This document shows positions 1-64,000 of a DNA stretch of 64,000 nt, one piece after another. Positions within the stretch are counted from its first letter, which is position 1. Each line of letters opens with the position of its first letter. A program made the translations under genes and the position numbers. The notes beneath the pieces were generated by a model. The model was not told where the DNA came from and did no database searches. It saw only the letters and a program-made list of their open reading frames with translations. This DNA comes from a virus: the IMG/VR virus record IMGVR_UViG_3300006919_000001, positions 1 to 64,000 of that record; one strand, given 5' to 3'.

Positions 1-190
1 TAAGTCCTTTTTTATGGAGAAGGATAAGTGCCAAGTTAGCCTCTCTCATATTGGTCACTGCCTTGAACTTTGCCAAGGTCATTTTTGGGTCTATTTCTTT
101 TACGGCCATTATTGTTAATAACAAACCTCTTTGATACATAGACACCCCGCTTTGGAGTGCCTCACTAATGGTCTTAATCTTTAGTTTCAT
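1..190 (-). CDS. hypothetical protein, 5' part (runs off window edge)
   Basis: ATG at 190, open frame MKLKIKTISEALQSG... to the window edge. Confidence 0.5.
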   Translation of the reverse strand, partial: MKLKIKTISEALQSGVSMYQRGLLLTIMAVKEIDPKMTLAKFKAVTNMREANLALILLHKKGL

Positions 191-200
191 ATGCTATTTT

Positions 201-419
201 TTAATAACTGGTCAGGTGAACTGTTTGTGCGTTTATCCATTGAGAATATGAATACCTAAAACGCTTCAGATTAGTTTGACGCCCTGAGTACTCCTCATAG
301 GCACATTCTTGTTCATCAACCCAAGCCTTCCAGCTAATTCCTCTTTTTACACTATCTCCACATGCTGCGAATAATGCTTTTAAATCATTGTTGTCAATTG
401 TAAAATCCAATACCACCAT
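201..419 (-). CDS. hypothetical protein
   Basis: 72 aa ORF in the coding orientation with A-rich leader. Confidence 0.55.
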   Translation of the reverse strand: MVVLDFTIDNNDLKALFAACGDSVKRGISWKAWVDEQECAYEEYSGRQTNLKRFRYSYSQWINAQTVHLTSY

Positions 420-446
420 AACGTTTGTTTTTAATTGTTTTTATTT

Positions 447-689
447 TTAAAGTCCGAACCAATCTTTTGTTTCTTGGCTTAAATTTTTTCCACTACTTTC
501 AGTTCCTCTTTGTAACTCTCCATTTTTTTCACTCCACATTCTCCAAGTTTTTCTACCCGAACCCTTCCATTTAAGAACTCTTAAGAAATGAGATTCTCCT
601 TGAAATTCTCTAGTGTGGGATGAAACTAATTCCAAACCAACTTTACTTTCAAATTCAACTTGGTTTTCTGTATGTGATAAAGTTTTCAT
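447..689 (-). CDS. hypothetical protein (start revised to MKTLSH...)
   Basis: conserved leader AATCAAATATT-ATG at 689, directly behind the promoter at 714-745. Confidence 0.6.
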   Translation of the reverse strand: MKTLSHTENQVEFESKVGLELVSSHTREFQGESHFLRVLKWKGSGRKTWRMWSEKNGELQRGTESSGKNLSQETKDWFGL

Positions 690-713
690 AATATTTGATT
701 TATTAATTATACG

Positions 714-745
714 TAAAGATAATCCTTTTTCTAATACCAACCTAC
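714..745 (-). promoter_or_regulatory. phage promoter GTAGG-N19-TATCTTTA
   Basis: -7 box resembles Bacteroidota TAnnTTTG; same spacing in 10 copies. Confidence 0.75.
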
Positions 746-752
746 AAATGAC

Positions 753-1505
753 TTATTTATTTTTCCAAGTTTTATTTCTTACTATATTATATATGCAAGT
801 ACTGCTTACTCCATAATGCTTTGCTTGTACTGAATTTTTTACTCCATCGGCAAATTGCTGGCGTATCTTTAATACCTCATTCCAATCAATTTTAACTTTA
901 CCGTCAGATACTTGGGGCTTAGTTGCTTGGGGCTCTATACGTGCCTCTACCGGCTTCTTTGTAGTTTTCACTGGAGTATTATTCAAATGAAAAGTTAATG
1001 CGTATCTGCTATCGTAATAGCCATTATTGTGAGTCTTGCAACAGTTATAACATGCTGAGGTTTTTCTTGAACTCTTGTGGCGATAAACTATCTCATCACA
1101 ATTATTACAAGTTAATTTATATCTATATGCGCTTGGGTCAATTTCAGCAGAACCACATCTTTCACCAACGCATCCAATTTGTAATGCAATTGACCTCCAT
1201 ACGTGGTCGTGAGATGAACTACCTCTTCTTTCAAAATCAATAGCATGAGCAATCTCATGTAATACCGTATCTTCCCACTTTGAAATTGGAGCATCACTAT
1301 TTTTTATCATCCATTCAGATAAAATAACCTCCTTTATACTCCTACTTCTATTAATTCTGCAGGTTCCAAAACTATTCTTTTTCTTACCGTATTTTTTAAC
1401 CCATCCTAATTTGGACATGTTGAATATTTCTCCATCTACTAGGAAATCAGCACTCATGTGCTTTTTAAAAGTTTCATTAATCGTATAAAGTTTTGACTCT
1501 GACAT
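753..1505 (-). CDS. SprT-like zinc metalloprotease with Cys-rich Zn ribbon and C-terminal HTH
   Basis: TVLHEIAHA (HExxH), HDHVW, CxxC pairs, C-terminal KIDWNEVLKIR...YGVSSTCIYNIVRNKTW. Confidence 0.85.
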   Translation of the reverse strand: MSESKLYTINETFKKHMSADFLVDGEIFNMSKLGWVKKYGKKKNSFGTCRINRSRSIKEVILSEWMIKNSDAPISKWEDTVLHEIAHAIDFERRGSSSHDHVWRSIALQIGCVGERCGSAEIDPSAYRYKLTCNNCDEIVYRHKSSRKTSACYNCCKTHNNGYYDSRYALTFHLNNTPVKTTKKPVEARIEPQATKPQVSDGKVKIDWNEVLKIRQQFADGVKNSVQAKHYGVSSTCIYNIVRNKTWKNK

Positions 1506-1528
1506 TGTATATCGTTTTAAATTATACG

Positions 1529-1596
1529 TAAATATACAACCACTTTATCTTATATACAACAAAAAAGGGAAAAAGTTTTTAAATTCTTTTTCCCTT
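1529..1596 (-). promoter_or_regulatory. intrinsic terminator immediately followed by promoter (GTTGT-N19-TATATTTA)
   Basis: hairpin GGGAAAAAG...CTTTTTCCC with T-tail on minus strand; -7 box at 1529-1536. Confidence 0.65.
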
Positions 1597-1602
1597 ATTA
1601 AT

Positions 1603-3174
1603 TTATCTACCCATCTTTCCGTTAATAAAATGTATCAACTGAGCCCTACCATCCGGGTAAATTCCACCCAAGGAATTCATCCAGTTTGAGGCGCCTCTAT
1701 TAAAACCTACTCTTAAATGAGATAACGTTCCCACCATTATATGTCCATCCTCTCTGTGTGGGTGGTGACCATGCCCTACAATATTTTTAGTATTCAGATT
1801 TTTAAACTGGTTGTGACCACCCCTAGAACCATTCGCTCCCAAGTGACCATGCATTGCCAATTCCCATCCATGAATCCTAAAACTATCATCCAGACTTAAT
1901 GTGGTTATCTTATCTCCAAACCTCTCATCTATTAAATATGGTAATATACCCTTAACCTGAGCATTTTTACTTTCTGCCAATATATTGGAGAGTTTTAAAT
2001 ACATTTTCTTGTTCTTGGCCTTCCGCCAATCTGTATGCATTAACCATCTGTCCAGCATATCATCGTGATTTGACCTTGCTATAATAATATGTCCATAGTC
2101 CTTGTGTTTGTCCAACCACTTCATGACACCTTCTATCTCCTCCTCGAGATTGTCTAAACCTTGCTCTTCTTTTTGAAGTAGTCTAAATGGATTCTTTTCG
2201 TCCCAATGGAGTATTGATTCCATTTCGGAAACATCGTGCACCACTATGTGCTTTGGCTTCATTTTTTCAATCAAACCAAATGCGGCTTTTGTAACCACCT
2301 CGTCATTATGTCTTACGTGGACATCTCCCAAGATTACAGCATCCATGCCGTCTTCATTATCTATAATTTTACCATTCAAGGCTCTCTTGTAAACATCATA
2401 GAAATTTCCATTGGCATCTGCATTGACTTGCCTAATGTGAAAATCCTCCCCATCTAATTCAACTACAATAAAACCTAGCATGTGGTGAAATTCACCTTTC
2501 TTGCCAGCTTTACTGTCCGTATAATTAGGTTGAGTACAAGCTCCGGTTGATAGTAAAAGCTTATGCGGATATCCTTCCAATACTGGCAGTGATTTTAAAT
2601 GTTGCCTTGGGTGCCCAACTATACAAGACTCCAATGCAGTAAATCCATTGAATCCAGTTAATGGTTGTGCGGCTGTTGGTTGAACCTTAACATCAGAAAG
2701 CACTTGGAGCAATGGATGTATATTGTGCCTGTTTGCATCCAAGTGAGGTTTGACTTCTTTTGTCCACCATTCATCACTCTCCTGATTTACCGTCCATGCT
2801 GAAGTTGGGTTTCTATACCTACCAGCTATAACGTGTAAATTCGCATTTAAATGTTCCGTGTATGCTTCTATGTTCCTCCATAAATTACGATGAACTCCAG
2901 TTGCGTTTTGAGCCCATGTGATAATGAAAGTTTCCTTTTTCTTATCAAATGTTTTCTTTTGCGCATCTAAAAATTCCCTACTAATTGGCTTTTGCTTCTT
3001 ACCCGAACCAGCTATCACCAAAGACTTGTTTATAGCCTTTCTAATTCTCTCATGATACTCTAAGCCATATTTTTCACAAGCCTGTCTTACAGCGCTTGAA
3101 ATCGATACTCCGGGCTCTTTAATTAAAAGTTTCTTTACAAACTTTAATTCTTTTACATACTTCGCTTTTCCCAT
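1603..3174 (-). CDS. T5 A1-like protein, calcineurin-like metallophosphoesterase/nuclease
   Basis: FIITWAQNAT N-terminal motif; GDVH, HD, SNHD, HGHLGANGSRG, GHGH metallophosphoesterase motifs. Confidence 0.75.
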   Translation of the reverse strand: MGKAKYVKELKFVKKLLIKEPGVSISSAVRQACEKYGLEYHERIRKAINKSLVIAGSGKKQKPISREFLDAQKKTFDKKKETFIITWAQNATGVHRNLWRNIEAYTEHLNANLHVIAGRYRNPTSAWTVNQESDEWWTKEVKPHLDANRHNIHPLLQVLSDVKVQPTAAQPLTGFNGFTALESCIVGHPRQHLKSLPVLEGYPHKLLLSTGACTQPNYTDSKAGKKGEFHHMLGFIVVELDGEDFHIRQVNADANGNFYDVYKRALNGKIIDNEDGMDAVILGDVHVRHNDEVVTKAAFGLIEKMKPKHIVVHDVSEMESILHWDEKNPFRLLQKEEQGLDNLEEEIEGVMKWLDKHKDYGHIIIARSNHDDMLDRWLMHTDWRKAKNKKMYLKLSNILAESKNAQVKGILPYLIDERFGDKITTLSLDDSFRIHGWELAMHGHLGANGSRGGHNQFKNLNTKNIVGHGHHPHREDGHIMVGTLSHLRVGFNRGASNWMNSLGGIYPDGRAQLIHFINGKMGR

Positions 3175-3188
3175 TTATTTATTTTTAG

Positions 3189-3572
3189 TTAATCCTCATA
3201 TAAATTATCAACCTCTTCTTCGGTTGGAGGGTATTTCAATAACTCTTCCTTTATAAATTTGCCGGGCTGATATTTTACTATCCACCTCGACGCCATTGTC
3301 ATCTTAGTTGGGGTGCCGATACCTCCATTCATACTCATAACTACTCTCGCAGGTTTGATGAATGGATATATCATACCAATTTTAGGAAGGGCAATGGCCC
3401 TATTAGCTTTCATATACTCTATGATGATTTCGATTCCCGTTCTCCACACTTTAGTAATATCGGTAACCGTGAATCCGGTTCTTTTACTAATCTCTTTTGC
3501 GAAGTCTTTCATCTTAACCATATCTTTTGGCTTACGCTCTCTAATAGGTCTTAGCTTCCTTTTATTTTGCAT
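3189..3572 (-). CDS. HU/IHF-like DNA-binding protein
   Basis: MKDFAKEISKRTG helix, IALPKIG, PAR, VKYQPGKFIKE pattern of the HU family. Confidence 0.7.
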   Translation of the reverse strand: MQNKRKLRPIRERKPKDMVKMKDFAKEISKRTGFTVTDITKVWRTGIEIIIEYMKANRAIALPKIGMIYPFIKPARVVMSMNGGIGTPTKMTMASRWIVKYQPGKFIKEELLKYPPTEEEVDNLYED

Positions 3573-4044
3573 ATTTCTTTTTCTTTTTTAACTTGGTCGG
3601 AGATTTGTAAAACGAATCAATCCTCGCCATCTGCTCTTGTTGCTTTTTTAGCTTTCTCCTAGCTTGCCTTTGGTCATAATTCTTAACTCTCTTTCTTAGG
3701 AAATAAGAAGTGGTGGCTCCAATGGCATGCCCAAACATCGTAGCTCCAATATCACCAACATTGAATCCGCTGGTTCCCAAAAACCCATCATTAAGTTCTT
3801 TTAGAATAGCTACACCTCCCACAAGGGCACCTGACTTTAGGTAGGCTTGCATTTCTGTATTATACCCATTTGTATCAAAATAGATATAAGACACTCCACC
3901 AAGAAACATGCCTACTGCTGCATGTTTCTGTTTATCATAATCCATAGTACTTCCCGGTAAGAAAATATACCCTAATTCATTATCCTGTGCCCCCACTCCT
4001 ATCGAGAAGAATGCCAATGCTAATACTAATAATAATTTTTTCAT
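3562..4044 (-). CDS. secreted/membrane protein, YfiM (DUF2279)-like
   Basis: signal peptide, DKQKH motif, KExxD...GFxxGDxxA. Confidence 0.55.
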   Translation of the reverse strand: MKKLLLVLALAFFSIGVGAQDNELGYIFLPGSTMDYDKQKHAAVGMFLGGVSYIYFDTNGYNTEMQAYLKSGALVGGVAILKELNDGFLGTSGFNVGDIGATMFGHAIGATTSYFLRKRVKNYDQRQARRKLKKQQEQMARIDSFYKSPTKLKKKKKYAK

Positions 4045-4075
4045 CTTTATTTGTTTAATTGTTTATCATTTATTT

Positions 4076-6478
4076 TTAACTACCACAAGCTAGGCAATCC
4101 TCATCATTATCAACTGCGTTTCTACCTTGCTCTATCATGGCTTTAAAATCACCCTGATTTATTGGCTTTATTTCCACCTCGACCTTTAATGCCTCTTCCT
4201 TCTTTACCGTAAACTTTTTAGCATCAACCGCAGACTTGGTCCTAAGATAATACATTCCTGTTTTTAGCTTTTTAGAATGAGCATAAAAGTGCATTGAAGT
4301 TAATTTAGATTCAGTAGCTCCTTCCATAAATAAATTCATTGATTGTGCTTGACAAACAAACCTTTGCCTATCAGCGGCCATGTCAATAATTGATTTCATA
4401 GATATCTCGTAAGCTGTCTTATAAATCTCTTTTATCTCCGTTGGGATTCTCCCTATGTTTAAAACAGAACCATTGTCTCTCATCAACTCATTTTTCATTT
4501 GGTCATCCCATAATCCAAGAGCCTCTAAGTCCTCAACTAAATGAGTGTTGCATACTACATATTCTCCTGACAAAACCCTTCTAGTATATAAGTTAGAAGT
4601 GAACGGTTCAAAGCATTCATTGTTTCCTAAGATTTGAGAAGTACTTGCTGTTGGCATTAATGCTATCAACAAACTATTTCTTAATCCATTCCTTTGAATA
4701 TCTACCTTCAAGCTGGCCCAATCCAATTCCGGGTCTAAATCTGGAGTCTCTTCATACATATCAAATTGTAAAATCCCCTTTGATGCAGGACTCCCTTTAA
4801 AGGAAGCGTAGGCACCTCTATCCATCGCCATCTCCATTGAGGCCTCCAATGCATAAAAATACATATGTTCAAATATATCCTTATTTAATTGTTTAGCTTC
4901 AGGTGAATCAAATGCATATCTAAATTTTACAAAAACGTCAGCCAAGCCCTGGACTCCTAACCCTACTGGACGGTGTTTGGAGTTACTTGTTTTGGTTTCC
5001 TTTGTTGGATAATAGTTTGCATCGATTACATTATCTAAATTGATTATAACGCGTCTAACAGCTTTTCTAAATAGAGACTTATTGAAAAATACAACTCCAC
5101 GCTTATCCTTCTCCACAAACATTGGTAAGGCAATAGAGGCTAGGTTGCAAACCGCATCCTCCTTATCATCAGAATATTCAATAATCTCAGCACATAAATT
5201 TGAACTTTTAATTACCCCTAAATTCTTTTGGTTGGATGATATATTTGCCCTATCCTTGTGTAGTAAATATGGTACTCCTGTTTCAAGTTGAGACACCATT
5301 ATTTTCTCCCACAATTCCCTTGCTTTAATTGTCTTTCTCCCAAGTCCCATTGTCTCTAGATTCTCATACTGGATTTTAAAATCCTCTCCGACTAAATCCT
5401 GAAGCGGTACGTGTCCAGATGTTGCGATTTCATTTGGACAAAATAATGTCCAATCTCCACCAGATTTAACTCTCTCTAAAAATAAATCATTGCTCCATAT
5501 TGCATAGAATAAATCTCTTGCTCTCAACTCTTCAGCACCGTGATTCTTTTTCAATTCTAAGAATGAAAATATATCAGCATGCCATGGCTCAATATAAATA
5601 GCAAAACTACCCTTGCGCTTTCCACCTTGATTAATCCATCTTGCAACTTCATTATAGGTTTTTAGCATTGGAAGAATTCCATCAGACCTTCCATTAGTTC
5701 CTTTTATTCTACTTCCTTTAGACCTGACATTATGTACGTGCAGTCCTATGCCTCCAGCCAACCCGGAAATTTTAGCAACACTTTTCATGGTATCAAATAA
5801 CCCATCTATACTATCAGCTTTATTCGCCAATAAAAAACATGAACTTAATTGTGATAGTTTAGTTCCAGAATTAAATAGTGTTGGAGTTGCATGTGTAAAA
5901 TATTTATTACTCATCATCTCATAAGATTCAATAACATCCGGCATTGAAAATGCACCAACTTCAATTGCAGTTCTCAGCCACATATATTGAGGGCGTTCAA
6001 TAACACCACCCTGAGACTTATCAGACTTTTCCCTACCTCTTAATAAATAGGATTTCTCTAAGGTTCTCAACCCAAATATATCATGCCCAAAATCTCTATC
6101 TTGAACAACCAGCTGATTCAACTCTGTTTTGTTTTGAAATACAAAGGCCATAAACTCCTCCGACAAAACCTCAGTTTCATCTTGAACTTTCCTCATCGCC
6201 TGAGAAAAAGTATCCGGTGTTGATTTCCTCAATTGTGTTACAAATAATCTTGAAGCCAACGTGCTATAATCCGTATGAGATGGGACTAGCGATGCTGCGA
6301 TTTCAATACACAGGGTGTCCAACTCCTCGGTCGTAATGTTATCGGCCATTTGGCTAATGACTTTAATTGACATTTTATCTGCCTCAACCCTTAATCCTAC
6401 CGAAGCCTTTCGTATGCGGTCTGTAATCTTTGCGGGATTAAAATTAATTAATCTACCATTTCTTTTTTGTACCTTCAT
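4076..6478 (-). CDS. nrdA: ribonucleotide reductase class Ia alpha subunit with ATP cone
   Basis: VQKRNG ATP cone, ATPTLFN, SSCFL, SNLCAEI, MPTASTS, C-terminal CLACGS. Confidence 0.97.
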   Translation of the reverse strand: MKVQKRNGRLINFNPAKITDRIRKASVGLRVEADKMSIKVISQMADNITTEELDTLCIEIAASLVPSHTDYSTLASRLFVTQLRKSTPDTFSQAMRKVQDETEVLSEEFMAFVFQNKTELNQLVVQDRDFGHDIFGLRTLEKSYLLRGREKSDKSQGGVIERPQYMWLRTAIEVGAFSMPDVIESYEMMSNKYFTHATPTLFNSGTKLSQLSSCFLLANKADSIDGLFDTMKSVAKISGLAGGIGLHVHNVRSKGSRIKGTNGRSDGILPMLKTYNEVARWINQGGKRKGSFAIYIEPWHADIFSFLELKKNHGAEELRARDLFYAIWSNDLFLERVKSGGDWTLFCPNEIATSGHVPLQDLVGEDFKIQYENLETMGLGRKTIKARELWEKIMVSQLETGVPYLLHKDRANISSNQKNLGVIKSSNLCAEIIEYSDDKEDAVCNLASIALPMFVEKDKRGVVFFNKSLFRKAVRRVIINLDNVIDANYYPTKETKTSNSKHRPVGLGVQGLADVFVKFRYAFDSPEAKQLNKDIFEHMYFYALEASMEMAMDRGAYASFKGSPASKGILQFDMYEETPDLDPELDWASLKVDIQRNGLRNSLLIALMPTASTSQILGNNECFEPFTSNLYTRRVLSGEYVVCNTHLVEDLEALGLWDDQMKNELMRDNGSVLNIGRIPTEIKEIYKTAYEISMKSIIDMAADRQRFVCQAQSMNLFMEGATESKLTSMHFYAHSKKLKTGMYYLRTKSAVDAKKFTVKKEEALKVEVEIKPINQGDFKAMIEQGRNAVDNDEDCLACGS

Positions 6479-6502
6479 TTATTATGATTTTTTGTTTTTT
6501 TA

Positions 6503-6910
6503 TTACCCCCATGGAAATGTAACCCATCCATCCATACCCTCCGGTATTTCAATTGGACAAAACTCTACTAGGTCTCTCCGCCTAGACGTAAGGACTGCAA
6601 ATCTAGCGTTTGGATATAGATGTTGAATGTCCTTAATTGTGCGCCCTGAGTCACATATGTCATCAACAAATAATACGTTTGACAGGTCACCAAATTCTAA
6701 AATCTGGCTTCTCATATCCTCTGTATTCGCAAGTCCATCTCTCGTTTGATAGTTTAACACACCCATAGGTATGCCCATCTCATTTGACAGCTTAACTGAT
6801 AATGGCAGGCCTCCTCTTTGAAGTCCCACAATTTTTGTAATACCTAGACCTTGATAATGCCACGCTATTGAGCCCGATGCATTATCGAATTCATCCCAAG
6901 TTATTTTCAT
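6503..6910 (-). CDS. purine phosphoribosyltransferase (Gpt-like)
   Basis: GLQRGGL, VLFVDDICDSGRT PRPP-binding motif, WVTFPW. Confidence 0.85.
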   Translation of the reverse strand: MKITWDEFDNASGSIAWHYQGLGITKIVGLQRGGLPLSVKLSNEMGIPMGVLNYQTRDGLANTEDMRSQILEFGDLSNVLFVDDICDSGRTIKDIQHLYPNARFAVLTSRRRDLVEFCPIEIPEGMDGWVTFPWG

Positions 6911-6915
6911 AATGT

Positions 6916-7461
6916 TTAATTTAAGTTCGGTTTTAGTTTATCTGATTTGTGTAATTTTTTATGCCTCTTATAGTCTGCCAAACCATCAGCCATCATGTTT
7001 CCAATTATATTGGGGTCTTTCATTAGATATGCTTTGGCTACTGGATTCTTTTCTTTTTCAACTTGATGTGATTTGATGTGAATCATTTCTAATTTTAACT
7101 TCGGCCTGTTTTTTAAAGCCAACACTATCCTCTCCCACAAGTCTACATTTTTTATTGGAGCTCCATAGCTAATCCAATCATTTTCAATCCATCGTTCTAA
7201 TCTATTTTCAGTAAAAGTTTTTACGACATACATTGAATCTGAATAGACCCTAAGCTTAACTTTGGCATCAATATGAAATGCGGTGATTGCATAATATAGA
7301 GCCATTACTTCCATCCTTCCAGTTTTGGTATTTTCAAACCCCGATGAGAATGCTTTTTTATTTCCATAAAAATCTGGAAAGTAAGTTGCAAAACCACCCC
7401 AACCTTTTTTTGGGCCAACCACAACTGCGGAGCCATCTGTATATGCTACTATTGTTTTCAT
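6916..7461 (-). CDS. rnhA: ribonuclease HI
   Basis: YTDGS, RME, YSDSMYV, KNVDLW, HIKSH, GNMMADGLA. Confidence 0.92.
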   Translation of the reverse strand: MKTIVAYTDGSAVVVGPKKGWGGFATYFPDFYGNKKAFSSGFENTKTGRMEVMALYYAITAFHIDAKVKLRVYSDSMYVVKTFTENRLERWIENDWISYGAPIKNVDLWERIVLALKNRPKLKLEMIHIKSHQVEKEKNPVAKAYLMKDPNIIGNMMADGLADYKRHKKLHKSDKLKPNLN

Positions 7462-7468
7462 GGTTTTT

Positions 7469-7834
7469 TTAATTGATTTTAAGGAGCTCTACGCACTCCC
7501 ATTTTCCTATTGGCATATTACTATTGATTAGTATATCGATGCGCTTAGAGTATCTCTTATTCATCTTATCCTCGACCGTATACACTCCATCGTATCTCGT
7601 TCCAGTTATTCTTACTTTCGTTCCCATTGGATACTCGATGAGTAAATCTCTTGAGACCGCAATTATCTTATGCTTATATGGATTAGATAAATCCAATTTA
7701 AACATCGACGCAGTGTGTCCAGGGTCAGAATTAGTCTGTTCTGGAACTGCATTGTAAACTGTTGTTGTAACCTCCGTTTGACTGGTACATAACATCGCTG
7801 ATATACACATCGTCAATAATAGTATTTTTTTCAT
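7469..7834 (-). CDS. 3D-domain (MltA-like) cell-wall protein with signal peptide
   Basis: IAVSRD, GTKV, VEDKM, RIDI three-Asp motif; hydrophobic N-terminus. Confidence 0.75.
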   Translation of the reverse strand: MKKILLLTMCISAMLCTSQTEVTTTVYNAVPEQTNSDPGHTASMFKLDLSNPYKHKIIAVSRDLLIEYPMGTKVRITGTRYDGVYTVEDKMNKRYSKRIDILINSNMPIGKWECVELLKIN

Positions 7835-8196
7835 AATCCTCCGTTTGCTAATTTACTAACTTCAAAATATATTTCACCCCAAGTTGGGAGTCCTCCTACA
7901 TTTCTATTATCAATATAAACATCCGCAGAAATTTTTCTACAGTCCTGCCCATAGGCTTGTATTTTTTCTGGTAGATTGGAATTGATATAGTGATATGGGA
8001 TGGAGTGTTCGTTTAGGAAATCTTCTGCCATCCCCTCATACCTTCCAGTCCTGCAGGTGTTAATAATAACCTTGTGACCATCCCCATAAAGCTGGTCAAT
8101 AAAATACGCAGCTCCACTGATTATCTCTCCAACTTCTGGAAAGCTATCCTCTGCAATGGTTCCATCAAAATCAATCGCTAGTGTTAAAATTCTCAT
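7831..8196 (-). CDS. HAD-superfamily hydrolase
   Basis: AIDFDGTI, TCR, KISADVYID. Confidence 0.85.
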   Translation of the reverse strand: MRILTLAIDFDGTIAEDSFPEVGEIISGAAYFIDQLYGDGHKVIINTCRTGRYEGMAEDFLNEHSIPYHYINSNLPEKIQAYGQDCRKISADVYIDNRNVGGLPTWGEIYFEVSKLANGGL

Positions 8197-8663
8197 ATTA
8201 CTAAATATTTATTATACATTTTTTTCCATTCTCCAAGGCTTAAAACCTCTCCCTTAAATGTATAGAAAGTATCTCTACCTTGTTCTATAATTTTCATTTC
8301 AATTCTCTGGACAATTCTATCCACATTAATTTTTTGACCCTCAGGTGTTGGAATGTAATCTCCATAATTCCACTCCTCATCAACTCCGGCCAATTCTATA
8401 GTAGGATAATTAACTGCATACCCCCTAGCCCTCATCTCTACGCATAATTCTTTTAACCTATTAACAATATAGGCAAACTTGTCATACCACATATATGCAT
8501 GTCCGGTACTTAATGTGTATTCCTTCCCAATTCTGGTTTTATCTATTCCAACTTTGGTTTTCTTAGACCTTCTATAATAATCCGCCGAGAACTTTATCTC
8601 GTTATACTCCGCTCTCAAATGTTGGTCTGCAAGCTCTTGTACTGGTATAATATTTATTCTCAT
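8193..8663 (-). CDS. denV: pyrimidine-dimer DNA glycosylase (endonuclease V)
   Basis: MRINIIPVQELADQHLRAEYNEI, YTLSTGH, EMRARGY match T4 DenV. Confidence 0.9.
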   Translation of the reverse strand: MRINIIPVQELADQHLRAEYNEIKFSADYYRRSKKTKVGIDKTRIGKEYTLSTGHAYMWYDKFAYIVNRLKELCVEMRARGYAVNYPTIELAGVDEEWNYGDYIPTPEGQKINVDRIVQRIEMKIIEQGRDTFYTFKGEVLSLGEWKKMYNKYLVI

Positions 8664-8686
8664 AATATTTGATTTTAATTATAGCA

Positions 8687-8752
8687 TAAAGATAATACTA
8701 TTTTACACATAAACAACAAAAATCCCAAAAAAGTTTTAATTCTTTTGGGATT
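8687..8752 (-). promoter_or_regulatory. terminator plus promoter (TGTTG-N19-TATCTTTA) upstream of denV
   Basis: hairpin AATCCCAAAA...TTTTGGGATT; -7 box at 8687-8694. Confidence 0.65.
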
Positions 8753-8763
8753 GTATATATGCT

Positions 8764-9168
8764 TTACCTTTGACCAATGTCCAACAAATAGTCTTTGGTT
8801 TCTTCTTTATTCATTTTTCTAGAACTTATTCCACTAGGTAGTTCTATTATTGTTTTGCCATTCTCGATGGCGTATTCTAACTCCATCACACACCCACTTG
8901 GGATCTTACCATCGGGCAATGCCTTAAAAGCAAAAACCTCACACTCCCTAACTTGACTTAAAAATACATCGTAAAACATATCTACATATGGAGTTGTGGA
9001 CATTAGGCGCTTATACTTTGCCAATGCCTTGTCGACCAACCCTTGAGTTCCGGGCTGATTTGGATTTACTACATCCAACCCTAAATCTACAAGTGTCTTA
9101 ATATCCCTCTCTTCTTGGGGTGTATTATATATTCCCATGAAGTGGGCGTAGTATACTTTTTTGTTCAT
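8764..9168 (-). CDS. nucleoside 2-deoxyribosyltransferase-like protein
   Basis: VYYAH...VVNP...SGCVMELEYAIENGKTI pattern of the NDT fold. Confidence 0.6.
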   Translation of the reverse strand: MNKKVYYAHFMGIYNTPQEERDIKTLVDLGLDVVNPNQPGTQGLVDKALAKYKRLMSTTPYVDMFYDVFLSQVRECEVFAFKALPDGKIPSGCVMELEYAIENGKTIIELPSGISSRKMNKEETKDYLLDIGQR

Positions 9169-10853
9169 TTTCTTTTCTCATTTAAAATTTTACGTAACAC
9201 ATCTTTCATTCCTGAAGATTGTTTCTTGATATCAATTCCTTTATTTACGGCTTCTGCAACCTCTTCTTTATCCTCCAGCATCTCCCACATTTGTTTATCA
9301 ATTGTAAAATCGCTTAACATAAAGGTTACCGTAGTTGCATTCTTTTGTCCTGACCTATCCAACCTTCCAATTGCTTGTACTAAATCTGATGGCCTCCACG
9401 GTAATTCCAATATCAACATATTTGAACAAACGTCTTGCAATCCATCAACTCCAGTTCCAGCCGATTGCATATTACCAAACAAGAATACATCATCACTCTT
9501 CTGCCAATCCAATACAATTTGACGCTTTTTTCCAGCCGAAGTTCCACCTGCTATTAGTGGACACTTAAACTTTTCCGAAAGGTAATCTAACTGCTCTCTA
9601 TGCAATCCAAAGACTAATAGCTTTACTCCAGATTCTTTCCAATCTTTTAAATATTGCTCTATTGCCTTTACCTTGCCCTCAATGGCTAGTTTTCTTAACT
9701 CTCCTAATTGAACCAAGTGCTCAGCCTCCATTGCCGACTCCATTGCCTCTTCTCCTTTTTCTTCTAAGACATATTCTAAGAACTCATTTGTGGCCCTGTG
9801 TATTTTTGCTAGGTTGTTAATTGGTATTTGTATCACCTGCCTTGTGCAATCTGGCAACTCATCCAATACATCTCTTTTTTCCCTTCTAATGTAACAGGTC
9901 TCTCTTAGCTTTCTATTTAGTTCAATTATATTGGTTGCACCTTTAGCTTCCCATCCAAAACTACCTCTAAAACCATCACAGTACCTCGTAATAAATTGGT
10001 ACCAATCATCGGCTATATGATGGTCTGTTTTTAAGATTTTTAATAAGTTCCAAATCTCAACAGGTTTTGACATAATTGCCGTTCCCGTTAGCATTTGAAT
10101 AATCAAGTCATCTGACCCAGTAATCATCTTTGCAACCTTTGCCCTATTTGAAGTTTTGTTTTTTAAAAAATGGGCCTCATCGAATATAACCGACTTCCAT
10201 TTTGTATTCTTTAATTCTTCAAATTTATACGTAGCTCCTTTGCCTTGCTTTTTTCCTATGATATCATAATTGATTACTACAACATCCGCATTCCAATTGT
10301 TAGGACTTCTCTTTAGTGGCTTAGACACGATTGTTGAAACTTCTCTTTTATTTCCCGTAATCTCTTCCCACTTTTCTTTCCACTGGTCTTTAACCGATGC
10401 CGGTGTAATTACCAAGCATGGAAATAGATTTGAAGTCTCTGCATAAAGTATAGATTCAAATGTTTTTCCCAATCCAACATCATCTCCATTTAATACATTT
10501 CCCTTTAGCCTTGCGTATCCCAAAGCTTCCAATTGATATTGTCTAGGTATATATGCGAAACCTTTTGAATCACACATCCCCTGCAGGTATGCATAATCCA
10601 AGTCCATCACCTCATAGCTTATATTGACATCCTCCTCTTGGGGTTTTTTTATCTGCTTGAAGTCGAAGATTCTCACTATATACTTTATGTTATCTTTCGA
10701 CCATTCATTAACCGGAAGAACCCAGAGTTTTAATTCCGGGTTCCATCTGCTATTTCTATCAGCATTTTTAATTCTACTTGAGATTTCTTTATTAAAATCG
10801 AAGGAGAAGTTTACTGTCTTGTTTAATGCATCTATATAAAATTCTCTTTTCAT
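9165..10853 (-). CDS. SNF2-family helicase/translocase
   Basis: DDVGLGKT, FDEAH, LTGT, GTGVDG, QAIGRLDRSGQ. Confidence 0.92.
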   Translation of the reverse strand: MKREFYIDALNKTVNFSFDFNKEISSRIKNADRNSRWNPELKLWVLPVNEWSKDNIKYIVRIFDFKQIKKPQEEDVNISYEVMDLDYAYLQGMCDSKGFAYIPRQYQLEALGYARLKGNVLNGDDVGLGKTFESILYAETSNLFPCLVITPASVKDQWKEKWEEITGNKREVSTIVSKPLKRSPNNWNADVVVINYDIIGKKQGKGATYKFEELKNTKWKSVIFDEAHFLKNKTSNRAKVAKMITGSDDLIIQMLTGTAIMSKPVEIWNLLKILKTDHHIADDWYQFITRYCDGFRGSFGWEAKGATNIIELNRKLRETCYIRREKRDVLDELPDCTRQVIQIPINNLAKIHRATNEFLEYVLEEKGEEAMESAMEAEHLVQLGELRKLAIEGKVKAIEQYLKDWKESGVKLLVFGLHREQLDYLSEKFKCPLIAGGTSAGKKRQIVLDWQKSDDVFLFGNMQSAGTGVDGLQDVCSNMLILELPWRPSDLVQAIGRLDRSGQKNATTVTFMLSDFTIDKQMWEMLEDKEEVAEAVNKGIDIKKQSSGMKDVLRKILNEKRK

Positions 10854-10875
10854 ATTTTATTTTTAAAGTTCCGTG

Positions 10876-11118
10876 TTAGATATATGAATTTATAATATCC
10901 ATAAAACCACCATCTGAAAATCTTCCAATTACCAAAGAGTAGATTAAATATAGGCCTCCAAACATATAGTGAAATATTGCCCATAATATTGATTTGTTAA
11001 AATAATAACTAACCATAACGGCCAATATGTTTATTGCTAATTTAAACCAACTATTAAATGGATTGACCACCCTTGCAAGTTGCTTTCCTAATTTTGCTTC
11101 GTAGCTATTTCTATCCAT
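10876..11118 (-). CDS. small membrane protein
   Basis: two hydrophobic segments, NKSILWAIFH motif. Confidence 0.6.
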   Translation of the reverse strand: MDRNSYEAKLGKQLARVVNPFNSWFKLAINILAVMVSYYFNKSILWAIFHYMFGGLYLIYSLVIGRFSDGGFMDIINSYI

Positions 11119-11130
11119 AATTTTATTTTT

Positions 11131-11535
11131 TTAAAAAGTTACATTGTGTGTTGTCTTGAACGCCTCCCAAGTTCCATCCTCATATTCTATTACATAAGTT
11201 GCCTCTATAATATGAGCACCTGCATTTATATATCTACCTGTAAATACATTAAGCTCTGGAGTTTCGATTGAACCAGGGCCTCTTACAATCGACATACTAA
11301 GTCCATCGATATCCATTGATAAATTACTGTAATTGCTAGCCACACATGCGGATGGAGTTGCCGTATATGTTATTGTAATATTTCCGAATTGAAGTGGCCC
11401 ATGACTTAATTGTCCATTCACCGTTGTGTCATTACATTTTACAGATACCTTGTCGCCACCTTCATCCTTACTACATGATGTGGTGAATAGTAATGTCATA
11501 AATACTAATACTAATACTTGTTTTAAATTTTTCAT
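11131..11535 (-). CDS. Bacteroidota-type lipoprotein
   Basis: signal peptide ending LLFTTS-C followed by SKDE. Confidence 0.75.
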   Translation of the reverse strand: MKNLKQVLVLVFMTLLFTTSCSKDEGGDKVSVKCNDTTVNGQLSHGPLQFGNITITYTATPSACVASNYSNLSMDIDGLSMSIVRGPGSIETPELNVFTGRYINAGAHIIEATYVIEYEDGTWEAFKTTHNVTF

Positions 11536-11539
11536 AATT

Positions 11540-12115
11540 TTACTTTTTATATGTTCTTATTAAATAATTGCAAATCAAGAATGAATCAATCTTCCCATCG
11601 TGATTCTTCTTTGACTTTTCTGTTTTTCTAAAATCTATATCTGGAAATTCGCTTGTAGCTATTTGTTCAGCCATTGCCTTCGAATCTACCACCATAGTTT
11701 TACCACTTGATGAAGGATTTTTAATTAGCTCATATCCTTTCCTTATAAATGATTGCCATTTTTGTGGACGTACAAAAATAATTTCAGCCCTAATTAACTC
11801 CAAAAGCATTCTTTGCGCTCCTGCCTTGTACCCAAAATTGAAGTTGTTAGTTGCACTCCAACCTCCTCTTCCTCCAACTTGCTCCATTGCTGCAACAAAT
11901 TTATATCCATTGAAATCTTGCCTTATATTAACCGCCAATCTTATTAATCCTGAATAGCTGAAAACCGGTTTTGTTTGTGGCTTCCCATTTTTCAAAATCT
12001 TTCCTGTTTCTTCAGGCTCTGTTGGCATTGCATAAAAATGATATTTATCATCTTCAACTTTTGCTGTAATGAATCCATCTGCTCCAGGGTCAAATCCTAT
12101 AAATACAGTTCTCAT
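11540..12115 (-). CDS. RuvC-like Holliday junction resolvase
   Basis: IGFDPG, AMEQV, FNFG, VRPQKWQ, HDGKIDSFLI. Confidence 0.8.
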   Translation of the reverse strand: MRTVFIGFDPGADGFITAKVEDDKYHFYAMPTEPEETGKILKNGKPQTKPVFSYSGLIRLAVNIRQDFNGYKFVAAMEQVGGRGGWSATNNFNFGYKAGAQRMLLELIRAEIIFVRPQKWQSFIRKGYELIKNPSSSGKTMVVDSKAMAEQIATSEFPDIDFRKTEKSKKNHDGKIDSFLICNYLIRTYKK

Positions 12116-12117
12116 AA

Positions 12118-12897
12118 TTATATTTTTTTAAATATTCCACTAGAAATTAATCTACTTTCTAAGGGAGTTTTTTTACTGCCAATATGTAATTTTAAACCCA
12201 TACCTTCTAGGATATCCTTAACATCATCCAAGTCATAAATATAATTTACATCCAATTTATAGACTTCAATACCATCCATAATATTTGGAATAGTATCTTC
12301 AGCATAATTGTCTTCATAATGTTCACCGTCATTTCCATTCTGGCCAATGATATCCATTCTGTCATTATCTTCGCTTCTCTCTAAAGCTTCATCTACTAAT
12401 CTTCCTTGACTACTCATAATTTTTTTAGTTTTAATAATATTAACAGTATTGTCTTTGTTTAGTTTAAGTTCAATTGGCATATCATTGGTATAGGGTACAT
12501 CACACCAATCATAATCAACCGCATACTCTCCATCAGGATTAGCAACAAACTCTTTTAAGAATGATTGTTGCACTTGTGGTATATAGCTTAAAGCAGTTTC
12601 ACCATTAGATAATAAATAATCAGTAGTTGCTATGATTTTTCTACTTTCTGAAAATACACTACCTCTATTAAATCGTTTTAATTCTCCATCGTTCCCTGAT
12701 ATAAACCAATCACCTTCTTTAATAGGCTCTGTCTCTTGTGATACAGTTGCGTATAGGTGTTGAGGGAAAAATGTTTTAATTTTAGGTGTTAATTCATTTC
12801 TGTAATAAATATTTAAATCTCCTCTAACATCTGTATATAATCCAATATGACTCTTATCTTCTGTTGGTAATGTTATTACATTTATTAGTTGCTCCAT
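12118..12897 (-). CDS. hypothetical protein
   Basis: 259 aa ORF in operon. Confidence 0.7.
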   Translation of the reverse strand: MEQLINVITLPTEDKSHIGLYTDVRGDLNIYYRNELTPKIKTFFPQHLYATVSQETEPIKEGDWFISGNDGELKRFNRGSVFSESRKIIATTDYLLSNGETALSYIPQVQQSFLKEFVANPDGEYAVDYDWCDVPYTNDMPIELKLNKDNTVNIIKTKKIMSSQGRLVDEALERSEDNDRMDIIGQNGNDGEHYEDNYAEDTIPNIMDGIEVYKLDVNYIYDLDDVKDILEGMGLKLHIGSKKTPLESRLISSGIFKKI

Positions 12898-13132
12898 AGT
12901 TTTAATTTTCTTAATCCTTCTTTGGTTAATTCAAATTTAATATATTAAAAAAAACTCTTTGCCCAATTCAGTTATAGGACATACATTTGGCAAGGTTTCC
13001 CCTTCACGATTCCATAAGTACATATACATCTACAATAAACACAACTGCTGTACAGTTTACATAATATTGTAAGAGCATTTATAGTCTTACATTATGTCGT
13101 TTATCTTCAATCAAAGAGTTTAATTGATATCT

Positions 13133-15247
13133 TTAATTATTTTGTTTAATTGTTGATACTCCGTTTTCTTTTATAATAGTTAACACATCACTAGAGGCAT
13201 CTTCATCCGAAACATGCGTAATTATCATTGCGGTTATATTAAGTGTCTTAGCGGACTTAATAAGGTGTTTTAAGCCTATTGAATCTACTCCTTCAAATAC
13301 TTCATCTACCGATAAAAAGTCTAATCCACCATAAGGGTGCGTTGCATTAATCATATGGCGGTTTGCTAATATGGATGCGAATAGTAACCTACCCCTCTCT
13401 CCCCCACTAAATGATGAGAATGTTCTTTCTACGTCCCTGATTATTTTAGCAGTGATTTCATCTTTAAATGTCCCATTGGCCATCATCTTAAAACCTTCCA
13501 TCTTAACCTTTAAATCAGAGCCCATATCATTAAGATATCTATTGCAATGAAATTCAATTGCATCTAAAGACTGGTTGGCTAGGAACATCCTAAATTGCTT
13601 AAAATTAGTAATCCATTGATTCCTCTCATATATGGAGTCTCCAAGTTTAGTTAACTCTAAAGAATCGACCCGCTTTAGCTCTTCTAAGGACTTTAAATCA
13701 CTTTTGAGTGTAGTTATAAGGCTTTTGTTATTGTCCGCCTTCAAATCGCTTGATTTAACTTTGTGCTCATTAATGGTTACCTCGTGTCCCTTTATTTGCC
13801 TTTCAACAGATTTTATTAAGTCTACCTCTTTATTAATCTTAAATTCAATGTTTGAGATTTCTCTTTCCAAACCTCTATATTCCCGCTCTAAATTATCAAC
13901 TGCAGTTTCCGCGTTTCTAACATTAACAGAAATTCCCTGAGATATGGTTATTAAATTAGATTTCCCAACCAAACTATCTTGCTCCAATTGTCTCAATGCG
14001 GTAATTGATTTATCAAAGTCCACCAGCTTTAGGTTAGCTTCATTTATATTGGTTTTGCAACCATCAATTTTCTCTTTGATTTGACTAATTAATTTTTCAG
14101 CATGTATTTTATTTTTGCCTAGTTCTTCAATATCACCATCCAATACAAATTCATGAGAACATGCTGGACAGGTTAAGCTTCCACCTAACTTTACATTTAT
14201 CTGTCCAAGCAGGGTTTCTAACTTTTCAGTTTTAACCTTCCAAGTTCCCAAGCTATCGTCTTCTAAATCTAAGTTTTCAGATAGGGAATCCCTGTCATAA
14301 GATATGGATTCAATTTCCTTTGATTTGTCGATACCCTTGAACTCATCGACTTTGGCCTGAGCCTCCGCCATTAGCCTTACCACATCCTTCAATACAGCAT
14401 CTTTGGATTCCGTATCTTTTTCAACTTGAACTAATTTTTCTTTTTCTGTTTTTATATCACTTTTCCAAGAAACTAATTTTACTTTGGATTCTGAGATAAT
14501 TACCTTGCAGTCTTTTATTTCATCCTCTTCAAATTCAATCTCATCCCTGAGTTCCTCTAATTTTACTTTCAATTCTTCTTTAAAATCTCTTGCATTTTCC
14601 TTTGCAATATTTTCATGAACCAGTTCAATCTTTCCATCCAGTTTTGAAATATCATTTGAAAGGTTATTGAATTCTGAATCCAATACTGAATTATCAATAT
14701 TTTCTAAGCCCTCAATTATACTCGCATCCGAAAACCTATTTATTAAATCTACCTTTTCTTTGTTGGATGATTTAAAAAATGATTTGAATCTTGAATTATT
14801 TATTAAATAGTAATTAAACAAGTCTTCCTTAGATATTGCAAACCATGCTAGGATAGCTTTCTTACCATCATTAATATTACTGAATGAAAGTTCTTCTTTT
14901 TTTCCTACTAAGTCAAATGTACTTACTTGTAACTTATTTGAGCCCTTAACCTTTATAGTCCATTCAATGTGTATGGATTCTTTTCGATGGTCACATGAAG
15001 CAATCAATCCAACGTTGGCCTCTGTATTTCCATAAGACACTAACTCTGCATCCCTAACGTCCCTACTGTTTGAGGCAGTAATGCAAAATTCTATTATCGC
15101 CATCATTCCTGACTTTCCACTTCCATTTGATTTCTGCTTTTCATCAGTGAGATTTAACCCTTGAATTAACAAAGGCCTTCTCTCAAATTCGTATTCCAGA
15201 TTTTCAAATGTCAGAAAGTTCTTAGCTGTTATTTTCTCTAATCTCAT
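13133..15247 (-). CDS. sbcC: SbcC/Rad50-like ATPase
   Basis: NGSGKS Walker A, coiled coil with CPAC hook, FSGGE signature, VDEVFEGVD, IITH. Confidence 0.9.
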   Translation of the reverse strand: MRLEKITAKNFLTFENLEYEFERRPLLIQGLNLTDEKQKSNGSGKSGMMAIIEFCITASNSRDVRDAELVSYGNTEANVGLIASCDHRKESIHIEWTIKVKGSNKLQVSTFDLVGKKEELSFSNINDGKKAILAWFAISKEDLFNYYLINNSRFKSFFKSSNKEKVDLINRFSDASIIEGLENIDNSVLDSEFNNLSNDISKLDGKIELVHENIAKENARDFKEELKVKLEELRDEIEFEEDEIKDCKVIISESKVKLVSWKSDIKTEKEKLVQVEKDTESKDAVLKDVVRLMAEAQAKVDEFKGIDKSKEIESISYDRDSLSENLDLEDDSLGTWKVKTEKLETLLGQINVKLGGSLTCPACSHEFVLDGDIEELGKNKIHAEKLISQIKEKIDGCKTNINEANLKLVDFDKSITALRQLEQDSLVGKSNLITISQGISVNVRNAETAVDNLEREYRGLEREISNIEFKINKEVDLIKSVERQIKGHEVTINEHKVKSSDLKADNNKSLITTLKSDLKSLEELKRVDSLELTKLGDSIYERNQWITNFKQFRMFLANQSLDAIEFHCNRYLNDMGSDLKVKMEGFKMMANGTFKDEITAKIIRDVERTFSSFSGGERGRLLFASILANRHMINATHPYGGLDFLSVDEVFEGVDSIGLKHLIKSAKTLNITAMIITHVSDEDASSDVLTIIKENGVSTIKQNN

Positions 15248-15527
15248 GGTTTAGCTTTTTGATTACATTCTTTTTATTCAATGCTGATACATATATAAAG
15301 CCCGGCTTGCAAATTACTTTTTTACGAACCTGTCTATTGTCCCTTGCATCCTCAAATTTAATGTCCATAATTTCAAACTCAGCCTCTTCAATGGAGCCGG
15401 TCTCACGACTTACCTCAAAAAGAGTATGTCCCCTTTGTGGTTTTATTGTTGCTAATTTTTGAAGTTTCTTTTCAACTTCTTTTTTTGTAACCTGCTCAGT
15501 GTCTACTGATTTTTTTTCTTCTATCAT
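15222..15527 (-). CDS. hypothetical protein (start revised to MIEEKK)
   Basis: ATG follows upstream stop by 1 nt. Confidence 0.6.
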   Translation of the reverse strand: MIEEKKSVDTEQVTKKEVEKKLQKLATIKPQRGHTLFEVSRETGSIEEAEFEIMDIKFEDARDNRQVRKKVICKPGFIYVSALNKKNVIKKLNHEIRENNS

Positions 15528-15528
15528 T

Positions 15529-15999
15529 TTATATTTTTTTGAATTTAAAGGATGCCTCCTGTACAATACTTGTATCTATAAGGTGGGTCACTTCTCCCTC
15601 TTTATCGGCAATAAGTAAAGGACGCTTTGTATATTTTAATTCTAAAAGAAATTCAATTAAATCGATGGTGTTTCTCCTAGAGTAACCTACAGCTAAAATA
15701 TCATTGTGTACTACCTCATATCTAGTTTTTAGTATAAATTCTCCATCTTCAACGTGATGAGATGGACAACTTGGTTTTCCCAATATTTCTTTAAAGAATT
15801 CATCTTTAAGGTGTGTAAATCTATCTTTACTTATTGAATATAATTCACTAAGAGTTGTACCTGAATCATGCTTTAATATGCTCATTTCTATTAAGTCATA
15901 TTCTAAAACGTCACCATTGCCATGGTTAATTTCGTAAATAAAATTTGTGTTACCAAATTTTCCATTTGTTCTTTTTTCATAATAAGTTTTGTCCGCCAT
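15529..15999 (-). CDS. hypothetical protein
   Basis: 156 aa ORF with A-rich leader. Confidence 0.65.
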   Translation of the reverse strand: MADKTYYEKRTNGKFGNTNFIYEINHGNGDVLEYDLIEMSILKHDSGTTLSELYSISKDRFTHLKDEFFKEILGKPSCPSHHVEDGEFILKTRYEVVHNDILAVGYSRRNTIDLIEFLLELKYTKRPLLIADKEGEVTHLIDTSIVQEASFKFKKI

Positions 16000-16196
16000 T
16001 GTATTTGTTTTTAATTGTTTTTTAAAAATTGCTAAATCCGTACAGTTGAACCATGGCTAGCATGATTGTTGTAATTAATAATGTTGCGATAATAAACGCC
16101 TTTAATTGTAAGTCTAATCTTTTAAATGTTTTCATAATATTTGTTTTTAATTGTTTTGTTTTAAAAGGGGATTAATTAAAATCCCCGTTATTAAAT

Positions 16197-16487
16197 TTAT
16201 TGTTTATTCTGGTTTAATTGTAATTTGTGAACTTGGTATGTTAGTGAATTTGCACTGAAAAACTCTATGGTCATATAATCATGTTTTTCCCCACAAACTT
16301 CACTTTCTATTTCCGGGCCAACTCCAGAAGACTTTGCTGATGCTCCCATGGCACTAGTTACTATTATATTTACAACATCAATATCTCCTAGGTGTTCTAT
16401 CTCTACTTTTTTGTGCCCACTTATAAAGGAAAAGTTCTTGATTTCTTTAATGTTTTCTAAATTTTCTTTAATTTCTTGGAATCTCAT
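16197..16487 (-). CDS. hypothetical protein in its own promoter-terminator cassette
   Basis: promoter at 16516-16552 upstream, hairpin GGGGATT...AATCCCC downstream. Confidence 0.6.
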   Translation of the reverse strand: MRFQEIKENLENIKEIKNFSFISGHKKVEIEHLGDIDVVNIIVTSAMGASAKSSGVGPEIESEVCGEKHDYMTIEFFSANSLTYQVHKLQLNQNKQ

Positions 16488-16515
16488 AATATTTGTTTTT
16501 AATATTTCTATACGC

Positions 16516-16604
16516 TAAATATACAAACACTTATTGGTTACCACACGCTTTTTCTTAAAAACTTTTAAAAATAAAAAGGGACATAAAAATTAATTTATGT
16601 CCCC
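16516..16604 (-). promoter_or_regulatory. recA terminator plus promoter (AAAAGCGTGTGG...TATATTTA)
   Basis: hairpin GGGACATAAA...TTTATGTCCC; -7 box at 16516-16523. Confidence 0.65.
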
Positions 16605-16625
16605 TTCCTTGTATCTAGTGGCTTT

Positions 16626-17597
16626 TTACTTCCTTTTCTTTTTCAAAATATTTTCGAACTCTTCAACCATATCTGGATTTTCATCAAATACAACCCTAAG
16701 TTTCTTAACACCTTGGGCCAATCTAGTTTCTCCATAGTAATAGAATGCACCCTTCTTTGTTAGGATTTCTTCAAAGACTAGTTGTTCAACCATACCGGTA
16801 AATCTATCAACTCCAACTCCATATACAATATCATTCTCAATTGTTTTAAATGGAGGAGAAACTTTATTCTTAACAATATTAATAAATTGCTTGAATCCAA
16901 TTACTGAATCTCCTTCTTTTAATTGACCTTTGCTTTTTATCTCCAATCTTTGAGTGGCATAGAATTTTAAAGCCTTGCCTCCCGTTGGAGCCTTTGCTGG
17001 CCCATACATTGAAATGGTAGACCTCAATTGATTTAAAAACATAATCGTGCATTTTGCATCACTTGCAGGTCCTGCTATTAACTTCATGGCTTGTGACATT
17101 AGTCTTGCCTGCAGTCCAATCTTAGCCTCTCCCGATTCCCCCTCGAGTTCTGCCCTTGGAATTAAAGCTGCAACCGAATCAACTATTATTAAATCAATCT
17201 CACCCGTTTCAACCAATGCCCTAATTGTTTCAATAGCTTGCTCTCCATATGATGGCTGGCTAATATATAAATCATCCACACTAACACCTATTTGTTCACA
17301 ATACTCCGTATTCAAAGCATGCTCCGCATCTATAATTGCAACAATACCTCCACCCTTTTGAGTCTCTGCTGCTAGCTCTAACGCCAGACCAGTCTTTCCA
17401 CAACCTGATTCTGCAAAGACTTCAATAATCTTTCCTTTTGCATAACCACCGCCTAATGCGACATCCAAATCTCCCCTTCCAGAAGATATGGTCTCGATAT
17501 CAATCGCAGCATCCGAAAATTTCATTACCACCTTTTCTCCAAATCGTTTATCCAACTTAGCGATTGCGCTAGCTATTGCTTTATTTCCTTTTGACAT
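16626..17597 (-). CDS. recA: recombinase RecA
   Basis: AESGCGKT, IDAEHAL, IVDSVAAL, GLQARLMSQA, GGKALKFYA, KNKV. Confidence 0.97.
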   Translation of the reverse strand: MSKGNKAIASAIAKLDKRFGEKVVMKFSDAAIDIETISSGRGDLDVALGGGYAKGKIIEVFAESGCGKTGLALELAAETQKGGGIVAIIDAEHALNTEYCEQIGVSVDDLYISQPSYGEQAIETIRALVETGEIDLIIVDSVAALIPRAELEGESGEAKIGLQARLMSQAMKLIAGPASDAKCTIMFLNQLRSTISMYGPAKAPTGGKALKFYATQRLEIKSKGQLKEGDSVIGFKQFINIVKNKVSPPFKTIENDIVYGVGVDRFTGMVEQLVFEEILTKKGAFYYYGETRLAQGVKKLRVVFDENPDMVEEFENILKKKRK

Positions 17598-18626
17598 TTA
17601 TATTTGATTTAAAAATTCATCTAAGAGTATTATTCCCTTATCATATTCCAATCCTTTATCCTCACAAAATTGCTTGAACGTTCCTCTGACCTGAACCTTA
17701 TCATATTTTTCAATTACAGATGGTGGAGTTAAATCCCCATCGTCATAATCATATTTAACCTCATACTTAATCTTTACATCTATGCCGGTATCTTTGAATA
17801 TTGATTTATCTAAAGCCCTAAGCCTAGACTCCGTTCCAGTAAATTCAAACCTAATAACATCCGAGCTATTACTATGCGCTTTAATCAATTGTTTTAGCTC
17901 CGACATACTAATATCGTCTATATTGACCAACACCTTGTTAAAAGCTTTAAAACGGCCCTTAATTATCTCATAAGACAGGTCGTCATATAGTATTGAGAAT
18001 CCTTTATTAGAATCCTCTCCGAAGCCATCCTGTATCATGGACGGTAAATGAACTATATCTTTAGATATCTCATGCCAATTATGATAGTGTCCCAAATAGG
18101 TCTTCTTCCACTTCTTTAATAGCGTCTTATTAATAGAGGTCTTTTCACTGGTATGTCCTAAATTAGTAGAACCTGCCATTTCAAAATGACTTATTAATAC
18201 ATCGGTTCCCTCAGCCTCCTCCAGCATCGGTATCAACATATCATCCGAAAAGAATGGTAACATTGTTACCTCTAATCCTCCAACATCAATAACACTCAAT
18301 GTGGTGTGTAGGTTGAAGTTGGGATAATGCCTAAAGGTATCCAAGAAAGATTCATGACTGGCATAAATTGTCTTATCGTGGTTACCCGGAATGAAATCCA
18401 CGTACATTCCATTCATGTTAAACAAAACCAATATCTTATCCAATGTCAATAATATACTTTGCCTTTGGAATGCCCTTGAATGAAACAAGTCTCCTGCAAA
18501 TAAAAGTCTTTTTATATTCTTTTCATTTGCTATCTGTATCATGTGCTTAATGCTGGTAAGTACTGCCTCTTCGTTTCCAGTTTGTAAATGCACATCGTTG
18601 AAAATAATTGCTACCGGTTCTTTCAT
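17598..18626 (-). CDS. sbcD: SbcD/Mre11-like nuclease
   Basis: DVH, GDLFH, GNHD, SH, GHYH; partner of SbcC-like ATPase. Confidence 0.85.
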   Translation of the reverse strand: MKEPVAIIFNDVHLQTGNEEAVLTSIKHMIQIANEKNIKRLLFAGDLFHSRAFQRQSILLTLDKILVLFNMNGMYVDFIPGNHDKTIYASHESFLDTFRHYPNFNLHTTLSVIDVGGLEVTMLPFFSDDMLIPMLEEAEGTDVLISHFEMAGSTNLGHTSEKTSINKTLLKKWKKTYLGHYHNWHEISKDIVHLPSMIQDGFGEDSNKGFSILYDDLSYEIIKGRFKAFNKVLVNIDDISMSELKQLIKAHSNSSDVIRFEFTGTESRLRALDKSIFKDTGIDVKIKYEVKYDYDDGDLTPPSVIEKYDKVQVRGTFKQFCEDKGLEYDKGIILLDEFLNQI

Positions 18627-18898
18627 TAAAATGAAATTAATCGACCATCTTCAAGAAAGTCTATTTTACCAGTTTTTGTAACATCTATCGTCTCATATGA
18701 AAGTGTAAGCCCACTTGTGTATTTAAAGGTAGCACCGTGCTGTACTCTAAATGGATACTCTTCTTCATCTTCTTCAAAATTATGAGTACGGCCATCTACA
18801 ACCACTTTAGCCCAACGGTTACTCGACCACTTGTCTTCCTTTCCATACATTGACAGTTTAAACTCACCCGCCTTCATTATATATACTCTTGATTCCAT
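18626..18898 (-). CDS. hypothetical protein
   Basis: 90 aa ORF overlapping sbcD start. Confidence 0.6.
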   Translation of the reverse strand: MESRVYIMKAGEFKLSMYGKEDKWSSNRWAKVVVDGRTHNFEEDEEEYPFRVQHGATFKYTSGLTLSYETIDVTKTGKIDFLEDGRLISF

Positions 18899-18960
18899 AT
18901 CTTTTGTTATTAAAAAAGCCCACCTAGTTTGTAGATAGGCTTTTGTTATTTATTGTTTTA

Positions 18961-19863
18961 TTATTTACTCAACAATGAGGCTAATTCTGAATCTAAATCA
19001 TCACCAGCAACTTCAGTTGAATCCTGAAAAGGTAATTCCTCTTCTTGCAAGGCTAGGTTATACCAAGTTACCAAATCTTCTTTTGATAATTTTGGTAAAG
19101 TCTCTTCTCCATAATTCTCAGCAATATATAGCTTCAACGCTTTTTTCATCGCAATTGGAGAAACCTTTTTCTCTATTGGTTCTTTTGTTTTTGCTGGTGC
19201 CTTTTCTTTGGCCGGAGTTTCTCCTACCACATCTGTAGACTCTTCTTTTTCATCCGCACTAGCACTTCCTAAACCTGCTTTTTCAGCTTTTGGTTCTGGA
19301 GTTCCAAGTTGTGGAATTACTTTTTCCTCAACCTCTGCAACGAACCAATCGCTTAAATCTTCAAAGAATCTTTTCATTTCTTTTTTAGAAGCGGTTCCAA
19401 ACCATTCGCTCTCCTTATTTGGAGCATCATTATTTCTGATATTTAACTTCTCACCATCTTGTCTAAATGAGATTCCTTGCACTCTTTTATTAGCCTTGTC
19501 CGTAAAATCGTAAGGCTTAATAAATACATTTTTCTCTAAGTCCATAACTAACAACGCCTTCATCATATCTTGAGAATAACGATTGTTTGTTGAAATAGAA
19601 ATAATATAAATTTCACCATCCGCATCAAAAACGACATTAATACTTTCCCCGTACTTATCATGGGTTCTAAACTCCACTTCTTTAACCATTCCAGTTAAGT
19701 CAGCATATCTTGCGCCCTGTCTAGTTTTTACACCTTCAGAGGTAGTATACTCTTGAGTTGCAAAGTTTGGGTCATTCGACTCCGCCTTTCTGTTCCATAC
19801 GTATCCACCTGCTAAAGATAAATACAATCCTTTTGATTCTTTTACTGCTCCTAATCCTGCCAT
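18961..19863 (-). CDS. putative single-stranded DNA-binding protein
   Basis: beta-rich aromatic N-terminal domain, acidic tail DDLDSELASLLSK, position among recombination genes; inference. Confidence 0.45.
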   Translation of the reverse strand: MAGLGAVKESKGLYLSLAGGYVWNRKAESNDPNFATQEYTTSEGVKTRQGARYADLTGMVKEVEFRTHDKYGESINVVFDADGEIYIISISTNNRYSQDMMKALLVMDLEKNVFIKPYDFTDKANKRVQGISFRQDGEKLNIRNNDAPNKESEWFGTASKKEMKRFFEDLSDWFVAEVEEKVIPQLGTPEPKAEKAGLGSASADEKEESTDVVGETPAKEKAPAKTKEPIEKKVSPIAMKKALKLYIAENYGEETLPKLSKEDLVTWYNLALQEEELPFQDSTEVAGDDLDSELASLLSK

Positions 19864-19948
19864 AATTTTTAAAATTTTATAATATTGATAATTTGTTATA
19901 AGGACTTTTCTAAGTTAAACACGGATTGCCTTGGGTCTGTGTTGTTTT

Positions 19949-20224
19949 TTAATTGACCAGCTTTTCGGCTTTCTCAATTATTCTTTCTGATATTTCACTA
20001 TACCTATCTAAATATTCTCCAAGTGTCATTGTGGCCTGCATATTAAAGGTTACCTCATGAGCTATGATTTCTAATGCTCGCTTGAATGTAACTCCATATG
20101 CTTCCGAATGCTCACTCTCCTTTCCAATATTTTTCCCGGTCTTGGCTGTCATCATTTGATATACATCAAACTTGTTTATGCCCTCACTTTTTTTAATCCT
20201 AAAATTTTCAATTTCAATTATCAT
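19949..20224 (-). CDS. hypothetical protein
   Basis: 91 aa ORF. Confidence 0.65.
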   Translation of the reverse strand: MIIEIENFRIKKSEGINKFDVYQMMTAKTGKNIGKESEHSEAYGVTFKRALEIIAHEVTFNMQATMTLGEYLDRYSEISERIIEKAEKLVN

Positions 20225-20233
20225 AATTTAGTT

Positions 20234-20368
20234 TTAAATGTTTGTATTCCTTCTATTTTCTCTCACCTTTTGTCCAAAAGTATTTCCTAGTCCTCTGAGT
20301 TTTTTAACTCTACTATTTACGCCAGCGCGGCTCTCGTTTAATTGTGAACTTCCATTTGATGGTTTCAT
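20234..20368 (-). CDS. small basic hypothetical protein (44 aa, MKPSNGSS...)
   Basis: fills the gap exactly; ATG 1 nt after upstream stop; below ORF-track cutoff. Confidence 0.45.
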   Translation of the reverse strand: MKPSNGSSQLNESRAGVNSRVKKLRGLGNTFGQKVRENRRNTNI

Positions 20369-20369
20369 A

Positions 20370-20903
20370 TTATTTCTTTATTAGTATTCCGTTAATCTTA
20401 CCTTCAACCATCCCTGCAATATATTCATCAGGGGTAGTTCCATTCACAAGTCCATTTAATTTTCTAGACTTATCTTGACATGCCCAATATAAAACATCCA
20501 GTGCATTAAAATTCTTTTCTGCAAGTATAAATGCCCGCTTTAATTTTATCCAAGCCTCATCTGTTTCAAAGCAAGTCTCCAATGCCTTCTCTGTTAATTT
20601 AACTTCTACATCTTCATTCCCTACCCTAAGGTTATACTTGCCAACATTTTTTGAAGCTTGTCTTCTTAGTTCGGACTTAAAAGTACCCTCATAAAGTTTA
20701 TACTCTAATTTAGCTTCAGCCATCCTAGCCTCCACCTCAGATTTTAATAATCCAATTCTTGCAACGGCAGTTGATATCGTGGTATGTTCTCCAAAAATAT
20801 TCGAAGAATCAATTCTAGTTAAGTCATCAATGTTGATATTGCTATCTAAATTATCATGCTCTAAAACTATTGCAGTGTCTCCAATGTGTATTGTGTATTT
20901 CAT
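20370..20903 (-). CDS. helical protein, possibly UvsY-like recombination mediator
   Basis: coiled-coil helical pattern, near SSB/RecA; weak. Confidence 0.35.
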   Translation of the reverse strand: MKYTIHIGDTAIVLEHDNLDSNINIDDLTRIDSSNIFGEHTTISTAVARIGLLKSEVEARMAEAKLEYKLYEGTFKSELRRQASKNVGKYNLRVGNEDVEVKLTEKALETCFETDEAWIKLKRAFILAEKNFNALDVLYWACQDKSRKLNGLVNGTTPDEYIAGMVEGKINGILIKK

Positions 20904-21436
20904 TTTAAATATATTTTTCTAAGTTCTCTTATTGCTATTCTTTTTCTACTCTTTATTGTTCCCAATGGAACTCCTAATACCACACTTGCCTCAAGTTCGC
21001 TTAGCCCCCGAAAGTATAGTGCATTCAAAACACTTTGATATGGTAATCTTAATGACCTTATGTGGTGGTGTATAAAAGTTTTATCCAACTCTTTTTCCAC
21101 TGGTGCTTCTAGGTGAAAATTATAATCCTGATTGTCTATAGAATCTTCTCTGAAATTCCTCAGATTAAAAGACCTTTGAATATCAATGGTTTTATTCTTT
21201 ACTATTTTTAACATCCAAGTATATAACCTTCCAGCCTTTGGATTATATTTATCTCTATTCTCCCAAATCTTAATAAATGATTCCTGCATAGCATCGGAGG
21301 ATAGTGTGTGGTCTTTTAGAATACCATAGGCTGTCTTATAAAGCTGATTATAATAATTCTTGTATAATATACTCATTGCCTTTTCAGGCTCGTTAGAGAG
21401 CTTTAAAGCGAGGGACTCTTCCATGTCTACTTTCAT
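20900..21436 (-). CDS. ECF-type RNA polymerase sigma factor
   Basis: DAMQESFIKIW and LYTWMLKIVKNKTID (region 2); EASVVLGVPLGTIKSR (region 4). Confidence 0.9.
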   Translation of the reverse strand: MKVDMEESLALKLSNEPEKAMSILYKNYYNQLYKTAYGILKDHTLSSDAMQESFIKIWENRDKYNPKAGRLYTWMLKIVKNKTIDIQRSFNLRNFREDSIDNQDYNFHLEAPVEKELDKTFIHHHIRSLRLPYQSVLNALYFRGLSELEASVVLGVPLGTIKSRKRIAIRELRKIYLK

Positions 21437-21560
21437 AATTTTTTATCTTTTTTTTTCTTCTTATAATACCAAATAGATATTGCAATCCCTTCAGATATTA
21501 ATCCAATTAGTATTCCGAAGAATACCATTCCAAAACAGTTTTCCATTTTATTATTTTTAG

Positions 21561-21649
21561 TTTCAAGGAGAGGGTTCGAACCTCCAAGAATATTTATAAT
21601 ATATCCGAACCCTTTAGAGCTCTACCTTTACCAGTTTGGCTACCTTGAT
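21561..21649 (-). tRNA. degenerate type II (Leu-like) tRNA with 6-nt anticodon loop
   Basis: ATCAAGG/CCTTGAA acceptor, GCC-AAACTGGTAAA-GGT D arm, GAGCT-CTAAAG-GGTTC, long variable arm, GGAGG-TTCGAAC-CCTCT T arm. Confidence 0.65.
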
Positions 21650-21684
21650 TCCTTTTTCGATTTGGGGCAAAAAAGGGTTTGTTA

Positions 21685-21882
21685 TTAAATCCAATTCTGT
21701 TTTACAAAATACTTGTATGCAGTTTTAAGAGAACGAAAATAATTAACGCCATCCCATTTATTCATAGTAAAAAACATACCATCGTTTGGGTCTCCCTTTT
21801 CTTTTACTTCACTAATACATAATCCTTTTGATTCAAATATTTTTACTATCTCTTCGTTTGTGATATCTACTAATGTTGTCAT
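21685..21882 (-). CDS. hypothetical protein
   Basis: 65 aa ORF behind promoter 21919-21950. Confidence 0.6.
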   Translation of the reverse strand: MTTLVDITNEEIVKIFESKGLCISEVKEKGDPNDGMFFTMNKWDGVNYFRSLKTAYKYFVKQNWI

Positions 21883-21918
21883 GATATTTGATTTTAATTG
21901 TTGTTATAATTTCTTACG

Positions 21919-22003
21919 TAAAGATAATATTAATTTCCTTACAAACCTACACCTTTCTTAAAAAACTTTTAAAAATAAAAAGGGACATAAATTAATATGT
22001 CCC
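21919..22003 (-). promoter_or_regulatory. dnaE terminator plus promoter GTAGG-N19-TATCTTTA
   Basis: hairpin GGGACATA...TATGTCCC; near-identical flank to 16551-16604. Confidence 0.7.
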
Positions 22004-22011
22004 ACTTTCTA

Positions 22012-24033
22012 TTATAAAACAATTAAACTACTCGAGTCTTTTAATGTAAATTGGTTGGCCTTTGACCACTTCCCATCATACTTTAATTCTCCATCGAATA
22101 ATACTAACCTTTTTTCACTGCCCTTTAATTGGTCTGAGAATTTTTCGAATTCATTTGACCAAACTAGAATTTTACAAAGCTTATAATTATGCTCTATGGT
22201 TAACCTAGCATATTGTCCATTCTTACTTCTAGCAACCCTGCACTCAACTACGTATCCACCGAATGCTCTGAATATTCCCTTCTCTTGTCTTTTTGTAAAA
22301 TCGGACATAGAACAAAATTGAGATTCAATACCTTTCTCTATTGCAATTTTCTCATAACCAATATGAGCCAAACCTGTTAACTTCTTTTGTTGAAGGTTCC
22401 ACCACCAACGCTCCCCTAGTTCCCCTATCGTATAGATGTCTCTAGCTGGATTCGATGGCTTTTTCTTAGCATGTATTCTATACCTCTTTATTAGAGAATG
22501 TCTTTTTTGCTCTTGTCCTGAGAATCCATATAGTATATCAAATGCTCCAGATGTTATCAATGCTTCAAATGTTGTTTTCTTCACCTTTGAACCTTTGAAG
22601 TTATGCCTTGAATAAAAATCAGCAAAAGATAAATAGAAACCATTGGCTTCTCTTTCATTGATAACTTGAAAAGCTGTATCCTCTCCAATTCCCTTAACAG
22701 AACCTAAGCCCCAGTAAATTGTTGAAGTCTCTTGGTTGGATATCATATTGATTCCCGACTTATTTATATCCGGCGACTTTATCTCTATCTGTTTTGATTG
22801 TAATATCTCAGACAGGTATGATAAGGTATCCGCCTCATTGGCATAATCCAAAGCCACTGTCCAATACTCTATGGGATAGTGTACTTTTAGGTATTGGCTT
22901 ACATATCCGGTTAATGCATATGCCGCGGAGTGACTCTTGTTAAAAGAATACTTTGCAAACTCTGCAATTGCCGCCCATATCTCTTGGAACTCTTTATCGG
23001 TAGCTCCTCTTTCTATGAAACCCTTTTTAACTATACCCTCCCATTGCTGGAGTACATCTAGTTTTTTCTTTCCAAGTGCCCTTCTTACATCATCAGCCTC
23101 TTTCATTGATAGACCACCTAGGTCCTGAAAGATTTGCATAATTTGCTCTTGATAAATTAACAGCCCATATGTGTCCTTGGTTATATGCTCCGTTCCCCAA
23201 AGGTATTTCGGAGACCTATTTCCATTCTTACACTTAACGTATATTTCATGGAAATGATTCTCCATAGGCCCCGGTCTATATAGCGCAACCGCAGCAATTA
23301 AATCATCTATTACCTGTGGCTTTAACGATTTAGTGTATGACGTTAATCCAGCTGAACCCATTTGGAATACATCTCCATTCCAACCGTTACTAAAATACCT
23401 ATATACTTCCCTATCCTGTGGAAGGTTATATATATTCGGAACCACCTTTCCACTCTTTTCTATTAGCTTTAATATATCGGCGAATTTATCCAACTGCCTA
23501 ATCCCCAATATATCCTCTTTTAAGAATCCGGCATCATCCAAGTCTTCTCCACCCCACTCGCTTACCAACAAGCCTTGCTGTCTCCTCATCGGAACCCATT
23601 CTTTGGCCGTTAATACATCCGGGAATACAACCATAGCGCAAGGGTGTATTGACTCCGTTTTTGGCTGGTCTAATAAGGAAGGCAGCATATGAAATATCTC
23701 AGAATTCTGTTTAATGAAGTTCTTGAGCTTAGGCTCCAGTGTTGCCCTCTTAATTAAATCAAGCATTGACGAATCCCCCTGACTTATAATTGCAGTCATT
23801 AGATTGGCCTCACTAAAATCAACCGATGATATTCTAGCCAAATCTTTTACCAATCCTTTTACCCTAAAAGTTGTAAAAGTACCAATTGAGCAAACCTGAG
23901 TTTCTCCAAACCGCTCTTCAATATAAGACTTAATTGCCGCTCTGTCTCTACCACATAAATCTTGGTCAATATCTGGTAAGGTACCTCCGACTAATTTAGG
24001 CTTTAATGATTCTGTTATATTATCTACTTTCAT
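22012..24033 (-). CDS. dnaE: DNA polymerase III alpha, C-terminal fragment (palm, fingers, HhH, OB)
   Basis: LPDIDQD, SIHPCA, KEDILG, LYRPGP, YQEQIM, YSFNKSHS, GSVKGIG. Confidence 0.92.
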   Translation of the reverse strand: MKVDNITESLKPKLVGGTLPDIDQDLCGRDRAAIKSYIEERFGETQVCSIGTFTTFRVKGLVKDLARISSVDFSEANLMTAIISQGDSSMLDLIKRATLEPKLKNFIKQNSEIFHMLPSLLDQPKTESIHPCAMVVFPDVLTAKEWVPMRRQQGLLVSEWGGEDLDDAGFLKEDILGIRQLDKFADILKLIEKSGKVVPNIYNLPQDREVYRYFSNGWNGDVFQMGSAGLTSYTKSLKPQVIDDLIAAVALYRPGPMENHFHEIYVKCKNGNRSPKYLWGTEHITKDTYGLLIYQEQIMQIFQDLGGLSMKEADDVRRALGKKKLDVLQQWEGIVKKGFIERGATDKEFQEIWAAIAEFAKYSFNKSHSAAYALTGYVSQYLKVHYPIEYWTVALDYANEADTLSYLSEILQSKQIEIKSPDINKSGINMISNQETSTIYWGLGSVKGIGEDTAFQVINEREANGFYLSFADFYSRHNFKGSKVKKTTFEALITSGAFDILYGFSGQEQKRHSLIKRYRIHAKKKPSNPARDIYTIGELGERWWWNLQQKKLTGLAHIGYEKIAIEKGIESQFCSMSDFTKRQEKGIFRAFGGYVVECRVARSKNGQYARLTIEHNYKLCKILVWSNEFEKFSDQLKGSEKRLVLFDGELKYDGKWSKANQFTLKDSSSLIVL

Positions 24034-24035
24034 CT

Positions 24036-25583
24036 CTAGTGTTTTATTATTTCATCTCCGACTACTATTTCATCGCAGTATACATTTATGATATTTCCAT
24101 TTCTTTTAACCTTGGCTAATTGACCTTCGGCTAATCCAATTACATTTCCTTCTTTATCCTCATATTCAAAATAAGGCCTATCTTCAAATGCCCCCATTCT
24201 CCCACTGTTCAAAAACCTTTCAAATAGTAAATCAAATTCCAAAGGGTCTACGTGGATTATGTTCAATAAATAAGCCACCAAAGAGCCTCCAGCAGAACCC
24301 CTTCCAATACCGGTTAACATGCCTTCACTTCTTGCGTGCTTAACTATGTCATGTAATATTAAAAAGTAATCAATAACATCACCCATTTTAAGAACCTCGA
24401 TTTCTTTCTTAACTCTATCAACATATTTCTGCTCTGTAATACCTTTTGATTTAAAACCCTCCGTAATTAAATTGATAAATAAAGCTTCGTTTGTAGCAAA
24501 TGATTTAGCCTCTACTTTTGTCATTTCATACTTTGGTAAATGACGAGTATCAGTATCATATTTAAAATTACAATTTGCAACTAGTTCATCTTCGTTACTA
24601 GTGGCTTGCTTGAATAATTTAACCCAAGTTTTATTACCTCCCTCAAACATTACAATAAGTTCCTTTGCATATTGGTCTCTACTTTTAAAATATTGATTAT
24701 TAGTTTTATCATCAAACGCTTTTGCCACAGTCCACAAAGATTCTCTGGTTACATAATCATCCTGCTCTAGATAATATGCATCTGAAATACTTATAGGAGA
24801 TAAGTCTGATTTTAGATAGCTCTCCAAGTTATCAATATATGCCGAATCTATGTCCTCGTTTAAAAACACAACAGTGTCCAGTTGGTAGAAATCAATAGCA
24901 TGCGAAAATTTAACTGTTTCCGCGTATCTAAGGGACTTTGGGTCTACCACCAAGTATAATCCATCTAAATTATTTAAAAGCTCCTCTAAAGCTATCTTTC
25001 CGACTTTGTCAATATTCAACATTGAATTGAATTTAAGTAGACTTTGCCATCCTTGAAAATCTTTGGCATAGACCTTAACTTCGAAATCACTTTCTCCAGC
25101 AATTGGAAGTGTTTCTCCTATGATGGATTTGATACCATTTCTTTCACATAAGTTTTGAAATACTAGTACTCCACTTAATGTAGATTTCTCACAAATTCCC
25201 AAAGCCTTAGTTCCTAAAAACTTTGCCTTCTTAATCCAATCTGAATAAAGACCCATTCCATTCATTAATTCATAACCAGAATGTATTCCTAAAAAGCTTG
25301 GAGTTGGTAATTGCATTTCCGGCTCTCCATAATACACCAATTCTTTTAGTTGGAGTTCTTCCTCCTCTGAAGATTGCAGATACCATCTACCTCCAAACTC
25401 ATAAACCCAACCATCAACATCATTCACCAATACTGGCAAGAATTCCATGTCATTATTGAATAGCAATATATCACTTTCAACAATTTCAAACTCTGCCTCT
25501 TCTCCTAGTGTTAGGATTCCATCTTCTATCTCAAATTTTAATAATCTGGACTTGCAATATTTCTCTAATTTTTTATCCTGCAT
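24036..25583 (-). CDS. dnaE: DNA polymerase III alpha, N-terminal fragment (PHP domain and start of polymerase core)
   Basis: IHSGYE, SDAYY, DYFLI, GRGSAGGSLVAYLL, FERFLN. Confidence 0.92.
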   Translation of the reverse strand: MQDKKLEKYCKSRLLKFEIEDGILTLGEEAEFEIVESDILLFNNDMEFLPVLVNDVDGWVYEFGGRWYLQSSEEEELQLKELVYYGEPEMQLPTPSFLGIHSGYELMNGMGLYSDWIKKAKFLGTKALGICEKSTLSGVLVFQNLCERNGIKSIIGETLPIAGESDFEVKVYAKDFQGWQSLLKFNSMLNIDKVGKIALEELLNNLDGLYLVVDPKSLRYAETVKFSHAIDFYQLDTVVFLNEDIDSAYIDNLESYLKSDLSPISISDAYYLEQDDYVTRESLWTVAKAFDDKTNNQYFKSRDQYAKELIVMFEGGNKTWVKLFKQATSNEDELVANCNFKYDTDTRHLPKYEMTKVEAKSFATNEALFINLITEGFKSKGITEQKYVDRVKKEIEVLKMGDVIDYFLILHDIVKHARSEGMLTGIGRGSAGGSLVAYLLNIIHVDPLEFDLLFERFLNSGRMGAFEDRPYFEYEDKEGNVIGLAEGQLAKVKRNGNIINVYCDEIVVGDEIIKH

Positions 25584-25586
25584 GTT

Positions 25587-25838
25587 TTATTTTTTTACCC
25601 AAGTCTTATTGTTGACTATATTAGATATTGCGGTTGAACTTTTCTTATATCTATCCGCTATTTTTTTATTCGACATTCCAACCTCATTCGACAATCTTCG
25701 AATCTCTGCTATATCATCCCAATTTAGTTTAGTCTTTTCTATTGGTGGGCTTTTATACTTTGGCTCCGGTTTTTCAACACTAGAGTTCCTAGCCCATCCC
25801 GCACTTCCTACTTTACCATCTTTTCTTATCCAAGTCAT
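25587..25838 (-). CDS. small HTH DNA-binding protein (type found at the C-terminus of HNH endonucleases)
   Basis: KLNWDDIAEIRR...IADRYKKSSTAISNIVNNKTW. Confidence 0.7.
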   Translation of the reverse strand: MTWIRKDGKVGSAGWARNSSVEKPEPKYKSPPIEKTKLNWDDIAEIRRLSNEVGMSNKKIADRYKKSSTAISNIVNNKTWVKK

Positions 25839-25886
25839 AATATATATTTTGTTTGTCTAAAGATAATTTTAATATTTGGTTAAAAC

Positions 25887-25926
25887 TAATAAAACCCCAA
25901 CTATTTTACCAGCTGGGGTTTTATTA
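25887..25926 (-). terminator. intrinsic terminator
   Basis: TAATAAAACCCCA...TGGGGTTTTATTA inverted repeat. Confidence 0.7.
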
Positions 25927-25937
25927 ATCTTATGAAT

Positions 25938-26186
25938 CTAATCTTCCATCATTTCATCATCTTCCTTTTCCTCCTCCATTTGCTCAATAATCTTATCAAT
26001 GTTTAGGTCACTAGATAAGAAACCGTGGCCTTCACTTGTCATAATTTTCAAGTGGTCTAAAAAGTAAGCTTTTACATTTGACCTCATTCTAGTTCCGGCA
26101 ATTGCCTCCTCTATTAATGCATGTGCCAATTCTAAAGCATCTCTCGCCTCTTCAAGTTGTTGGATTTTGTCTGTGTAATTTTTCAT
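25938..26186 (-). CDS. hypothetical protein, acidic C-terminus
   Basis: 82 aa ORF with its own promoter and terminator. Confidence 0.65.
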   Translation of the reverse strand: MKNYTDKIQQLEEARDALELAHALIEEAIAGTRMRSNVKAYFLDHLKIMTSEGHGFLSSDLNIDKIIEQMEEEKEDDEMMED

Positions 26187-26214
26187 AATGTTTGTTTTTA
26201 ATTATTCGTTACTC

Positions 26215-26246
26215 CAAAGATATGGAAACTTATAATACGAACCTAC
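26215..26246 (-). promoter_or_regulatory. phage promoter GTAGG-N19-TATCTTTG
   Basis: exact Bacteroidota -7 box; GTAGGTTCGTA upstream. Confidence 0.8.
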
Positions 26247-26262
26247 AAAAATCTAAAAAACT

Positions 26263-27060
26263 TTAATTTGAATCCAAAACTAATTGAACCGCAAGCTTTA
26301 CTTTGTCCCACGAAACAGTTCCATTCTCATCTGCATACAATGCTGGATCTTGCCTTCCAATTTCTAAAAACGCCTCTACTCTTTCAACCGAAGATGCTGA
26401 TTTATAATCAGAATACCAATGACCTTCGATTAAAATAGGCTTGTAGGATGTAAGCGTTTTAGAATACGCTGTGTCAAAATCAATACCTAACTTTTCACAT
26501 GATACTAAACCTTCTCTTAATATATCAGCTTTCATCATTTCCAAATATGGAGTATAAAAGGAAACCTTATCCGCTCCCCAATTACCCTCCACAAATGCTT
26601 TGAAATCAGCATCTCTAAATTCCTGTCTACAGTCTGGATACACAGCATGGTCTCCGGCATGGATTCCCATTGCAATCTTTACATCGCAACCTCCATTTTC
26701 AGCAGAAACACTTAAAGCCACAGCTTGAATGATGGATGAAAATATTTTATTCCTATTTGGAACCACTGTGGCCTTCATGTTTTCATTCTCATAATGACCC
26801 TCCGGCACATCCTCTCCACCTTCAACTAATGCTGAATTTAATAATGAAGTTAGGGTACTTAGGTCTATTACTTTATGTGTGACCTTGCAGCCTTCATCCG
26901 TTAAATAATTAACTAAAGATTGGGCCTTTAATAATTCTACCCTATGCTTTTGTCCGTAGTCAAAAGAAAGTGCTGTTACTGAATAATCGTTAGCCAATAA
27001 GTTTAATAAAAGGGATGATGAATCCATCCCGCCTGATAATGATAATACCGCTCTTTTCAT
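26263..27060 (-). CDS. queC: 7-cyano-7-deazaguanine (preQ0) synthase
   Basis: SLSGGMDS, FDYGQKH, VVPNRN, YPDCRQEF. Confidence 0.95.
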   Translation of the reverse strand: MKRAVLSLSGGMDSSSLLLNLLANDYSVTALSFDYGQKHRVELLKAQSLVNYLTDEGCKVTHKVIDLSTLTSLLNSALVEGGEDVPEGHYENENMKATVVPNRNKIFSSIIQAVALSVSAENGGCDVKIAMGIHAGDHAVYPDCRQEFRDADFKAFVEGNWGADKVSFYTPYLEMMKADILREGLVSCEKLGIDFDTAYSKTLTSYKPILIEGHWYSDYKSASSVERVEAFLEIGRQDPALYADENGTVSWDKVKLAVQLVLDSN

Positions 27061-27061
27061 T

Positions 27062-27574
27062 TTAAATGTTTTTTAATAATGTTTCTAACCTTTCCTCCAC
27101 TGTTCCAGTTAATGTAATTGGAGATAAACCGTGGTAATCTATTCTCTCTAATAATATTTCATCAATTTCTCTTTGAAAACTTTCTCCTTCAAATCGAATT
27201 CCATCGCTAATCAAACCAAATTCAATTGGTATATAAAAGAATTTAACATCGGGGCGTGGAGTACTTGTAAATAAGTTATTCCTTCTTTCAGCCAAATCAT
27301 CCCAACCCAGAGCCTTGCAATATGCATAGTGGTCTAGTGGAGTCCTTGTTGTAAATAGGTTACTTATTCGAGTTTCTAAATCCCATTTATTGTCTGAAAT
27401 TCTATTAATCAATATCTGCTGGTCTCTTGCGGTTAACTTACCTCCAATTTCTTTATCGAAGGCTTTAACTATTCTTGAATCACCATCTTTAACTATGTAA
27501 TTAGAGCCTCTAAGGGCCAAACTATTTAGCAAGGTAGTTTTACCTACACCGTGTGTTCCTATTAATGCTATCAT
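27062..27574 (-). CDS. P-loop nucleotide kinase-like protein
   Basis: GTHGVGKTT, RTPLD, DGIR...QREID, LTGTVEER. Confidence 0.75.
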   Translation of the reverse strand: MIALIGTHGVGKTTLLNSLALRGSNYIVKDGDSRIVKAFDKEIGGKLTARDQQILINRISDNKWDLETRISNLFTTRTPLDHYAYCKALGWDDLAERRNNLFTSTPRPDVKFFYIPIEFGLISDGIRFEGESFQREIDEILLERIDYHGLSPITLTGTVEERLETLLKNI

Positions 27575-28353
27575 ATTAAATTCTTTTTAAATGAGCTTAC
27601 GTTAAAGTCTATTGCTGCCCGTTGAGACTTTGTAGGAATGTGGGACAAAAGGTCAACTAATTTAATTGATTCTTTATAGTCCAGCGCTCCACCCTCATAT
27701 GTGATATTTTTAATACCATGTACAATCGGGTTAGAAGTATCCAAAGAATAAACCCACTTATAATCTTTATAGTGTTTAAATTCTTGAGGTAATGAGCATC
27801 CTAATAAATGGTGTTCTTTTTCCTCATTAATAATACCTTCTTTTAACCAACGGTCAATCAGATTTTGACGACCTTCCATTCTACCTTTATCCGTTTGTTC
27901 GTAGTATGGATAATGGAAACAAATTGCGATTTGGTCACAAGCCCTATCCATGGCCCTGTAGCATGCAGTTAGTTCTTCATAGGTTGAACCCTGAACTACC
28001 CCAATTGCTTTGCCCGGCACGTGGGCATAATACCTAAACCAATCATCTAGTTGTTGGCAAGTTTCCATTCCTTTCCCAAGTACATCTGGTACTACATAAT
28101 GACTTGGTTTTAGTTTCATAATCCAGTATGCAAATTTGCTTGCTTCAAAAGCTTCGCCCAATTCAAATATGGAGTTATCTAAAATTACATCTCTACCCGA
28201 TTCTACCACGTCTTTATAAAATTGATAATACACAGAATTCTCTTCAAATAAATGAACGAGTGCATAATCATAATCATTAAATTCTAAGCTTTCTCCCAAC
28301 ATACAAGTTGGGACCTCGTGTGATACTTTGATTCTATTTATCGCTTGACCCAA
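27571..28353 (-). CDS. divergent tRNA-guanine-transglycosylase-fold protein (second TGT/DpdA-like); start uncertain (TTG)
   Basis: ILDNS, VVPDV, GVVQG, HHLLG, SLDTS correspond to TGT catalytic/substrate motifs. Confidence 0.7.
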   Translation of the reverse strand: MGQAINRIKVSHEVPTCMLGESLEFNDYDYALVHLFEENSVYYQFYKDVVESGRDVILDNSIFELGEAFEASKFAYWIMKLKPSHYVVPDVLGKGMETCQQLDDWFRYYAHVPGKAIGVVQGSTYEELTACYRAMDRACDQIAICFHYPYYEQTDKGRMEGRQNLIDRWLKEGIINEEKEHHLLGCSLPQEFKHYKDYKWVYSLDTSNPIVHGIKNITYEGGALDYKESIKLVDLLSHIPTKSQRAAIDFNVSSFKKNLI

Positions 28354-28771
28354 AACCTTTTTCCCCCCTATCTGCTTTAGTTACTTCATCAATAAATGAA
28401 ACCTCAGATGGTATCATAAAGTATGGAATTATTTGAGCAACTCCTTGCCCTTTTTTTATTACCTGAGTGTCACTTGAAAAGTTATATAATTTAACTCCCA
28501 AGTCTCCGCGGTATCCATTATCAATAATTCCCAAGTGTGGTTGTAATCCTTTCTTGAATCCCAACCCAGACCTTGGTTCTATTCTGAACCAATATCCCGG
28601 AGTTATATATCCCAATTTTAAACCCACCGATACTACTGCCGAACATCCAGCTTCGATTAATACATCCTCTACTGAGAATAGGTCATAACCAGCATCTCCA
28701 GTTGATTTGCAATCATGGTTCTTTTCTGGAAGCATAGCCTCCTCATGTGTTTTTACAAATTTTATTTCCAT
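28334..28771 (-). CDS. dut: trimeric dUTPase
   Basis: AGYDL, RSGLG, GIIDNGYRG, AQI, RGEKGFGSS. Confidence 0.95.
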   Translation of the reverse strand: MEIKFVKTHEEAMLPEKNHDCKSTGDAGYDLFSVEDVLIEAGCSAVVSVGLKLGYITPGYWFRIEPRSGLGFKKGLQPHLGIIDNGYRGDLGVKLYNFSSDTQVIKKGQGVAQIIPYFMIPSEVSFIDEVTKADRGEKGFGSSDK

Positions 28772-29478
28772 TATCTTAAGTTATTTGCTAATTCAATATT
28801 CTTATAAAATTCACTTCTTGCCATTGGCTCAGTAAAGAAAGCTCCAGTTAATTTTGCTGTTTGCATTGAAGCACCTTGATGTCCAACACCCCTACAACTT
28901 ACGCAATTATGTGTTGCCGAAATGTGTACGGCTACTCCTAAATTACCTTCGCAAATTTCCTCTACTGCGTTATGAATAGCGACTGTCAATTGCTCTTGTA
29001 TAGCACCTCTTCTTCCGAAGTGTTCAACTATTCTATTTAGCTTTGATAAGCCTACTACCATTCCTTCGCTTGATGCAATGTAGGCTACGCTTACTTTTCC
29101 CATAATAGTTTGGTGGTGGTGGCTACATTGAGATACCAATGGAATATTACTTTCCTGCACAATAGCTCCATACCCATCACTTGGGAATGCAGTTATTTTA
29201 CTCATGTTTTCATAACGTCCCTTCCATAGGTCATTCACATAAGCTTTGGCCACTCTGCGTGGAGTGTCATTTGAATTTGGATCATTCTTCCAATCACAAC
29301 CTAATGCGTCTAAGAAATATCCATATGCGACCGCTGCATTGTTTATGATTACCTCTTTTTCTTCGGTTGATAATACTGCCTTTTTCCCCTCCGCTTTTTG
29401 CTTTTCTGCCAACTGCGTTGAAATTCCATTGGAGTGGCCAATTTTGGCTATCTCTAGGTTTAATACTTTTTCACTCAT
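28771..29478 (-). CDS. folE: GTP cyclohydrolase I
   Basis: TPRRVAK, SQCSHH, GLSKLNR, IQEQLT, HNCVSCRG. Confidence 0.95.
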   Translation of the reverse strand: MSEKVLNLEIAKIGHSNGISTQLAEKQKAEGKKAVLSTEEKEVIINNAAVAYGYFLDALGCDWKNDPNSNDTPRRVAKAYVNDLWKGRYENMSKITAFPSDGYGAIVQESNIPLVSQCSHHHQTIMGKVSVAYIASSEGMVVGLSKLNRIVEHFGRRGAIQEQLTVAIHNAVEEICEGNLGVAVHISATHNCVSCRGVGHQGASMQTAKLTGAFFTEPMARSEFYKNIELANNLR

Positions 29479-29543
29479 ATTTGTTTTCTAGTTTTATTAT
29501 TATTCGTTAAAGGTATGGAGAACTTTTCAATTCTCCACGCCTT

Positions 29544-30347
29544 TTAAAATGTATCGTATAAAAAGCTTCTGCTCTTAGCTCTTGCAAATGCATATAGGGC
29601 CGCGTGTATTTTTAACTCTGCATAGGTATCCAATTCTGGATGCTCTTTTCTAGCATGAGCCAAATTGATAGCATATTGAAAAATTGAATAATCCACAGTA
29701 TCCGGTCGAACGAATTTAAAGGTCTCCACATTTTGGCAACCTAGTAAATGAACCTTCTTTCCACACTGTCTAGCATAGTTCATCATTTTCAATAACTCTT
29801 CCCTATTGGTATGCCATGCTCTCTCCTGAGCTAAACCTCCAATTGCTAAAGTTGGATACATTTCGCTTTCACATAAATCTTTCCAATATTGAAATCCTTG
29901 GTGTAGTTTAAATACTGGAGTAGGATACATGCCTGTAACATCAAACACCTCTTGCCTGCAATAATTGGATGGACACAATAGGTCTTCCGATTTTCTAAAG
30001 TATTCATTATCCAATTCAAATATCATATGATACTCTGCAATGGAACACATTTTTAAAAATTTCCTTTTCATCTTTTCACAAAGCTTTTCGAAATCTTCCT
30101 TGTCCAGTGTTTGTTGCTTTTTAAATAAAGTAAAACCACCAGAATCCAAAAATAATCTATCCTTGCCAACCATGTCATAAATCTCTTTCGTTACCACAAA
30201 TGGCATATCTACTGTTGAGATTAATACACTATTTGTAAAGGAGTCAAGTAGAGCTGGAAGTACTTTTCTCCACGTACCCTTTTCTCCGCACGAATAGATA
30301 AGTCCGGCACCTAGTCCGTATACTAATTTGTCCTGCTCTTTACTCAT
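29544..30347 (-). CDS. DpdA-like DNA 7-deazaguanine transglycosylase
   Basis: FLDSGGF, ELD, AIGG, VHLLG, TVDYS motifs; within que cluster, coupled to ParB-N. Confidence 0.78.
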   Translation of the reverse strand: MSKEQDKLVYGLGAGLIYSCGEKGTWRKVLPALLDSFTNSVLISTVDMPFVVTKEIYDMVGKDRLFLDSGGFTLFKKQQTLDKEDFEKLCEKMKRKFLKMCSIAEYHMIFELDNEYFRKSEDLLCPSNYCRQEVFDVTGMYPTPVFKLHQGFQYWKDLCESEMYPTLAIGGLAQERAWHTNREELLKMMNYARQCGKKVHLLGCQNVETFKFVRPDTVDYSIFQYAINLAHARKEHPELDTYAELKIHAALYAFARAKSRSFLYDTF

Positions 30348-30768
30348 CTTTTTTTCCTTTTAAAAGTTCCTCTAAATCTTTCTTATTGTTACTGAATGAG
30401 GTGAGTCCTAATTCTCCCATGAGCTCATCTGGATTCTCAGACATTAGCCTGTCAATTTCAGCATAGTTCCATTGGGAATATTCTCCCACTCTATTGTCAG
30501 CAATTACAAAACCCTTTATCTGGTCTTCCGTTAATCCACTTATTGCAAGCACATCAATTTCGCCTTCATATTTTAGAAGCTTCAAAGCTTTCAACCTTGT
30601 GTGTCCAGCTAGTATCATTAGCTTGTCGGTAACCACTATTGGATTGATATATCCGTAGGCCTCAATTGACTTGGCAACCACTTTTGCAGATTTATTATTT
30701 CTACGTGGATTCCTTCCATAAGGGACAAGGTCGTTTATATCTACCTTTATTAATTTTTTCTCCATCAT
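30340..30768 (-). CDS. ParB N-terminal (ParB/Srx) domain protein
   Basis: PYGRNPR, SIEAYGYINPIVV, ILAGHTRLKA, IADNR; no HTH domain. Confidence 0.88.
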   Translation of the reverse strand: MMEKKLIKVDINDLVPYGRNPRRNNKSAKVVAKSIEAYGYINPIVVTDKLMILAGHTRLKALKLLKYEGEIDVLAISGLTEDQIKGFVIADNRVGEYSQWNYAEIDRLMSENPDELMGELGLTSFSNNKKDLEELLKGKKDE

Positions 30769-30800
30769 TATTTGTTTTTATTATTAATATTAATTCTTAG

Positions 30801-30871
30801 CCGTCGGTGTGGGAATCGAACCCACGGTCTTTTACTGTACTGTAAATGCTCTACCTTTGAGCTATCCTCCG
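30801..30871 (-). ncRNA. tRNA-like element with 6-nt anticodon loop (AGTACA) and mismatched acceptor stem
   Basis: GCTC-AAAGGTA-GAGC D arm, TTTAC/GTAAA stem, GTGGG-TTCGATT-CCCAC T arm; acceptor CGGAGGA/ACCGACG pairs only 4/7. Confidence 0.7.
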
Positions 30872-30874
30872 TTT

Positions 30875-31035
30875 TGTAGCTGCGATTTAAAAAAGATCGA
30901 ACTTTAGAAAATTTAGCTACATTTTGTGGTCAAAAAAGATCGTTTTACATTTTTTACAAAATATATTTTTATCAAATCCAGCTTTTTCAAGCGCGATTTC
31001 GATCTTTTCGATCTTAAAATCGATCTTTTTAAATC
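30875..31035. repeat. non-coding inverted array of AAGATCG motifs (candidate origin or protein-binding site)
   Basis: GATC at 30895, 30938 (AAGATCG) and 31001, 31010, 31022 (CGATCTT); outer IR GATTTAAAAAAGATCGA / TCGATCTTTTTAAATC. Confidence 0.8.
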
Positions 31036-31073
31036 CGTATGTCGAAATGCGTGAACCGTTAATTACTAACTAG

Positions 31074-31862
31074 TTACACTTCTCTCTGGTCTTCAAAGGC
31101 AATAATGTGTGGCCTCCATGTCATACGATATCCGTTATCCCTTACCCAATCAAATACCAATGGGTATGATTTGAATAATGATTCCCTAGAGTCGCCTGCA
31201 GGCATGAACCAAACCTTACCACTTGGTGCCTCTATGCAATCGAGAAAATATAATATCTCATCAAGTGCATCCTCATCTTTACCATCCCACACTGGTTTGA
31301 TATGAAAGTCTTTATGGTAATTGATTGACTTTGAAATCGCATCCACATTAAGCCTAAACTTATTGTGTTGTCTAATCATTTTCTCATCCGTAATTTTTCC
31401 CTTGGGAGTTTCCACTCCAAGCACCGGAACACTATTACTAAACTTTGGACTAATAGATAATAAATCAATAGGATAATCAGTTTCAAGAAAATGACTACCC
31501 TCAGTTTCGATTGTAATAAAAATTCCATTATCATTTGCAAAATGTGTTAATTCATTTACCAGCTTAGGCCACATTGTCGGGCTTCCGCCTGTAAGCATCA
31601 TCTCCTTGATATGTGGATTCTTTTTATAAGCTTCCACTATATCATCAAAAGAGTAGAGCCCCTTGTCCGGATGAATGCTCGTGTACCATGAATCACACCA
31701 ACCGCCTTCTCCAAAAAAGCATCTATGTGTACATCCGGTGGTCCTGATTACCACAGTTGGATAACCTGCCCTACTACCCTCTGATTGTACCGCGGTATAA
31801 ATCTCAACAATTCCTTGCCTTTTTGATTTGTCCTCCTCGGACATTCTTTTTATTTTTCCCAT
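31074..31862 (-). CDS. queE: 7-carboxy-7-deazaguanine synthase, radical SAM
   Basis: QSEG, RTTGCTHRC...WCDS, LTGGSP, IETEG, SISPK. Confidence 0.93.
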   Translation of the reverse strand: MGKIKRMSEEDKSKRQGIVEIYTAVQSEGSRAGYPTVVIRTTGCTHRCFFGEGGWCDSWYTSIHPDKGLYSFDDIVEAYKKNPHIKEMMLTGGSPTMWPKLVNELTHFANDNGIFITIETEGSHFLETDYPIDLLSISPKFSNSVPVLGVETPKGKITDEKMIRQHNKFRLNVDAISKSINYHKDFHIKPVWDGKDEDALDEILYFLDCIEAPSGKVWFMPAGDSRESLFKSYPLVFDWVRDNGYRMTWRPHIIAFEDQREV

Positions 31863-32010
31863 CTTAATATTACATTTTGGTCTAATACTTTATCTGGACA
31901 ATCCAGAAATCTTTTAATTATTTCATCCCTCTCTTTTAGTAAACATTCTTCCTTGGAACATTTTTCTAAAATATTAAACTCAAATAATTCTCCATCATCA
32001 TATGTAAACC
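31850..32010 (-). pseudogene. probable remnant of a GIY-YIG endonuclease
   Basis: start-less open frame reading GELFEFNILEKCSKEECLLKERDEII, like the GIY-YIG FxFxILE...ERE segment. Confidence 0.45.
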
Positions 32011-32504
32011 TAATTTTCTTTATAAATTGAACTATTGTTGTCGTTCTCCCAACACTCTACTTTTGTAACTCTACACCTAGCACCATCCGTTAAGGCCAAC
32101 CTTTCATTAAAATGGTCATAGACTAGCTTAGCGCAACTCTCTGCGCCCATCTTTTCTAGTACGACTAACTTAGCCAAGCCTAGCTCTTGAAGCACCTCAA
32201 AAGTCTCTAATTGCGGGTCATCCTTTTCAATTAACAAAGTATGATCCCACATGCTATTCATCCATTTCTTTAGGCCATTGCCCGGAGTTGGTTCCGCATC
32301 CGTATCTTTGAATCCACCATAGTCAACTACCCAATTCATTTCGTCCAATCCTTGGTTTCCATCCATTGGAGTATTCGATTCAAAATACACTTTAAATTTT
32401 AAAGCATACCCATGTAATAATTGACAATGAGAATGCGCAGCTCTCCACTGTCTTAATGCAACGCTGTAATTGCTAAACGTTTTTGTAGATTGATATAGTC
32501 CCAT
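32010..32504 (-). CDS. queD: 6-carboxy-5,6,7,8-tetrahydropterin synthase
   Basis: HSHCQLLHGY, WVVDYG, DHTLL, AE, VECWE. Confidence 0.92.
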   Translation of the reverse strand: MGLYQSTKTFSNYSVALRQWRAAHSHCQLLHGYALKFKVYFESNTPMDGNQGLDEMNWVVDYGGFKDTDAEPTPGNGLKKWMNSMWDHTLLIEKDDPQLETFEVLQELGLAKLVVLEKMGAESCAKLVYDHFNERLALTDGARCRVTKVECWENDNNSSIYKEN

Positions 32505-32506
32505 AA

Positions 32507-32767
32507 TTATTTATTTTTTTTAGTTGGTAATAATTCCATGTCCCATATTTTACTTTCACTTAATTTCATCCAGCCCAATGCTAGTAAGAAAAATATTGAG
32601 ACTATTGTTAGTACTGGTCCAAATACTGCAAATAAAAGTGATATAAGAATATCCTTTACTCGTAGTGACCCGCTAAGTAAGCATACTCCAATTGCGGATA
32701 AAAGTCCGCTAAGGTACCATAATAAAAATAATTCAATTTCTGTTAATCCTGATAAAAATGTATCCAT
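32507..32767 (-). CDS. small membrane protein
   Basis: two to three hydrophobic segments. Confidence 0.6.
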   Translation of the reverse strand: MDTFLSGLTEIELFLLWYLSGLLSAIGVCLLSGSLRVKDILISLLFAVFGPVLTIVSIFFLLALGWMKLSESKIWDMELLPTKKNK

Positions 32768-32778
32768 AGTTTTTGTTT

Positions 32779-33663
32779 TTAAAAGTTAAAATTATATTTT
32801 TTTCTTTTATACTTGGAAGATTGAGCCCCCTCTCCTCGTAAGCCTTTTAATAGCTTTACTAAAAATTGTGCATTTGAAATTGTATCGGCCAATGCCCGGT
32901 GCGCACCCTTTAAGGTTAAACCAACTTCATTGGCACAAACTCCTAATGCAAAACTTGATAATTCAAACCATCTTAATCTGGCCCATTCTAATGTATCAAT
33001 CATTTGAGTGTCCGAAATTACTTTATGTAGGTTTGCTCCGTTTTTTTCAAATAGCTTTTCTAGAAATGGATTATCAAATTTCTTTATATTATGACCAGCC
33101 AATATCGGCTTGCTATTTCCCACGGTGTGTTTTTTAATCATAGTTTGAATCAACTCAAATGCTTCTTTTATATCTACACCTTCTTCAACCATAAGCTCTC
33201 TTGAAATACCTGTTACTTCTAAAGCTTGTGGATTATAAGATTTGTCAAAATACAATTTTGCAATTGAGCCTAGGTCTTCTCTTTCCTCTAATTGGAGGTA
33301 AGTTTCATAATCAATAATACTTCCATTTGCCTCCATCCATATGTAGAATGTTTTAATATCCTCCACCAATGGCTCTAAATTCTTTAAAGTAATCATGTGT
33401 CCATTATACTCCAATATATTTAATCCAGTCTCAGTGTCTTTTTCCTTCAACATTTTAAATAATTCCCTTGCTTCTCTAATTGGCTCTTCTTCCACCATTG
33501 TTAAATTAAGCCAAGGTTTAATCAATGTGCTAAATTCATCTGCTATTTCTAATGTTTCTAAATCAATAGCAACGATTGCTATTTCTGTAATTTGGTTGTG
33601 CGAGGAACTAAACCCTCCAGTCTCTAAATCATAGACTAAAATCTTCTTATAAGGTGATATCAT
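32779..33663 (-). CDS. DEDDh 3'-5' exonuclease (DnaQ/epsilon-like)
   Basis: YDLETGG, AGHNIKKFD, IDTL, AHRALAD. Confidence 0.9.
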   Translation of the reverse strand: MISPYKKILVYDLETGGFSSSHNQITEIAIVAIDLETLEIADEFSTLIKPWLNLTMVEEEPIREARELFKMLKEKDTETGLNILEYNGHMITLKNLEPLVEDIKTFYIWMEANGSIIDYETYLQLEEREDLGSIAKLYFDKSYNPQALEVTGISRELMVEEGVDIKEAFELIQTMIKKHTVGNSKPILAGHNIKKFDNPFLEKLFEKNGANLHKVISDTQMIDTLEWARLRWFELSSFALGVCANEVGLTLKGAHRALADTISNAQFLVKLLKGLRGEGAQSSKYKRKKYNFNF

Positions 33664-33775
33664 ATTTGTTGTTTTTTAATTGTTTTGAGGTACTACTTCT
33701 CTATAAGGATTGAGGTAACGCGTAACTCTTTGATATTTAAAGAGTTCTCTGTATTTTCGAAATTTTTTACAACGA

Positions 33776-34303
33776 CTAAAAATAATCGGGTAGTAAAATT
33801 GAATTGGCCCTATATATGTCCATTGACTTCTTATCCCCAAAGTCCCATTTTGTATGGCATCTTAAACATAAATGATTTATGTTTTTTAAACTATGCCTCA
33901 ATTCTGGTGCAATTGATTTTGCTACTATATGAGAGTATCTAAACCTAGCTATTAGCTTTCCAGCTCCATCTCTAAATTCAATTGGCAATGAAGTTCCACA
34001 TTCCTCACATTCATGGTTTGAATTGTTAAAACATTTCTCATAAAATACCTCATCCAATATTAAATTACTTAGACCCTTGGGCTTGCCACCTCCACCATAA
34101 ACCAATTTGTGCCTAGAGCTTCCCTTGTCTATATCTCGTTTAAGGCGCGTTTCCGTCGTTTTGACAGCCTTTATATCTTTCCTGACATACTTATATGCCC
34201 TAGGCTCTTTGCCTTCATCTAATCGCTCCCTATTGCATATTGCACAAAGCTTCCAATGTTTGTTGGCAATCTCCTTTTCTTTATTGCATCCTTTGCATTC
34301 CAT
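33776..34303 (-). CDS. HNH-type nuclease with Zn-binding cysteines
   Basis: CEECG...SHI...NINHLCLRCHTKWD. Confidence 0.7.
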   Translation of the reverse strand: MECKGCNKEKEIANKHWKLCAICNRERLDEGKEPRAYKYVRKDIKAVKTTETRLKRDIDKGSSRHKLVYGGGGKPKGLSNLILDEVFYEKCFNNSNHECEECGTSLPIEFRDGAGKLIARFRYSHIVAKSIAPELRHSLKNINHLCLRCHTKWDFGDKKSMDIYRANSILLPDYF

Positions 34304-34543
34304 TTACCAAATTGTTATAAAGTTTGAATACCCATTTCTATAAACAAACTTCCATTGTTGGCATTCAAATATTTTTCTTTCATATTCAAAAACCTCACCT
34401 ATTGTATTTGTGATTGTTTTCGGAAATGTATGGTCATACTTCCCAGCGCAGTTTTCAAAATGTCTTTTCCTTACCACCGTGTGGCCACCTTCTATTTTAT
34501 AATCTCCTTTAAATTCTACTTTTAAATTTCTTGTCTGTAACAT
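34304..34543 (-). CDS. hypothetical protein
   Basis: 79 aa ORF behind promoter 34613-34644. Confidence 0.6.
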   Translation of the reverse strand: MLQTRNLKVEFKGDYKIEGGHTVVRKRHFENCAGKYDHTFPKTITNTIGEVFEYERKIFECQQWKFVYRNGYSNFITIW

Positions 34544-34612
34544 ATTGTTTTTTGTTTTTTATTAGTTAAAACAGTTCCACCAAAAGTTAATGGTCATGTT
34601 ATTTATTTTTGA

Positions 34613-34644
34613 TAAAGATAAAGCTTATATCTCTACGAACCTAC
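34613..34644 (-). promoter_or_regulatory. phage promoter GTAGG-N19-TATCTTTA heading the replication/modification module
   Basis: conserved motif and spacing. Confidence 0.75.
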
Positions 34645-34787
34645 ATAATTCGAAATTTTTTTGTTTTTCTTTATTTTAGCCTACTGTGTTATACAAGGTA
34701 CTGACTCTTTTTTTTTAACCTCGATACTATAGATAGCTTTCAAAAAAAACAGGGATATAATAAGATTTATTAAATCTATATATAAAT

Positions 34788-34817
34788 AAGGGGTTATATA
34801 TTTACATATTACCCCTT
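34788..34817 (-). terminator. probable terminator after endolysin
   Basis: AAGGGGT...ACCCCTT inverted repeat. Confidence 0.55.
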
Positions 34818-34842
34818 TATTATAAATAATGATAGATAAAAA

Positions 34843-35265
34843 CTATCGCACTTGAAAATGTGGTAGGTCTTTAAACCTTCTCCAATCACCACCCCATTCG
34901 AAGCTTTCGTGGTCTTTAAAGAGACCCTCCTCCTTCATTAAAATGAACTCCTTCTTCATTAAGTCAGCTATTGTTTTATATTTTCCTATACAATCCCAAC
35001 AAGCTCCATGCTCGTCATATACAAATATGTCAACTGCATTTCCACTTTGATGGTAACTTATTTTTTTAAATCCATCCAACCAACTTACTTTTGGTCTTTG
35101 ATGGAATAAGTTATTTTGTTCTTGTGCGGTTCTTATTCCTCCACTTGAAGGTATTCCAAAATCAATATCAGATTTAGCTAGTACTCGTACCACTAATTTC
35201 TCAAGGTCTTTATTTATTCCTTTGATATTTTTTTTAGAATTCTTACTTAGCTTAAAATCTGCCAT
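34843..35265 (-). CDS. endolysin, M15 L-alanyl-D-glutamate peptidase
   Basis: RTAQEQ, SYHQSGNAVD, WGGDW, DLPHFQ. Confidence 0.92.
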   Translation of the reverse strand: MADFKLSKNSKKNIKGINKDLEKLVVRVLAKSDIDFGIPSSGGIRTAQEQNNLFHQRPKVSWLDGFKKISYHQSGNAVDIFVYDEHGACWDCIGKYKTIADLMKKEFILMKEEGLFKDHESFEWGGDWRRFKDLPHFQVR

Positions 35266-35271
35266 TGTTTT

Positions 35272-35718
35272 TTATTTTTTAAAGTTATCATTGCTTTCCA
35301 CTTTCCCAATCAAACTTGATAAAGTTCTCGATAGTCCAGCTCTAATTGCAATCAATAAACCGGAAACAACATCCATCTTCTTTAGTATCACTTTATTTTT
35401 AGCCATATAGATATTACCCATAATTGAGTAACCTTCTGATACGGTTAAAATTGCCATGACTATATTTATTGCTACGACGAAATCGTAACCTAAACTTTTT
35501 GCCATTAATGCGAGTGTAACTGGAATCATTAGAAATATTAATTTCATTGTAATCCCCCAAAGCATAGTCTTAAATTGAAAATCACGACCCAGCCTTACTG
35601 CTTTAACAGCTCCTAGCAATGAGTCAATGCACATCAATATCATTAAGATTGAAAATGTTTCTTGGTTTAAATTCAGATAAGTAAATATTGCGTAACATAA
35701 ATATTTAACTTTCTCCAT
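35272..35718 (-). CDS. holin (phage holin family 4-like)
   Basis: TM segments, IDSLLG...K, EGYSIMGN; directly upstream of endolysin. Confidence 0.8.
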   Translation of the reverse strand: MEKVKYLCYAIFTYLNLNQETFSILMILMCIDSLLGAVKAVRLGRDFQFKTMLWGITMKLIFLMIPVTLALMAKSLGYDFVVAINIVMAILTVSEGYSIMGNIYMAKNKVILKKMDVVSGLLIAIRAGLSRTLSSLIGKVESNDNFKK

Positions 35719-35772
35719 TTTTTTATTGTATTCTATTATTAAAATTAACTAATTTAAGTCTCTCTTAAATCA

Positions 35773-37530
35773 TTACATTATGTACTTTGCTATCTTTGAA
35801 ATAGCACGTCTCCCTCTGCGCCTTTGTGATTGGGATAAGTTGAAAACTACATTACTCCCAACTGGTATTACATTTACTATTCTAGAAACTTGTATTGCTG
35901 AATTAGAACCTGAATCAATAACGTTGTAATAAATTAAATAAGCCCCAACTGTATTTACATCTACAGTTCCACTAATTATAATACTACCCGTTACATCTCC
36001 ATCTTCAAAGTCAGATGCCGTAGCTCCTAATTCTATATATGCATCTCCTTCTTCAATATTTACAATAGATGAACCTACTAATGTTATTACAGGTGGATTC
36101 ACTACTACCAAATCATCTATGACGAAACTATACATTTCAATATTGGTGTACGTAGCGCTTAAATCATATCCAACAGGGTCAAACGTATTAGGGTCTAAAC
36201 CGTTATTTGTAATCCAAGTATTTGCAACTGTTGCTGTGTGTGTATTTACATCATGAGTATTTGCTATTACTCCAGAATTTAAATCATAATCAGTATCTTT
36301 ATATTGAACTAGTTCCGGTATTATTTTATAATCCAAAGCAGTTGTCCATCCAAAAGTAGTATTATTATCTATCCTATCAAAAGAGCTTGCGTCGATTGGT
36401 TGTATTTGTTGAATCTTATTTCCATTAGAATCTACCCTTGCACAATTGCCTACATTTCTTTCTGTTATGATTTTATTTTGCCACCAAGCTGCGCTTTCTA
36501 AATCTGCTTCTAAGAAATTTATTAGTGGAAACATTGTGTCCGTCCTATAATTTTCATGAGGTGCGGAATTTAAAGGAAATATATCATGTTCAAATTCTCC
36601 AGATGTATAGTTGGTGACTCTATTTTGCCATAAGCCTTGAGTTACTATTACTGGCTCCGGTCTATATTGACCCTGAACTACAGTGCCCGTTCCCCACTGG
36701 TCATCAGTCGCTGTTACTCCTATTCCATTATGTACATTCCCTGCACAATATATAGTTGGTGCTGTTGTTACTGTTGGAGTCCCAACCGTGTTTGCTCTTG
36801 CTTGGTTTTTAGAACCGTTTCCAGATGGCGTTAAGTATGAGTTATTAATCTCATTTAATTGTACATTCCCCTCTGTCACCATTATTCTATTTGCCCAATC
36901 GAATACTACATTACCAATCGCATCACATCTTCCATCTATATTAACATTTGGAAAACGGTGACTCATCACGCTCCATAAATTACCAATACTTGATAAGTCT
37001 ACATTTCTAGATGTATCATCACTATCCCCAAGTAGCATTCCAGTTTTACTAAAATTGAAATGGTTATTACTGTTAGTTATTCTCTCCACTACCGCATCAA
37101 CATAAGAAGCTCTAAAGCTCATAGTTTCATCTCCACCAAATGAGACGGAGCAATGGTCTACTATTACATCCTTGCATCCTATAAAATCCAAAGCATCTCT
37201 TCCAAACCATGTGTTTCTCAAAGATACATATCTCATTATAAAATTATTTACATAATCTGCTCTAATCCCTGGACCTCCATATTCGAAGCCACCCATCGGT
37301 GCAGTTTGACCCAATACTATTACATTTTGCAAATTAGTATAGGTTGTATTTATACTCTTACAAAGTCCTGATACATTAAAGCTAACAATCGTATTTGGAT
37401 TATTCATGGCCCAAGATATTGAACCAACTCCACTGTCATCTAAATTAGTTACTATCCTATGTGTGTAGGTTACATTTGCCCTAGCATTTGCACCCCCACC
37501 AGTTGCTGTTGGAAAAGCTTTTTGTGACAT
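35773..37530 (-). CDS. pectate-lyase-like (PL1) beta-helix protein with C-terminal Ig-like domain; candidate depolymerase
   Basis: AFP...GGG, VTNLDDSGVGS, GQTAP, IVDHCSVSFGGDE, HRFP; PVITLVG...GATASDFEDGDVT. Confidence 0.8.
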   Translation of the reverse strand: MSQKAFPTATGGGANARANVTYTHRIVTNLDDSGVGSISWAMNNPNTIVSFNVSGLCKSINTTYTNLQNVIVLGQTAPMGGFEYGGPGIRADYVNNFIMRYVSLRNTWFGRDALDFIGCKDVIVDHCSVSFGGDETMSFRASYVDAVVERITNSNNHFNFSKTGMLLGDSDDTSRNVDLSSIGNLWSVMSHRFPNVNIDGRCDAIGNVVFDWANRIMVTEGNVQLNEINNSYLTPSGNGSKNQARANTVGTPTVTTAPTIYCAGNVHNGIGVTATDDQWGTGTVVQGQYRPEPVIVTQGLWQNRVTNYTSGEFEHDIFPLNSAPHENYRTDTMFPLINFLEADLESAAWWQNKIITERNVGNCARVDSNGNKIQQIQPIDASSFDRIDNNTTFGWTTALDYKIIPELVQYKDTDYDLNSGVIANTHDVNTHTATVANTWITNNGLDPNTFDPVGYDLSATYTNIEMYSFVIDDLVVVNPPVITLVGSSIVNIEEGDAYIELGATASDFEDGDVTGSIIISGTVDVNTVGAYLIYYNVIDSGSNSAIQVSRIVNVIPVGSNVVFNLSQSQRRRGRRAISKIAKYIM

Positions 37531-37574
37531 ATTTTTATTTATTTTTAAATTGTTATCTACTTCGTATTACATGA

Positions 37575-38186
37575 CTATACTAAAGCCCATCCTGCTGGAT
37601 AAGCATCGGGTGTCCAAACATTAGCATTTATTAGGCTAATATATATCGGGTCATTAATTGTTGGATAGTGAACCGTATCTCCAATTTGATAAGCATCATG
37701 ACCACCAGTCGGTTGCACGAATACTAAAGTTTCCACTGTCGCTATAACCTCTAATTGCCAAAGTGCAGGCACAACATCCGGAGTCCATGAAGCTAATGTA
37801 AAATGACTTTGGATACATTTATATGTATTACCAAGATAAGTTCTAGTATCTCCTAAAATTACATCTTCATTTTCAATCCATTCTGCTCCTTCCGTATTTG
37901 CCCTATATATAGAAAATAAAGCTGGCGTTTCACTTGGACTAAATAAAGTCCTTTGATGTGATTGCCTTACCTCTACCATAGCTCCCTCATACGAATATAC
38001 CTCACCTTCATTAAGTTGTCCACTTGATGGAAGTATTGGATAAATATTCGCTGGGTCTGAATCCTGAATCATAGTTGGAAATCCTGTTTCCGTTACTTGG
38101 TTTGAATCAGTAAATCCTTTATGAGTTGTCACCCCATCCGTTACTTCCCAAAATGTTCTTTTATTTGGCTTTTGTATTTTCCCCAT
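37575..38186 (-). CDS. carbohydrate-binding (CBM5/12-like) repeat protein
   Basis: YKCIQSH...WTPDVVPALW and AYQIGDTVHY...NVWTPDAYPAGW. Confidence 0.75.
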   Translation of the reverse strand: MGKIQKPNKRTFWEVTDGVTTHKGFTDSNQVTETGFPTMIQDSDPANIYPILPSSGQLNEGEVYSYEGAMVEVRQSHQRTLFSPSETPALFSIYRANTEGAEWIENEDVILGDTRTYLGNTYKCIQSHFTLASWTPDVVPALWQLEVIATVETLVFVQPTGGHDAYQIGDTVHYPTINDPIYISLINANVWTPDAYPAGWALV

Positions 38187-38231
38187 TTTTATTTACTTAA
38201 TTATTAAGTTTAACGTGTGTTTTAAACATCC

Positions 38232-38307
38232 TAAGAGACTTTAAATTAAAAGCTTGTATAATATACTACTTTTAATTTAAAGTCTCTTAAAACGCTTGTT
38301 ATTGATT
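38232..38307. repeat. perfect 21-bp inverted repeat plus 27-nt motif shared with 44753-44779
   Basis: TAAGAGACTTTAAATTAAAAG / CTTTTAATTTAAAGTCTCTTA; AGTCTCTTAAAACGCTTGTTATTGATT. Confidence 0.85.
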
Positions 38308-38309
38308 TA

Positions 38310-40220
38310 TTAGATTGTAATTTCCTTTATTGAAATTCCTATATCGCAATTAAAAACTACTGTTCCATCAAATGACATGAAAGGGCTTACAGCACCCATT
38401 GTGAAAGCAAACTTCCAAATACCATCCGTTAAAGTATAATTAGAATATTGATAAGTTGAACCGTTATATATGTCAATCCTAGTGTCACCAGTTAAATTAG
38501 AAATATCCAAAGTCATTTCATAAGGTACACCAGTCACACAATTCGAAAACGACAATGACGGTCTAATTGTACTACCACTAGTTCCATCGCTAGTGCAATT
38601 ATAATTCAATGGAGACGTTAGAGTTGCTATTGCCCCTGCATCATTTGATATTGCTATATTACTAGCTATTTCAGTTGTCTCCAATTGTGGACTTCCAACC
38701 ATCACAATATTATCAATGCTAAATGCACCTCCAGTACTGCTATTTATTGCAGCTACAAGGAAGCTGGCAGCAGAACCTGTGTTATAATTTACACCAGCAT
38801 AAATATGAGAACCATTTTGAAATTTACGATAACTCACAAGATTAGGATTACCACTACCACTACCCCACATTGCAAAATAAGCATCCTCTGCAACCGCGAC
38901 ATTAGATATATCAAACGAAATGACATAGGTATCGTATTGTTCGATATAATCAGTAATAGATAAAATTTGACTTAATTTTTTAGAAGTTATCACCCCGTCA
39001 TAAGTAGCCACTCCTGAACCTATAGACCAACTGTCTTGCACTGTCCAATCACTAGCAGTGTCAAATGTTCCATTTATGATTTGGTTATTTGAACCTCCAT
39101 CAGTAATTGTCCAACCGTAAGTATTAATTAATGTATTTCTAGCTGCTTCCGCCGCTCCTCCATAACTATATCTTGAATTTCCGAAACTAATTACTTGATT
39201 TAATTGCGGTACTTGACCCGCCCAAGATATTAATGTCGCATCGTAGTTTGCTGTTGAAAGTGTTGCATCAATAATAAAAGATGTACCAAAATCTGCTATT
39301 GTAGATATATCCCAATTCGCTAAACTTCTATCAAAGTTATAACATTGGTAAAACATAGACCTTACGGTTGTAACCCCATTCATATCGAAATTTGAAACAT
39401 CAACATTATTTAAAACCCTTGCTTGATAAAACAAAAGGGACATATCCGTAGCACTTGTAGTGACCCAATTGCTTACATCTAAATTTACTATAGAATTAGT
39501 ATTACTTCTAAACATTTGAGTAAATAACGTAACGTTACTCACGTCCCAATTACTAACATCTATAGTTGTTAAATTAGTATTATAAAACATTGCAGACATA
39601 TTTGTAGCGTTACTCACGTCCCAATTACTAACATCTAAAGTGGTCAAACTAGTTGAATCTCGAAACATTATGTCTAATCTGTCAGCACTAGACATGTCCC
39701 AATTAACTACATTTAAAGATATTAAATTTGTACAACTTCTAAAAGTATCAGTCCAACGTGTAACGTCAATTAAATTAGGTATATCCGTAGCCGTTACTGT
39801 TGTTAATTGGTTACAACCTCTAAAAGACCTATACATAGTTTTCCATGCAATTTCCCCCCATTGTTTAATATCTATTAATTTAGATTTATCACCACCATCA
39901 TTAAAAAATATACTTGGAAAATTACCACTAATTGAAACATCGTAAGTTCCAGCACTTGGAAAAGTAATTGTTAAGTTACCTATATTTCCTAAGATTGTTT
40001 GTCCATCGGAAGTACTTACATCGTATAAGTACGTTTCAGTCCCAGTGGGTATAGTGAATTGAGTGTCTAAACTAGTTCCAACATTATCCGTTTTAACTTG
40101 AATTATAAATGGAGCCAATGGTGGAATGTTATCATAAACTAAAGTACTTCCTAAGTATAGCTTAGATATTTCTGAGCTACCTATATACATTTTAGATATA
40201 TCTATATTTCCTATTTTCAT
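38310..40220 (-). CDS. BspA/DUF285 leucine-rich-repeat tail fibre/adhesin
   Basis: LDVSNWDVSNxTxMxxMF repeats, IKQWG, LSTANYDATL; N-terminal KMYIGS..KLYLG fibre motif; 30-nt DNA repeat at 39533 and 39608. Confidence 0.82.
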   Translation of the reverse strand: MKIGNIDISKMYIGSSEISKLYLGSTLVYDNIPPLAPFIIQVKTDNVGTSLDTQFTIPTGTETYLYDVSTSDGQTILGNIGNLTITFPSAGTYDVSISGNFPSIFFNDGGDKSKLIDIKQWGEIAWKTMYRSFRGCNQLTTVTATDIPNLIDVTRWTDTFRSCTNLISLNVVNWDMSSADRLDIMFRDSTSLTTLDVSNWDVSNATNMSAMFYNTNLTTIDVSNWDVSNVTLFTQMFRSNTNSIVNLDVSNWVTTSATDMSLLFYQARVLNNVDVSNFDMNGVTTVRSMFYQCYNFDRSLANWDISTIADFGTSFIIDATLSTANYDATLISWAGQVPQLNQVISFGNSRYSYGGAAEAARNTLINTYGWTITDGGSNNQIINGTFDTASDWTVQDSWSIGSGVATYDGVITSKKLSQILSITDYIEQYDTYVISFDISNVAVAEDAYFAMWGSGSGNPNLVSYRKFQNGSHIYAGVNYNTGSAASFLVAAINSSTGGAFSIDNIVMVGSPQLETTEIASNIAISNDAGAIATLTSPLNYNCTSDGTSGSTIRPSLSFSNCVTGVPYEMTLDISNLTGDTRIDIYNGSTYQYSNYTLTDGIWKFAFTMGAVSPFMSFDGTVVFNCDIGISIKEITI

Positions 40221-40237
40221 TCTATGATTTTTTTACA

Positions 40238-40537
40238 TTATACTGGAATTACATACCAAGTTGTAGCCACTGGAGTTCCAAGGTCATAATTGGCCTGAGA
40301 AATCGTTACTACATTTGGTATCGTTGAACTACCAGCTGGCTCTCCTATTACTGTACTATTAAATACAGTTTCCCAGCTTATTCCATTCCATTTTTCTTGT
40401 CTCTCTTCTGTGAGATTATATACCGACACTCTATCATTAGCTCCAAAAGAAAAGGCATCTATTTCAGCCTGAGTTTTTGGTGTTAATGAGAGTAAGGGGG
40501 CTTTTAAACCCCCATTTTTTAACTCTTCTTGTATCAT
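40238..40537 (-). CDS. small tail-fibre-associated protein
   Basis: C-terminal TISQANYD...TWYVI motif typical of fibre adaptors; context. Confidence 0.5.
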   Translation of the reverse strand: MIQEELKNGGLKAPLLSLTPKTQAEIDAFSFGANDRVSVYNLTEERQEKWNGISWETVFNSTVIGEPAGSSTIPNVVTISQANYDLGTPVATTWYVIPV

Positions 40538-40538
40538 C

Positions 40539-43049
40539 TTAATTTGTTTTTGTTAACGTTACATTGTCCATATAGAATGCCGTAGCTCCCGCTGAATTAT
40601 TAGCTCTAAGTACTATTGAACTTATCGCTACTCCAGAGAAAGTGAAATTAACCGTTTGACCTAATGCCGTTGGGTAATTTGTTGCAGCAACCACTTCTAC
40701 TCCATTAACTAAAACAGCGAACCTATTTGTTCCACCATTTAAGATATCAAAGTCTAAATCATAGTTTCCTGTATCAACTATATCTTCACTAGTAGCAAAT
40801 GTTACTAAAGCATTATCAAATCCATCGTTAAAGAATAACTCACCTGTAACTACTGACCACCCATTACCTAAAGTAAGATTTGATGCATCATCAAAAGTAC
40901 TATTTAATATAATGTTAGTTGCAGCTACTGCTGTTACTGTTATTGCACTTGAATCCGTAAATGCGCCATCATTTGTTGTAAAAGTAATGTTAGCTACTCC
41001 CGGAGAAACCGTAGTAACTAAGCCATCTATATCTACAGTTGCACTTGCACTATCACTACTCCAAGTCCCTGTTTGGTCCGTGGCATTTGCTGGTGCTATT
41101 GTTGCTGTTAATTGTTGAGGGTCTCCAGCTGGAACGCTAGCTGTTGCCGGTGTTACTGTCACTCCAGTTACTGGTATGTTAATTATCTCTGAATTAGTAT
41201 TATTCCATTTCATCCAAATATCATCATCTGTACTCACAATACTAAAAACTTCATCAACAATACGAGGTGTAAATATTATTTGACTTACGCCAACATCTGG
41301 AGTTATTGAAATTGGTATTCCATTAACACTTCTCATTTTCACTTCTACTATATCCGTATTTACTTTCGTTATTGCTGGCATTGTTACTATTATTTCACTA
41401 GCTACATTATTCGTAAATAAGAAAATCTTATTTGCCAAAATATCTGCTTCCAATAAAGTATAAGTAGCTGTTGCAACTATCACTGGAGTTCTATTTTCTC
41501 CTGTGGCTCCACTTAGATTCAAAGGAGGATTTAAAAATTCCCATGTATCAATCGAAACTTGACGAACTGTTATCAAATCATCTAGTTGATAAGTTTGATA
41601 AGAAGGCATTGTTACACCTGCTCCACCTGCTATTATTACATTGCCAACTCCACTTCTTTTATAAGTTAATAAAGTTCCAATTGGAAGATTTACCGTAGCA
41701 TTGTTTACAATTGTAATTGTAACATCTGAACCTGCAATAGAATTATTTAATCCATCTGCGTCTGTCAATAGAGAATCTCTACTTGATGAGATAGTTGATG
41801 AAGTTAAAAGTAAGTCACTACCAATGTAGTATTTATCTCCATACTCTTTTGTAATTAAAAACTTATCATCAACTGCAGCTTCTAAAACTGTAAGTGCTGA
41901 TGTTACATTTACAAGTCCACCAAAATCAGATTGCTCCGTTCCAGTATATCTTATAAATCTTTTATTTCCACCTACTGTAATTCCAGATAGTGCATCTCCA
42001 TTTGCTTCAATGTAAGATAAATTTCCAGTAATTGTAGCATTGACTGATACGTCAAAATCTAAAAATATCACCTGAGCTTGAGCAAGTGTCCCATTTTGAA
42101 TATCAACTGTAGGGTGAATTCCTTGCATCGTAGCGACTGTTGCATTTGGATTATTCATTGATACATTTGGAGAGATTCCACGCATTATAGTTGATACACT
42201 TGATGCTGATGTTCCATCAATAAGCACTCTAACTACCTGTCCATTTAAGAATCCTATATCTCCACTTCCACTATGCCTAGATGTTATATCTGAAGCATAT
42301 TGAAAAACTGCATCTCCTGTCCCTTGATTTCTTATATCAATTACGTGACCAGTTGAACCATTTTCGGCCGTCGCTGATGTATTATTTAATTTTAAGTATT
42401 CTCCATACCATGTACTCCCAGTTGCCCCAACTGCTGTCTTAAATAGGTTTTTGAAATCTCCTATAAAATATCCTGTTGAATCTACTGGTTCTGTTCTTTC
42501 TGTATATATTGCAGATGGTACTGATGGAAGATTTCCAGTAAAGTATTTTATACTTTGACCTAGTATTTCTATTCCATTAGTTTCATCTAAATTTATAGTT
42601 GAAGTTCCAACTGAAAGGGCTACATTCGCATCATTAAGTCCACCACCTTTCCAAAGATAAAGAGAGGCTGCACCTGCTTGCACATTTACTTCTCCCTCAG
42701 CTTCATCAATGTAAAGAGAATTAATTCCACCCGCAGCACCTATTTCTATGAATAAGTCTGAACCAGGAGTTCCTGTTTCTCTATATCCCAAAAGGGCTCC
42801 TGCTGAACCTATTTTCAAATCTACATCAGCTATTCCTCCATCGAAATTATAAACTTCAACTGTTCCACCTGTATAATTTCCAGCGCCATCTTTAGTGCCA
42901 CCAGTAATTATATAAATAGGCATACCTAGAGACCTTGAATTTGTATCCAAAGCAGATAATGCCAATACTGTGGAATCATAAGGTCCACTTCTTTTATCGA
43001 GCAATTCTCTTGATGAAGAATTAAAGCCCGTAATTATATCTATTGCCAT
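40539..43049 (-). CDS. tail fibre protein with Ig-like (Big_2) domain
   Basis: IPVTGVTVTP...QLTATIAPANATD...WSSD...VTTVSPG; Gly/Thr/Ser rich. Confidence 0.75.
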   Translation of the reverse strand: MAIDIITGFNSSSRELLDKRSGPYDSTVLALSALDTNSRSLGMPIYIITGGTKDGAGNYTGGTVEVYNFDGGIADVDLKIGSAGALLGYRETGTPGSDLFIEIGAAGGINSLYIDEAEGEVNVQAGAASLYLWKGGGLNDANVALSVGTSTINLDETNGIEILGQSIKYFTGNLPSVPSAIYTERTEPVDSTGYFIGDFKNLFKTAVGATGSTWYGEYLKLNNTSATAENGSTGHVIDIRNQGTGDAVFQYASDITSRHSGSGDIGFLNGQVVRVLIDGTSASSVSTIMRGISPNVSMNNPNATVATMQGIHPTVDIQNGTLAQAQVIFLDFDVSVNATITGNLSYIEANGDALSGITVGGNKRFIRYTGTEQSDFGGLVNVTSALTVLEAAVDDKFLITKEYGDKYYIGSDLLLTSSTISSSRDSLLTDADGLNNSIAGSDVTITIVNNATVNLPIGTLLTYKRSGVGNVIIAGGAGVTMPSYQTYQLDDLITVRQVSIDTWEFLNPPLNLSGATGENRTPVIVATATYTLLEADILANKIFLFTNNVASEIIVTMPAITKVNTDIVEVKMRSVNGIPISITPDVGVSQIIFTPRIVDEVFSIVSTDDDIWMKWNNTNSEIINIPVTGVTVTPATASVPAGDPQQLTATIAPANATDQTGTWSSDSASATVDIDGLVTTVSPGVANITFTTNDGAFTDSSAITVTAVAATNIILNSTFDDASNLTLGNGWSVVTGELFFNDGFDNALVTFATSEDIVDTGNYDLDFDILNGGTNRFAVLVNGVEVVAATNYPTALGQTVNFTFSGVAISSIVLRANNSAGATAFYMDNVTLTKTN

Positions 43050-43054
43050 ATCTT

Positions 43055-44680
43055 TTATTGATTAAATTCGTATGTTTGTCCAACTACAGAAGTTACTGAA
43101 GTTGTTTGATATACATAATAAGGTTCTGTCCATTCAGTTGTTTGTCCTGAACTTATTACATTTACGCTATAAAGTGTAAATGAACCAGTAACATCAAATC
43201 CATTCCCATCTTTTATTTGACTTAATAAACCATAAGATTGTGGGTATGCAAATTGTATATATTCGTTTGTTCCATTTAGAGCTACTGACTTATTTCCACT
43301 AGTTACTAAATATTTAGTTTGTCCAGTATAAAGTGCAGTCCCTCCAGTCGATAAATCAACAGCACTCATTCCATAAAAATATGGAAATAAACCTTGCTTA
43401 TTTAAAGTTACATTATTTGGTATAGTATCAGCCTTTGCTGATTCAATTGAAGCTACAACATCTGTACCACCTTTATTGTCAGTATAGGTTGTTACACCTG
43501 CTTGATTCGTTCCACTTAATACCCAAGAATTGGTTCCTTCTAGTAAAGAATAAATTGCAGTTATGTGAGAATCGGAATTTGCCACTACTGAATTATTTGC
43601 ATAGAAAGCTCCATCTGGATTCTCTAGACGGAAAGTTAATGCATCACCCGAAACAGGCCCAGCAGAAGTTCCATCTCCATTATTAATATTTCCAGTATCG
43701 AAGGACATTGCTGCCGTGAAAGAATACCCAGTCCCAACCTCTAGTGTAGCTGTAGAATATCCACTCATTATTAAATTTGAAATATCACTAATAAATGCCA
43801 ATACAGTTGGGAAGTTTTGTTCCTCAATGTATCTAGTAAATGTATATCCTTGTAAATCTCCTATTGTTGTCCCTGCAGGTATTGAACCTACAGCATCTTC
43901 CATTGCTAGAGTATTACTTAATGAAGAGTCAAATGTTGATTCTCCACCACTACCAGCTACTATTCCATAGTCAATATTAATTAATAATCCTTCCTCTATT
44001 TTAGTTCCAACAAATTGTTCATATTGTCCATCTACAAATACCGGAGATTCATCTACCTGTCCCGCTACACCTGTACTTAGAAAATAACTTGCACCTTCAG
44101 TCCAAGTTCCTTTCGTATAAACTCCACCGAATTGATATGTGAATGAATCAACTCCAACTATCTCGTTTACTAATCCTAAGACTCCAGCATTTGCTTCCAA
44201 ATCAGCCTGAGCTAGTATATATTCTGTTCCATTAAACTTTATGGCATCTCCTATTGTGAAGCCATGAGCTGTTTGGTTAATTTCTATTGTATAAGGTGTT
44301 TCAAGAACCTCCACTAATGGAAGGGCTTGAACTCCACCTGAGTTTGTAACATCATTATAAAATATAATGCTACCTGTATAAATTTTTCGAGCTACTGCTC
44401 CTTCTGTATCCGGTGTCCACTCGACATCGAAATACCATTTTCCTTCAACGGCTTCAACTAGTGTTTCTCCATCATAGAAGTCACTTGTCTCAATCCCTGT
44501 CATTGTTAAGTATTGTCCATCTACAATTGTAAATGGTCTGTAAGTAGTATCGTTTGGGGATTTTTTCATCCAAGCTTCAAGTGTACCCACAAACGGCAAA
44601 CCTAAATCAATAGATAATGGGTTCCCCCTCAATGCCTTTACTACTTTTATATTCCTAATATTATTTGCTTTAGATATCAT
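43055..44680 (-). CDS. virion structural protein (tail/fibre base)
   Basis: QTAHGFTIGD and FAYPQSYG motifs; context. Confidence 0.6.
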   Translation of the reverse strand: MISKANNIRNIKVVKALRGNPLSIDLGLPFVGTLEAWMKKSPNDTTYRPFTIVDGQYLTMTGIETSDFYDGETLVEAVEGKWYFDVEWTPDTEGAVARKIYTGSIIFYNDVTNSGGVQALPLVEVLETPYTIEINQTAHGFTIGDAIKFNGTEYILAQADLEANAGVLGLVNEIVGVDSFTYQFGGVYTKGTWTEGASYFLSTGVAGQVDESPVFVDGQYEQFVGTKIEEGLLINIDYGIVAGSGGESTFDSSLSNTLAMEDAVGSIPAGTTIGDLQGYTFTRYIEEQNFPTVLAFISDISNLIMSGYSTATLEVGTGYSFTAAMSFDTGNINNGDGTSAGPVSGDALTFRLENPDGAFYANNSVVANSDSHITAIYSLLEGTNSWVLSGTNQAGVTTYTDNKGGTDVVASIESAKADTIPNNVTLNKQGLFPYFYGMSAVDLSTGGTALYTGQTKYLVTSGNKSVALNGTNEYIQFAYPQSYGLLSQIKDGNGFDVTGSFTLYSVNVISSGQTTEWTEPYYVYQTTSVTSVVGQTYEFNQ

Positions 44681-44700
44681 TTAAGTATGTTTTTGTTAAT

Positions 44701-44779
44701 TTTAAGAGCCTTTTATCTCTTTCTAGTATATTTATATAGAGGAGTCAATTATAGTCTCTTAAAACGCTTGTAATTGATT
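44701..44779. repeat. second copy of late-region hairpin element
   Basis: TTTAAGAG...CTCTTAAA arms, AGTCTCTTAAAACGCTTGTAATTGATT (26/27 identical to 38281-38307). Confidence 0.8.
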
Positions 44780-44783
44780 AGGT

Positions 44784-44811
44784 AAAAAAAAGCATAGAAT
44801 GAACTATGCTT
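44784..44811 (-). terminator. intrinsic terminator after tail tube gene
   Basis: AAGCATAG...CTATGCTT hairpin with T-run on minus strand. Confidence 0.75.
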
Positions 44812-44828
44812 CGTTTTTACTTAATTTA

Positions 44829-45398
44829 TTAAACTGCAGTGTTTATAGCCGTAGCTAATTCACCAAGGTTTCCTTCTCTAATTACAGCGATGTCCGGTGT
44901 GGCAATCGTTACTGTATAAAAATTAGAATTTTGTGCACCAACATAAGCTCTTTCAACTCCAGATAATTTCAACCCTTGGTCCATTCCGAATAATTCGTAA
45001 AGTCCTGTTGACCTATCTATTGCAATTGCAATAACTCTTGAACCAGCTAATTGTTCTAAGGTCTTACGAGCCTCAGCTGTCTTGCTGTATACTGTGAAAG
45101 CGATAGAGTGGATATACCATGAATCTCCATCTTCTTTTACTTCTGATGTTACATTTGGTACTACTGAATAATCAGTACCTTCAAACGGGTATTGAACCGC
45201 GCCTGTTTTTAATTCGATGTTTGTTAATCCTCCAATATTATCACCTGCAATTTCTCTGTTTGCCACAAGGTTAGTTGCTGCAAAATCAAAGTCATTATAA
45301 TTTACTAATATTAAATCCTTATCTACTCCAACTGCTGCATTTATAGCATCACAGTCTCTAAGAATACCTGAGGTTAACAACTCATTACAATCTGCCAT
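44829..45398 (-). CDS. probable major tail (tube) protein
   Basis: 189 aa beta-rich, YELFGMDQGL motif, position after capsid; inference. Confidence 0.55.
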   Translation of the reverse strand: MADCNELLTSGILRDCDAINAAVGVDKDLILVNYNDFDFAATNLVANREIAGDNIGGLTNIELKTGAVQYPFEGTDYSVVPNVTSEVKEDGDSWYIHSIAFTVYSKTAEARKTLEQLAGSRVIAIAIDRSTGLYELFGMDQGLKLSGVERAYVGAQNSNFYTVTIATPDIAVIREGNLGELATAINTAV

Positions 45399-45424
45399 AG
45401 CATTATATAATTTTAATTGTTAAT

Positions 45425-45453
45425 AAAAGCCCCTTAACCGAATGAGGGGCTTT
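45425..45453 (-). terminator. intrinsic terminator after capsid gene
   Basis: AAAGCCCCT...AGGGGCTTT hairpin. Confidence 0.8.
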
Positions 45454-45479
45454 GTTGATATTTATTCAAAAACTTTAGA

Positions 45480-46469
45480 TTATACTAAAGCTTCCGGAGT
45501 ATAGAAACATACTTCTTCTGGACGAACCACGAAGATATCCAAAGCAAGTGTTAAACACATACCCCATTGTCTTCCGAAGTTACCTAAACGTTCAACTTCA
45601 ACATTGTTGAAATCTCCTGACATAGATGTACCCAATTGGATAGCATCAGTCTGCCACGCACCTGTCATAGAGCAAAGTAACATTGTGTTATCAGGGAAAG
45701 ATGTGTTTACGATAATATCATAACCAGCATATCTTAATACACCCTCATCAGTTATATCAACACCTTTGAAATTTAATTCAGTACGTTGAGCGTTTGTAAG
45801 GATATCCGCAGTTGTATGGTTAACCATAAATTTACGGCCCGGTCTTTTTCTTTGGTCAGCAGTTTGAGATGCTATCATTAACTCTAATTTAGAGAAGATA
45901 TTAGCAGTTGTTAAAGCAGCGTAAGCATAATCACCAGCACCACCAGTAAAAGCTCTAAAGGCAATTGCAGTGTTGTTTGTGATTTGAGTTGGCGTTGCCT
46001 TAACTCCCGGTGTCATTTGTGTGTAACCAGTTGAAACTAGTTGGTCAACAAGACCTGAAGCAAAAGCTGAAGAACCATTAGTTAAAGAACCTTCAACAGC
46101 TTCAGCTGCAGAACCTAAAAATAACTCTTCAAGAACTGATTGCACTTGAGATGGTAAACCTTCCCATTGGAATTCACCAGCTGGCTGGTAATCTTTCCAG
46201 TGAGAGTAATAATCTGCTGGGTCAAAAGTCTCAAAAGACTCAAGAACAGTTAAACTTCTTTTGAAGTCATTTTTTTGAGACGTGTTTGCAACGTTAGAAG
46301 CTGGGTCTACCGAACGAGCTCTAAGTACATTTTGTACGTCATGTTTGTATACGTTGTAGCCATCTTTGTCTCCTTCATTCATGAAAGCTAAAGATTGTTC
46401 AACGAAAATATTTCCGGTTAAAGCTCTTGCTAAAATTCCGATTGGTGCACTTCCTACATTAAAAGCCAT
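45480..46469 (-). CDS. probable major capsid protein
   Basis: 329 aa directly after protease/scaffold and followed by a terminator; HK97-like FMVN...YAGYDIIV pattern. Confidence 0.7.
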   Translation of the reverse strand: MAFNVGSAPIGILARALTGNIFVEQSLAFMNEGDKDGYNVYKHDVQNVLRARSVDPASNVANTSQKNDFKRSLTVLESFETFDPADYYSHWKDYQPAGEFQWEGLPSQVQSVLEELFLGSAAEAVEGSLTNGSSAFASGLVDQLVSTGYTQMTPGVKATPTQITNNTAIAFRAFTGGAGDYAYAALTTANIFSKLELMIASQTADQRKRPGRKFMVNHTTADILTNAQRTELNFKGVDITDEGVLRYAGYDIIVNTSFPDNTMLLCSMTGAWQTDAIQLGTSMSGDFNNVEVERLGNFGRQWGMCLTLALDIFVVRPEEVCFYTPEALV

Positions 46470-46542
46470 AATAATAATAATTTATTTAATTAATTGTTGA
46501 GATGTTTTTTTATATCTCTGATTTGTGTTTGTTTGCGAATTA

Positions 46543-48372
46543 TTATAATCCGGCTTTTTCTTTCATTTGAGAGAATAAACTCCCCTTGCTTTCTTTTATT
46601 TCAGCAACCGCTTTGGCTGCAGGATTAAAAGAAGATGCAGTATTTTTGTAAATTCCATCAATAGCCTGTGTAGCTAAATCCTCGAACTTACTTGCATTGA
46701 CAAGCTTTGCTTCGACCTCTTTTGCTTTAGCTTCTGCTTCGGTTGCCCTAGCTTCTGCCTCAACATTCTTAGCCTCTAACTTAGCCATCCTGTCAACAAG
46801 CGCTTGATACTTATCCTCAACCTCAATAGCCTCTGGTTCAACCTCTGGACTCATAGCCTCTGGTTCAACATCGGGAGCTACCTCAGCTACAGTTTCAGTT
46901 GTTGTCTTAGTTTCTGCTACCTCTACAACTTTTGCAGGCATAGCATCTTTTGCCTTTACCGGCTCTTCAGTTGGAGCCACTATTGGCTCACCTGCTGGTG
47001 CTGGGCCTTCATTGAATTCTGCCATCGGAGCTTCCTTCTCTGGAGCCTCAATTATAGATTCTACGATTCCCGGCTCTTCGATTGCTGGCTCAATTACTGT
47101 TTCTCCCTCTGGAGTTTCAGTTACTTCTTCGCTTTCTGGGGCCACTTCAACATCTCTATTGATGTCTTCGATGATACCGCCTTTAACGATAAGTTTAGCT
47201 CCATCAGATAATGTAATTTCACCTTCATCAATATTCACTCTGTCACCTACTTTGTAAGTAGAAGGGTCAGCTTGATATATTTCAATCTGTGAACCATCGT
47301 TAGTATGATAAAGCTGATTTACTACATCTGACTTGTTTACAGCTGCAATTACTCTATTGAGCATGTTAAATGTCTTTGACATATTAATCTCAGTTTTAAT
47401 ATTAACGGCCATTTGAAATGACCTCTTTTTTATATCTATCACAGTATCTGCAAATCCATTTTTGACGGATTCATCTGGTGATAAATATGTTTCATTGTCC
47501 ATTAGGGACTTTATTTGTTCTTTGTCTAATCCAGTAAATACTTGATATAAATCATACATCATACCTTCTAAACTTCTCAGTTCATTAACGTATTTTTGTA
47601 AATCATTTGCATTCGCATATTCTATTTCTGGTACCATTGGATTGTGTACCATTACTTCTCCATGCTTACTGATAAATCTCATATCAGCTGATAGCATAAT
47701 TAGTGAAGCTATTGAATAAGCATTTGCAACTACTACTGTAACTATTTCCTTACCCTGTTGTGATAGCATGTCTAACCATACCATAATTTCTAATCCTTCG
47801 GAGACACTCCCTCCCGGACTTGCAATTTCAACAACTAAAGTATCAAAAGAACTTAAATCTCCAGCTTGGTCTTTTAGAGATTGTAAGGTTTTACCCTCAA
47901 CAACTTCTCCAAACATTTGGATAGTTTTAATTCTAGCTTCTTCCGCCATATCTATATTTTTATTTATTGGATGAATTGTTTTCTCACCATCATTAAGCCA
48001 ATTTCTAAAATTACCTAATGAGTATGTTTTTATATTTCCTAATCCTTTCCAACCATCTTCATAGTTATCATAATAAGCCTTAGTTGCACTCTCTACATTC
48101 TCAAAGCCAAACATTACTTTATGCTCATCAAATATATTAGTTCCATCTTGTACTTGATTAATTACGAATACATTAAAATTTGATTCTGTATTTGGACCTA
48201 TAAATACATCCACTTCATCTCCATCTGAGCCCTTAGAGCCCTCAAAAAATCCGTATTGATGTTTCATCTCAGTACTCCATTCAGTACCATCAGAGCTAGT
48301 CCCTTTGCGTATAGAGCCAACTATGTTCTCAATGACTATAGAGAAACCTTTTATTTTCTTTATATTTTTCAT
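46543..48372 (-). CDS. fusion: inorganic-pyrophosphatase-like (InPase) domain, ClpP-type prohead protease and scaffold
   Basis: IENIVGSIR...YG...GSDGDEVDVFIG...FDEHKVMFGF; SPGGSV, AYSIAS, MVHNP, ETYL; acidic Pro-rich coiled-coil tail. Confidence 0.82.
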   Translation of the reverse strand: MKNIKKIKGFSIVIENIVGSIRKGTSSDGTEWSTEMKHQYGFFEGSKGSDGDEVDVFIGPNTESNFNVFVINQVQDGTNIFDEHKVMFGFENVESATKAYYDNYEDGWKGLGNIKTYSLGNFRNWLNDGEKTIHPINKNIDMAEEARIKTIQMFGEVVEGKTLQSLKDQAGDLSSFDTLVVEIASPGGSVSEGLEIMVWLDMLSQQGKEIVTVVVANAYSIASLIMLSADMRFISKHGEVMVHNPMVPEIEYANANDLQKYVNELRSLEGMMYDLYQVFTGLDKEQIKSLMDNETYLSPDESVKNGFADTVIDIKKRSFQMAVNIKTEINMSKTFNMLNRVIAAVNKSDVVNQLYHTNDGSQIEIYQADPSTYKVGDRVNIDEGEITLSDGAKLIVKGGIIEDINRDVEVAPESEEVTETPEGETVIEPAIEEPGIVESIIEAPEKEAPMAEFNEGPAPAGEPIVAPTEEPVKAKDAMPAKVVEVAETKTTTETVAEVAPDVEPEAMSPEVEPEAIEVEDKYQALVDRMAKLEAKNVEAEARATEAEAKAKEVEAKLVNASKFEDLATQAIDGIYKNTASSFNPAAKAVAEIKESKGSLFSQMKEKAGL

Positions 48373-50519
48373 TAATCCATTGTTGTTTGCCCTTCCACGA
48401 AATTAACTTGGTCTTGGAAATCATTATACGCCCCTTCTGAGAATACTACATTCCCTCCAGAACTTCCTGATACATTATTAGAAGCTGCAGCCGTTGCTGA
48501 ATTTTCTAAGGCAGTTTCTGCACCCAAATTGGCTGCGTTGTTTGCCGATAAATCTCCAACTGCTGTAGCTGATACTCCTTGAGGGGCTGCGATTGTTCCA
48601 CCTCCACCACCAGAGCCTCTTCCTCCAGCTCTACCTTTCATTTTTGTTTTCTTTATAGTAGACAAACTCTTAGCTATTGGAGCTAGTACCATTGCTGTCC
48701 CAACTGCTCCATGTAAAGCAATTTGCGGAATTGTTTTTTTATCTGCAGCTCGAGCCCAAACTGCGCCTATTGCTTCCGGTGCTTTAATTAAGGCCAATGC
48801 AATTGCAGCTTCCTTACTTACTCCGAAGGCTTCAGCTGCCATAGCTATACCAGATTCTAACATTGCATTGTCACTTGCTTTAGACCTTTTAACTGCCTCT
48901 GCCTGTAACTTGTCCGTTACATTCTGGTAGTTCTTTTCTATCGCTTCTTTTTCTAATGCAGTTAATCCTAGTTGTTCTAATTCTTGGTCTCTTTTTCGTA
49001 TTAAGAAATCGAGTTCTTCTTGGAGAGTTAATTCTCCAGATTCTCTTTTTCTTTCTATTTCTAAAAGGTCAATTTCATTCCTAGCCTCTCTATCTTTTTC
49101 AGCATTCTCTGCAAGTAATTGCCTTTCAACTTCTGCCTCGTCTGCTTCTCTTTGTTTCTTCTGTTTTTCTATTTCAGCAAATGCTGCTTGTTGTTCTTGA
49201 AAACCTTTGATTTCTTTGGCCCTTGCGTCCATAGCAGCTTTTTCTAACTTTGCTGCTTCTGCTTCTTTCTTTTTATTTTCGGTTCTAATTTGACCATTGA
49301 CTCTCTTATTTTCAGATTCAATCTGTCTAGCTAGGTTTAATCTTGCAGTTTGTTGATTATTTACCGCTGCGATTGCCTCAGCCTCTGCATCTAAATTTTC
49401 TTTATTGGAGCGACTAAATGTATTCTCTAAGCTTTGGGCATCTCTTCTTAATTCTAAAGATTTCAATTCTTTTGCTAATAATTGGTCTCCAATATCTAAA
49501 GCTTCCTGTAAGAAAACTTTTCTTTCTGCTGCTGAGAATTTTTCCTCTTGTTTTGCCTTTAATCTTAAGTCCGCTATTTTCGCATCTAGAACTGAACGTT
49601 CGACCTTTAATTTACGGTCTATACGGTCAGCCTTAGCTCTCATGTCAGCCACTTCGCCTGCAGCCTCAGCTTCCTTTTCTTGTTCTTTTATAAATTCACC
49701 TAATGCATTTTTGGCTCCATCTATTGAATCCGTAACACTGTCAACGCCTAGGGCAACTTTACCCATTGCATCTAAAGCTACTTTACCAGCTTCTGCAAAT
49801 TTACCTTTAAATACTAATGATATTGCACTACCTAATTTTGGAATGATTTCTATTAGTCCATCTATCCTATTTGAGATATTTGTTTTTATAAAGTTTCCAA
49901 AACTTTCTAGAGCTTCTCTTGGATTTGTAAACATCCAAACTAAAGCTTCAGCTACTTCAGCAACTAAATCCATAAGGTTTCCTAATAGAGCACTCGCAAC
50001 TCCCATTGCTTTATTCCATTTGTCTTGACCTTCTTCACTAGATGTGAATGCTTCTTTTAATAGTTTGAATAGTCCAACTAAAAGTGTAATCATTAAAACA
50101 ATTGGATTTGCAGCCAGAGCTTTGAATGAAGTTATCATTCCACCAGTTGCATTGTCCAATTTATTAACGGCTCCTTGTTGGGCGTTATATGATTTCCTTA
50201 AAGAATTAGACTGCTTTATTAATGCGGTCTCCTGCTTTGTTGCTTTTAATTTTGTGTTAGTTAATTTTTTGGATGCTTGGTCCAATTCCTTTTCCTTACC
50301 TACAACACCAGTTAATGCTTTTACCTCATTTTCTAATCCGGCTATTGTTTGCTTATTAAGCTTTTCCTGAATTTCAGTTTGCTTATTTTTTGCGGAAATT
50401 CTTTCTTCTAAAGTCTTGGTACTATCTGACGCAACAGCATTTAATTTAACAATCTCTTGTTGTGCCTGCGAAGCGTCTAAGATGACCTTAGTTTCAATTG
50501 TATTATTTTCTGTTGCCAT
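48372..50519 (-). CDS. tape measure protein
   Basis: Ala/Lys/Glu-rich coiled coil, ALAANPI plus hydrophobic segment. Confidence 0.75.
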   Translation of the reverse strand: MATENNTIETKVILDASQAQQEIVKLNAVASDSTKTLEERISAKNKQTEIQEKLNKQTIAGLENEVKALTGVVGKEKELDQASKKLTNTKLKATKQETALIKQSNSLRKSYNAQQGAVNKLDNATGGMITSFKALAANPIVLMITLLVGLFKLLKEAFTSSEEGQDKWNKAMGVASALLGNLMDLVAEVAEALVWMFTNPREALESFGNFIKTNISNRIDGLIEIIPKLGSAISLVFKGKFAEAGKVALDAMGKVALGVDSVTDSIDGAKNALGEFIKEQEKEAEAAGEVADMRAKADRIDRKLKVERSVLDAKIADLRLKAKQEEKFSAAERKVFLQEALDIGDQLLAKELKSLELRRDAQSLENTFSRSNKENLDAEAEAIAAVNNQQTARLNLARQIESENKRVNGQIRTENKKKEAEAAKLEKAAMDARAKEIKGFQEQQAAFAEIEKQKKQREADEAEVERQLLAENAEKDREARNEIDLLEIERKRESGELTLQEELDFLIRKRDQELEQLGLTALEKEAIEKNYQNVTDKLQAEAVKRSKASDNAMLESGIAMAAEAFGVSKEAAIALALIKAPEAIGAVWARAADKKTIPQIALHGAVGTAMVLAPIAKSLSTIKKTKMKGRAGGRGSGGGGGTIAAPQGVSATAVGDLSANNAANLGAETALENSATAAASNNVSGSSGGNVVFSEGAYNDFQDQVNFVEGQTTMD

Positions 50520-50535
50520 TTATTTATTGTTTATT

Positions 50536-50564
50536 AAAACTAGCCTAAATAAAGTCTAGGCTAG
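50536..50564 (-). terminator. probable terminator
   Basis: CTAGCCTA...TAGGCTAG hairpin with T-run on minus strand. Confidence 0.55.
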
Positions 50565-50579
50565 CTCTATGTGTTATGT

Positions 50580-53372
50580 TTATGATACTATCCAACCTCC
50601 ACCTGGTGGAACTGCTGAATCAGCTTCATTAGTTTTCAATACTACTTTGTGAAATCCTGTGTTTTGGAAATCTACTAATACAGTTCCCGTACTTGGAGAA
50701 ACTGGAAAAGCCACTGAATATAGTGGTCCTAATGCTACATCATTTGTATTGTCCCATTTCTGGAATTCAAATGTTGCAAAAGTTGGAGTATTATTGAAAT
50801 CTGTATATGTATAAGTTACATTAACAAACTCTGTATCAGTCCCCATTTGATTTGGAGATATCGTTACCGTTGCCGGAGTTGTATCTGGCCCATAGTATAG
50901 AGTTATCTCATTAGATTCTAATCCTCCATCATCAGTTACTTTTAATACGTACCATCCAGCATCACTGCCTATTGGGTCTGCATTTAACCAAGATTGTTGA
51001 TTGTCAATATATGGTGGAAATGAAAGCGTTGAATTATATTGAAATCCAGTTGGAGTTCCTCCGGTTGCTGGATTATCTGAATACTTGATTCTTGTTAGAG
51101 TCGCTGCATTCGGTGTATAATATTTAAAAGTTGCTTCACTTACCATATTCCAGAAATCAAATCCAACATAAGGCTCTTCAACCCTACCAGATAATCTAAT
51201 TTCAGCTGCTGGGGGAATTATATCCTCATTGTTTAAATTAGCTATTAATTTAATAAGACTAACTGAAGTTGGCGTTGAAGAATTTTCATATTCTGAAATT
51301 TCCTCTATTATATAAAAGCCTCCAAGTTCACCTATATAAATTGGTTCGCTTAAATCTATGTTTTTAATTATTGGTGCCGGCAATAAGAAGTCTTGTTTCA
51401 CTCTAACCGCATTGTCAACTAACCTATACCATTCAGTAACTCCTTGAGGAATCGTTGCATAATTTACATTTGCCATTAATGGAAGTCCGGTGAAGTCTCC
51501 TTGTATTGAACCATCAGCTCTTTGTTGAGATAATACCCCAGCAAGTGCGCCCCTATATTGAATTAACCCAAGTCCTTTATTTGTAAATTCAGTATACGGA
51601 GAAATGGTGTTTCTCACATTGACAACTTGCTCTACATCTTTAAAGTTTTTATTATAATCTTCGGCTGTTGCCTTGTATCTATTTTCTTGACCTTGATTTA
51701 CTAAATTGTATTTGAATGTATTTCCCAAATATGGGTCATTTAATCCAATTGAATTTATCTTACCATATTCATTTCCAAAATTAGTCTTCCACGTTGGGGG
51801 ATTATATTTTAGTAAATATTCATCCCATACTCCATAATTACCATTGTCTTGCTGCGTTTCATATTGACCGTATGTGAAGAACTTAATAACTTTTGTGTCG
51901 TTATTTATATCCATCAAAATACCTTCTTTATGCATTAAGCTTGTAAGTAATGTTTTTAAAGATTCTGTTGGTGCTCCAAATGTTAAATCCGCTGTGTTGG
52001 GTAAAAATTGTCCAAACTCATCAAATGCTATTACATCTACAGGTAATATTACCTCTATTGCTCTCATTGAACTCAATAGGGTATTATATGAATAAAGTTG
52101 GTTTTGTCTATATCCAATTTGCATACCGATAAAGGCTCCGACACCTGCTGGTGCTAGATTTATTATACTTTTATTTACATTCAATTCTATATCAAACTCT
52201 CTCGCTGGGTCAACGTTTAATTCAATTACTCCAGCTGGAAATTCATTTGGGTCTCCTATTGGTAAACCACTTGAATAATAAGTAGATACTATAGGGTCTC
52301 CTTGAACTAGCGGATGCCAATACAATATAACTCTAACTCTAACATTAGAATGAGCATCTGGACTTACATTAAATTGAAAATCAATTTCTCCAGCATTACC
52401 AGATTCTAAATTTGGAACAAACACATAGTTACCATTAAGTGATGGATTGTCCTCTAATATTGGGTTGTTTACCCAATTAGAATAATCGGCCGGATTTACC
52501 GAAACTGATTGTGGAAAAATCATCAATGAAGATGTGGCCCTAAGAACTACTGATACGGCCTCTGCCCAAAATTCTCCGACTTGTTCAATTACTTCATGTG
52601 GTACGGTTTCAAAAACCGAATCACTATCTTCATTGTCCTTATTGCTTGAACCAACCATGTATGTCGATTCAATAGTCGCCCAATCTACTGACGGGTCATA
52701 TATTGCCGTGTATCCAAATCTTTCAGTTGCTAAATCAAATAATGACATAGCATTAAAGACTGGTCTAGATTGATATGGATTAAACACATTATCTACTCTA
52801 ATTCCAGCATTGTTTTGTTGAAATTGGTCACCTATAACATTCAAGTTATTTGGAAATAAACATAAATTATACCCTCTAGTTCCAACTTCAGTAAGCGGAG
52901 TTAATACTGCATTTGTTGGCAATGAATATCCACGTAGTTCAGCTATTGAAGCTGCGTAATCCGCTGGAATGTCATATGCTATATTTAATAATAATTCTTT
53001 ATAAGTTATTGAGCTCCACCTTGAAATTACATCAAAGGCTTCATCTACAAAATTTACATTTATATCACCACGTAAAGTATTATTGATTAATAAAAATCCA
53101 ACCTTTATAAGTTGGTCATTTATAAAATATTTAGCATTATATTTACTATTCAAAGACCTTGCCAGTTGAGATTGATTAAATACATTAATCCCTAATGCAT
53201 TTATATTCTTCCAAGTATTTGGAAGTGAAAATGTATTACTTCCTCCAATTTGCCTATTCTTTGTTTCTCCTATTTTATTAACTCTTGCATTATACTTAAC
53301 GGACTTAGAATCTCTGAATTCGAGTTCCACCCAGTTCCCGTTTTTTAATATTTCGATTCTGTCTGCATTCAT
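50580..53372 (-). CDS. large tail (hub/tip) protein
   Basis: 930 aa, SNTFSLP..N N-terminal motif, DLSEPIYIGELGGFY; adjacent to tape measure. Confidence 0.6.
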   Translation of the reverse strand: MNADRIEILKNGNWVELEFRDSKSVKYNARVNKIGETKNRQIGGSNTFSLPNTWKNINALGINVFNQSQLARSLNSKYNAKYFINDQLIKVGFLLINNTLRGDINVNFVDEAFDVISRWSSITYKELLLNIAYDIPADYAASIAELRGYSLPTNAVLTPLTEVGTRGYNLCLFPNNLNVIGDQFQQNNAGIRVDNVFNPYQSRPVFNAMSLFDLATERFGYTAIYDPSVDWATIESTYMVGSSNKDNEDSDSVFETVPHEVIEQVGEFWAEAVSVVLRATSSLMIFPQSVSVNPADYSNWVNNPILEDNPSLNGNYVFVPNLESGNAGEIDFQFNVSPDAHSNVRVRVILYWHPLVQGDPIVSTYYSSGLPIGDPNEFPAGVIELNVDPAREFDIELNVNKSIINLAPAGVGAFIGMQIGYRQNQLYSYNTLLSSMRAIEVILPVDVIAFDEFGQFLPNTADLTFGAPTESLKTLLTSLMHKEGILMDINNDTKVIKFFTYGQYETQQDNGNYGVWDEYLLKYNPPTWKTNFGNEYGKINSIGLNDPYLGNTFKYNLVNQGQENRYKATAEDYNKNFKDVEQVVNVRNTISPYTEFTNKGLGLIQYRGALAGVLSQQRADGSIQGDFTGLPLMANVNYATIPQGVTEWYRLVDNAVRVKQDFLLPAPIIKNIDLSEPIYIGELGGFYIIEEISEYENSSTPTSVSLIKLIANLNNEDIIPPAAEIRLSGRVEEPYVGFDFWNMVSEATFKYYTPNAATLTRIKYSDNPATGGTPTGFQYNSTLSFPPYIDNQQSWLNADPIGSDAGWYVLKVTDDGGLESNEITLYYGPDTTPATVTISPNQMGTDTEFVNVTYTYTDFNNTPTFATFEFQKWDNTNDVALGPLYSVAFPVSPSTGTVLVDFQNTGFHKVVLKTNEADSAVPPGGGWIVS

Positions 53373-53373
53373 A

Positions 53374-54381
53374 TTATCTTGTTTTTTGTTTTGTTTCTGA
53401 AATACTCTTCATTGATACTGAAAAATCCCCACCGCTTGACAAAGAAGTTATTGGAGTCGATGAACTAGTTTTTCTAACTAATTCTAATGGACTAGTAACA
53501 GTTCTTTTATAGTATAGTGCAGGTGTCGAGTGAATACCACTAACAGCCATTAAGTCTTCCTTAGAAAGAGATAATGCTTTTGTTGAGATTGTATACGAAG
53601 ACATAACCTCAGTGTAGTTAACTCCAATGTATGGAGAACCATTTATTTCTTCAGTTGATTTAAACATACCTGATGATATGTTTCCACTATATGAACCTGA
53701 TTCCGATTCTGTTGCTATATCCATACCCCAAATCATCCACGACCCAAATCTACTTTTAAATACTAGGAATCCACCATCTGCAGCGCAGCCTTCGTCTTCG
53801 ATATTTGTCGTTATTATTGGCGATGAATCGACGGCAGTTGCTAATGCTAATTGGGAATCAAAAGTTGGATATCCAATCCATCTCCCTTTTAACTGTACCC
53901 CGTAAAGTTCAGCTTCTGTCAATACTTGACTTTCGTCAACTAATGGTACAAAATTCTTAAGAGTCCTGCCCCCTATTATTGGTAATTTTGTAACTATAGT
54001 TTCGGCCACAGTGTAGTCCGTATAAATTCTAAACTCATACTTATATTTTGAAACTACGGATTGCCAACCACTTACACTATCAGTCATCTCAGTAGTAGAT
54101 TGATACTTGTAAACATCTGCATCATGATACTGCCTAGCTAGCTCCATTAAGTCTACACTTAAAGCTACTCCAGAATTAATGTCATAGATTGCATACTTTG
54201 ATTCAAAAGCTACTTGAACAGAACTATCCGTTGTGTCTATTATACTAATGTCTATAAAGAATAAAGTTGATAGTGGATTGTCATCCAATAAAACTACCCT
54301 TAGGGGCTCGAACAAATAACAGTAAGAGCATGCTGGTGTAATTACTTGCCCGGATATTTCCGGATTAATTGTTATTGCCAT
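53374..54381 (-). CDS. virion structural protein (distal-tail-like)
   Basis: context; FKSRFGSW motif. Confidence 0.5.
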   Translation of the reverse strand: MAITINPEISGQVITPACSYCYLFEPLRVVLLDDNPLSTLFFIDISIIDTTDSSVQVAFESKYAIYDINSGVALSVDLMELARQYHDADVYKYQSTTEMTDSVSGWQSVVSKYKYEFRIYTDYTVAETIVTKLPIIGGRTLKNFVPLVDESQVLTEAELYGVQLKGRWIGYPTFDSQLALATAVDSSPIITTNIEDEGCAADGGFLVFKSRFGSWMIWGMDIATESESGSYSGNISSGMFKSTEEINGSPYIGVNYTEVMSSYTISTKALSLSKEDLMAVSGIHSTPALYYKRTVTSPLELVRKTSSSTPITSLSSGGDFSVSMKSISETKQKTR

Positions 54382-54386
54382 TTTAT

Positions 54387-54542
54387 TTATTTTTTAGGTG
54401 ACCAAATATTTCCTGAGAAATTATTTAACCATTGTTTTTTATTATTACACGATACGCAATCTTTTTTACGTTCTGCTGTTTTTGGTAATACGGTTTTGAT
54501 TATGGTCTCAACCATATCGCCAAGTCCTTTTGTATTTTCCAT
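54387..54542 (-). CDS. small Cys-containing phage protein (51 aa, MENTKGLGD...)
   Basis: GLGD...CxxC..KK..LN pattern; below ORF-track cutoff. Confidence 0.6.
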   Translation of the reverse strand: MENTKGLGDMVETIIKTVLPKTAERKKDCVSCNNKKQWLNNFSGNIWSPKK

Positions 54543-54557
54543 ATTATTTTATTTTAG

Positions 54558-54621
54558 TAACTCATAGGGGATTCGAACCCTTCTCTATAATTGTACCACC
54601 TGGCCAGTTGGTGGATGAGTT
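54558..54621 (-). ncRNA. tRNA-like RNA lacking a normal anticodon arm
   Basis: perfect 7-bp acceptor AACTCAT/ATGAGTT, CCACC-AACTGGCCA-GGTGG D-like arm, GGG-TTCGAAT-CCC T arm, only 13 nt between D and T arms. Confidence 0.7.
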
Positions 54622-54707
54622 AAAAGATAATAAGTTTGTATTTCACTTACTACCAACAATTGCCCTCGACTATACTGCATGTAGCAATATATTATCTCGA
54701 AGTACCG

Positions 54708-54938
54708 TTATCTTAAATTAATTATAATTCTACTTACTGTTCTGCTTAAGTGCTGTAGGTACACATTAAATGCGTCCATAACCCTTGATTGACCATCGCC
54801 TTCGAATCTAGTATTTGTTGCGAAATTAATCGTATCTCCAAATCTAATATCTTGACAATCCTGTAAATGTGCTAATAATTCTCCATTGTAATATGAAGTC
54901 ATATCGCTGCTATTAATTATTAATATATCTTTCGTCAT
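54708..54938 (-). CDS. hypothetical protein
   Basis: 76 aa ORF with TAATG coupling to upstream gene. Confidence 0.55.
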   Translation of the reverse strand: MTKDILIINSSDMTSYYNGELLAHLQDCQDIRFGDTINFATNTRFEGDGQSRVMDAFNVYLQHLSRTVSRIIINLR

Positions 54939-55387
54939 TATGCTTTAAATTTTATTTCAGTGGGTAACGCCTTGTCATAAGCTTTATTTACATCTTGAGA
55001 TTGCTTCTCCATGACCTCAACACTTAAAGTTTTAGTGTATTCTCCTACGCTATTATTAATTGCCTCCTGAATTGCATTCGGTGCATTAGGTACCCAATTT
55101 TTGGTTCCCTTTTTTCCAATGCTATTCTGTATTGCAAACGCGGTTCCCATCTCATTTGTACCCTCAAAAATAATTCCCTTGTCTCCAATCCATTCTAAAA
55201 TTGGGTCTAGTGGTGGTTTCTTTCCAGGGCCTCTTCCGTACTTCGCAAATTGTACGTGTGCTGGGGTTAACATTGTGACATTGTCTGAACCTATATTAAT
55301 AACACTTTTGTCAGTTGTGTATTGGTCAAGGTCTTCAGCAATTGCTTTTAGAAATGCCTCTGATAACCTTATGAATATGTCGTTCAT
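54938..55387 (-). CDS. putative neck/tail-completion protein
   Basis: YGRGPGKKPP..PILEW...AFAI..SIGKKGT motif of phage morphogenesis proteins. Confidence 0.55.
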   Translation of the reverse strand: MNDIFIRLSEAFLKAIAEDLDQYTTDKSVINIGSDNVTMLTPAHVQFAKYGRGPGKKPPLDPILEWIGDKGIIFEGTNEMGTAFAIQNSIGKKGTKNWVPNAPNAIQEAINNSVGEYTKTLSVEVMEKQSQDVNKAYDKALPTEIKFKA

Positions 55388-55393
55388 TTTTGG

Positions 55394-55840
55394 TTAGCAG
55401 TTTTTAACCGGGGCTGCCATTGTAAATCTGCCCAATATCCCGGCATGTTTTCCGGCGCCATGCTTTGGTACTAATTTACTTCCAACTGCGGACAAAGGTT
55501 CTCCTGCATAATTAGTAAGAGTTGGAGACAATAGACCCCTCAAGTTTTGGACGAATTGCATATACAAATAATGCATTTCAGTTGCCATGCTTTCAGCTTC
55601 ATCTTTTGTTGTGTCTTCTGGTTTACCCATTAGTAAACAAACCACATCCACGGTTGGGTTGTCTAAGAATCCATGTTCGTTAAAAGTCATTTTAATATCC
55701 ATGTCCCAAGATACCAACATAATTGGCAAATCAGCTTGTGATGTTATTCTATTTAATTGTACTTCTATTTTTTCAGTGGAATTTGTGATTACAGCCGTAA
55801 TTCCAACTGACTCAGCTGCTTCTTTTATTTTTGTAATCAT
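55394..55840 (-). CDS. putative tail terminator/structural protein
   Basis: size and context only. Confidence 0.4.
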   Translation of the reverse strand: MITKIKEAAESVGITAVITNSTEKIEVQLNRITSQADLPIMLVSWDMDIKMTFNEHGFLDNPTVDVVCLLMGKPEDTTKDEAESMATEMHYLYMQFVQNLRGLLSPTLTNYAGEPLSAVGSKLVPKHGAGKHAGILGRFTMAAPVKNC

Positions 55841-55982
55841 TTTTTTGTTTTTATTAAATTAATCCACTCCAATATAATATAAACCCTATGAGATGGGTTG
55901 TCATAGGGTATTTGAATAAATTTGAATCGACATATGCACCATTAAAATACATCAATAATACTATAAGTCTTTCCATTATTTT

Positions 55983-56456
55983 TTATTTTCTAGTTGAGAT
56001 ATTTCTATATTTCTCCATCCCCCTTGAACCAAAATATGCTATGTAAACACCAAGCAATAATGATTTCAAAAGTTCAATCCATTCTGACGGTACTTCAATT
56101 TCCGTGCTGAAAGAATCTAAATAAATTAATACAATTGTTGTAACTGTTAGGAATACTAAACTTAGAGGTCTAACATTTTTTGATAACCAAGAATCTGACA
56201 TCATATCAGAATCCCATCTATCGGTAACGCCTTCCATTTCTGCAATATCAAGTTTCATAACTGTTATTGCAAATTCTCTATCAGCATCCGACATTGAATC
56301 ATCTCCTGCAATTATATCCATTGCACCTTTTATGTTTCCAGTAGAAAGGTTTCCTACAACCCCAGCCACATCTCTAAAATTTATGGAACGTAGGAATTTA
56401 CCTACTGCAGTTCCATCTCCTCCGTTCTTTCTTTTATTCGGGTTAGGTTGTTTCAT
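55983..56456 (-). CDS. 3TM-holin-like membrane protein
   Basis: RWDSDMMSDSWLSKNVRP, TM segments, AYFGSRGMEK. Confidence 0.7.
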   Translation of the reverse strand: MKQPNPNKRKNGGDGTAVGKFLRSINFRDVAGVVGNLSTGNIKGAMDIIAGDDSMSDADREFAITVMKLDIAEMEGVTDRWDSDMMSDSWLSKNVRPLSLVFLTVTTIVLIYLDSFSTEIEVPSEWIELLKSLLLGVYIAYFGSRGMEKYRNISTRK

Positions 56457-56462
56457 ATTTTT

Positions 56463-57203
56463 TTATTTTGCGTATCTTCTTTGTTCTCTCATCTTCCTTT
56501 CTTTGATGACCCTTAAATTCTCATGAATATGAGCGTAGGTTGCATCTGAATAAGAATTCATTTGAGTTAAAGCATAGCTTACTTGCCAAGCTTCATCATA
56601 AGAACTATTAAAGTCCTTACATATTTTTTTTATTGTTGACAGCATGTTGAATTGTTGCATCCTATGAATTCCAGCAGTTTGCATATCTTCATTGGGTACC
56701 TCAACCGAGGCGAATCTTTTTTTCCACTCTAGCTGTGATTCTTTTAGATTTTTGTAAATCCAATTATACAATCCAACCATATCTACCAATGATTCATTCT
56801 CTATTTTTTCAATAAAGTCTTTAAACTTTTTACAATCCGAATCATAGTGGTCATCTATATTTTTCTCATAGCATGATATTGCTATCATCCTACTCATCAT
56901 ATTTACAACATCTGAATCTTCATCCACTGAGCCAAGGAAAGAATTTATTTCCATCATTGCCTTGAACGATATTGAATCTATATTGCTAGGTCTTTTTATA
57001 TTTCCTTTTTCATTATACTCCAATTCCTCAAGGTCAAGATTTTGACCATGCTTGATTATAAGTAATGCTTTTTTTAGTGCTCCGCTAAATCCAATATTAT
57101 TGAAGAACCAAAGCTTCTTATATCCAACGACTTCTTCAACAACTCCAGTAACATCGATGGAGCTTCCAGTTATCTTTGTTAAGTCTTTTAATCTCAATTT
57201 CAT
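56463..57203 (-). CDS. hypothetical protein, possibly tail assembly chaperone
   Basis: context; YDEAWQVSY-type C-terminal motif. Confidence 0.45.
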   Translation of the reverse strand: MKLRLKDLTKITGSSIDVTGVVEEVVGYKKLWFFNNIGFSGALKKALLIIKHGQNLDLEELEYNEKGNIKRPSNIDSISFKAMMEINSFLGSVDEDSDVVNMMSRMIAISCYEKNIDDHYDSDCKKFKDFIEKIENESLVDMVGLYNWIYKNLKESQLEWKKRFASVEVPNEDMQTAGIHRMQQFNMLSTIKKICKDFNSSYDEAWQVSYALTQMNSYSDATYAHIHENLRVIKERKMREQRRYAK

Positions 57204-57280
57204 TTTACCTAGTTTTTTAAAATAGAAAAGGAGCCGTTTTAAGGGCCCCTAATTTTTATTCTATATATTTGTATTAAACC

Positions 57281-57853
57281 TTATTGATTATCCCTTATGG
57301 TTGCGCTATGATATTCCTCGTAGGTTAGATTAACAAAGATTGCTAACGGGATTGCCGCCACAACCTCTCCCCAAGCTACTGAGTATATTTTTAATACGAA
57401 TCCTCCGACAAACCCGAGTATTCCAACTATGGCTCCAATCAAGGCGATTAACTGTGCTCTTTTTGACCTATGGTAAGTTACCATTGCAACATACCCAAAT
57501 AGGATTGCGCTTCCGGTTCCAGCCAAATGCAAAGCCTCTATTATCTTTGATGGGTTATTTACACTAAATGTAATTACCGTTCCAAACAAATAAGCCACTG
57601 CTATAAAACATTGTCCCAATGTAATTCTACCAAGTAACCAAATTTTAGTTATCTCAACTTCTTTATTCGGATTTGTAAAACCCGATATCATAAATAAGGA
57701 TGATATACATACTAGCGTTGAATATAAAAGTGGGTCATGCATAGTTCCAGCATATTGACTCCAACTTGGATATAAATTTAGTACGGCCATAAGTAATCCA
57801 AGGACTAATGAAATTGCCGTTAAAATTCTTACATTTAAGATTGCTCTTTTCAT
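57281..57853 (-). CDS. polytopic membrane protein
   Basis: about six hydrophobic helices. Confidence 0.7.
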   Translation of the reverse strand: MKRAILNVRILTAISLVLGLLMAVLNLYPSWSQYAGTMHDPLLYSTLVCISSLFMISGFTNPNKEVEITKIWLLGRITLGQCFIAVAYLFGTVITFSVNNPSKIIEALHLAGTGSAILFGYVAMVTYHRSKRAQLIALIGAIVGILGFVGGFVLKIYSVAWGEVVAAIPLAIFVNLTYEEYHSATIRDNQ

Positions 57854-57993
57854 AGTTTTGTTTTTTAATGGATATCTACCCTAATGGTTTTGCATTAGAA
57901 TCGATTTTAAACAATAAAAGAGGCCCTCTACGAGCCTCTAATGTGTTTTGTATATATTTATGTCACTATATAAAAGATAAGCCGTTAGACCTC

Positions 57994-58365
57994 TTATTTT
58001 AAATAGTCTCCATTGGTTAACATTTTCTCAAACGTTTCCAATCTAACCAGTAATCCTTTTTTATGAGAAGCGATTGCAACTCCAGAAGCTCTTTTTAATT
58101 TTGCAATCAAAGTTTCTAACTCAGCTTTTGGTAGTAATTCTTCTTTTTCTTTTTCCTCCTGAACCAAAGCAATCTCAGCCTCCTCAGCCTTCTTACCAGA
58201 AATCTCTGCTAATTTATCTAATGCAGATTTGATTAGTTCATTTGCTTTTTTGCCGGGCTTCCAAACTCCCTCAATTCCCAAATCGGTAAACTTTGATTTT
58301 AAATCTCCGTATTTTACTTTTGATAATGATTCGAATGTCTCTCCTTTTCCTTGTGTATTTTCCAT
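57994..58365 (-). CDS. hypothetical protein
   Basis: 123 aa ORF. Confidence 0.65.
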   Translation of the reverse strand: MENTQGKGETFESLSKVKYGDLKSKFTDLGIEGVWKPGKKANELIKSALDKLAEISGKKAEEAEIALVQEEKEKEELLPKAELETLIAKLKRASGVAIASHKKGLLVRLETFEKMLTNGDYLK

Positions 58366-58377
58366 AATTTGTTTTTG

Positions 58378-58677
58378 TTAAATTAAACCTTTTAATTGTT
58401 TTTCTAGTTTTTTTGATGCTATTACATCCCGGATAATTGCAAGGTGCCCATACAATTCATATGGTTCAAATGCTTTTAGCATCTCCTCATTGTCTTCTGC
58501 AAATCCGGTTTCACACCAAGTCTTAAATTCATCTAGCGTTTTAAATTGCTGGATGAGGTTTGTTGGCTTGAGCAATTCTTCAAACATGGCATCCATCTCT
58601 GTATGCCCATAATTTTTTCCCTCGAAGTGTTCGCCTCCGTTTTGGTTATCTTCGTTATACATATCCTCTGGTGTCAT
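58378..58677 (-). CDS. hypothetical protein
   Basis: 99 aa ORF. Confidence 0.6.
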   Translation of the reverse strand: MTPEDMYNEDNQNGGEHFEGKNYGHTEMDAMFEELLKPTNLIQQFKTLDEFKTWCETGFAEDNEEMLKAFEPYELYGHLAIIRDVIASKKLEKQLKGLI

Positions 58678-58842
58678 TTTGATTATTATTAATCGTTATC
58701 GTCGAAGTCGCTTGGGTCTCCGTATTTTGAATATAAAATATCTGAAACTATCAAAGATACTATCAAAATGATTATTAGTCTTACACAGTCCTCCATAATG
58801 TTCTATTTTAAAGGCCGGCTTTTTACACCGGCTCTGTTAAAC

Positions 58843-59055
58843 TTAACTTCTAAGCGCTTGGATTATTTCCTCCGCCATTATATTGGCTTGCTCTTCTTTT
58901 CTTTTCCTCGTGTCTCGGGTTAGTGTTTCTAGGTGGATTTCTGTTCCATCTATTTTAACAATTTTCTGTCCCGCCAATAAGGCTCCTACAACTTGCTCAT
59001 GGTCTGTGTTTGGTAAAAATTTCATAACGGTATTTTTTATAGTTTTATAATTCAT
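58843..59055 (-). CDS. hypothetical protein (start revised to MNYKTI)
   Basis: ATG just after upstream stop. Confidence 0.55.
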   Translation of the reverse strand: MNYKTIKNTVMKFLPNTDHEQVVGALLAGQKIVKIDGTEIHLETLTRDTRKRKEEQANIMAEEIIQALRS

Positions 59056-59062
59056 AATTTTA

Positions 59063-59626
59063 TTAGTCAACAATTTTCATTCCTAATTTTTTCTCAGCCT
59101 CTTCTTTTGTAATGGTTGTCACAATATCAACCCACCCCGTTTCTGGAGAAAATACTATTACATTCTCACCATGGCCCATTGCCCAAACTCGATTATAATT
59201 ATCTACGTGCCAAAATTCAGAAATAGAAATAACTTTATCACCGTCTCCTCTTACTTGAGCTCCACCCGAATAACCCTTTTTATTAAATTGTATTTTTAAT
59301 GCCTCATGTATTTCTTTCCCAGTCATTTCAATCAATTGCTGCGACCATCTAGTATTCGACCATGAACTTACGGCCCATTCTCCATCACTAATTTCAAAAT
59401 GCTCATGTTGAACTGAACCTTCGAAAAAACCATCCTTGGTAATAGATTTAATTAGTATTTCATAATTAATACTAGTTTCTTCGTATCCATCTGGAAGTCT
59501 ATACCATTTTCCAACTTCTAATTTAATTGGAAATAATCTTGGGAAAATGGCCTTAACTTCTGAAAGTTTTGGTACATAATTTTGCTCGTTTAAATTTTTA
59601 ATAAATTCTTTTTGTTCTGCGTTCAT
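59063..59626 (-). CDS. hypothetical protein
   Basis: 187 aa; KLEVGKWY and ITKEEAEKKLG motifs common in phage early proteins. Confidence 0.7.
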   Translation of the reverse strand: MNAEQKEFIKNLNEQNYVPKLSEVKAIFPRLFPIKLEVGKWYRLPDGYEETSINYEILIKSITKDGFFEGSVQHEHFEISDGEWAVSSWSNTRWSQQLIEMTGKEIHEALKIQFNKKGYSGGAQVRGDGDKVISISEFWHVDNYNRVWAMGHGENVIVFSPETGWVDIVTTITKEEAEKKLGMKIVD

Positions 59627-59671
59627 GATTTTAAAATTTGTGGGTCTATATTTATTTTTAAATAACCCGGT

Positions 59672-60121
59672 TTATAATTTTACTTCTTTTAATAATCCTA
59701 CTTGAGTCTGTGTTGCCTTGGTAAGTAAGTCAACTGCATTAGTATACTTCTCTACCAACTTCTCAACCTCTTTAAAGTTCTTAACTAATTCTCCCATCAT
59801 TATGGCTTTAGATACTGAGGCCACACAGGATAAATCAAAACTTCCCATTGAACCAGTATTGAGTTCTAATTTTGTACTTTCCTCTTTATTGAAAAAGTCT
59901 TCCCTGTAATACATATTGATATCAGACCCAAAAACTCTTTTACCATCCTTTTTTTCCACCAACAATTCTACTTGGTCTGAATAAACTACCGCTTTAAAAT
60001 CTTCACTAAAATTTAATCCTATTACCCTAAGGCTTGATACAAATTCATCTGACATGAATTGGCGTGCATTTTTTAAAGTTGAATAAAGTGCTTTAATTTG
60101 TTGAGCGTTTGAATTTTTCAT
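59672..60121 (-). CDS. hypothetical early protein
   Basis: behind promoter 60158-60195 and conserved leader. Confidence 0.7.
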   Translation of the reverse strand: MKNSNAQQIKALYSTLKNARQFMSDEFVSSLRVIGLNFSEDFKAVVYSDQVELLVEKKDGKRVFGSDINMYYREDFFNKEESTKLELNTGSMGSFDLSCVASVSKAIMMGELVKNFKEVEKLVEKYTNAVDLLTKATQTQVGLLKEVKL

Positions 60122-60405
60122 AATATTTGATTTTAGTATTTGTTATTATTCGTTATCCAAATATACACCCACTTTATGGAATCCACACGCTTTTTTTAAA
60201 AGAATTTTTTTTTTTTTTATTAATGCTCAGTTAGCTAGGTTCGTATCAAAAAATTTTGTAACTTTGGTTCGATGTCTTTATTTTTCCCTTGTTTCCAGTT
60301 TAAACTTTTTAGACATTACTTCCCAAATTCCTTTTGGTGAAAGAAAATTGTCCGGAGTTCTCATAATGTTTGAATTTAAAGGGGGCCTTTCGACCCCTCT
60401 ATTAA

Positions 60406-61197
60406 TTATATCTTTGATAATCTCTCTTGTTCTTTTTTAAGGTCTTTCTCCAAGTAAGCTATTCTATTTACTATATGAGTAGACTCTTCCATTGCTCGGT
60501 CAATTGTTTTCTCATTGGTATCCACTATCCATTGTTTATAAACCTCGTATGAACCTTGAAATATTTCATCCCTATGGTCTTGTGGAAATTCACTCCAGTT
60601 ATCATTTGTGATAAATCTGTTGGCATCATTCGCATTGATATACTCAATCCAATCTTCTCTAGTGAGTTTTGATAACATATCAGATTTCACATAGGCATTT
60701 TTAATATGCTTTTCCAACCTTGAAATATCATCCATCTTTCTCTGTTTCTTATTTTTCAAAGCAATCACTTTCTTAATCTCCTTAGCCAATACCATATTCC
60801 CTGTTTTAGGAAGGTTCGTTTTGGTTAGATATCTATAGTGGTCTCTCTGAATATACCCTCCAGCTATAATTGCTTCGGTTGAAAAACTATATCTCTTTCC
60901 ACCTCTTTCAATTTCTCCAGTCATTTCAAAATTACCTTTTACTGAGGTACCAGCATTGAACCATAATAACATATCATCTTCATTGGTGTAGCTAATAATG
61001 CTTTTGCATATATCATGTATCAATTGTAATTCAATACACTCTTTACCAAACTCGGTAACTGGCATTGCATTTTTTTCTGACTCCATCCATTTAATAGTGC
61101 TTTCAATTTTTTTCTCAATCTGAGGCTTCATTGAATTTAACACGTTCTTTAACACTTGGTTTTTCGAAGACTCGATGTACTGGTTTGTAAATTTCAT
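60406..61197 (-). CDS. hypothetical early protein
   Basis: 263 aa behind promoter 61221-61252; hairpin GGGG...CCCC downstream. Confidence 0.7.
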   Translation of the reverse strand: MKFTNQYIESSKNQVLKNVLNSMKPQIEKKIESTIKWMESEKNAMPVTEFGKECIELQLIHDICKSIISYTNEDDMLLWFNAGTSVKGNFEMTGEIERGGKRYSFSTEAIIAGGYIQRDHYRYLTKTNLPKTGNMVLAKEIKKVIALKNKKQRKMDDISRLEKHIKNAYVKSDMLSKLTREDWIEYINANDANRFITNDNWSEFPQDHRDEIFQGSYEVYKQWIVDTNEKTIDRAMEESTHIVNRIAYLEKDLKKEQERLSKI

Positions 61198-61263
61198 AAT
61201 ATTTGGTTTTAAATTATATGTAAAGATACACCTTTTTTGAATACCTCACAACGTTTATTTCAA

Positions 61264-61449
61264 TTATCTTTTAGTGATTTGATTCCATCTCTTTGAAGCT
61301 TCCTTTAGTGAGGTGAATCTTTGCATGCTAACAACCTTAATTTCATTAGTCACCTCGACATAGTATTGACTTGAATCATATGATACGATTCCAAAAGAAC
61401 AACTGTTTGTTCCGTATGTGTTTTGGTAAGTGTGTTTTTGAGTTTTCAT
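61264..61449 (-). CDS. hypothetical early protein
   Basis: behind promoter 61471-61502. Confidence 0.6.
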   Translation of the reverse strand: MKTQKHTYQNTYGTNSCSFGIVSYDSSQYYVEVTNEIKVVSMQRFTSLKEASKRWNQITKR

Positions 61450-61521
61450 AATCTATATTTTTCTTATATGTAAAGATACATATAATTCTAATACGAACCT
61501 ACAAATAAATTATTTTCTAAA

Positions 61522-61770
61522 TTAATTCTCCAGAGTTAATTCTCCATCATAGACTATAAAAACGTCCTTTGCCCAAGACCTTGAAAACTCCCCAATATGA
61601 AACGGGTCATCTTTCGACAGGTGAACCAGTGTGCCATCGAATAAATCATCCGCATGTTCTCCGCTGGTCAATATGATTTTACCATCTCCGGAACCAGACT
61701 CCATAATTACAAGCTGAGGTGTGTCCCAATTAATGGCTTGTACCTCATGTGGTGTTGCTTTACTTTTCAT
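61522..61770 (-). CDS. hypothetical protein
   Basis: 82 aa ORF. Confidence 0.6.
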   Translation of the reverse strand: MKSKATPHEVQAINWDTPQLVIMESGSGDGKIILTSGEHADDLFDGTLVHLSKDDPFHIGEFSRSWAKDVFIVYDGELTLEN

Positions 61771-61772
61771 AA

Positions 61773-62147
61773 TTATATTTTTTCAGCGTTAATTTTTACT
61801 ACTAATCTTCTCACATACGTTGGATGGGAACCAATAGTTTTGGCAATCTCTTTTGGAATGGTATTACCTAAAGCTATTTGCTCTCTCACTTGGTCAATCC
61901 TACTTGGGACATCCTTTTTCATATGCACCGGCGTTGGAAGTTCTATTTCAACAACCTTAACTGGTACCGTTGAAAAATGCTTTTTAAACATAGCTGGCGT
62001 GGTTGTAATAACCGTTTCATCATCTACTGTAATAGTTGCCGCTCTTGTAGTAAGCTTCGTTAGAACGCCTAATACTGCTCCATTAAATTTCTTACCATCG
62101 ATTTGGTAAGGTGTGTTTACTGCAATAACTTGGTCTTGTAATTTCAT
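61773..62147 (-). CDS. hypothetical protein with C-terminal HTH
   Basis: PKEIAKTIGSHPTYVRRL. Confidence 0.6.
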   Translation of the reverse strand: MKLQDQVIAVNTPYQIDGKKFNGAVLGVLTKLTTRAATITVDDETVITTTPAMFKKHFSTVPVKVVEIELPTPVHMKKDVPSRIDQVREQIALGNTIPKEIAKTIGSHPTYVRRLVVKINAEKI

Positions 62148-62344
62148 AATATTTGATTTTAATTGTTTATTTTTACTTCTATTAATTTATAACCCTTGGC
62201 TTTCCCACCAAGCTTTTTCAATATCTCTAGGCCATCGCTCATAACCACTGTTGTGTTATCAACTCTTTTACCCCTCTTATATAGTTTAAATGTTCTCATA
62301 ATATTTGGTTTGATAAAGATAATGAATAGTTCCTTACGAACCTA

Positions 62345-62590
62345 CTATAATCCAATAAACTTTACATTAAATAATTCATCTGATAATCTATTGGCTTTTG
62401 CCATACTCAGTTTCGCAGTATCCTTGAGTTTCTGGCTGTAAGTATCATCATTAACCCTAATTGATATATTGTCCCTAAAGACCTCTCTACCCTTCGGAGA
62501 CTTAGCCACAACTAATAAATACTGGATATTGTCAGCTCCCTCATTTACTCTTACTCCGTCATACTCTATTGTTACTAAACCTAATTTCAT
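62345..62590 (-). CDS. hypothetical early protein
   Basis: behind promoter 62625-62656. Confidence 0.6.
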   Translation of the reverse strand: MKLGLVTIEYDGVRVNEGADNIQYLLVVAKSPKGREVFRDNISIRVNDDTYSQKLKDTAKLSMAKANRLSDELFNVKFIGL

Positions 62591-62720
62591 AATGTTTGAT
62601 TTTAATGTTATTATTTCGTCTATCCAAAGATAAGTATAAATTCCTTATGAACCTACACTTATCTGAAAAACTTTTCTAAAGTTGAGGTATACCCTCAAAT
62701 GATTTGGAGCTATGCTCCAA

Positions 62721-63077
62721 CTAGAAATCCGATTTAATTAAATCCTGACATATAATAACCATCTCTTCCAACATTTGGCTGGTCAATACTGTATGATTAT
62801 CCACACTATCATCTAAGTGGCGTTTAAGTTGATTTGCAACCTTCCTCTTCTCAAACTCTACTTGGTCATATTCTACATGTTCCTCCTTGAGATACATCGT
62901 TAGAACGCCTCCATTGCAGTCATAGTATCCCGGGAACGATACGTAGAGGTATCCATTTTCCTCTGCTTCTTTACATACTATCTTTTGACCATCTAGGTTT
63001 TCAATAACCTCTTGTTCCATTTGCACATAGTCCGCTAACTCTAATGCAAATCCATTTGTTCTAAATACTCCTTTCAT
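62721..63077 (-). CDS. hypothetical early protein
   Basis: conserved leader AATCAAACATT-ATG. Confidence 0.65.
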   Translation of the reverse strand: MKGVFRTNGFALELADYVQMEQEVIENLDGQKIVCKEAEENGYLYVSFPGYYDCNGGVLTMYLKEEHVEYDQVEFEKRKVANQLKRHLDDSVDNHTVLTSQMLEEMVIICQDLIKSDF

Positions 63078-63663
63078 AATGTTTGATTTTTATAATTGTT
63101 ATTAATACTCTGGTGTGAATTCTTCTATCTTAGCCAACACCTCTGTCAACTCAGCTTCCATATTATTATTGTAAAAATGATTTCTTTGTGTTTGCAAGTA
63201 AGCTAATTCTGATAAATTTCTCATGGTGTATATATTTTTCGTTATCCAAAGATACAGAAAAGAATAACATGAACCTACTCTTTTCTGAAATCTTTTTAGA
63301 ATTAATTGAGGGGAACCCTCAAAACTTTGAGACTGTGTCTCAACTAATTATTCTCCTTCAGATTTTCATACAAATCTATTACATCCACCTCCACATAATC
63401 TCCATTGGATAGGTTTAACAAAGTCGTTCTGTCATCTCGGTTGTCCATACTCACTACATATACTTTCATAATCTATATTTATTTATATCTAAATATACAA
63501 ACAATTCTAATAAGAACCTACACTTTCTCTTGATATATTTTCAGGAAAGTTCTTTGTTTACTTGATTTTTTTTTTTTAAAAAAGTTCGGTGGAGTCCAGT
63601 CTTCCGGAGTTGGCGTTACTCCCGGCCCTTGTCACCTCTCGGTTTTTAGAAATCAGTTTTCTA

Positions 63664-63768
63664 TTAAATCAGGCGGGTGCCTACATAGATTACTGCGCTG
63701 GTAATTATAATGGCTATTACCAGTAAGAAGACTACGTCTACTTTGTCCATTTTTTCATCGTCTTTCAT
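63664..63768 (-). CDS. 34 aa single-pass membrane peptide (MKDDEKMDKV...)
   Basis: conserved leader, promoter 63804-63835, one hydrophobic helix. Confidence 0.5.
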   Translation of the reverse strand: MKDDEKMDKVDVVFLLVIAIIITSAVIYVGTRLI

Positions 63769-64000
63769 AATGTTTGTTTTATAAAGGTTATTATTAATAT
63801 ATCTAAATATACAAATAATAACCTTTGCCTCCTACATAAATCTTAGTTATTTGCCCAAGTAATACATTTGAAGTTTGCATCACCAGCATCTAGAACAATC
63901 GTGTATTCTAAATCCACGTGCATTAAATGTGGGGAACGGTCTGTGTAATGGTATGTAAATACAGCACTACCGCCTACGTAGGTTTTTGTGATATAGTCAT

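What the first reader, a model, noticed from the sequence alone, without database searches (positions are those of the whole stretch)
23983..24197. DnaE polymerase split in its catalytic core, with a dead half-intein-like clasp at the break
Seen: dnaE is two genes (TAG at 24036-38, 2-nt gap, ATG at 24033, different frames). The break falls between FERFLNSGR and LPDIDQD, which are only about 2 residues apart in ordinary DnaE. The N-fragment has a 53-aa extension (MGAFEDRPYFEYEDKEGNVIGLAEGQLAKVKRNGNIINVYCDEIVVGDEIIKH) and the C-fragment a 17-aa leader (MKVDNITESLKPKLVGG). Established: split N-inteins end in a pattern like y.i..edG..i..t..H.f...g....a.el..GD.i, and C-inteins begin with an MxKIxxI strand. 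The cyanobacterial DnaE split-intein site (Y/CFNKSH) is a different position and is intact here. The extensions match those strands but lack the Cys1/block A half, the block B His and the terminal His-Asn. Inference: a split intein lost its catalytic half and was kept as a non-splicing module that holds the two polymerase halves together.
Basis: partly seen in the sequence, partly recalled or inferred. Interest (0 to 1): 0.85.

Follow-up and report, generated by a model that had tools for sequence, protein, structure and literature searches.

The report
Dead split-intein remnant in phage DnaE
This phage makes its only replicative DNA polymerase as two proteins, and the two broken ends carry a conserved leftover of a self-splicing element (a split intein) that has lost every splicing residue and probably just docks the halves together.

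Summary
dnaE is two minus-strand genes: 24036-25583 and 22012-24033, with TAG, 2 nt, then ATG in another frame. The break lies in the loop just before the catalytic PDIDQD. It is not an assembly error. Contigs of 4 runs cover the junction with no difference, and the same split occurs in cultured Cellulophaga, Tenacibaculum and Bacteroides phages and in over 100 metagenomic relatives.

The 53-aa tail and 17-aa leader are related to real split inteins:
- A profile of the tail, searched against 1.84 billion proteins, found intein-bearing RNR, PolB and PolA proteins (E down to 3e-10). Of the 85 hits scanned, 46 carry Pfam Intein_splicing.
- The window's tail is 38% identical over 45 residues to a split RNR N-intein.
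- The leader matches the start of that family's C-inteins (hhalign 64%, 0 of 100 shuffles).

All splicing residues are missing: block A with Cys1, the block B Thr and His (Ala and Gln here; His in 0 of 101 relatives), and the terminal His-Asn.

Rare relatives carry the module fused in frame. This scan has noted the same thing on at least 41 other genomes. I found no paper describing it, though Crona et al. 2011 speculated along these lines for a split NrdA.

The parts
24036..25583 (-). dnaE N-fragment gene (515 aa + TAG): PHP domain and the first part of the palm, up to FERFLNSGR
   Evidence: ORF. Pfam PHP and DNA_pol3_alpha positions 9-98/260. Six-frame family match.
24039..24197 (-). 53-aa C-terminal tail of the N-fragment. 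It is a dead N-intein remnant: the part from the strand before block B to the end of a split N-intein. Ala23 and Gln26 stand where inteins have the block B Thr and His.
   Evidence: BLASTP to the split RNR N-intein of P0279: 38% over 45 aa, E 9e-7. hhalign against 17 phage inteins: 79%, and 0 of 150 shuffles reach the score. Profile search hits on inteins. Residue counts.
24034..24038 (-). TAG stop of the N-fragment (24036-38) plus a 2-nt spacer. The next ATG follows at once in another frame, a layout that fits translational coupling (inferred).
   Evidence: No indel in contigs of 4 runs.
23983..24033 (-). 17-aa N-terminal leader of the C-fragment (MKVDNITESLKPKLVGG). It is a dead C-intein remnant: the first strand is kept, the block F/G region and His-Asn are missing, and Thr18 stands at the +1 position.
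   Evidence: hhalign of the type-A leaders against the C-inteins of the closest real split inteins: 64%, E 6.5e-5, start aligned to start, 0 of 100 shuffles. Real C-inteins are shown.
23959..23976 (-). PDIDQD, the catalytic aspartate motif of the palm, two residues (Thr-Leu) after the leader
   Evidence: Pfam model position 100 starts at residue 18. That these are the catalytic aspartates is established knowledge of PolIII alpha (recalled).
22012..24033 (-). dnaE C-fragment gene (673 aa + stop): rest of the palm, fingers, HhH
   Evidence: ORF. Pfam DNA_pol3_alpha 100-260/260, DNA_pol3_finger and HHH_6.
22930..22944 (-). FNKSH, the site of the cyanobacterial DnaE split intein, uninterrupted here
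   Evidence: A real HNH intein sits at this site in relative P0163.

Best explanation
The phage's only DnaE is made as two polypeptides. An ancestor of this polymerase gene was fractured at the loop before the catalytic PDxD motif by a split intein, probably together with a homing endonuclease. The intein later lost its first ~50 residues (block A with the Cys nucleophile), the block B Thr and His, most of the C-intein and the terminal His-Asn. What remains is the pair of segments that, in real split inteins, find and bind each other: the acidic last ~50 residues of the N-intein and the basic first strand of the C-intein. The proposed mechanism has three steps. First, the two genes are translated from one message; the ATG lies 2 nt after the stop. 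Second, the acidic tail and basic leader pair as split-intein halves do. Third, this holds the helix ending in FERFLNSGR next to the strand carrying PDIDQD, so that a working palm forms without any peptide bond being made. Shown here: the split, the intein ancestry, the loss of all splicing residues, and purifying selection. Inferred: that the tail and leader bind each other, and that this binding is needed for assembly or activity.
For: A real split, conserved in viable phages:
- establish the split in this genome.
- Two adjacent 'DNA polymerase III alpha' CDS are annotated in Cellulophaga phage phi13:1 and Tenacibaculum phage Larrie; phiST and phi19:2 gave near-identical full-length matches. 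In Bacteroides phage BS-TP1 only the N-fragment is annotated as polymerase; its C-half was found by motif 1,419 nt downstream, past a helicase gene.
- 378 homologous N-fragments were found; all 120 listed have a 52-53-aa tail.

Intein ancestry of the tail:
- A profile of 34 tails of all types, searched against 1.84 billion proteins, gave 222 hits at E<=0.001.
- Of the 85 hits of 150-1450 aa scanned (out of the 150 listed), 46 carry Pfam Intein_splicing at E<=1e-5, hosted in RNR (20), PolB (12) and PolA (2); 20 are DnaE.
- 9 of 10 hand-picked non-DnaE hits have Intein_splicing on record; where Pfam's best stretch is at that place (P0279, P0339, P0345, P0378, P0310) it overlaps the matched stretch.
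- 16 of 18 printed hit tails are N-inteins with a T..H-type motif, ending at the same point after GD.I.
- BLASTP of the window tail against P0279: 17 of 45 identical, E 9e-7.
- hhalign: type A vs type B tails 98%, E 2.5e-13. Type B vs 17 phage inteins 94%, type A 79%. Reversed controls were 1.2% or less. Column shuffles reached the score 0 of 150 times in each case.
- The top 4 PDB hits of the type-B profile are all inteins.

Leader: hhalign against the partner C-inteins gave 64% (type A) and 47% (type B), with 0 of 100 shuffles reaching the score.

Dead chemistry: His at the block B position in 0 of 101 type-A and 0 of 60 type-B tails; Thr in 1 of 101 and 0 of 60. The position after the native loop is F, W or Y in 98 of 101. 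Block A is not represented. The leader ends VGG rather than SHN.

Selection and charge: tails are 51% identical on average, with fixed length. All 114 type-A tails are acidic (mean -5.8) and 11 of 12 leaders are basic. For type B the figures are 60 of 60 acidic tails and 34 of 47 basic leaders. Dassa et al. 2009 describe such charge pairing for split inteins (passages).
Against: - No structure or complex could be predicted (closed), so contact between the tail and the leader is untested.
- On its own, the window's tail hits no Pfam family.
- A 6-sequence profile of whole modules found no intein in the PDB.
- For type B, Pfam DrmE_C scores about as often as Intein_splicing (38 vs 42 of 57). P-type ATPase A-domains share the short V.R.G....a.EL..GD.I motif.
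- The leader showed no significant match to a first, more distant set of C-inteins (11 of 150 shuffles reached the score).
- Natural fused forms of the module exist, so the module does something, or is at least tolerated, without a break.
- In the one tested precedent (Aeh1 NrdA), the tails were not needed for the two fragments to bind each other, only for activity.
Confidence: 0.65

Rival explanations
1. The remnant is intein-derived and dead, but its main job is not docking. The two polymerase halves associate through their large native interface, and the module serves another role (shaping the active site, binding a replisome partner, regulation) or is merely tolerated.
For: The module is kept in frame in unsplit relatives: P0122, P0123, P0163, P0196 and P0373. 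In Aeh1 NrdA the tails were dispensable for heterodimer formation but essential for activity. The module sits two residues (Thr-Leu) before the catalytic motif.
Against: The fused forms P0122 and P0123 are nested inside the split clade, which makes them look secondary. Split forms outnumber fused forms by far: 378 split proteins against 2 clusters for this type. The parts retained are the same parts that natural split inteins carry at the break, and they keep opposite charges.
Confidence: 0.22
2. The module is a live but non-canonical trans-splicing or cleaving element that joins the halves by chemistry not needing Cys1, the block B His or a terminal Asn.
For: A Ser or Thr always stands at the +1 position. 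Inteins with unusual first residues exist (recalled).
Against: The whole block A half is absent. No His at block B in 0 of 161 tails. The position before the insert is aromatic. The leader ends GG or GS, with no Asn, Gln or Asp. The +1 Ser/Thr is simply the native loop residue of unsplit DnaE.
Confidence: 0.04
3. The extra residues are an ordinary lineage-specific beta insertion of this DnaE family, unrelated to inteins, that happened to be cut in two. The intein likeness would be a shared short hairpin motif.
For: The same short motif occurs in P-type ATPases. DrmE_C scores as well as Intein_splicing in Pfam. Fused forms exist.
Against: Library-wide significant hits are overwhelmingly inteins. 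The match runs over 45 columns, not just the hairpin. The break point and the leader's start coincide with those of real split inteins. Modules sit in DnaE lineages interleaved with insert-free ones, and homing endonuclease genes lie in the gap in relatives.
Confidence: 0.06
4. Artefact or decay: an assembly frameshift, a pseudogene, or a gene read through by programmed frameshifting into one protein.
For: The two frames are only 2 nt apart. In relative L008 the halves are in frame, separated by one stop and one codon.
Against: No indel in contigs of 4 runs. The split is the same in cultured phages. Spacing and frame between the halves vary among relatives (overlap, 1, 2 or 3 nt, 300 nt, 1.4-2 kb with other genes in between), so no single recoding device fits. 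There is no slippery heptamer at the junction (read). Both halves are under purifying selection.
Confidence: 0.02

Closest known systems
Naturally split inteins of 'fractured genes' in phage-like DNA (Dassa et al. 2009, PMC2677866; passages read). Concrete relatives found here: the split RNR inteins P0279/L202-L209.
   Same: A replication gene is cut into two ORFs. The N-half ends and the C-half begins with matching intein pieces. The break point is the same (after GD.I; the C-part begins MK[IV]..I). The halves have opposite charges. A free-standing endonuclease gene lies between the halves in some members: GIY-YIG in L009, HNH in L004. Sequence similarity is direct: 38% identity between the window's tail and P0279.
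   Different: All five catalytic residues that Dassa et al. list are absent here. About half of the Hint domain is deleted (block A side, block F/G). There is no endonuclease gene in this window (2-nt gap). The DnaE site differs from the cyanobacterial one. Whether it equals one of Dassa's three DnaE sites could not be checked, because the supplements were closed.
Interaction tails of the fragmented NrdA of Aeromonas phage Aeh1 (Crona et al. 2011, PMC3045599; abstract and discussion read)
   Same: An essential phage enzyme is split near its active site by a mobile element, with extra oppositely charged tails at both broken ends and no RNA or protein splicing. The authors themselves speculate that the tails could be remnants of a degenerate split intein.
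   Different: There the tails have no detectable intein similarity and their role was shown by experiment. Here the intein ancestry is shown by sequence and the role is untested. The charge polarity is reversed: here the tail is acidic and the leader basic.
Cyanobacterial DnaE split intein (recalled; site FNKSH)
   Same: The same host protein is made in two pieces with intein halves at the break.
   Different: The site is different (it is intact here, 22930-22944). That intein is catalytically active and yields a spliced polymerase, and its two genes lie far apart in the genome.
Aes123 PolB1 cysteine-less split intein (PDB 9HTH; PMC11923092, passages read)
   Same: A phage DNA-polymerase split intein. 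It is the best PDB match of the all-types tail profile (E 6e-4, full-length alignment).
   Different: It is active in trans-splicing and has a complete Hint domain.

Membership tests
Intein / Hint superfamily (Pfam Intein_splicing PF14890) | Sequence homology to the Hint splicing domain | tested here: met
   The tail profile retrieves inteins at library-wide E down to 3e-10; 46 of the 85 scanned hits carry PF14890. hhalign 94% (type B) and 79% (type A), with 0 of 150 shuffles reaching the score. BLASTP E 9e-7. Only model positions ~25-95 of 155 are covered.
Intein / Hint superfamily (Pfam Intein_splicing PF14890) | Block A with an N-terminal Cys/Ser nucleophile | tested here: not met
   In the global alignment the tail starts downstream of block A. 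The first insert residue is F, W or Y in 98 of 101 tails. Real relatives start with Cys about 55 residues earlier.
Intein / Hint superfamily (Pfam Intein_splicing PF14890) | Block B Thr-x-x-His | tested here: not met
   The window has Ala23 and Gln26. His in 0 of 101 type-A and 0 of 60 type-B tails; Thr in 1 of 101 and 0 of 60.
Intein / Hint superfamily (Pfam Intein_splicing PF14890) | C-terminal His-Asn followed by a Cys/Ser/Thr +1 | tested here: not met
   The leader ends VGG before Thr. Real partners end SHN before Thr or Ser. The +1 Ser/Thr is present, but it is the native loop residue.
Intein / Hint superfamily (Pfam Intein_splicing PF14890) | Hint fold of the assembled halves; protein splicing | not testable with these tools
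Splicing needs an experiment.
Fractured genes with split inteins (Dassa 2009) | Two ORFs whose ends are complementary intein halves | tested here: met
   The tail relates to N-inteins and the leader to C-inteins of the same split-intein family.
Fractured genes with split inteins (Dassa 2009) | Free-standing homing endonuclease gene between the halves | tested here: not met
   The gap in the window is 2 nt. The feature is present in relatives: GIY-YIG in L009, HNH_3/NUMOD4 plus a methylase in L004. Four small ORFs of ~70-80 aa in ~300-nt gaps and one of 127 aa in a 543-nt gap have no known function; one of them matches DUF7220.
Interaction tails of fragmented phage genes (Aeh1 NrdA type) | Extra, oppositely charged tails at both broken ends, with no splicing | tested here: met
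   Net charges are -5 (tail) and +1 (leader) in the window. Tails are acidic in 114 of 114 and leaders basic in 11 of 12. Absence of splicing is inferred from the missing residues.
Interaction tails of fragmented phage genes (Aeh1 NrdA type) | Tails required for enzyme activity or assembly | not testable with these tools
   Needs co-expression and deletion experiments.
DnaE (PolIII alpha, family C polymerase) | PHP, palm with PDxD, fingers and HhH in order | tested here: met
   Pfam domains are spread over the two ORFs without loss of model positions: 9-98, then 100-260.

The most novel reading that the evidence does not exclude
The dead split-intein halves are an obligate, non-covalent protein-stitching device. 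They are also the 'antidote' part of a mobile fracture cassette (tail, homing endonuclease, leader) that has entered the same DnaE loop several times in different phage lineages. The device then stays on after the endonuclease is lost, and can even be re-fused in frame. That would make non-splicing intein derivatives a third natural way, besides RNA and protein splicing, to neutralise gene fragmentation. It would also offer a natural library of orthogonal heterodimerising tags.
Probability: 0.4. Interest if true: 0.78.

Novelty: new variant of a known kind. Interest (0 to 1): 0.62.

Why it matters
Inteins are thought to persist only while they splice. Here hundreds of phages keep about half of a split intein with none of its chemistry, under purifying selection, at the active site of their only replicase. 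These include cultured Cellulophaga, Tenacibaculum and Bacteroides phages.

If the remnant docks the two chains, it is a clear case of a selfish element's binding function being kept after its catalysis is lost. It would also give sequence-level support to the speculation of Crona et al. (2011) that interaction tails of fragmented genes can be degenerate inteins.

It is directly testable in cultured systems such as phiST or BS-TP1. It matters for annotation, since such genes are easily taken for pseudogenes or "repaired". It could also supply small natural heterodimerising pairs for protein engineering.

Tried and rejected
Searches and analyses that led nowhere:
- megablast of 6 kb against phage records found no match.
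- Pfam on the window's tail alone gave 0 families.
- A 6-sequence profile of whole modules (fused and read-through) found no intein among its PDB hits.
- phmmer of the L015 read-through found only PI-PkoII, at E 0.61.
- The type-B leader against a first, distant set of 7 C-inteins was not significant: 11 of 150 shuffles reached the score.
- Alignment A3 (bridging row plus N rows plus C rows) was misaligned by MAFFT and not used.
- A search for more fused forms with the P0123 insert found only P0122 and P0123 among 34 candidates.
- No live intein at this DnaE site was seen among the 22 DnaE-like hits, nor among the 118 long DnaE proteins parsed.
- No RNA holder was listed for the stretch.
- NCBIfam gave only weak hits: DrmE_fam, and several models that, going by the Pab PolC intein hit, their names or recall, include inteins.

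Caveats on the tree: 85 rows were kept out of 146 after thinning near-copies. Two of them (win_E?, L082_E?) are not DnaE and have very long branches. The '6 changes' of split state therefore include about one spurious change. My reading is at least 4 split lineages (A, D, B+C, L028) plus one re-fusion.

Considered and rejected: programmed frameshift, assembly error, an intron in the 2-nt gap.

Papers:
- Searches (0 papers for Cellulophaga phage + DNA polymerase III + split) found no description of a non-splicing intein remnant in phage DnaE.
- PMC4760082 (passages) lists PolIII alpha intein sites but names none at this loop in the text I saw.
- PMC3919608 (passages) and the actinophage preprint (passages) added nothing on this.


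Full report
**What is there.**

On the minus strand, two ORFs together encode one DnaE. The first is 24036..25583 (515 aa) and the second 22012..24033 (673 aa). They are separated by TAG, 2 nt and an ATG in another frame, and the other frames are closed across the junction.

Pfam DNA_pol3_alpha model positions 9-98 end at residue 462 of the first ORF. Positions 100-260 begin at residue 18 of the second. The polymerase is therefore cut cleanly in the loop between FERFLNSGR and LPDIDQD, with 53 extra residues on one side and 17 on the other. Unsplit relatives read GR-IGKS-LPDID or similar there.

The record is an 83,395-bp IMG/VR virus genome with terminal repeats, rated complete, and it has no other DnaE. 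Contigs from 4 freshwater-metagenome runs cover the junction without any difference. These come from 2 samples and 2 studies, and two of the runs may be the source of this DNA.

**The split is old and widespread.**

The nearest cultured relatives are Cellulophaga phages phiST, phi13:1 and phi19:2 (52% identity) and Tenacibaculum phage Larrie. The two examined, phi13:1 and Larrie, are annotated with two adjacent polymerase CDS.

A word-index search found 378 homologous N-fragments. All 120 listed carry a tail of 52-53 residues with the pattern MG..eDRP....e.edG..iel.EG.lvri.R..kE..vf.he..EGDeiikY.

Scans of IMG/VR showed the same break in at least five module types:

| Type | Members and source | Tail | Leader | Notes |
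|---|---|---|---|---|
| A, A' | this window and kin | 52-53 aa | ~17 aa | |
| D | seven IMG/VR contigs (L016-L026, five from one dataset) | ~55 aa | ~19 aa | |
| E | L028 | ~51 aa | ~17 aa | an ORF in the gap looks HNH-like by eye; Pfam silent at E<=0.01 |
| B, C | IMG/VR contigs; cultured kin is Bacteroides phage BS-TP1; one human-faecal record (L004) | 75-80 aa | 33 aa | |

In many type-B phages the halves lie 1.4-2 kb apart. A PIF1/Dda-like helicase gene sits between them in the one scanned (L003).

Rare relatives carry the module fused in frame: P0122 and P0123 (76-aa insert), P0163, P0196, P0121, P0127, L047 and P0373.

**Is it intein-derived?**

Early evidence was borderline:
- One type-B tail hit Pfam Intein_splicing at E 0.0013.
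- The type-B/C profile's top three PDB hits were inteins. These were PI-PkoII at 0.0018, 9HTH at 0.0068 (the Aes123 PolB1 split intein) and the Pab PolC intein at 0.019. P-type ATPase A-domains followed at 0.026.
- With all types, 9HTH led at 6e-4, but ATPases came second.
- With 57 type-B/C tails, the top 4 of 7 PDB hits were all inteins, at E 0.03-0.2.
- Intein_splicing was hit by 42 of 57 members, and DrmE_C by 38 of 57.

Three stronger tests followed.

1. Local hhalign.
   - Type A against type B tails: 98%, E 2.5e-13; reversed controls about 1%.
   - I built an alignment of the N-regions of 17 real inteins. They came from loci returned by a family search of 50 related virus records.
   - Against it, type B scored 94% (E 1.3e-7) and type A 79% (E 1.6e-5). 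Reversed controls were 1% or less.
   - Column-shuffled queries never reached the observed scores: 42.5 against 9.8±2.0, and 30.1 against 9.5±2.0; 0 of 150 each.

2. A profile of 34 tails of all types, read against 1.84 billion representative proteins.
   - It gave 222 hits at E<=0.001.
   - Of the 85 hits of 150-1450 aa that I scanned (out of 150 listed), 46 carry Intein_splicing at E<=1e-5. Their hosts are RNR (20), PolB (12) and PolA (2). Another 20 are DnaE.
   - 9 of 10 hand-picked non-DnaE hits have Intein_splicing on record; where Pfam's best stretch is at that place (5 of them) it overlaps the matched stretch. The tenth is a repetitive protein.
   - Most such hits end a few residues after the match.
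   - 16 of 18 printed tails are N-inteins with a T..H-type motif. Several of them show a Cys about 100 residues before the end. They stop right after GD.I, where the type-A tail stops.

3. Direct BLASTP of the window's tail against one of them (P0279): 17 of 45 identical, no gaps, E 9e-7. Ala23 and Gln26 stand opposite the intein's Thr and His.

**The leader.**

Against a first, distant set of C-inteins the type-B leader was not significant. I then fetched loci of the closest real split inteins. Their C-inteins read MKI.KIT...(block F)...SHN followed by Thr or Ser.

Against these five, the type-A leaders score 64% (E 6.5e-5) and the type-B leaders 47% (E 1.9e-4). In both cases residue 1 aligns to residue 1, and 0 of 100 shuffles reach the score.

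So the leader is the first strand of a C-intein. In type A the block F/G region is deleted. In all types the His-Asn is gone.

**Dead chemistry.**
- The global alignment places the start of the tail downstream of block A.
- His at the block B position: 0 of 101 unique type-A and 0 of 60 type-B tails. Thr: 1 of 101 and 0 of 60.
- The first insert residue is F, W or Y in 98 of 101 tails.
- The Ser or Thr after the leader is the native loop residue. It is the kind of residue before which inteins insert (recalled).

**Evolution.**

I built a tree of the polymerase N-half with the module left out. It has 85 rows; two are spurious non-DnaE rows. It was a quick IQ-TREE run with SH-aLRT support.
- Type A is one clade (100).
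- The fused P0122 and P0123 are nested inside it, next to the split L011 (96), so the fusion looks secondary.
- Type D is nested among unsplit, insert-free DnaE (99).
- Types B and C form one clade (100).
- L028 and the other fused-insert forms lie next to insert-free genes.

Homologous modules thus sit in interleaved lineages at one site. In relatives the gap holds a GIY-YIG gene (L009, type A) or a methylase plus an HNH_3/NUMOD4 gene (L004). This is the pattern of a homing cassette, as in 'fractured genes' (Dassa 2009). The window itself has lost any such gene.

**How it probably works (inferred).**

Tails are acidic in 114 of 114 type-A and 60 of 60 type-B sequences. Leaders are basic in 11 of 12 and 34 of 47. 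This mirrors the charge pairing described for split inteins and for the Aeh1 NrdA tails.

Tail identity averages 51%, against 78% for the adjacent palm segment, and tail length is fixed.

The most likely mechanism is coupled translation of both chains followed by intein-like pairing of the tail and leader. This places the catalytic strand beside the rest of the palm without ligation.

The fused forms and the Aeh1 precedent keep open a role other than simple docking.

**Comparison and novelty.**

The closest known systems are the active split inteins of fractured genes and the Aeh1 NrdA interaction tails. Crona et al. already speculated that such tails might be degenerate inteins. Membership in 'inteins' fails on every catalytic feature, while homology is met.

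My literature searches found no description of this DnaE module. The scan's own notes record the same reading on at least 41 other genomes. I treated those as leads only.

I class it as a new variant of a known kind.

Noticed in passing
P0119 (homologous N-fragment, 647 aa): It carries a complete mini-intein (Cys ... TKDH ... VVHN|S) inserted at the GIGRG|SAGG motif, in addition to the same dead tail. Live inteins and the dead remnant therefore coexist in one gene.
   Followed up: partly
P0375 (689 aa): This protein, which by eye looks like the N-half of a family-B polymerase, ends in a similar tail without a T..H motif. Dead split-intein tails may not be confined to DnaE.
   Followed up: no
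L003, L098-L153 (type-B Bacteroides-type phages): The two DnaE halves are separated by a conserved 1.4-2 kb stretch. In the one locus scanned (L003) it holds a PIF1/Dda-like helicase gene, so the halves are not even adjacent genes there.
   Followed up: partly
L004:6756-6870 (MT835494, UNVERIFIED record): The leader ORF (MKVTNVT...GGHSALP) runs into a stop just before the ADIDVD motif, and the polymerase continues in another frame. This is either a sequencing error or a decayed copy.
   Followed up: no
type-B tails, e.g. L015:4037-4396: Pfam DrmE_C (DISARM protein DrmE, C-terminal domain) matches about as often as Intein_splicing (38 vs 42 of 57), and the match spans the tail-leader junction. 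Whether DrmE contains a Hint-like piece is unexplained.
   Followed up: no
P0163 (1520 aa): An unsplit DnaE with the dead module fused in frame, plus a live HNH-containing intein at the FNK|S site used by the cyanobacterial split intein.
   Followed up: no
window 26263-28771 (-): Just upstream of dnaE lie, by eye from the translations, a QueC-like gene, a P-loop protein, a TGT/DpdA-like gene and a dUTPase-like gene. This suggests 7-deazaguanine DNA modification. Earlier notes of this scan cover it.
   Followed up: no
P0251, P0262, P0268, P0269: Very long proteins matched by the tail profile in 8-12 separate stretches. The one scanned (P0262) looks repetitive or low-complexity, with many weak Pfam families. 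This is probably a composition artefact.
   Followed up: partly
whole window: All runs holding this DNA are labelled freshwater metagenomes, whereas the cultured relatives infect marine Cellulophaga and Tenacibaculum.
   Followed up: no
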